The notes beneath the pieces are model-generated. The model was not told the DNA's origin. It saw only the letters and a list, made by a program, of their open reading frames with translations, and made no database searches. From the NCBI GenBank assembly GCA_048213135.1, contig PS015370.1, positions 59,830 through 95,692 of the forward strand: a stretch of DNA of 35,863 nucleotides. Direction: 5' to 3'. This DNA comes from Reclinomonas americana ATCC 50394. Taxonomy: Eukaryota. The position numbers and the translations under genes were made by a program. This document shows positions 1-35,863 of this stretch, in pieces; the first letter of the stretch is position 1; each line of letters starts with the position of its first letter.

Positions 1-255
1 TTCTTCTTCTTCTTCTTCTTCTTCTTCTTCTGCTTCTCCTTCTCCTTCTTCTTCTTTCCTTCTTCTTGTTGTTTTGTTCTTGTTCTTGTTCTTCTTCTTC
101 TTCTTCTTCCCCTCCTCCTCCTTCTCCTCCTCTTCCTCTTCCTCTTCTTCTTCTTTTGTTCTTCTTGTTCTTCTTGTTCTTGATCTTCTTCTTTATCTTC
201 TTCTTCTTCTTCTCCCTCTTCTCCCTCTTCTCCTCCTCCTCCTCCTCCTCCTCAC
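1..255. repeat. (TTC)/(TCC) low-complexity microsatellite, intronic
   Basis: Directly visible trinucleotide runs. Confidence 0.95.
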
Positions 256-290
256 CCCCTTCGTCACCCCCTTCATCCACCAACCAACAG

Positions 291-2026
291 GGCAACCGCT
301 GAGCGCTCTTGACGGCGTGCCAATGTGCATCAAGGACAACTTCTGCGTGCAGGGGCAACCCACCAGCGCCGCCTCGCGAATCCTCTCCAGTTGCGCTCGC
401 GCCTCGTCGGTCTCCTCGGACGCACTTGTCGCTCACGAATGTTGTGCGCAGAGTGGGTGGCGCCCTACACGGCCACGGCGTGCGAGAGATTGCTGGTGGG
501 TGGCGGCGCCGTGCTCATTGGCAACAATAATATGGATGAATTTGGCATGGGGTGCGTTTTCCTTCTGCCCCCCACACTGTGTGCTGGTCAGCAACTCATC
601 TCCACCCCGCAGCAATGCTGGTGTGAATTCGGCCTTTGGGCCCACGCGAAATCCGCTCTCTGCCGATCTGGTGGCTGGCGGCAGCTCCTCGGGAACGGCC
701 GCGGCTGTCGCGGCGCACACGGCGTTCATGTTGCGTGTGTGTGCTCCATCAACAAGGCTGCTGGGTGGCAAACTCACAATTGACGTCGACGATAGAGGTC
801 TGTGCAGCGACACGGGCGGTAGTGCGCGACAGCCGGCCGCCTTGTGTGGGCTCGTCGGTTTCAAACCCACGTACGGTCGCGTGAGTCGGCACGGTCTGCT
901 GGCGTACGCCTCCTCGCTCGACTGTCCGTCGTTGATTGCGCGATCGGTGGCCGACGTGCGGGTGGCGTTTGGTGAGTCGCGCCTGCCTCACCTCCTTCCC
1001 TTCTCCTCTTCATGTCTCCTGGTGTCAGATCTCATCAAGGGCGCCGACGGCCTCGACCCCACATGCTACACTCCTGCCACACCCAGCACTCCGCATCCGC
1101 TGCCGGCGACTGGCGGAAAACCACTCGAAGGTCTCGTGGTCGGTATCCCGCTCGAGTACAGCATCGAGGAGTTGTCGGCCGAGGTGCGCGCGGCGTGGGA
1201 GTCGGCGGCAATGCGTCTCATGAGTCTTGGCGCGACGATTCGCCACGTGTCCCTGCCGCACACGCCGTACGCACTGGCGGCGTACTATGTGATTGTGTGC
1301 GCGGAGGTGTCGTCGAATCTGTCGCGTTTCGACGGCGTACGATTTGGTGCGTACGGCGTTCTCGAGCAGCCGTCTCGTGCTTCTCCGTGCTCATTGGTTG
1401 TTGCAGGCTCCGCTCCCGTGATCGACGACACCAAAGGCGACGCAGCGCCGCGCATGGACTACACTCAATTCGCCAAGACCACGAGGTCGCAGGGCTTTGG
1501 GCCGGAAACCATCCGCCGCATTCTGGCCGGCACGGCTGTGCTCTCTGTCGAGTTGTGTATTCTCTGCTTCCTTCGCGAGTACCGATGTCATCTCACCCTC
1601 CCCAACCCTATGGTGTGCAGTTCGTATGACGCCTTTTTCCGCCAGGCACAACGTGTGCGTCGGCTGGTGGCCGACGATTTTGGTGCCGTCTTCGCCGCCG
1701 GCGATGAGCACGTGGATGTGTTGCTGACGCCTGTGACACCGCGCTCCGCCGTGTCTGTCGCCGATGCGGCGCGAGAAGCATCCTCGGATCCCACCCGAGG
1801 CTACGACTTTGACGTATTCACAGTGCCTTCGAGCCTGGCGGGTGAGTCAGTGTGTTTCTGGCCAAGTCCTCTTCCTGCATCGTCGTCATTTCTCTCACGG
1901 CGATGTGCAGGATTGCCAGCGATCAGTGTGCCCACAGGAGGCACGCCAGTGGGCATGCAGCTGATTGGCCCGCGAGACAGCGATGAGTGGCTCCTGCAAG
2001 TCGCCGAGAGACTCACGTGCTCGTAA
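291..2026 (+). CDS. QRSL1: Glutamyl-tRNA(Gln) amidotransferase subunit A, amidase signature family, probably mitochondrial; 5'-partial, spliced
   Basis: Motifs LDGVPMCIKDN, NMDEFGMG, GGSSSG, SDTGGS-RQPA, GFKPTYGRVSRHGL, E-SSNLSRFDG, GFGPET-RRI, DVFTVPSSLAGLPAISVP. Introns inferred from GT-AG and frame: 390-451, 552-612, 730-795, 972-1028, 1347-1406, 1552-1620, 1842-1910. Bases 1-290 look like the pyrimidine-rich end of an upstream intron (CAG at 288-290). Confidence 0.93.
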
Positions 2027-2079
2027 AAAACTCACTTTAGATTGACGGGATCTCGCTCGTATCCAATCTATTCTTTATT

Positions 2080-5000
2080 CTATTCGTCGTTGCTCTTGTG
2101 CGACGAGGCGCGAGGTAATCGCACCGCCAGTTCGCCGAGCAAGTTGCTGACGGGTCCCGCCACACCCTCTTGAGCGGCCACAGACGACAGCAAGTTGTGC
2201 ACAATGTGCATGTCCATCTGCAACTCGTCCGGTAGTGCGTGCTCGTCTCTGTCTCCTCCGCCCGCCTCGTCTGCATTGTCAAAGCGATCGAGCGACATGG
2301 CCGCCCCGAGCGCCTCCAGCTCGGCATCCATTTCGGCCATGACGTCGCGCAAACTCGGTTCCTCCTTGTCCCCGGTGTCGTCTGGCGCTGCAGCTGTTTC
2401 CGCCTCCTCCTCATCCTCTCCGTCTTCGTCGTCCTCATCCGACGGTGGGTCTTCGAAATCGCCTGCTCTCGTGGTGAGCGGGTGAACTGACGGAGAGGAG
2501 AACAAATCAAGGATCACGCAACTCGGATCAAAGAACCCATCCCACGGTTGCTGCTCATCGCGAATGCCAACTGCATTCTTCAACAGCGCGAACAGCTGCT
2601 CGACGTTGAAGTCCACGGGTTGACTGTGTGCACGCGCATGTTCAATGAGACAGAGATGTCAGATCGCGACCAGCATCGCTCCACACAGACCTGTCACCGA
2701 CGGCCACGTGCGGCACTTCTGCGCCCTCGTGGCTCGACATGGCATCCATAAAGGCGCGCATGCCCTTGGCCACATCGGCGGCCGATGTGCCATCGGCAGC
2801 GGTGGCAGCTGCAGGAGGGGCGGCACTGTGGCCGAGGGCAGGACCGTAGCGCGACATGAGTTTGTCGAGTTCGTCAATCGACAGCTCCATNNNNNNNNNN
2901 NNNNNNNNNNNNNNNNNNNNNNNNNNNNNNNNNNNNNNNNNNNNNNNNNNNNNNNNNNNNNNNNNNNNNNNNNNNNNNNNNNNNNNNNNNNNNNNNNNNN
3001 NNNNNNNNNNNNNNNNNNNNNNNNNNNNNNNNNNNNNNNNNNNNNNNNNNNNNNNNNNNNNNNNNNNNNNNNNNNNNNNNNNNNNNNNNNNNNNNNNNNN
3101 NNNNNNNNNNNNNNNNNNNNNNNNNNNNNNNNNNNNNNNNNNNNNNNNNNNNNNNNNNNNNNNNNNNNNNNNNNNNNNNNNNNNNNNNNNNNNNNNNNNN
3201 NNNNNNNNNNNNNNNNNNNNNNNNNNNNNNNNNNNNNNNNNNNNNNNNNNNNNNNNNNNNNNNNNNNNNNNNNNNNNNNNNNNNNNNNNNNNNNNNNNNN
3301 NNNNNNNNNNNNNNNNNNNNNNNNNNNNNNNNNNNNNNNNNNNNNNNNNNNNNNNNNNNNNNNNNNNNNCCACGATTCATCGTCGTCGGCGGCATGCAGG
3401 TGCAGCGGATCGCTGCCAGCGGAAAAGGCAAGATGAGCGGGTGGGAGAAGGCAGAGATGGAGGGACAGAGAGAGAGAGAGAGGAAAGAGAGAGAGAAGGA
3501 GAGACAAAGAGTGACAGTGGAACTCACCGCAGATAGGGTTCGGCGAATTGCTGCACCGCGGACGGGTCGGCCGCAAGCAGTGCATCCACCTGGTCGGCAA
3601 AGTCTAGGTCTCTGTAGAGGGGGGAGGGAAGAATGAACAGGGGGAAAGACAGGGGAGAGAGAGTACAAGCAGTCGAGTCACCGGTGACTCTCTCCCACTG
3701 CAGCCTCGTCGGTGAACTCAGTCACCACATTCTGCACGAACTCGGCGCGCGCCTGCCGCTCCAACTCGCGATACAGCCGCGAGCCCTCCAGCTCGCCGCG
3801 AAAGTAGCCGAGGCGATCGAGACGCGCCTTGTAGGTTCGCCAGCGTGATTCTGTGGCGGCATCGAACTGCGACGAGTAGTAAGGCGCGGATAAGGAGCGC
3901 AAGTGGAATGAACTTCTCTCCTCACCTCCACAACATCCGAGTCCCCGACCGCTCGAGTGGACTTGGAGCGGCGGCTCTCCTGGTACGCCATCTCAAACGC
4001 ACATGCCTGCACACCGCCAGTCATTAATAGTGCTCACCGTGGTTCGCGAGCCCACTCAGTACGAACCACACGCACGCCGACATCGTAGTGCCGGTGATGT
4101 TGTGCCAGCGGGAGATCAGGGGGCATCACAAATGGTTTGGGTGGGTGGAACGATTGCTGTACGAGTTGTGCGAATCGACAGCGCGTGAAGCGCACTGGGT
4201 ACATGATTCGATCGCGGCTAGGAGGGAAGCGTGACATGCTGACGCAGGCCTGCACAGAGGGAAGGGAGGAAGAGGGAAGGGAGGAAGAGGGAAGGGAGGA
4301 AGAGGGAAGGGAGGAAGAGGGAAGGGTGGAAGAGGGAAGGGAGGAAGAGGGAAGGGAGAGGGATGAGCTCCTTTTTTCTGCGTACCCACCAATAACAGCA
4401 GTATTGACAGATGGAGCGGACAGAGCGGGGAAGGAGCACGCGAAGGTGGAGGTCAGAAATACAAGAAGGAACGGCAGTGGAGGGAGGTATGCACCAAGGG
4501 AAGCAATGTACAGCCGTGCAAGAAGAGTGAGAGAGTATGCAAGGTGAGGGGCGAGGAAACGAAAAGGGTGGAGCGAGAACGCAGAGATGACAGCGCAAAG
4601 TGAGGTACGCATCAAGGGAGACAATGTTGTCGAAGACTATTTCCCTGTCTCATCCACCCACCTGCAACGCCGCTGGATCCCTCGAATAGAAACACTCAAT
4701 GGCTCGACTAAGCAGCCGCGGCTGCGTGTGCGCAAGGAACGCCACGTCCACCGGCACGAAGCAATTGAAAATGTGCCGATTCTCCGCCAGTGCATGCCCG
4801 GGGAACCTGACCACAGCACCCACTGTCAGACCCACACAAATACACCACCCCCTCCGTCTCCACAGCTCACTCACCCACTCAGTTTCTCGCGGAGTAACCT
4901 CTGCACGCCGTCAGGTAATCTGGTGCGCTTCGGCAGCGTTTTGATGGCCGCATACGCCGCCGCCGGGGTGAGCGGCATCGAAGCTGGCGGAATGATGCCA

Positions 5001-5518
5001 ATCTCGCCCGGCGACGTGGGCCCCGGCGGCAAACAGTGCAACTCGCCCGCACACAAGAACGTGCGATCATCGGCCACCTCCGGGTCGACCCACACCGGCA
5101 GCTCGTCGGCCGTCTCAATCAACAAGAACTGCCCGTCATTGTCGCGCACGACGCACAGCACCTCGGGCAGGCGCAACGTCACCTCGCGCAGCACATACAC
5201 AATCAACCACTCGTCCAGCACATTGTCGCCAAAGCGCGAGCTGCCGTACAGGTGCACCGGCGCCGCATCGGTCTCCGCCACCAGCACCAAGCGCAACGGA
5301 TCCTGGTGCCACACATACTCCTCCCCGGCCTCCTGCTGCATCTCCTCGAGCAGACGCTCCACCATCGCCAGCACCACCTCGCGCAGGTAGTTCGCGGGAG
5401 TCGCCGCCGCAGCAGCAGCAGCAGGAGCATACAGTCGATAGTGCACCTGGTTGACATCGTTGCCGGCGGCGGCCAGCTGCGACGCGTCGATCGAGTAGCC
5501 ACGCAGCAGTTCCTCCAT
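2080..5518 (-). CDS. ECD: Ecdysoneless / SGT1 (ECD) family protein; multi-exon, spans an assembly gap
   Basis: Motifs YVWHQDP-L, G-SRFGDNVLDEWLIV, DNDGQFLLIETADELPVW-DP, IECFY-RDP, VRFTRCRFAQL-QQ-F-PP, ACAFE, GYFRGELEGSRLY, and C-terminal HNLL-S--AQ-G--GPVSNLL. Exons include 5518-4875, 4806-4662, 4249-4067; later boundaries are less certain. Confidence 0.9.
2891..3369. other. Assembly gap (other gaps at about 15922, 21361, 24678-25188, 27258-28184, 28917-29372 and 34305-34353)
   Basis: Runs of N. Confidence 1.
4256..4360. repeat. 15-bp purine minisatellite (AGAGGGAAGGGAGGA), about 7 copies, in an ECD intron
   Basis: Visible tandem units. Confidence 0.9.
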
Positions 5519-5525
5519 TTCTCCT

Positions 5526-6619
5526 TCACCGACGGGAAAGCAGCAACACAGAGAGCAGGTAGTGCAGGGCGTGCACGGCGAGGAGTCGGGAGTAGCGAAA
5601 GGCGTACTTGGTCGCCAGCACCAGGTCCAGGTAGCCGCCCGAGGAGAGCACGAGGTCGCGGGTTTGCAAGGAGTCGGCGTCGCCTGGGGGGAAGTGGAAG
5701 GTGAGAGGGGAAAGGGAGAGAAGGGGAAAGGAGGGAAGGGGGAGAGGGCAAGAGTAAAAGAAGGGGGGAGGGAGGAGAGGGCAAGATAAGGGGGGAGCGA
5801 GCAAGAGGAAGAGAAGGGACGAAAGACCCCCTTCCCAGTCTCTCTCTTCCTCTCTCTTTCTCTTCTCTTCTCTTCTCTCTCTCTTTCTCTCTCTTACCTT
5901 CCTCCAACAAGGCGTGTTCGGAGACTCGTCGCCAGGCGCGCTTCTGAGCTGCAGCAAAGCGTCGGAAGCGATGTGGATCGTAAAAGGCCACTGATTGCAA
6001 AGCCTACAGAGAACATGTGAGAGAGTGAGAGAGAGAGAGAGAGAGAGATTGAGAGAGAGAGAGAGAGGAGGAGGAGAGAAAGGTGAAGAAGAAGAAGAAG
6101 AAGAAGAAGAAGAAGAAGAAGAAGAAGAAGAAGAAGAAGAAGAAGAAGAAGAAGAAGAAGAAGAAGAAGAAGAAGAAGAAGAAGAAGAAGAAGAAGAAGA
6201 CAGAGGGAGAGAGGAGAGAGGGAAAGAGCAAGGGTCCAGGAAGAGTAAGAGAAAATGCATGCAAAAATCGTCGTCTTTTCTCTCACAAAAACAGCACGCG
6301 CATTCTCTCACGCCATGCACCTGATGAATCGGGTGCACAAGGCTCATCCACAAGCCACACTGGCGCTCTTCTGAGGGGAAAAAGGGTCGAAATGCAAGTG
6401 TCCTCTCGTCCTCGTCCCACACACTCTGACGTAATTGCACAACAAACAACAAGCAGAAGCACAAGGTGAGAAAGAGGCACAGAGAGAGAGAGGCAGAGTG
6501 AGAGAGAGAGAGAAGATGCGCGGAGAAGATTGCAATTTCAGTGTGGAAGAAGAAGAAGAAGAACATGCAGAGAGAGCTGCAGACACACTCACACAGAAAC
6601 TGCAATCTCGGCGCCACAT
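5526..6619 (-). CDS. Hypothetical 131-aa protein, 4 exons (6619-6593, 6425-6321, 6003-5898, 5683-5526)
   Basis: Three GT-AG introns (donors GTGAGT, GTGCAT, GTAAGA) with compatible phases 0, 0, 1 join non-repetitive islands into one ORF: MWRRDCSFCSVWDEDERTLAFRPFFPSEERQCGLWMSLVHPIHQALQSVAFYDPHRFRRFAAAQKRAWRRVSEHALLEEGDADSLQTRDLVLSSGGYLDLVLATKYAFRYSRLLAVHALHYLLSVLLLSRR*. No family recognised. Confidence 0.68.
6085..6199. repeat. Perfect (GAA)n microsatellite flanked by (GA)n, intronic
   Basis: Directly visible. Confidence 0.97.
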
Positions 6620-6658
6620 TGACTGTGCACTCACTCACTCTCTCACTTTCTCACTCAG

Positions 6659-8762
6659 ATGAGTCGACGCAAATGGGATGTTCCTGGTGACGCGCCTCCT
6701 CCACCTCCGCCTCCACCTGACGACGACTACCCCACATCTTCATCGTACCACTCGCACTCGCACTCCTCAGCAGCAGCCGAGGCACTGCGTCGCGCGCAAG
6801 AGGTCGCTGCGCAGCTCAAGGCGCGGCATGCGGGCGCCTATGATGGGCAGCCTCCGCCTCCGCCTCCGCCTCCTGATGATGACTATGGTCAGGAGAAGGC
6901 TGGTGGAGATGATGACGGGGACGGGGAGATTACGGATCGAGAGATTGAGATCAATGAGAGTCGGCATCGTGGGTTTCTGACGCGTGGGCAGACGCAGAAG
7001 GAGGTGAGAAGGAGGGGAGGGGAGGGTGGGGAAGGGATGGGTGAATGGGGAAGGGAAAGGCGAACGGGAAGAGAAGAGAAGTGAGATATGATGGACAGCC
7101 TCTTCCCCGCGTCCTCCTCTTCCTCCTCCCGATGATGACTATGATCAGGAGAAGAGTGGTGGAGGTGGTGAAGAAGACATGAAGATCGATGAGTGGGGCT
7201 TGTGACGCATAGGCAGACGTAGCATGAAGTGTGAATGCGGGAAAGAGAGATTGCAGAACGAAGCAACAGCACACGCTCCGTCTGAAGCATGCAGCGACTG
7301 ATATGTAGGAGCATGATTCATTGTCATCGCTCCCTTCATCCGCATTCTTCCCCTTCCTTGCTCACCCTCTTCGCAGATCGAGGCCGACTCTGGCGCCGCG
7401 GTCATCACTCGCGGAATCTACCAGGACCCGAATGGTCCGCCGACCGGCGAGCGACCGCTCTACTTGAAGGTCACCGGCAAGCGATCGCAGGTCGACAAGG
7501 CGGTGGCGCTCATCGAGAATGTGATGCAATTCGGCCGTCTGCACCTGTACAACGGGCCTGGTCAGCGCAACTTTGGCTTCTCGGAAAAGGTGATGGTCGG
7601 CATCGACTCGAAGGACGATCGCTTTCCGGTCGTGGGCAAGATTGTCGGTCCCAAGGGTGCCTTCCTCAAGCACATTCAGAACGAGAGCGGCGCCAAGGTG
7701 TTCCTGAAGGGCCGCGGCTCCAACTTCCAGGAGACGTTTGACGAGCCCATGTATGTGGACATTCAGGCGCCCACCGATGTGTCGCTGGCGACGGCCAAGA
7801 AGCTGACCGAGAATCTGCTGGCCACGGTCCGAAAGCAGTACGAGGAGCATGTGTGAGTCCGCGTGGGCGAGCGATTAGAAGAGTGATTATCCGCTCTCTT
7901 ATTCTTAGCGCCACCTTTTACAGGAACTACCGCAGTGGAGGTCGTCGCGGTGGCCCCGGTGGCCCCGGTGGTTCCGGAACCAGCTCCAATGCTACGCCGC
8001 TCGCAGTAGCCGTGCCTCCGCCACCCCCACCGCCACCGCCGGTCCCCGGATACGGCGGCTATCCCGGTTATCCGCCAGCGTTTCGTCTTTGTTTGTGTCA
8101 ACTCCTGCTTGGGCGAATCATCGCATCTCATTTTTCGGGCTTCGCAGTTATCCGGGCTACTATCCGGGCTATGCGCCGCCGCCACCACCGCCGCCAGCGA
8201 TGGCACCGGGAATGGCGCCGGGAGAGGTGGCTCCGGGCGATACGCCGCCGGGACTCGGGCCTGCGGTGCCGGCGGCAGCACCGGCGGCAGTGCCGGGGTA
8301 TCCAGCGTACTATCCGGGTTACGAGCAGTATTATGCGCAGTGCGTTCGGGAGGGGGAAGGGGGGAAAGGAGAGGGAGGGAGGGAAATAAGACAGCCTCTT
8401 TGCTGCTGTTGCACCTTGTCACTCTGTGGCACAGTGCATGTGCGGTGTGTGTTGGTGGTCGGAGAAAGATGTAGAGGGAGGGGTCGAGAGATATGTGTCT
8501 CTAAGTGCTCGCGGAAAGAGAGAGGAAGTCAGCGGGAGAGGGAGGGATTATGGGTGAGAGTGTGAGAGAGAGGGGGGAAGAGGTGTAGGGGGACAGCGAC
8601 GAGAGAGATCTACCTGTCGACATTGACCCTGTGCATGTGCTTGTATCTCTGACTGCTTGTGGATAGCGAGGCGAGAGAGTGAGAGAGAGGGAGACAAGGT
8701 TTAGAAGGAGGGGTACGAGAGATATCAGCAGTTTCGTGCGCTGCACTTTTGTCGTTCCTCTA

Positions 8763-8795
<33 letters not shown>

Positions 8796-10853
8796 TTGTG
8801 TCTCTTAGACAGAGAGAAAGGAGTTCAGTCGGAGAGTGGTGGTGTGGTTAGAGAGAGGGATAGATACGAGAGATATCAACCGTTTCTTTCGATGTGCTGT
8901 TGTCGTTGGTCCTCTGTGTTCGTGCTTGTATGAGGAGGGTTGAGGGGAGAAGTGAGGCAAGGGGGATGTTGACCTTCTTGCTTTTTTTGCTTTCATTGTT
9001 AATCTTGTTGTATGTGTGTGCCCGGGAGTTGACCTTTTCCGTCTTGCTTTCTTCATTGATCGCTTTGTATTCGCCCACTCTGTGTACTTGTGTCTGTGAG
9101 TGCTTTGGGACACATACATACGCAGCGAGATCCTCCTCTTCTCATCCCCCGCGCTGCCCCTCACGCTCACTTCTCCTCTCTGTTCTCTTTTTTTGCATCA
9201 TCACCCTCCTCATTCCCTCCACCCTCCCCCTGTTCCGTCCTCTCCCTCTTCACCTTCTGTTTTCCCTTTCCGTCACCCCCTTCCGTCTCCCTCCTGATAA
9301 GAGGCGTCGACCCAGCGTTGAATCTCCCCCTTTCTCTTTCGCTGTCCGTCTTCTCTATCCGTACCTCTGTCTCTTTTCTCACTTCGATTCCCACCACCAG
9401 ATACGCCGCCTACGCCGGATACCCGGGAGCAAGCGCCGCGGCTCCAGCACAGCAGGTAAATGGCGATGATTGGCCAGCGTTAGTTGCACTCACTCGCGTT
9501 TGGGAAGGGGGGTGTGTTCACTGACTCTCCAGTGTGTATCAATGGGATCCAGTGGTCTTCCGTCTTGATTCTCTTTCTGTGTCGGTGTTGTTGAGTTGAC
9601 TCACCTGCTGGTGTGCGCATAGAGAAGATAGCGGGAAGCGGTAGTGTTGTTACTCACGAAGCAGCTGTTTTTTTGTTTCTGTTTTATTGTTGATACTCAC
9701 GCCTGAGCTCTGTGTTTGCGTTGGTGGTATTGTGCCTTGTTCTCGTGTTGGTTGTCACTCACTGCGCCCTCTTCTTCACTGGGTGTGCACAGATAGTGAG
9801 AGGAGATAGCAAGGACGGGTGTCTGTTGTGGTTGGCAATGCTCTTTCCTATTTTCCTGAACCACGAAGTTTGCACATGAGAAACAGCGCGGATTGGCGGT
9901 TGTAGCGAGCTCTATATTTGCTGTTGATTGGTACTCACTGTACTGCCGTGTGTGTGTTTGCATTTGCGCGACAGGCATTGGTTTCGAAGTTTCACTGTGT
10001 GTTCCTCATGTGTTTTTTGTCAAGAGACTTTGAGTGCTTTCCCCCGTCTATACTCACCTATGCCTGCGCGTATCTGTCGTTGTTTCGAAGCTCACATTCG
10101 GTGGGTGTCGTTCTTTCCCCTGTCGTAACTCACATTCTGCGGCGTGTGTTTGTTAGTGCAAGCGAGTGAGGCAGTGCGGTTGTATTGAGACTTGTTTTGT
10201 GTGCTCTGTTGGAACTCACCTCCGTATTCGTCGAGCGCATACATTTGTCGTGGGTGTGCTTGGTTCACTCACTGGTTCAACGCGCTTGCTGCTGCGGCCG
10301 TTGTCTTGTCGTCTGTTTATGCAGTCCTCTGCTCCGCCTGGTCTCGAAGACGCGCCTGGCCACAACGACCAGCCGCTGCAGTTCGCACCGGGTGCACAGC
10401 CAGAGGTGATGTGACTCAGCGATGCTAGTTGAAGTATGTGCGCGCCACTCACAGCTGCAATCCGTGTGCGTGCAGAAGTCGGCGTCCAAGCGCAGCATTG
10501 ACCAGATCTCGGAGGCGGGACAGCCGATGGGCCCGAGTCGTCCCACCGCCGAGGAGATGCAGCTGTCGTATGGTCGAGGTTTGGGTTCCAGTCGCGAGTC
10601 TTTGGCTTCGTATTCCTGCTGACCGCGACACACAGGAGCGGATGCTGACGCGCCGGCGTACAAGCGTGCGCGCGTCGACCATCACTCTGCGTCGCACCAG
10701 CACCAGCAGCACCAGTCGTCGAATCCGCTCGCCAGTCTGCGCAGCTACTCGGGCGAGGAAGGCGACGATGGGGCGAACGGAGTTGCGTTTTTCTTGGGGG
10801 TTGCCAGGCGTTTGCTTGTGTTGTCGTGAACTCACGAGTATCGTCATTAGTGA
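6659..10853 (+). CDS. KHDC4: KH-domain RNA-binding protein, KHDC4/BLOM7/RIK family; multi-exon
   Basis: N-terminal RRKWD; EIEIN-SRHR--LTRG-TQ-EI---SGAAVITRG; ERPLYL; KIVGPKG-FLKHIQNESGAKVFLKGRGS; EPMY-I; Pro/Tyr/Gly-rich tail. Exons 6659-7003, 7377-7852, 7924-8079, 8148-8339, 9401-9455, 10325-10405, 10476-10578, 10636-10781, stop about 10851-10853 (3' exons less certain). Confidence 0.85.
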
Positions 10854-11883
10854 AAACAGCAGCAGCAGGCGTCGTCTGGCAGCGGACTGCCCTTCTGGGC
10901 TCAGCGGCCGTGATCGGTCAAGGGGGTGGAGTTTCTTTCGAGGCGTGTGTGTGATTCGTCGTAGGTGGATGTGGTGGATGTGGTGAGAAAGTGAGCGAGA
11001 GGGAGACGAGTAAAGAGTGCACATGCGTGAGTGGGGAACGTGAGAGAGGCAGTGGCGGTCTCCTCATTGCCGCAGTTTTTCGTGTATGCCTTCGATCCCT
11101 TCCGACAGAACTCGGCAACACTCATCACGGAGGCATCGCCGTTTCGCGGCGATCTCATGAACAGTTGCGTTTGTGTGGAGGGGTAGAATAGCACGTCTTT
11201 ATCTCTGCTGACAGTTCTGCCTCAGGCGGGCAAGCTGCTCAGGTTTCCCCTTTCATCTCTCCGTCACTCCGCGCGACCAGATATATTGGTGGAGCGCTGC
11301 AATTTGGCTGCGTGAGATGCACGATGATGTGAGTGATCGCTGATTGTCATGGCGATGGCAGTCAATCGTGGTCACCCCCTTTGGCAGTTGGGATACGAAA
11401 GTTCGGAACAGGAGCCGAACAACACACTTGCCAGTGGTTTACCAAGTCGGCGAGTGAGGTGGCTGCGCGTTGGTACAATTTATCAACTGCCAGCGAGCGA
11501 AAAGATTCGATTCCTCAACGCACGGTGTCGGAGCGCTCGCACAACCTTCCACTGCGGCGCAACGTGCCTCACCCTCTCATTGCGTGTCACTGGTGAGTGA
11601 TGCAACCACACATATTGTCACAGCACTACTTATTATTGCGCATTGATTGCGGCAATGTGCGAAAACACAGTCATTATCATCACACTGCGCACACATACTG
11701 CATGATGACTGAAAAGACAGGCACCACGGCACTCGCTCGTCACTACACACACAGCAGCACTCCCAATCTAGCACATCATTTGTGCTTAGAGACATCAACA
11801 GGGGCAAGTGTTGGTTGTGTGGTGCACATGCATGTCTCCTCACACTCTCGATTTTTCCGCTTTTCATGGCTCATTTTTTGTGC

Positions 11884-11920
<37 letters not shown>

Positions 11921-11988
11921 CGTGCGTGTGTGTGTGTGTGTTTGCAATGCATACCAGCTCTCGTGCGTACCCGGTTTAGTAATCAACA

Positions 11989-14900
11989 ATGAGCTCCAAG
12001 GCAACCAAGTTGATGATGTCATGGACCAGCGTATTTGCCGCACTGGTGATGCTGGCGGCCATTGTCGTGGTGGTGACACCCGTCAGCGTCCGTTGCGTTG
12101 AAACGCGGACATGTACACATCTCATCTCCTAACAAACTGATTGTATGTTCACTTGTGAATAGGCGGACAAGCTGCGCCCACTTGCTCCGCCACTCCGCAC
12201 GAGTCGAAGCGCATTTGGTGGTCCGTCGCCTCCAATGCCGACGGCACCAAGCTGGCGGCCGTCGTCGAGTTCGGTCGCATCTACACCTCCACCGACTCGG
12301 GTGCGACATGGACGCCGCACGAGTCGGAGCGATACTGGGTCAGTGTGGCCTCCAGCAGCGACGGCACCAAGCTGGTGGCCTGCGTGTACTGCAACGGCAA
12401 CATCTACACCTCTACCGACTCGGGCGTGACGTGGACGCCGCGCGCCTCAATGCAAGCGTGGTCGGCGGTGGCCTCCAGCGCCGATGGCTCGAAGTTGGTG
12501 GCTGTGGCCGTGGGTGACTCGATATACACCTCCGCCGACTCGGGGGCGACATGGACGCCACGCGATTCTCATCGTCAGTGGGTCGCTGTGGCCTCCAGTG
12601 CCGACGGCGCCAAGTTGGTGGCGGCGGTGCGCGACGGTGCACTCTACACCTCTACCGATTCGGGTGCGACGTGGACGGCCCGCGACTCCAGTCGCCCTTG
12701 GGTCGGTGTGGCCTCCAGCGCGGACGGCACGAAGCTGGTGGCCGTCACTCACGGTGGCCAGATCTACACCTCCACCGATTCCGGTGCGACGTGGATGGCA
12801 CGCGAGTCGGCGCGGTTGTGGCGGTCAGTGGCCTCCAGCAGCGACGGGTCGAAGCTGGTGGCCGCGGTCGGCAACGACAAGATCTACACGTCGAGTGACT
12901 CGGGTGAGACGTGGACGGCAGTCGATTCGAATCGCAACTGGTTTGCGGTGGCCTCCAATGCCGACGGCAGCAAGGTGGTGGCGAGTGTGTACGACGGTCA
13001 GATCTTCACGCTGGACGTCAGCACGTGCTCCGGTGCAGTACAAGTGTGCTCCGGTCACGGCGCACTCAATTCGAGTGATGGCTCATGCAAGTGCGATGCT
13101 GACTATTATGGTGCCTCATGCAACGTGCACTGCGTGGCTGCCACCACGTGCTCTGGTCACGGAACGTGCAAGACTGACGGCACGTGTGTGTGCACGGGCG
13201 ATTACACCAATGCCAGCTGCAACTGCAGTCCCACTGCCACGTGCTCTGGCCACGGTACATGCAAGACTGACGGCACGTGTCTGTGCACGGGCGACTACAC
13301 CAATGCCAGTTGCAACTGCAGTCCATCGGCGACGTGCTCCGGTCACGGTACATGCAAGACTGACGGCACGTGTCTGTGCACGGGCGACTACACCAATGCC
13401 AGCTGCAATTGCAGTCCGACCACCACGTGCTCGAGCAATGGAACGTGCAAGACTGACGGAACATGCAACTGTTCAAGTCCGTGGAGTGGTGAGTGATACA
13501 GTTGTCACTTTTCGCAGTTGCTGTGGACTGGTAGCTGATCATTAGATTGGTATCGCGTGCAGGATCCTCGTGCTCGACCTGCTCTGCTGACACAGTTGTT
13601 GCTCTTGGATACATTGGCAAGTGGCAGGCTGTGGCCTCCAGCACTGACGGCACCAAGCTGGTGGCTGTGCTGAACCCTGGTTTCATTTATACCTCCACGG
13701 ACTCTGGCGCGACATGGACTGCTCGAGCCACAGATGCCAATCGCTCCTGGAAGGGAGTGGCCTCCAACAGTGACGGCACCAAGTTGGTGGCCGCAGCAAG
13801 CAACAACACAATCTACACCTCCACTGATGCTGGCGTGACGTGGACGGCTCAGGCCACTGATGCCAGTCGCAACTGGAGTGCAGTGGCCTCGAACAGCGAC
13901 GGTACCAAGCTGGCGGCAACAGAGAGCGGTGGTCAGGTGTACACTTCTGCGGACTCTGGCGTGACGTGGACACCTCGTGATTCGAACCGGTCGTGGACCT
14001 CAGTGGCCTCCAGCAGCGACGGGACCATGCTGGTGGCCGCGGCAAGCAACAACACAATCTACACCTCCACGGACTCTGGCGTGACGTGGACAGCTCAGAC
14101 CACTAATGCCAATCGCAACTGGACTGCAGTGGCCTCGAATAGCGACGGAACCAAGGTGGTGGCGACTGTGAACGGGGGTCAGGTGTTCACGTCTGCTGAC
14201 TCTGGCGTGACTTGGACACCGCATGATTCGAATCGCGCGTGGGTGTCGGTGGCCTCCAGCAGCGACGGCACCAAGCTGGTGGCGACGGTGAACGGTGGCC
14301 AGGTTTACACGTCCGCTGACTCGGGCACGACATGGACGGCTCGGGCCACTGATGCCAGTCGCTCGTGGAAGGCAGTGGCCTCCAGCAATGACGGCACCAA
14401 GCTGGTAGCCGTTGCGACAGGCGATCAGATTTATACCTCCACTGACTCTGGCGTGACGTGGACAGGAGTGACCCAACCTCTGCAGCTGACAAATTCGTGG
14501 CAGCGTGTGGCCTCCAGCAGCGACGGCACCCGGCTTGTCGCTGCGGCGAATGTTCTTCCGATTTACACCTCCGCTGACTCTGGTGCAACGTGGACACGTC
14601 GCGATTCCAGTGGTAGCCGCAGCTGGAGCGCACTGGCCTCGAGCAGTGACGGTACCAAGCTGGTGGCTGCGACGAGCAACAGTCGCATTTACACTTCCGC
14701 TGACTCGGGGGCGACGTGGACCCAGCGAGATTCGAATCGCTCCTGGACCGCAGTGGCCTCCAGCAGTGACGGCACCAAGTTGGTGGCAGCGGCGAGCAAT
14801 GACAAGATCTACACCTCTGCTGACAGTGGTGCGACGTGGACGGCTCAAGCAACTGACGCCAATCGCAACTGGATTGGAGTGGCCTCCAGCAGCGACGGCA

Positions 14901-15313
14901 CCAAGTTGGTGGCCGTTGTGAATGGCGGCCAGATCTACACCTCCACCGACTCTGGCGCAACGTGGACGGCTCGAGCGACTGATGCCAATCGCAACTGGAT
15001 CGGAGTGGCCTCCAGCAGCGACGGCACCAAGTTGGTGGCCGTGGTGAATGGCGGCCAGATCTACACCTCCACCGACGCTGGAGCAACGTGGACGGCCCGC
15101 GAGTCGAATCGTGCCTGGGTGTCGGTGGCCTCCAACAGTGACGGCACCAAGCTGGCGGCCGTGATGACCAGCGGCCAAATGTACGTCTCCACCGACTCGG
15201 GCGCAACGTGGACGGCTCGTGATTCCAGTCGCCAGTGGACATCAGTGGCGTCCACCAGTGACGGCACCAGGCTGGCGGCCACTGCGAGTCTGGTGTACGT
15301 GTTCCCGTGTTGA
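11989..15313 (+). CDS. Secreted protein of about 1059 aa: signal peptide, 7-blade Asp-box/BNR-like beta-propeller, 5 EGF-like repeats, then 14 further blades (two propellers); copy 1
   Basis: Exons 11989-12091, 12163-13488, 13563-15313 are frame-compatible. Hydrophobic N-terminus (SVFAALVMLAAIVVVVTPVSVRG). The 40-42-aa repeat W--VASSSDGTKLVA----GQIYTSTDSGATW contains the Asp-box S-D-G-TW. Cys repeats CSGHGTC--DGTC-C---Y----C. No C-terminal TM or GPI-like tail. Confidence 0.88.
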
Positions 15314-15522
15314 TCTGTGCCCTTTCCTCGTTCTTTTCTTGCACATTGCAGCTGTCTCTTTTCATGCGATTTTTTCACCACCTGCCGGCACACGCTGTGC
15401 TTTCCCTTTTGTCATCGAGCGTCAATCCGTGACTGCCATTAAAGCCTCGTTCTTGCAACGCCGGGAAACGTCAAGGACGCGTCCTTTCCCTCTTGTCCTC
15501 ATTCATTTGATCGTCCACGAGC

Positions 15523-15921
15523 ATGGGCTTCCTCCGCTCCTTCTTCGCCGCCATGCTCTCCCTCCTCGTGGCCGCACTGGTCACCTCCGCCGTCGAATCC
15601 ATCAACACCACCGTGCTGTTCCCGATGCCGGAGGAAGTCGCCCGCGTCATGGCCGAGCTGCGCACACAACACACCGATCTGGCCATGGACAAGCTGCGCG
15701 AGTGGATCGCCACATTGCCGGCACTGGCCCTGTGCATTGTGTTGGTGGGGCATGCAGCTGGTGCCAGTGCAGCCGGCCTCACTCTGCGGTGGGTGGCGCC
15801 CGGCAGCTCCGCCTACTTTGGACTGTTGCCGGTGCTGGTGTTGGTCATTGGAGGTTGGTGTGCATGCAGGAATCTTCTTGATCGTCTTTGGTGATCCGCG
15901 CTCATCTCCACGCAACAGCCG
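15523..15921 (+). CDS. Small multi-pass membrane protein, copy 1; 3' end probably in the gap after intron 15854-15918
   Basis: MGFLRSFFAAMLSLLVAALVTSAVESINTTVLFPMPE...WIATLPALALCIVLVGHAAGASAAG...FGLLPVLVLVIG has three hydrophobic segments; a GT...CTCAT...CAACAG intron precedes the gap. Confidence 0.72.
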
Positions 15922-15942
15922 NNNNNNNNNNNNNNNNNNNNC

Positions 15943-16030
15943 TTCTTCTTCTTCTTCTTCTTCTTCTTCTTCTTCTTCTTCTTCTTCTTCTTCTTCTTCT
16001 TCTTCTTCTTTTTCTTTTTCTTCTTCTTCC
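15943..16030. repeat. (CTT)n microsatellite
   Basis: Directly visible. Confidence 0.95.
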
Positions 16031-17115
16031 GTCTTCTTCGTCTTCTTCTTTCTGTTTTTCTTCTCCTCACTCTTCTCTTTTTGCCACGGTCGCGCGCAAG
16101 GCCGCCACCACCTCCGCCTCCTCGCGCAGACAAGGTGGATTGACTTCTTCTTTTTCTTCTTCGCCCCCGCTTTTCTTTTTTCGCCACTGTCCGTGGTGGA
16201 CAGTGCAACGTGAGAGAGGCAGTGGCGGTCTCCTCATTGCCGCTGTTTTTCGTGTATGCCTTCGATCCCTTCCGACAGAACTCGGCAACACTCGTCACGG
16301 TGGCGTCGCCGTTCCGCGACGACCGCATGAACAGTTGCGTATGTGTGGTGGGGCACTGTTATTCGCCGCCGATCTGACTGTTCAGCAGCAGGCGGATAAC
16401 ACGTCACTCCAACGACTCAGTTTGGTGAGTGGCGCAGCGGTCTCCATCGAGGATGATGGCGGCAGCGGAGCTCGGTGTCGTCGCTTTGTAGCTGTGCGAA
16501 GTGCGTACATCGAATGACAATGTGCGTTGATTGGTCGTGTGATCTCAATCATGATCACTCTCTGTGCCAAAGTTAACGTTCGGATACGAGCCGAACAACA
16601 CAGCGCTGCGCTGGTTTATCAAAGGCAACCAGTGAGGTACGGCTTCTTATAACTTGGCCCCCGAGAGGGAATACGCAGCAGATTCGCGAGCATTGTGCGG
16701 CCAGACTCGATATCTTCACCGCTGCCCACAGCCTGTGAGCGCTCACTTCGCTCTCCACTGCAGTGCAACAGGCCTCGTGGTATCTTTGCGTGTGACTGGT
16801 GAGGAATGCGACAACACACATCGCAGCACTGCACTGCAGTGTGCGCGAAATCACAGTCTTGATCACGCACATGCTGCTGTGCACGCACGCTTTGTGTCTG
16901 TGAGAGCAGACAGAGATCACCTACACTCAAAACAAACATATGCGCACATGATCGTGTCGCCACTTGTGCAGATGGGGATGTCAACATTATGTTGTGTGGA
17001 TGCCTCTCTCGTAACGGCCACCCTGATTTCGCGCGCTTTTCGTTTCTCACCCCACGCGTGTGTGTGTACATGATTGCAGCGCTTGTGTGCATCCGCACTG
17101 CGATTGCAGTGAACA

Positions 17116-20100
17116 ATGAGCTCCAAGACAACCAAGGTGTCGATGACGTGGACCGGTGTGTTTGCCGCGGTGGTGTTGCTGGTGGCCATGTCCGCGGTCA
17201 GCGTCCGTTGCGTCTCTTTGTACATGTGATACACAGAAGCGGTCACTTGTACATGACCTCCTCGGCACTGGCAAGCAGTCGTCTTACTCATGCGGGTCAT
17301 CCACGTGTGTGAACAGGCGGACAAGCCGCACCCACTTGCTCTGCCGCCGCTCACGAGTCGAAGCGCATTTGGTGGTCCGTCGCCTCCAATGCCGACGGCA
17401 CCAAGCTGGTGGCCGTGGTCGAGTTCGGTCGCATCTACACCTCCGCTGACTCGGGTGCGACGTGGACGCCGCACGAGTCAGATCGCTACTGGGTCAGTGT
17501 GGCCTCCAGCAGCGACGGCACCAAGCTGGTGGCCTGCGTTTACTGCAACGGCAACATTTACACCTCTACCGACTCGGGCGCGACGTGGACACCGCGCGCT
17601 TCGACGCAAGCGTGGTCGGCGGTGGCCTCGAGCGCCGATGGCACCAAGCTGGTGGCTGTGGCTGTCGGTGACTCGATCTACACCTCCACTGACTCTGGGG
17701 CGACGTGGACCGCACGCGAGTCTCATCGGCAGTGGGTTTATGTGGCCTCCAGCAGCGATGGTGCGAAGTTGGTGGCCGTGGTGAATGGTGGCCAGATCTA
17801 CACTTCCTCTGATTCTGGCGCGACGTGGACGGCCCGCGACTCCAATCGCCCGTGGTCGGCTGTGGCCTCCAGCGCGGATGGCGCCAAGCTGGTGGCCGTC
17901 ACCCACGGTGGCCAGATCTACACCTCCACTGATTCCGGTGCGACGTGGACGGCACGCGAGACGGCGCGGCTGTGGCGGTCGGTGGCCTCCAGCAGCGACG
18001 GATCGAAGCTGGTGGCCGTGGTCGGCAACGACAAGATCTACACGTCGAGCAACTCGGGCGTGTCGTGGACGCCGCGCGACTCGAATCGCAACTGGTTTGC
18101 CGTGGCCTCCAACGCCGACGGCACGAAAGTGGTGGCGAGTGTGTACGATGGTCAGCTCTACACGCTGGACGTCAGCACGTGTGCGCCGTGCTCGGGTCAC
18201 GGCACGCTGAACAACGACGGTTCGTGCTCGTGCTCGGGCGACTACACCAATGCCACTTGCAACTGCAGTCCCAGCCTCACCTGCTCCGGCCACGGAACGT
18301 GCAAGCCTGACGGTACGTGCCAGTGTGCCACTAACTACTACGGTGTTTCGTGCAACGTGAACTGTGTGGCGGCGGCGACGTGCTCGGGCAACGGAACGTG
18401 CAAGGCTGACGGTACGTGCCAGTGCACGGGCGACTACACCAATGCAAGCTGCAACTGCAGTCCCAGCATCACGTGCTCTGGCAACGGAACATGCAAGGCT
18501 GACGGTTCATGCAAATGCAACAACAACTATTACGGTGTTTCGTGCAACGTGAACTGTGTTTCGGGCACCACATGCTCTGGCAACGGAACATGCAAGGCAG
18601 ACGGTACATGCCAGTGTAATGCCAACTATTACGGTGCATCCTGCAATGTGAACTGCGCGGCGGCGACGACGTGCTCGGGTCACGGTGCGTGCAAGCCAGA
18701 CGGTACATGCCAGTGCACTGGCGACTACACGAATGCGAGCTGCAACTGCAGTCCCACTGCGACGTGCTCTGGCCACGGTACATGCAACACTGACGGCACG
18801 TGCCTGTGCACGGGCGACTACACCAATGCCAGCTGCAACTGCAGTCCCACCACCACGTGCTCGAGCAATGGAACGTGCAAGACTGACGGAACATGCAACT
18901 GCTCGAGTCCGTGGAGTGGTGAGTGATACATTTGTCACCTTTCGCAGTTGCTGTGGACAGGCAGCTGATCATAAGTTTGGTATCGCGTGCAGGATCCTCG
19001 TGTTCGACCTGCTCTGGTGACACAGTTGTTGCTCTTGGATACATTGGCAAGTGGCAGGCAGCGGCCTCCAGCACTGACGGCACCAAGCTGGTGGTCGTTT
19101 ATGCTGGTGGCTATGTCTACACTTCCACGGACTCTGGCGCGACATGGACGGCTCGTGCCACGGATGCCGTTCGCACATGGAAGGCAGTGGCCTCCAGCAG
19201 TGACGGCACCAAATTGGTAGCAGTTGTTGGTAGTTCTTCTGCCACTGGTCAGATCTACACCTCTGCAGACTCAGGTGTGACGTGGACAGCTCGAGCCACC
19301 GATGCCAATCGCAGATGGAGCGGTGTGGCCTCGAGCAGCGACGGTGTCAAGCTGGTGGCGACGGTGACCAATGGTCAGGTGTACACCTCCGACGACTCTG
19401 GCGTGACTTGGACAGCACGCGATTCGAACCGGTCGTGGACCTCAGTGGCCTCCAGCAGTGACGGCACGAAGCTGGTGGCTGCGCTCGAATTTGGCAAGAT
19501 CTATACCTCAACTGATTCCGGCGCTACGTGGACAGCTCGACTTACAGATACCGACCGCGCGTGGAGATTTGTGGCCTCCAGCAGTGACGGCACCAAGCTT
19601 GTGGCTGTGATGAATTCTGGTCCGATTTACACCTCCACTGACTCCGGCGTCAACTGGACGACCCGCGATTCCAGCCGATTCTGGAACGGAGTGACGTCGA
19701 GTAGCGACGGCACGAAGCTGGTCGCCACTGTGAACAGTGGTCAGATTTACACTTCTACAGATTCTGGCGCAAACTGGACAGCACGTGAGTCCTCTCGGCC
19801 GTGGACTGGAGTGACCTCTAGCAGCGACGGCACCAAGTTGACAGCTGTGGCAACTGGCGATCAGATTTATACCTCCACTGACTCTGGCGTGACGTGGACA
19901 GGAGTGACCCAACCTCTGCAGCTGGCGAATGCATGGCGATCTGTGGCCTCCAGCAGTGACGGTACCCGACTGGTGGCTGTGGCGAATGTTCTTCCGATTT
20001 ACACCTCCGCCGACTCGGGCGCCACATGGACACCTCACGAATCCAGCGGTCGCCGCAACTGGATTGCAGTAGCCTCGAGCAGTGACGGTACCAAGCTGGT

Positions 20101-20743
20101 GGCTGCGACGAGCAACAGTCGCATTTACACCTCAACTGACTCGGGGGCGACGTGGACCCAGCGAGATACGAGTCGCTCCTGGACCGCAGTGGCTTCCAGC
20201 AGTGACGGCTCCAACCTGGTGGCCACGGTGAACAATGGTCGAATTTACACCTCCACCGACTCCGGCGTCAACTGGACCCAGCGCGATTCGAATCGCGTCT
20301 GGACCGGAGTGGCCTCCAACAGCGACGGCACCAAGCTTGTGGCAGTTGTTGGTAGTACCGGTGGTCAGATTTATACGTCTACTGACTCGGGTGCGACGTG
20401 GACGGCTCGTGATTCGAATCGCGTCTGGGCCGGAGTGGCCTCCAGCAGTGACGGCACCAAGTTGGTGGCCGTGGTGAATGGCGGCCAGATCTACACCTCC
20501 ACCGACTCTGGCGCAACGTGGACGGCCCGCGAGTCGAATCGCGCCTGGGTGTCGGTGGCCTCCAACAGTGACGGCACCAAGCTGGCGGCCGTGATGACCA
20601 GCGGCCAAATGTACGTCTCCACCGACTCGGGCGCAACGTGGACGGCTCGTGATTCTGACCGCGGCTGGGTATCGGTGGCGTCCACCAGTGACGGCACCAG
20701 GTTGGTGGCTGCAGCAGATCAGGTGTACGTGTTCCCGTGTTGA
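17116..20743 (+). CDS. Secreted protein of about 1147 aa: signal peptide, 7-blade propeller, 8 EGF-like repeats, 14 blades; copy 2
   Basis: Exons 17116-17206, 17317-18918, 18993-20743; same intron positions and architecture as copy 1. Confidence 0.88.
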
Positions 20744-20964
20744 TCTGTGCTTTTCCCCTCGTTTTCTTTTGCAAGTTGCCTCTTCGAGTGTTGCTCCTCT
20801 TTTCTCGCGATTTTTTACCACCTTGCCCGGCACACGCTACGCTTAACCTTTTGTCATCGAGCGTCAATCAGTGACTGCCATTAAAGTCTCGTTCTTGCAA
20901 CGCCGGGAAACGTCAAGGACGCGTCCTTTCCCTCTTGTCCTCATTCATTTGATCGTCCATGAGC

Positions 20965-21360
20965 ATGGGCTTCCTCCGCTCCTTCTTCGCCGCCATGCTC
21001 TCCCTCCTCGTGGCCGCACTGGTCACCTCCGCCGTCGAATCCATCAACACCACCGTGCTGTTCCCGATGCCCGAGGAAGTCGCCCGCGTCATGACCGAGC
21101 TGCGCACACAACACACCGATCTGGCCATGGACAAGCTGCGCGAGTGGATCGCCGCACTGCCCGCACTGGCCCTGTGCATTGTGTTGGTGGGGCATGCAGC
21201 TGGTGCCAGTGCAGCCGGCCTCACTCTGCGGTGGGTGGCGCCCGGCAGCTCCGCCTACTTTGGACTGTTGCCGGTGCTGGTGTTGGTCATTGGAGGTTGG
21301 TGTGCATGCAGGAATCCTGATCGTCTTTGGTGATCCGCGCTCATCTCCACGCAACAGCGG
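20965..21360 (+). CDS. Small multi-pass membrane protein, copy 2; 3' end probably in the gap after intron 21296-21357
   Basis: Two amino-acid differences from copy 1 in exon 1 (MAEL/MTEL, IATL/IAAL); an alternative in-frame ATG lies at 20959. Confidence 0.72.
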
Positions 21361-21419
21361 NNNNNNNNNNNNNNNNNNNNGCTCTTCTCCATGTTCTTGT
21401 GCTGCCGCACTCTTCTCTT

Positions 21420-22000
21420 TGTCCACGGTCGCGCGCAAGCAAGGCCGCCACCACCGACGGTCTCGTGCAAGCCCACCACCACCGCCACCACCTCCACGCA
21501 GACAAGTCAGATTGACTTCCCTTGCTTCCCTCGTCTTCTGCATCCGCTCAACATGCATTCCTGCAGACGTGAGAGGTACTCTCTGCTTTCTTGGCCACTA
21601 TCCCTGGTGGATTGACTTTCCGCTCTTTGGCGTGATGCGATCACACGCAAGGCCGCCACCACCTCCGCCTCCTCGCGCAGACAAGATAGATTGACTTTCC
21701 TCTCTGTTTCGTGCTTCCGTCGTCTTCTGTCTGCATCCACAGCCACTTATACCTCATCCTCTCTCGCTTCGTTTGCACCTCTCCTCTCTCATGACCATCC
21801 TTGACATTGCACTGTGTCCACTCTGCGTGTTTGGCGTGATGGGATCGCGCTGCACGGCCACCTTCGCCTCGCGCAGACATGATAGATTGACTTCCACTTT
21901 CTTCGTCTTCTGCATCCACAACCACCTATTAGCTCATCCTTCTTCTTCTTCCGCGCAGCTGCAGTGCCACCCTCCTTTTGCAGACAAGTGACTTTGACTC
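21420..22000. repeat. Degenerate ~180-200-bp repeats with core GCAGACAAGNNAGATTGACTT
   Basis: Core at about 21498, 21677, 21872 and 21980, a partial copy at about 21606, and one copy at about 16126 in duplication unit 1. Confidence 0.7.
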
Positions 22001-22134
22001 TTCTCTTTTCCACTTTGTTCTCCTTCGTCCTCCTCCATCTCATTCTCCTCTCGCAATGTATTATTTAAACATTCTCCTCTTCCTTCTCCTTTCTTTCTCC
22101 TTTCTTTCTCCCTTTCCCCCCTTCCCCCCTCTCA

Positions 22135-25100
22135 TCATCTCCTCATGGGCAGGGGAGAGAGAATAGACGGCAGCTGCTCCATCGTCTCCTTCTCCACATC
22201 CCGTCGGGGGTCGAGGAACTCGTTCAGCGACGGCAGAGAAATGCTGGGCTGCGAGTGCATGAAAAGGCAAATGAGCAACGGCACTCTCCTTCTCCCTCCC
22301 CGTTTCAGCAGCACTCACCATGAGGAGTAGCACGGCGGGCAATCCGAACCGCGCAAACGAGAGACCAATCAGCCACTCGTTGCGGGCGGCGTGGTTCTCA
22401 AACATAATGTCGACGGTGCGAGAGTCGGTGATCACGCTGAGGCACAAATCCTCGCCTGCGCGCGCGCACAACTGCGATTGAGTAACACAGAACGACAGCA
22501 CAGGCACTTTCACAATTCGGCACGCAACTCTTGTCAAGGTCCTGACGGATGCGGCGATCGCCCTTCAGCGTCGGCGTCTGCACACCGGCGGCCACGTGCC
22601 AAATGGAGGCAAGCGCAATAGAGCTGTTGAGGGACTTGGCCGAGGAGCCCCACTGCAGCTGCTTGCCGTCGTCGGACAAGCGGAAGAATCGGCGGTGCGG
22701 CTTGGAGTGGCGACTGAAAATGTACTTGGTGAGGACGGCGCCTTGCTTCACCGACTGCACCGCGCGACTCGCTGCGGCCTTGGCATGCGCGGCGCGACGG
22801 CTCTCCAGCACCTGGCTGAGTTGAGAGCGACGCATCTCCGCCTGTTCCATAATGAGTGAGCATGACAAGAAAACTACAACGAAAACAACAAGTGCGGACT
22901 CACCCTGAACAGCGCCGGCGCACTGGCCATCGTGCCCGAGGCGACCACGTCACCGGTGCGCGCTGAAAGGGGTCCGCCAACCGGGCCGGTGCCAGCCAGC
23001 GCCACGCCGGAGGCGGCCGCGGCTCCGGCGCGCATCTCACGCTCCACCGTCGGCACGTGCTCCTCGTGCACGACCACACGCGAGGCCAGCGGCTTGGCCA
23101 TTTGTGCGTAGCCCTCGTGTTCCTTGGTGATCATCACATTGTCGTTGGTGGACTGCGAGTCGTCGGCCGTGTTGTGGCTGGCACACTGGCCGGGAGTGAT
23201 CCACAGCATCAGCTCGCCCTCCATGGAACCCAGTGGCGAAGCGCCGGTCGCCGTCGGGGCGTCCTTCTTGGCATCGCCGTGATCGCCACCAAAGTCAGTG
23301 GCGTCGTGCTCCTCCTGCTGCTGCGCAGGAGCTTGCGAGAGGCCAATGGAGCAGGCCTCCTCCTCCTGTTCCCTCGACGATTCCACCACCACATCCGACT
23401 TGTCGGCCGCGGTGGCGACCGGCGTCTCAACGGCGCTGTGCTGCGACGTCGGCAGAGACTCGGCGACCAGATCGTCGCCGGTGGATGCAGTCGCGTCTTC
23501 GCCCACCATAGCCATTGCCTGCTCCTCCTCCTCTTCCTCTTCCTCCTCCTCCTCCTCGTCACCGCCCTCTGAGCGTGAGCCCTCCGGATCGAGCTCGTCA
23601 TGCGTGTTGTTGTCGGCGCCGGCAGCGGCGGCGGCTGGTGGAGCCTCGTCGACCTCGACGACCGGTGCGACTGCCTGAGCCGCAGTGGCTGCTGCTGCTG
23701 CTGCCGCAGCCGCCGCAGCCTTGGCCTGTTGCGCGGCAAGGTTCTTGGGAATGGGCAGAGGCTGCGCAGGTTGAGCAGGATGAGGACGGGGAGGAACATG
23801 AAAACAAAAACTGTGTGCAGCCCACTGTCTCACCTTGCCCACTCGCTCGTCGTCCGTGGCCAGCAGCTCAAGACCAAAGCTGCCCTCGCTCACCTCGCCC
23901 TCGTTGTTCTCGAGGCTGCGCGGAATGTCGAGAGTGCTTCCAGCCGCCGGGTGATTGCTGAGCTCGGCGGCCAGGATCTCCTGCTGCTGCGCCACGCGGC
24001 GCACGTCGCGGAACACACTCGTCAGTGCCGCTGAGATGGGCACTGGCGTGTTTCGGCCGGCGTGTAGCACCGGCTGTACTTCTGGCGACGGACCCGTGAC
24101 AATGAACGAGGCAAGCAGGAGACGACACTCGGCCAACGCCTGCTTGTCGTTCTGGCTCAGCATGCCAATGAGGCGGGCGTTTGACTGCGCCGCCAGCACG
24201 GCCTCGTCGCACGAGCTGTCGTGGCTGTCGGAGCTGGCCATGAGGCCGCGAACTTGCACCGTGGCCGGCGGGAATTCGTACACCTGCAGGGGGGAGAAGC
24301 GGTGAGGCAGTGAAGTGAGGGGGCTTACGCAGTACAAACAAGCACACACCGTTGTCACGCCACGACCGGCGCTGGAGCTGCTCGTGTCGTCGGCGCGCTG
24401 GCTCGTCGCCTTTTGCTGGGCGACCTCGTTGACGAATGTGTACTTGCGCAGGCGGTGGCCTTGCACGCGCTCGTTGAAGTTGCGCTTGGGGGAGGACTAT
24501 GGAAGGGAAGGGGTGGTGAGGGGAAGGGGCGGTGAGGATAAGGGGGAAGGAGGGGAAGGAGAAGGGATGAGAGGGAGAAGGGATGAGAGGGAGAAGGGAG
24601 GGAGAGGGGAGAAGGGAGGGGAAGGAGGGGGAAGGGGGGAGAAGGGGGGAGAAGGGGGGAGAAGGGGGAGAAGGGGGNNNNNNNNNNNNNNNNNNNNNNN
24701 NNNNNNNNNNNNNNNNNNNNNNNNNNNNNNNNNNNNNNNNNNNNNNNNNNNNNNNNNNNNNNNNNNNNNNNNNNNNNNNNNNNNNNNNNNNNNNNNNNNN
24801 NNNNNNNNNNNNNNNNNNNNNNNNNNNNNNNNNNNNNNNNNNNNNNNNNNNNNNNNNNNNNNNNNNNNNNNNNNNNNNNNNNNNNNNNNNNNNNNNNNNN
24901 NNNNNNNNNNNNNNNNNNNNNNNNNNNNNNNNNNNNNNNNNNNNNNNNNNNNNNNNNNNNNNNNNNNNNNNNNNNNNNNNNNNNNNNNNNNNNNNNNNNN
25001 NNNNNNNNNNNNNNNNNNNNNNNNNNNNNNNNNNNNNNNNNNNNNNNNNNNNNNNNNNNNNNNNNNNNNNNNNNNNNNNNNNNNNNNNNNNNNNNNNNNN

Positions 25101-26149
25101 NNNNNNNNNNNNNNNNNNNNNNNNNNNNNNNNNNNNNNNNNNNNNNNNNNNNNNNNNNNNNNNNNNNNNNNNNNNNNNNNNNNNNNNNTTCCTCTGGCGC
25201 TTGCGCACATGCTTGGAGGCACGTCGCGTCCATCGCGCCCTCCTTCGCGCCGGGCTAATGTACACCTCTGCAGAGTTCAGCTCTACAGTAGCTTCTGCTG
25301 CCGGCGCCTCTGTCGCCTGCTCCTCTTGTGTCTCCTCCATGACAACAACAATCGTGGGAATGTCTTCGCAAGGAGGCGCCTGTTGCTGTGGCTGTTGCTG
25401 TTGGGGAGTGCAAGGCGGTGCTGCTCGATGATGCCCCGGTGCGTAGCGGTTCCACACGGCATCGCCATCGCTCTGATCGCTCTGTGTGGATGGGACGAAT
25501 ATGCTCGCCACTGTCAGCTTCGATATCTTGCAGAACACAATGAAATGAATGAGAGAGAACGCACCACGTGGAAGAGTGCATAGCCGAGCTGTTCACGCAG
25601 GCTGCCGCCAGCGTCGTCGGGGGAGAGCCACTGAGAGTCCATGCTGTGTGTGTGTCTGGACTTGGTTGTCTCTCGCACAATGACAAAATTTGAGATTTGT
25701 CCGTGATTTCTCCTTGGTTCGGACGCATGCTCTGTTTCGAATTGTGTGCCGGAAATGGGTGCTGCTGGCGATTGGTGGGCGTAGGGGAAAGGGGGCGGCG
25801 GGGAGGGGAAGTGGGGTGTGGGGAAGAGATGGGGGGAGGGTAGTGAATGAAGAGCAAAACTGGGTCGCAAATTAAAATACAGCACGTGGTCGATCACGAC
25901 TCGCAGCGGTCTTTGTTCCTCTCTGGCAAGCCGCACCGTGGTGGTTTCTAGGCACTCCAGCCAATTCAATGCAGCCTGCCTGCGCCGCAGGTTCGTTGTC
26001 ACTGGCACTTGCGTTGTCTTGGTTTTCTCAACGCACACGATCGCGACACAATCGGTATCGTCCGCCGGCCGCAGTATATATCGCAGCGCAGCGGTACATT
26101 GACGTTCTTGTGATTGCACCGTAAACAGCAGGCGCAAATCGGGATTCAT
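22135..26149 (-). CDS. Large multi-exon protein: globular N-terminus, long acidic Ala-rich disordered middle, C-terminal PH domain (PLC/Num1/Mcp5-like)
   Basis: VKQGAVLTKY...KPHRRFFRLSDDGKQLQW...IALASI--V--G-QT...LCLSVIT-SRTVDI-F------NEWLIGL is a PH pattern. Introns include 22249-22318, 22456-22528 and 23762-23833. The 5' exons (from 26149) are joined across a gap, so the start is tentative. Confidence 0.7.
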
Positions 26150-26360
26150 CTACCCGTAACTAACGTAGTGCCGAGATCCTCTCTCGTAAGCTTACAACGA
26201 GTCGCGGTTTCTGTCGCAGACAACAGTATCACCATTTCGACTTATAATTAGCGCTAGCTCGAGCTCGTACTGTTCTGCAATGTCTCGATCTCAGTTTCTG
26301 ACGCTCACTCAAGATGGTGATCATCGTGCAGCTGTGTATCTGTTCGTCAATGCGCATTCC

Positions 26361-26430
26361 ACGAGCTCGAGGACGTCGACGTCGACGTCAATCGGAAAAT
26401 CTTTCTGTCATGTCGTCGACGTCGACGTTG
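26361..26430. promoter_or_regulatory. Palindromic (GACGTC)n / GAGCTC module upstream of secreted gene A
   Basis: ACGAGCTCGAGG, (GACGTC)x3 at 26372-26389 and CGTCGACGTCGACG at 26414-26427; regulatory role is inferred. Confidence 0.45.
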
Positions 26431-26587
26431 ATCGCCATCGCGCCTTCCACCGTGCTCTTCACCTCGGAGAGCATTGCCACTTGTGTGGCATGTTTACAGA
26501 GTGCACACCTCTGCCGCTCCTGGCGCAATGTCGTCCGTCCAATCGTCGTCCTGTCAGTGCACCAAACTCTCTCTCCATCACGAGACG

Positions 26588-26666
26588 ATGAACCGCTCAG
26601 CGCTCAGCCTCGCACTTCTCGTGCTCTTCATCGCCAGCATTCCTTACTGGTACATTCCGCTCTCTT

Positions 26667-26700
<34 letters not shown>

Positions 26701-28578
26701 TCTCTCATCATCATCATCATATTCTCCCCCACTCACTCCCGCACACAGTTCCGCGCAACCCGTCGACGCCGTTTTCCACAACCAGCTCTTAATCGCCAAC
26801 ACTTGTGACAACATGAACGTCCCCGCCTTCGTCAACGCCGCCAATCGCTACTCGGACTCGCTCGTCGCCTTTTGCAACCAAATCCGCGACACCCTCACTG
26901 TCCTCACGCCCGCCAACAAGCAGGCACTTCTGCAGCCGCTCGCCGCCACCTGCGCTCTGATCCAAGCACAGGCGGGCTCGATCAAGGCAGTGGCGAATAC
27001 GATATTTCCGCCCTCGCAGTTTCTGCCACTGTCGACGGGCGACAATGGCGAGCAGGAGGGTGTGGCCGCTGCGGAGGCACCAATGTACAATGGCAGCGAG
27101 TCGCTGTTGCACACGATGCAACAGAGGGAGAGGGAGAGGGAGAGGGATAAGGAGGCGATTAGTGAGTGAGCAATGAACGCTCGTGAATGGATCTCAGGTT
27201 GAGTGAGTGAAGGGAGGGGAGGGGAGGGAGCGAGAGAGAGAGAGAGAGAGAGCGAGCNNNNNNNNNNNNNNNNNNNNNNNNNNNNNNNNNNNNNNNNNNN
27301 NNNNNNNNNNNNNNNNNNNNNNNNNNNNNNNNNNNNNNNNNNNNNNNNNNNNNNNNNNNNNNNNNNNNNNNNNNNNNNNNNNNNNNNNNNNNNNNNNNNN
27401 NNNNNNNNNNNNNNNNNNNNNNNNNNNNNNNNNNNNNNNNNNNNNNNNNNNNNNNNNNNNNNNNNNNNNNNNNNNNNNNNNNNNNNNNNNNNNNNNNNNN
27501 NNNNNNNNNNNNNNNNNNNNNNNNNNNNNNNNNNNNNNNNNNNNNNNNNNNNNNNNNNNNNNNNNNNNNNNNNNNNNNNNNNNNNNNNNNNNNNNNNNNN
27601 NNNNNNNNNNNNNNNNNNNNNNNNNNNNNNNNNNNNNNNNNNNNNNNNNNNNNNNNNNNNNNNNNNNNNNNNNNNNNNNNNNNNNNNNNNNNNNNNNNNN
27701 NNNNNNNNNNNNNNNNNNNNNNNNNNNNNNNNNNNNNNNNNNNNNNNNNNNNNNNNNNNNNNNNNNNNNNNNNNNNNNNNNNNNNNNNNNNNNNNNNNNN
27801 NNNNNNNNNNNNNNNNNNNNNNNNNNNNNNNNNNNNNNNNNNNNNNNNNNNNNNNNNNNNNNNNNNNNNNNNNNNNNNNNNNNNNNNNNNNNNNNNNNNN
27901 NNNNNNNNNNNNNNNNNNNNNNNNNNNNNNNNNNNNNNNNNNNNNNNNNNNNNNNNNNNNNNNNNNNNNNNNNNNNNNNNNNNNNNNNNNNNNNNNNNNN
28001 NNNNNNNNNNNNNNNNNNNNNNNNNNNNNNNNNNNNNNNNNNNNNNNNNNNNNNNNNNNNNNNNNNNNNNNNNNNNNNNNNNNNNNNNNNNNNNNNNNNN
28101 NNNNNNNNNNNNNNNNNNNNNNNNNNNNNNNNNNNNNNNNNNNNNNNNNNNNNNNNNNNNNNNNNNNNNNNNNNNNNNNNNNNNCACACACACACTGCAC
28201 TCTCTCTCTCTCTCTCTCCGTGCAGGGAACATGCCACCCGCCGTTCAGATGCAACCCATGCAGCACAACGGCAACTTTCGTTCGCAGCAGCAGCAGCAGC
28301 AGGGCACGCGAGAAGATCCAGTCAGGGAGACCACTGCCGATGTTATCATTGATGGTTTCGAGGACGTGGAGCTGAGGTCGCCGGCCAAGCTGACCGATCA
28401 CGTGGAGGGTGGAACGAAAGGCGTGGTGGGTCACACTGGTGGTGGCCATGGAGGATCGGCATCGTCGTCGTGGTGGTGTTGCGGATCGTCGTGCTGTCGT
28501 CATGACGACGATTATCACGGCTGCTGCGATGACTGTCACTGTCCTCGTTGCGACTGTGACTGTTGCGATGATGACTGA
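26588..28578 (+). CDS. Secreted protein A: signal peptide, ~90-aa helical Cys-containing domain, and probably a Gln-rich and Cys/Asp-rich last exon across the gap
   Basis: Exon 26588-26649 (MNRSALSLALLVLFIASIPY), intron 26650-26748, exon 26749-27161 (GTGAGT donor at 27162, phase 1), and a phase-compatible acceptor at 28225 leading to ...WWCCGSSCCRHDDDYHGCCDDCHCPRCDCDCCDDD*. The link across the gap is unverified. Confidence 0.6.
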
Positions 28579-28833
28579 GTGGATGGAGGAGGGAATACGA
28601 ATGCTAATAAAGCCATGGGTTCGACGAGCGGATACTGTACGGATGGACGGGGAACAGCCTGTGTGTGTGGAAGGGAGACGGGCAAGAACGAGGCCCGACA
28701 GCCGCAGGCACAGCGAACCAGTCTATCGGACAGGGAAAACAAGAGAGACAGAGACAGGAAAGAAACAACGAGTCGGTGAGAGGGCGGGGACGCAAGAGGA
28801 AAGGGCAAAGCAACCAGGAAAAACAGAGGGAGG

Positions 28834-28836
<3 letters not shown>

Positions 28837-28916
<80 letters not shown>
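28837..28916. repeat. (AG)n microsatellite
   Basis: Directly visible. Confidence 0.97.
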
Positions 28917-29599
28917 NNNNNNNNNNNNNNNNNNNNNNNNNNNNNNNNNNNNNNNNNNNNNNNNNNNNNNNNNNNNNNNNNNNNNNNNNNNNNNNNNNNN
29001 NNNNNNNNNNNNNNNNNNNNNNNNNNNNNNNNNNNNNNNNNNNNNNNNNNNNNNNNNNNNNNNNNNNNNNNNNNNNNNNNNNNNNNNNNNNNNNNNNNNN
29101 NNNNNNNNNNNNNNNNNNNNNNNNNNNNNNNNNNNNNNNNNNNNNNNNNNNNNNNNNNNNNNNNNNNNNNNNNNNNNNNNNNNNNNNNNNNNNNNNNNNN
29201 NNNNNNNNNNNNNNNNNNNNNNNNNNNNNNNNNNNNNNNNNNNNNNNNNNNNNNNNNNNNNNNNNNNNNNNNNNNNNNNNNNNNNNNNNNNNNNNNNNNN
29301 NNNNNNNNNNNNNNNNNNNNNNNNNNNNNNNNNNNNNNNNNNNNNNNNNNNNNNNNNNNNNNNNNNNNNNNNTCAAGGGTCAAGGAACAGCGATTCCACG
29401 CACGCGGATGACGGGTCTGGGGTAGAAAAAGACGCTGATCACACTCACGCATCGGTTCAAGGGTAAAGGGTAGAGGAAGACACTGATTTCACATGATTTC
29501 AAGGAAAATGGACAAATTTGGTCGAGGCGCAGATCAGCTTTATCCAATGACCTGATGTTGGCGGTGTGGAACGAGCGCTCAGCGTTGGGGAGAAGAAAA

Positions 29600-29652
29600 C
29601 GTCGTCGAATTTTTCCGAAATACCGTCGACGTCAACGTCGACGAGCTCGAGG
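29600..29652. promoter_or_regulatory. Palindromic GTCGAC/GACGTC/GAGCTC module upstream of secreted gene B
   Basis: ATTTTTCCG, CGTCGACGTCAACGTCGACG, ACGAGCTCGAGG; related to 26361-26430. Confidence 0.45.
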
Positions 29653-29804
29653 TGCCGCTCTCCCTCCTCGGCCTCTCTCATCGCACCAGGCACTGCTCAT
29701 CCACGGCAACTATCGCGTTCCAATTGCCCGCCTTTGTGTGTGTGAGAGAGATGAAGAGAGCGGTTTCACATATTCGTCCGCCAGACACAAACTTCTCAAC
29801 CAAG

Positions 29805-30226
29805 ATGCGCGCGTGCGTCTTCCTGCTCCTCGCTGCCACGACCATTGTTTGCGTGGCCTCCGTGTGGTACGTGACGCCCACTCTCTATCGCACCCACTCA
29901 CTCACTCATTCTCTGGCACAAGCAGTCACGCACAAACAATCTTCTACATCGACCCCGTCACACGCACCCTGTGTCACGTGTGGGCCAGCCGCGTCGACGC
30001 CAACTTCTCGCTGATAAAGTCCACACTCTCGCAGCAGTTGGAGACCACACGCACGCTGTGTCGCACGTTGCAGAATGTGCTTCCGACGCTATTCAGCAAC
30101 GATGCGGCAAAGATGGGAACGTTGCAGACGACGGTGCTCGCCCGGTGCATTGTGCTGGAGAACGCGGCGGCGGTGGTCTACGGCTTGACCAATTCACTGA
30201 TGTCTGTTGATCAGGGGCTTCCGTGA
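29805..30226 (+). CDS. Small secreted helical protein B, about 120 aa (may continue if GTGAGC at 30223 is a donor)
   Basis: Exon 29805-29866 (MRACVFLLLAATTIVCVASV), intron 29867-29925 (GTACGT...CTCAC...GCAG), exon 29926-30226. Confidence 0.65.
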
Positions 30227-31492
30227 GCAGTGTGGCGGAGGGAGAGGGAGAGAGAGTGTATGAATCGGAATAATCGTGGAGGAGGAGGAGGAGGAGGGCG
30301 AAGGGGGAGGGAGGGAGGGGGGAGAAGGAGAGGGGCGAGGGGAAGAAGAGGAGGCTGAGGGAAGAGAGAACAGAGATAGCACAGGTCGTGAGGCTTCACT
30401 GACAGCGAGCAGAGAGAGGTTAGTTAAGCGGTAGGACATGCGTACACAGCCAGAGCCGTGAGCCGAACTGTTGCTCCGATCGCGCGGCCGCTGCTGGCCA
30501 ATGTTGCTCTTGGCGTCGCCCGCGGCCTTGTCTGCGCCAGCGGAGCGGCCGGGGATTGACGGTCTCAGCTCACTCTGTCCGTCATTTATTTTGAGCCTTT
30601 CCTCTCCCATTTCTTCTTTCTACCGGCCAGTACTTTCCAGCAGCAGTGGAAAGTGGAGGGGGGGGGAGGGGGGGGAGGGGGGGGGGCACAGGAGGGGCAG
30701 CCGAGAAGAGTGCCGAACAGAGAGAAAGCGACACAGTGCGCCACAGACAGACAGGCAGTCGGGGAGCGAATAAAGAGAGGCTGTCAGAGTGATGGGAAGG
30801 GGAGAAAGAGAGAAGAGGAGCGAGTGGCAGCGTGAGCGAAAGTTGACATGGAGGAAGGCAGAGAGACAGAAGCATCAGCATCGACAGGGAAGAGAGCACA
30901 GAGCGAGCGACAGTGAGACGGAGGAAGGGAGCGCAGGGAGAGAAGCTGAGGAGAAGAATGTGAGTGAGGAGAAATAAGAGGAGAGACATCAGCACCGACA
31001 AGAAACGGCGAACAGAGTGAGTGACCGCGTAGTCAGAGCGACGGAGAAAGGGAGAGGGAAACCGAGAGTTAGCGCCAGCAGCGAAAGGAGCAGGCGGGAG
31101 ACTAGTTGTCGATAGTCAATCTGCAGCTGGACTCGCATCTCATCGTTTGGATCGCCTGGATGAGCTGCGTTCTCCCGGCACGCGCGCGAGTTCGCGTCTG
31201 CGCTACATCGGCTTCCGAAGTACAGGTGTGCAGCATGCAAGCTGTTGGACAGCTAAGTGGTGGTTGAGATTGGTCAGCGTGTTCGAATTCGCAAGCTCTG
31301 CAAACCGCAGCAGCAAACGAGACGTACTCACGTCCCCGGCCGGCCAACGCACAAGCTCAAGGGAAACAAGGACGCATTCAGTACAACGACGAATTAGTAT
31401 ATTTAGGGCGAAACCACGTCGGAGTTTAGTCGGACTCGACCAACGAAAGAAGCACGCACTTGTCAACAAACCGCCTGGGAGCGCACACACAC

Positions 31493-32181
31493 ATGCCACC
31501 GTGGTTCCGCGAGGTACGCATGACAACACAAACACCGCTCACTCGTGCGCGCACATTACTCACATCACTTTCACTTATAGTTCCTGTGGGGCCGCTCACC
31601 TCCTGTGACGCCCACACGCAGCGCATGCACACTGGCCTCGTGTAATCTCCTCCCTCACACACAACAGCATCATCACTTTCATCGCACACCGCCTCCTCCA
31701 CAAGTGACAACTAGTCGTCGTCCTTTTGTTGCTCTTGCTGCGGCGGTGAGCGTTCTCGGAGTGGGAGCCTATTGCATGAGAATGGATGGAAACAGGCATG
31801 TGTCGGCGACTCTTGTGGAGAGACATCCTCAGCAGCAGCATCATCATCATCATGTGGGATTGCAATCATCGTCATCGTCTTCTGTGGAGCTTGGGTTGTT
31901 GCCGAAGAGTGTGGCGGCGGCGAGTGGGGCGTTTATTACGTCGTTGTTTGGTGAGTGCGATGGGAGGTGCTGTCTCTCTTACTCTTCTCTCGTCTCTCTG
32001 CTTTCCTGCTCTTTCGCACCTCTTTCCCTCTTGCTCTTCTACCCTCTTGTTCCTCTCCTTCTCTTCTCACTTTTCTCTTTTCTTCTCTTTCGCACCTCCT
32101 TCCCTCTCTTCTTGCTTGTCTCACTCTTTATCTGGGTCTGCTGCCTTTGCAGTCCGTCCCTCTCTCTCTCTCCCTCTTCTC

Positions 32182-32265
<84 letters not shown>

Positions 32266-34431
32266 TTTCTTCTCTTTCGCACCTCCTTCCCTCTCTTCTC
32301 TTGTCTCATTCTGTATCTTGGTCTGCTGTCTCTGCAGTCTGTCCCTCTCTCTCCCTCTTCTCATTCCTCTCTTTCTCTTCTCACTTCTCTCCGTTTTCTT
32401 CTCTTTCGCACCTCCTTCTTGCTTATCTCACGCTTTATCTCGCACTGCCTCTGCAGTCTCTACCTCGCCCCCTCTCTCTCTTCACTTCCTAGCCCCTTGT
32501 TCCTCTCCTTGCTCTGTTCTCTTCTCTCCTCTCTCTCTGTGCTCTCTTTTCTCGTTCATGCTGCCTTCCCTCTTGCTTGTCTTCCTGAATGTCTCGCGCT
32601 CTCGTTCGCATCTTTCCATGCTTTCTTGCATTCTCGCTTTTCTTCCCTTCGCTTGCTCTCCCCTCCATCCTCTTTCCTTGCATGCTGCATTCGCCTGATG
32701 CGGGGTCGTGTGCCAATTTTGTTTATTGGTGTGTCGCTTGTGTAAGGTGTGCCTGTTCATGTCGAAAATCGTGCGTTTCTTCATTGGTGTTGAGTTCTCT
32801 CCTTACTGTCGCCTCTCGCTCTCACGCGTCGCGTTTGCACCTGTTGCTTCCCCTTCCTTCTCACCCTTCGCTTCCCCTCTTCTCTTCCCTCGTTCGCTTC
32901 CCTCGTTCGCTTCCCTCGTTCGCTTCCCATTTTCTCCCCTTTGCTTCCCCCTTTGCTTCCGCCTTCCCCCCCTTTGCTTCCCTCTTTGCTTCCCCATTTC
33001 TCACTGTCCTCCCACCAGTGAATCCCCTCGACGTCGCCCGCGTCCGGATGCAAGTCGACAAGATACCCGGCACATCCACCTTGGTTCGCTCGATGCCTCC
33101 TGTCTCTTTGCATCTTTATCTTTCCACTCATCGTTGCATGCAGAGCGTCATGGCACAACTGCTGCGCGCGGACGGACCGCGCAGCTTGTATCGCGGCCTT
33201 GCGCCATCGCTAATCATGTCGCTGCCGGCGACCGGCTTCTACTTTACGCTGTACGAGACGCTGCGCGATCGGTTGCACGCGGCACAGATTGGCGGCAGCT
33301 ACGCACCGCTGCTGGCCGGCGCCACCGCCCGCACCATCACCACCTTCCTCACGTGTCCATTCGAGGTGCTCCGCACACGCCTGCAGTCGCAGTCGGGTGT
33401 GGAACTGGCCAAGGGGCTCGACATTCTGAGACTCGCCGTCAGTCGCAACGGCGTGCTCAGCCTGTGGACCGGCTTGGTGCCGACATTGATTCGTGATGTT
33501 CCATTTAGGTTTGTCTTGGGTTAATGTCATCTCTCTTTCTCTGCTCGTCACTCTGCTCCCTCCCCCTGTCGCTCTGCTCCCTCTCCCAGTCGCTCTGCTC
33601 CCTCTCCCAGTCGCTCTGCTCCCTCTCCCAGTCGCTCTGCTCCCTTTCCCTTGTCACTCTGCTCCCTCTCCCAGTCGCTCTGCTCCCTCTCCCAGTCGCT
33701 CTGCTCCCTCTCCCAGTCGCTCTGCTCCCTCTCCCAGTCGCTCTGCTGCTCTCTCTCTTTCTCTCTTCTCCTCTCTCCCAGTCGCTCTGCTCCTCTCCCA
33801 GTCGCTCTGCTCCTCTCCCAGTCGCTCTGCTGCTCTCTCTTTCTCTCTTCTCCTCTCCCCTTGTCGCTCTGCTCCCTCCCCCTCTCCTCCCTTTCCCTTC
33901 CTTCGCTCTCCTCCGCTCACCCCCCTTCTCCCTTTTCACCCCCTCCCGCAGTGCAATCTACTGGCTCGGCTACGAGTGGATCAAGGCCGGCGTGCATCGC
34001 ATCTCCTGGTGGCCCTCCGAATCGACCATACTGACGCCGTTTGTGGCCGGCGCCGTCTCCGGCAGCATCGCCGCCCTCATCACACTGCCAGTGGACGTCA
34101 TCAAAACGCTGTCGCAGTCGCAAATGGAGGTTTGTCGTGGGACGCTTTCTGCGCATTTGTTTCTGTGACTGACAGACATCGCAGGGTGATCGAGCGACAA
34201 AACGAACGCCCATGCAACACGCCAGGCATCTGTGGAAGGAAGAGGGCTTCCGCGGGTTCACGCGTGGCCTCGGGCCACGACTGCTGCGAGTGGCGCCGAG
34301 TTGTNNNNNNNNNNNNNNNNNNNNNNNNNNNNNNNNNNNNNNNNNNNNNNNNNGCCGTCACAATAGGTGTTTTTGAGATTGTCAAGAACCTACTGATTCA
34401 GCACGACGCATTCCGCGTCTCGCGAGAATGA
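31493..34431 (+). CDS. Mitochondrial carrier (SLC25), SLC25A39/40 / Mtm1-like
   Basis: Three carrier repeats NPLDVARVRMQ, CPFEVLRTRLQ and LPVDVIKT; SLYRGL-PSL-MS-PAT-FYFT-YE; LWTGL-PTL-RDVPFSAIYW--YE; RG--PRL-RVAPSCA. Exons 31493-31513, 31581-31950, 33019-33083, 33144-33508, 33952-34129, ~34186-34431 (with a small N gap). Confidence 0.88.
32160..32262. repeat. (CT)n microsatellite in the ~1.07-kb pyrimidine-rich carrier intron
   Basis: Directly visible. Confidence 0.95.
33545..33880. repeat. 21-bp minisatellite GTCGCTCTGCTCCCTCTCCCA in a carrier intron
   Basis: More than ten exact or degenerate tandem units visible. Confidence 0.9.
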
Positions 34432-34523
34432 TGAAGCACGATTCTTATAGTACGTTGCATCATCATCATCATCATTAGCGTATAAAAAGAGTATTGTTGT
34501 TTTGCCGTCTGTGAAATAGTGAT

Positions 34524-35863
34524 CTACTCGCTCGCCGCAGCTGGTGCCGCCGCCGCCGACGACGCGCCTCCACTCGTCAAATTCGCATTGTACTGCACAC
34601 GTGTGTAAGTCAACAATTGGTGGCTGCACTCGCGCATCAAGCACCGACCTCCTCCATGCGCTTGAGGAATTCCGTGGCGTCGTTCACCCACTCGGTGGCG
34701 CCCGCCTCCGCCGCCGCCGCCTTCACCTCGCGCATGCTCTTCAGCGTCTCGACGCCCACTGCTGTGTTCTCCGCCTGCGCCTTAGCAAACATGATGCGGC
34801 ACATGGACATGCGGGCGTGGATCAAGTGCGGCGACGTGTACGAGGTGCCGATGCGCGTGCGAATGGCAATCGCATTGTGCAACTGGCCCAGCCGTCAGTA
34901 CGTAAGTCAGCAACCACACACACACACTCGCACACACTCACCGCTCTCTCGCCCTCCTCACTCCACACAGTGTAGGCGCGCGTCAGCACGTTGCTGAGTG
35001 TGAGCATGACCATGGCGGCCAGCTCCGACGACTCCATCGACTGCGACCGCAGAATGCGCTGCACACTTCTCAGTTCATGCTCCGCCTCGTCCCACCGCTC
35101 CAGCAGCACCAGCACGGCGGCATAGTCTGCGACAATTAAATGAGCGAGTGCACAATACCGAAGAGTCTTTTTTCCACGTGTGCCTCACCGTGGCGAATCG
35201 AAGTCTCCAGCTGGCCAATCTGTAGACGGCGAGGATGAGCACCGAGGTGATACACAAACAGGGCGTGCATAACAAACCGCCGTCGAGGTCAGTGCCGACT
35301 TGGAGATGCCACTCGCAAAGCTGCGGCTGCTGTTGCGCGCCGCCTGCGCCAGCAATCGCAGCGATTCTTGCAGCTCCTTGGCCGCTGCGCCCTACGGTGA
35401 GAACCACACACACACACAGAGAGAGAGAAGTAAACGGAGAAAGACAGATGACACATCGACAAACCATCCTCGTACTTTTCCAAATGAGCGAGCGTGCCGC
35501 CCAGCTCAAAGTGCACATTCACCAACACATCGCCAAAGCGATCGGCCAGAGGGTCGGCCAGGATCTGGCGCAGCATCGCTTCCACCTGCCATAGCCAGAG
35601 TGAGACCCTCCTTCCTGCTCCACCCCATGCGCATCCCTTCGACTCACCTCCTCGTGCCTATCCAGCCTCTTCAAAGCGTGCGCCAATCGGAACCGCGCCT
35701 CACGCACATCATCGAGCGACCCGAGTCGCTCCGCCTGATCCATGAACAGCTGGGCTCGTCTGGCGAGCTCCTCGTCCGCACGCAGCGTCGCTTGCGCACA
35801 CTGCGCCAGGCGCTCGTACCTCAACTGCTCATGATCCCACGTACCGCCACACTCGCGCTCCTT
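34524..35863 (-). CDS. TPR-like helical-repeat protein, 5'-partial, multi-exon
   Basis: Spliced segments ARFRLAHALKRLDRHEEA, VHFELGGTLAHLEKYE-A, YAAVLVLLERWDEAE--L resemble TPR helices; last exon YNANLTSGG...ASE* ends at 34524. Confidence 0.65.

What the first reader, a model, noticed from the sequence alone, without database searches (positions are those of the whole stretch)
11989..20743. Paralogous secreted triple-propeller proteins with a fixed scaffold and hypervariable loops: candidate diversified recognition system
Seen: two adjacent paralogs share the layout signal peptide - 7 blades - EGF stalk - 7+7 blades. The scaffold (VASSSDGTKL, IYTSTDSG-TW) is nearly invariant. Differences cluster at two places per blade: around the first Trp (SWKG/TWKA, NWSA/RWSG, NWTA/AWRF, AWVS/FWNG, SWKA/PWTG) and in the loop after KLVA (VLNPGF/VYAGGY, ASNNT/VGSSSATGQ, ASNNT/LEFGK, VNGGQ/MNSGP). 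The middle propeller is the most diverged, while the N-terminal propeller is much more conserved. Established: in beta-propellers the loop entering strand A and the B-C loop lie on the same top face, the usual ligand-binding surface. Inference: a variable binding protein (prey or pathogen recognition, adhesion or self-recognition) with a conserved head joined by an EGF spacer to variable heads.
Basis: partly seen in the sequence, partly recalled or inferred. Interest (0 to 1): 0.75.

Follow-up and report, generated by a model that had tools for sequence, protein, structure and literature searches.

The report
Tandem secreted triple-propeller genes, patchily homogenised
Two neighbouring protist genes encode secreted proteins built from three Asp-box propellers and an EGF stalk, and their differences fit ordinary loose constraint on binding-face loops plus patchy DNA copying rather than a diversified recognition system.

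Summary
Two tandem, intron-bearing genes (11989-15313 and 17116-20743) encode proteins of 1059 and 1147 aa. Each has a signal sequence, 7 Asp-box (BNR) blades, 5 or 8 EGF modules, and 14 blades modelled as two 7-bladed propellers. Differences cluster at top-face positions: 108 of 333 against 45 of 497 scaffold sites, p 3e-17.

The "diversified recognition" reading is not supported.
- dN/dS is 0.41 in the variable class and 0.12 in the scaffold. Only the three residues flanking the first Trp reach about 1 (0.89, interval 0.49-1.65); none is shown above 1.
- The same positions vary in 899 blades of mostly bacterial or metagenomic homologues (rho 0.83). Print already describes a variable top face as a general trait of Asp-box propellers.
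- The "diverged middle propeller" has saturated synonymous sites too (dS per blade 0.09 to above 3).
- Seven of 21 blade positions are replaced: in at least one gene the nearest relative is another blade, not the positional partner.
- Copy-to-copy identity runs from 64% to 100%, including an intron.

This points to gene conversion between copies and between blades. An earlier scan note (e1-1142619) reported blade-to-blade copying in a bacterial propeller protein. The genome could not be searched for further paralogs. The likely function, extracellular binding, is inferred.

The parts
11989..12091 (+). Gene 1 exon 1: start codon and hydrophobic N-terminal signal sequence
   Evidence: Similarity between the two copies begins 4 nt before the ATG. 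The hydrophobic stretch was read by eye from the translation; no signal-peptide predictor was run.
12092..12162 (+). Gene 1 intron 1, donor GTTGCGT, acceptor AG
   Evidence: This is the only GT that restores the frame. Gene 2 has the same donor. Earlier scan notes report this shifted donor class in the same genome.
12189..13025 (+). Gene 1 propeller 1: seven Asp-box blades of 40-41 aa
   Evidence: AlphaFold gives pLDDT 94-98 with four strands per blade.
13026..13488 (+). Gene 1 EGF stalk: 5 six-cysteine modules; the last cysteines lie in exon 3, up to about 13585
   Evidence: Pfam EGF_Teneurin E 7.4e-19 and EGF_2 E 3.5e-12. Module count. Model confidence here is low, pLDDT 50-65.
13489..13562 (+). 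Gene 1 intron 2 (GTGAGT...CAG), 94-95% identical to the gene 2 intron
   Evidence: Non-coding DNA as conserved as the exons beside it points to gene conversion.
13592..14494 (+). Gene 1 propeller 2: blades 8-14, the most diverged part
   Evidence: Blades 9, 11, 12 and 13 have another blade, not their positional partner, as nearest relative.
14495..15313 (+). Gene 1 propeller 3: blades 15-21 and the stop codon. Blade 21 has three strands; I infer the fourth comes from the linker after blade 14.
   Evidence: Positions 15113-15225 are identical in both copies.
15523..15894 (+). Co-duplicated small ORF of 123 aa with hydrophobic segments; no known family
   Evidence: The tract is 96-99% identical to its copy-2 counterpart (21-base offset), untranslated upstream DNA included. 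No Pfam or NCBIfam match. Five weak hits among 1.84 billion representatives, none at E 1e-10 or better.
17116..17206 (+). Gene 2 exon 1: start codon and signal sequence
17317..18918 (+). Gene 2 exon 2: propeller 1 (7 blades) and an EGF stalk of 8 modules
   Evidence: Pfam EGF_Teneurin E 2.1e-28 and Sortilin-Vps10 E 1.2e-13. Module count.
18993..20743 (+). Gene 2 exon 3: propellers 2 and 3 (14 blades) and the stop codon
20965..21333 (+). Copy 2 of the small ORF
15922..15941 (.). Assembly gap of 20 N after copy 1. A matching gap lies at 21361-21380 after copy 2.
   Evidence: Both gaps fall at the same relative place, so the number of copies in the array is not certain.

Best explanation
These are two functional tandem paralogs of a secreted, non-enzymatic extracellular protein. 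Three seven-bladed Asp-box (BNR) propellers are held on a stalk of EGF modules. Most likely it is a binding or adhesive protein that uses the propellers' top faces.

Two ordinary processes explain how the copies differ. First, purifying selection is strong on the repeat scaffold and weak on the top-face loops. That constraint profile is shared by the whole family, bacteria included. Second, the locus has a mosaic history. It is an old duplication (the promoter region, intron 1 and the 3' UTR no longer align well). Gene conversion between the two copies has re-homogenised parts of it. Copying between blades within a gene has overwritten single blades.

Shown: gene structure, fold, clustering of differences, dN/dS below 1, the mosaic, and blade replacement. 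Inferred: secretion, a binding function, and the direction and timing of the conversions.
For: Both reading frames are intact, with overall dN/dS 0.23.

By class, dN/dS is 0.41 (bootstrap 0.31-0.55) in the variable class and 0.12 (0.08-0.17) in the scaffold. In the 14 blade positions treated as orthologous (positional partner nearest, except gene-1 blade 10, rank 2) the values are 0.37 and 0.175. In the six most recently homogenised blades they are 0.36 and 0.21.

dS per blade ranges from 0.09 to 3.37 and rises together with dN.

In 100-nt windows, copy-to-copy identity runs from 64% to 100%. Intron 2 is 94-95% identical. The 3' flank is 96-99% identical, untranslated DNA included.

Identical runs of 154, 113 and 111 nt exceed the largest run (88) in 2000 permutations.

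The positional partner is the nearest relative for only 28 of 42 blades. Gene 1 blade 11 is closest to its own blade 9 (87%), blade 12 to blade 10 (84%), blade 17 to blade 9 (83%) and blade 18 to blade 19 (92%). Positional identity of blades 11, 12, 13 and 17 (63-72%) equals the background between unrelated blades (70 +/- 5%).

Per-position entropy of the window's own blades tracks that of 899 blades from 196 homologues (Spearman 0.83, p 3e-11). The two consensus blades match at 33 of 40 positions (consensus lines).

Quistgaard and Thirup 2009 describe a conserved bottom face and a variable, functional top face for Asp-box propellers in general (passages).

Against an enzyme: blades are a minimal 40-46 aa with no insertions and there is no FRIP motif, and no NCBIfam model reaches its cut-off.
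Against: W-1, W+1 and W+2 evolve at about the neutral rate (pN/pS 0.92, 1.16 and 0.97). Combined dN/dS is 0.89, interval 0.49-1.65. Positive selection at these sites is therefore not excluded.

Two sequences and a counting method have little power to detect site-limited or episodic selection.

Blade shuffling is itself part of the diversification mechanism of the fungal HNWD genes (abstract).

No binding, secretion or expression data exist. The signal peptide was judged by eye only.

Only two copies could be examined, and the matching assembly gaps leave the array size open.
Confidence: 0.7

Rival explanations
1. The locus belongs to a diversified recognition repertoire. Top-face residues are driven apart by positive selection, and blade shuffling supplies new combinations, as in the fungal HET-E/HET-D (HNWD) WD-repeat genes.
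For: Differences concentrate on the top face. Three positions per blade around the Trp have pN/pS near 1, with 14, 11 and 6 different residues across 42 blades. Blades are exchanged within and between the genes. The genes are tandem duplicates and the EGF stalk length varies, 5 against 8 modules. Earlier scan notes report tandem variable WD40 propeller arrays elsewhere in this genome; I did not check them.
Against: No site class has dN/dS above 1. The B-C loop is at 0.35 and the D-A linker at 0.45. Bootstraps of the whole variable class never exceed 1.

The same variability profile is seen in 196 mostly bacterial or metagenomic homologues.

Within gene 1 the copying makes loops more alike: blades 9 and 11 share the loop ASNNT, and the loop VNGGQ recurs in several blades.

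Blade number is fixed at 21 in both genes. Only two copies are seen in the window. Word and sequence look-ups of the scan's notes on this genome returned no other Asp-box genes.
Confidence: 0.12
2. The proteins are secreted glycoside hydrolases. The two C-terminal propellers would form a GH74-like cleft, or the propellers would be sialidase-like.
For: The best fold matches of the C-terminal model are GH74 xyloglucanases (5jwz E 6e-26, and 6p2o, 2cn3, 5fkq). The best sequence matches in the PDB are the same enzymes (2cn2 E 1e-11). The NCBIfam 'F510_1955 family glycosylhydrolase' model scores 154 bits.
Against: That NCBIfam score is below its cut-off of 175. Identity to GH74 is 15-18% and TM-score only 0.46-0.49. 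Non-enzymatic tandem WD40 propellers fit as well or better (5i2t TM 0.73).

Blades are a minimal 40-46 aa without the insertions that build catalytic clefts, and there is no FRIP motif.

Catalytic residues of GH74 were not mapped.
Confidence: 0.08
3. The tandem pair is an assembly artefact. Two divergent haplotypes, or copies from elsewhere, were placed head to tail by scaffolding.
For: Gaps of 20 N follow each copy at the same relative position (15922-15941 and 21361-21380). The 3' flanks are 96-99% identical.
Against: The copies differ by 15% of nucleotides and by three EGF modules. Most of the roughly 950 nt between each unit start and its ATG gives no BLAST match; only about 150 nt at the unit start (93%) and the last 4 nt before the ATG match. 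The unit upstream of gene 2 is continuous with the end of copy 1 apart from the gap. Even if misplaced, they would still be two distinct genes.
Confidence: 0.07

Closest known systems
Consensus-like multi-propeller Asp-box (BNR) surface proteins of bacteria (Pfam Sortilin-Vps10 PF15902, BNR PF02012, DUF6242_C PF25852; often labelled 'photosystem II stability/assembly factor-like')
   Same: The blade is the same 40-aa unit. The window's consensus blade matches the homologue consensus at 33 of 40 positions and has the same per-position variability. Local identity is 45-70%. Several seven-bladed propellers sit in one secreted chain. An earlier scan note on such a bacterial protein also reports copying between blades (e1-1142619; not checked here).
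   Different: Here the genes are eukaryotic, with two spliceosomal introns. The propellers are joined by protist-type EGF modules rather than Ig-like or cadherin-like domains. No protein with this layout appeared among the 120 listed hits or the 95 hits.
GH74 xyloglucanases (PDB 5jwz, 6p2o, 2cn3, 5fkq)
   Same: Two tandem seven-bladed Asp-box propellers in one chain. They are the best Foldseek and PDB sequence matches.
   Different: Identity is 15-18% and TM-score 0.46-0.49. GH74 blades are irregular with long loops forming a catalytic cleft; here the blades are minimal and regular. No enzyme signature was found.
Fungal HNWD/NWD genes (HET-E, HET-D): WD40 repeats with concerted evolution and four positively selected top-face positions (Paoletti et al. 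2007, PMC1805685, abstract read)
   Same: A highly regular propeller scaffold, repeat units exchanged within and between loci, and variable residues on the top face.
   Different: The propeller superfamily differs (Asp-box, not WD40). The proteins are secreted, not cytoplasmic NLR-like. No dN/dS above 1 was found. Blade number is fixed. Only two genes are seen.
Sortilin / Vps10-domain receptors and Ycf48/HCF136
   Same: All are Asp-box propellers. Pfam Sortilin-Vps10 and PSII_BNR models match above their cut-offs. Ycf48 structures match at E 3e-8 to 2e-5.
   Different: Vps10 domains are ten-bladed, carry a 10CC module and sit on a membrane-spanning receptor. Here the propellers are seven-bladed, with no 10CC and no C-terminal anchor. 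The NCBIfam Ycf48 equivalog scores 44.5 bits against a cut-off of 326.

Membership tests
Asp-box (BNR) beta-propeller superfamily | Repeated S-x-D-x-G-x-T-W motif forming the hairpin between strands 3 and 4 of a four-stranded blade | tested here: met
   The motif sits between strand C (IYTS) and strand D in the model. It is present in 19 of the 21 blades of gene 1; blades 7 and 21 are truncated. Gene 2 is the same except that blade 6 reads SNSGVSW. Pfam BNR and BNR_6 also match.
Asp-box (BNR) beta-propeller superfamily | Blades close into a propeller | tested here: met
   AlphaFold pLDDT is 94-98 for the N-terminal seven blades and 88 on average for the C-terminal 14. Foldseek matches two-propeller proteins with probability 1.00. 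These are predictions, not solved structures.
Sortilin / Vps10-domain receptors | Ten-bladed propeller followed by the 10CC cysteine-rich module, a transmembrane helix and a sorting tail | tested here: not met
   The units have seven blades. EGF modules stand in place of 10CC. The protein ends directly after blade 21.
GH74 glycoside hydrolases | Two seven-bladed propellers | tested here: met
   Fold matches at E 6e-26 to 1e-23.
GH74 glycoside hydrolases | Catalytic acidic pair in an inter-propeller cleft built from long loops | tested here: inconclusive
Minimal 40-46 aa blades and 15-18% identity argue against it.
GH33 sialidases | FRIP / RIP motif and six-bladed catalytic propeller | tested here: not met
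   Neither protein has an [FYW]R[IV]P or RIP motif. The units have seven blades.
Ycf48/HCF136 | Single seven-bladed propeller matching the equivalog model | tested here: not met
   NCBIfam PRK13684 scores 44.5 bits against a cut-off of 326. The protein has three propellers plus EGF modules.
HNWD-type diversifying repeat genes | Concerted evolution of repeat units within and between loci | tested here: met
   For 14 of 42 blades another blade is nearer than the positional partner. Identical runs exceed all 2000 permutations.
HNWD-type diversifying repeat genes | Positive selection (dN/dS above 1) at top-face codons | tested here: not met
   The variable class is at 0.41 and top-face sites over 19 nearest blade pairs at 0.42. 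The three Trp-flanking sites give 0.89, interval 0.49-1.65. Power is low with two genes.
HNWD-type diversifying repeat genes | Large gene family with variable repeat number | not testable with these tools
   No genome is held. Two copies are seen in the window, each with 21 blades.

The most novel reading that the evidence does not exclude
The two genes could be the visible part of a larger, lineage-restricted family of secreted triple-propeller receptors. The propeller module is of bacterial type and is mounted on a protist EGF stalk. The three unconstrained residues around the first Trp of each blade would set ligand specificity: 63 sites per protein, ringed around an almost invariant Arg. 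Blade-to-blade and copy-to-copy conversion would reshuffle them. That would be an extracellular Asp-box counterpart of the fungal HNWD repeat-shuffling system.
Probability: 0.1. Interest if true: 0.6.

Novelty: new member of a known kind. Interest (0 to 1): 0.25.

Why it matters
As it stands this is an ordinary case with a useful lesson. In repeat proteins a 'fixed scaffold with variable loops' is the default constraint pattern. A 'conserved head and variable heads' can be produced by gene conversion alone, so synonymous divergence and blade-level phylogeny have to be checked before calling a diversifying system.

Two points have modest interest. The domain layout (Asp-box propeller, EGF stalk, two Asp-box propellers) was not found in the protein searches run here. 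The protist's blades are strikingly close to bacterial ones, which raises the question of how this module entered a eukaryote. If a larger family with selected top-face residues were found, it would be a new type of extracellular recognition repertoire in a protist.

Tried and rejected
- Whole-genome paralog census: not possible, because no genome is held for this window.
- Scan notes. The sequence look-up returned one note, from another genome. The two word look-ups, limited to this genome, listed no Asp-box genes. This is weak negative evidence, since only noted stretches are indexed.
- Search for the same architecture. In one search (proteins longer than 777 aa, 2252 of 8000 scored candidates at E 0.001 or better, 120 listed), none lists an EGF family. 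In one search (EGF region, 95 of 2654 candidates), the hits were protist EGF proteins (Naegleria, Acrasis, Anaeramoeba, EukProt or MMETSP transcripts). Two (P0282, P0290) combine Kelch, EGF and DUF6242_C. None has this layout.
- ESM Atlas: best score 0.80, below the level the tool treats as evidence, and only short BNR fragments.
- Cluster look-up of three top hits: no informative names.
- NCBIfam: every match below its cut-off.
- Sialidase motif search: none found.
- Small co-duplicated ORF: no family and five weak hits only.
- Literature. Three searches found no paper on a protist protein with this layout or on the function of the consensus-like DUF6242-type propellers. That covers only the library held here.
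- Considered and rejected: a Vps10-type sorting receptor (wrong blade number, no membrane anchor), and pseudogenes (both frames intact, dN/dS 0.23).
Full report
WHAT IS THERE

The window is eukaryotic DNA. The long propeller reading frames are interrupted at the same two places in both copies by short introns.

| | Exon 1 | Exon 2 | Exon 3 | CDS | Protein |
|---|---|---|---|---|---|
| Gene 1 | 11989-12091 | 12163-13488 | 13563-15313 | 3180 nt | 1059 aa |
| Gene 2 | 17116-17206 | 17317-18918 | 18993-20743 | 3444 nt | 1147 aa |

Each gene has a single terminal stop. Intron 2 has an ordinary GTGAGT donor. Intron 1 restores the frame only if it starts GTTGCGT. Earlier notes of this scan report that donor class as common in this genome; here it is used identically in both genes. 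Similarity between the copies starts 4 nt before the ATG, which supports the start codon.

The N-terminus has a lysine-bearing head and a hydrophobic stretch of 17-20 residues. I read this by eye as a signal peptide; no predictor was run. The protein ends right after the last blade, with no membrane anchor.

ARCHITECTURE

Each protein has 21 blades of 40-46 aa. Seven come before the EGF region and 14 after it. The EGF region has 5 six-cysteine modules in gene 1 and 8 in gene 2.

Pfam finds Sortilin-Vps10 (E 1e-13 to 2e-33), BNR, BNR_6, PSII_BNR, EGF_Teneurin (E 7e-19 and 2e-28) and EGF_2.

AlphaFold models:
- The N-terminal seven blades have pLDDT 94-98. The EGF part is a low-confidence string of short hairpins.
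- The C-terminal 581 aa has mean pLDDT 88.1 and pTM 0.72, with a confidence dip at the linker after blade 14.

The best Foldseek matches of the C-terminal model are proteins with two tandem seven-bladed propellers. These include the GH74 xyloglucanases (5jwz, E 6e-26), 2ymu, 5i2t (TM 0.73) and 1nr0.

THE CLUSTERING IS REAL

The proteins are 82% identical over 1045 aligned codons.

In the model, strand A is KWxxVAS, strand B is LVAxxx, strand C is IYTS, the Asp-box is the C-D turn, and strand D is followed by a 7-9 residue linker to the next Trp.

| Position | Sites that differ |
|---|---|
| W+1 | 9 of 21 |
| W+2 | 8 of 21 |
| End of strand B plus B-C loop | 38 of 125 |
| D-A linker | 44 of 145 |
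| Invariant scaffold sites (W, S, D, G) | 0 of 21 each |

Overall the variable class differs at 108 of 333 sites and the scaffold at 45 of 497 (odds ratio 4.8, p 3.2e-17). Restricted to the 14 blade positions treated as orthologous, the counts are 47 of 217 against 25 of 329 (p 4e-6).

Quistgaard and Thirup 2009 (PMC2716378, passages) define the top face as the one holding the N-terminal ends of the inner strands and loop 2-3.

WHY THIS IS NOT EVIDENCE OF A DIVERSIFIED RECOGNITION SYSTEM

1. dN/dS is below 1. I used Nei-Gojobori counts with bootstrap over codons.

| Site class | dN/dS | Bootstrap 95% interval |
|---|---|---|
| Whole gene | 0.23 | |
| Variable class | 0.41 | 0.31-0.55 |
| Scaffold | 0.12 | 0.08-0.17 |
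| B-C loop | 0.35 | |
| D-A linker | 0.45 | |
| Variable class, orthologous blades only | 0.37 | |
| Top face, six most recently homogenised blades | 0.36 | |

A per-position count over 19 independent nearest-neighbour blade pairs covered 38 blades; the truncated blades 7 and 21 were left out. Only W-1, W+1 and W+2 came near neutrality, with pN/pS of 0.92, 1.16 and 0.97. Combined dN/dS for these three is 0.89, interval 0.49-1.65. Those three sites are unconstrained. Positive selection on them is neither shown nor excluded.

2. The pattern is family-wide. Homologues are very numerous and, where named, bacterial (Verrucomicrobiota, Acidobacteriota, Planctomycetota, candidate phyla). In one search, 6545 of 8000 scored candidates had E 0.001 or better. 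In one search, 2252 of 8000 did.

I extracted 899 blades of exactly 40 aa from 196 of the 243 proteins fetched. Their per-position entropy correlates with that of the window's own 22 such blades (Spearman 0.83, p 3e-11). The two consensus blades agree at 33 of 40 positions.

Quistgaard and Thirup had already described this as a general property of Asp-box propellers: a conserved bottom face and a highly variable, functional top face.

3. The regional contrast follows synonymous divergence.

| Region | dS | dN |
|---|---|---|
| Propeller 1 | 0.34 | 0.066 |
| EGF stalk | 0.73 | 0.079 |
| Propeller 2 | 0.75 | 0.187 |
| Propeller 3 | 0.37 | 0.099 |

Per blade, dS runs from 0.09 (blade 20) to 3.37 (blade 12).

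A nucleotide alignment of the whole duplicated unit shows 100-nt windows from 64% to 100% identity. Intron 2 and its flanks are 94-95% identical. Positions 15113-15212 are 100% identical. The 3' flank 15401-15900 is 96-99% identical, untranslated DNA included. The roughly 950 nt between the unit start and the ATG, intron 1 and the 3' UTR align poorly.

Identical runs of 154, 113 and 111 nt exceed the longest run (88) in 2000 permutations. The longest run of identical third codon positions in exon 3 is 37, against a permuted mean of 15.3 and maximum of 37. This is the signature of an old duplication with patches of gene conversion.

4. Blades have been replaced. For 14 of 42 blades the positional partner is not the nearest relative. 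Within gene 1:

| Blade | Nearest blade | Nucleotide identity |
|---|---|---|
| 11 | 9 | 87% |
| 17 | 9 | 83% |
| 12 | 10 | 84% |
| 18 | 19 | 92% |

Blade 4 of gene 2 is nearest to blade 18 of gene 1 (84%).

Positional identity at blades 11, 12, 13 and 17 (63-72%) equals the background between non-homologous blades (70 +/- 5%). In gene 1 the copying has made loops more alike: ASNNT occurs twice and VNGGQ several times. That is the opposite of diversification.

LIKELY FUNCTION (INFERRED)

Both genes are under purifying selection and so are probably functional. The regular, minimal blades, the lack of a FRIP motif, sub-threshold enzyme models and low similarity to GH74 (15-18% identity, TM 0.46-0.49) argue against an enzyme.

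The most likely role is a secreted or surface-associated binding protein that presents three propeller top faces on an EGF stalk. The ligand is unknown. An Arg at W-2 is kept in 36 of 42 blades and is also the consensus in bacteria. It may be structural, or part of a common binding ring.

WHAT STAYS OPEN

- No genome is held, so family size is unknown.
- The 20-N gaps after each copy, at the same relative place, mean the array could hold more copies than were assembled.
- Searches of the scan's notes returned no other Asp-box genes in this genome. This is weak negative evidence.
- The same domain layout was not found in the protein collection or in three literature searches. These searches are limited, and the window's own proteins are not in the collection.

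VERDICT

The structural inference is right. The locus is an ordinary, if neat, example of tandem paralogs of a repeat protein evolving by relaxed constraint on loops plus gene conversion.

Noticed in passing
window 15523-15894 and 20965-21333: A small ORF of 123 aa with hydrophobic segments is duplicated together with each propeller gene. The two copies lie in a tract that is 96-99% identical, including untranslated DNA upstream. It has no Pfam or NCBIfam family. Only 5 weak hits turned up among 1.84 billion representatives, none at E 1e-10 or better.
   Followed up: partly
window 12092-12098 and 17207-17213: Intron 1 of both genes starts GTTGCGT after an exon ending in C. Earlier notes of this scan report this one-base-shifted donor class elsewhere in the genome. 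Here the reading frame requires it in both paralogs.
   Followed up: partly
window 12189-15310 and proteins P0001-P0243: The protist's consensus blade matches the consensus of mostly bacterial or metagenomic homologues at 33 of 40 positions, and local identities reach 60-70%. No named eukaryotic homologue of the propeller part appeared among the listed hits. A bacterial origin of the module is possible, but no phylogeny was built.
   Followed up: no
window 15922-15941 and 21361-21380: Assembly gaps of 20 N follow both tandem copies at the same relative position. Each is next to long T-rich or CT-rich simple sequence (about 15942-16100). The true copy number of the array is uncertain.
   Followed up: no
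window 11880-11950: A (GT)n microsatellite lies roughly 40-110 nt upstream of the gene 1 start codon. BLAST found no counterpart at the matching place upstream of gene 2.
   Followed up: no
window 2-2026 and 32589-33524: Other genes in the window include an amidase-family ORF (Pfam Amidase, E 9e-73) and a mitochondrial carrier (E 1.4e-32). Several further long ORFs have no family match.
   Followed up: no
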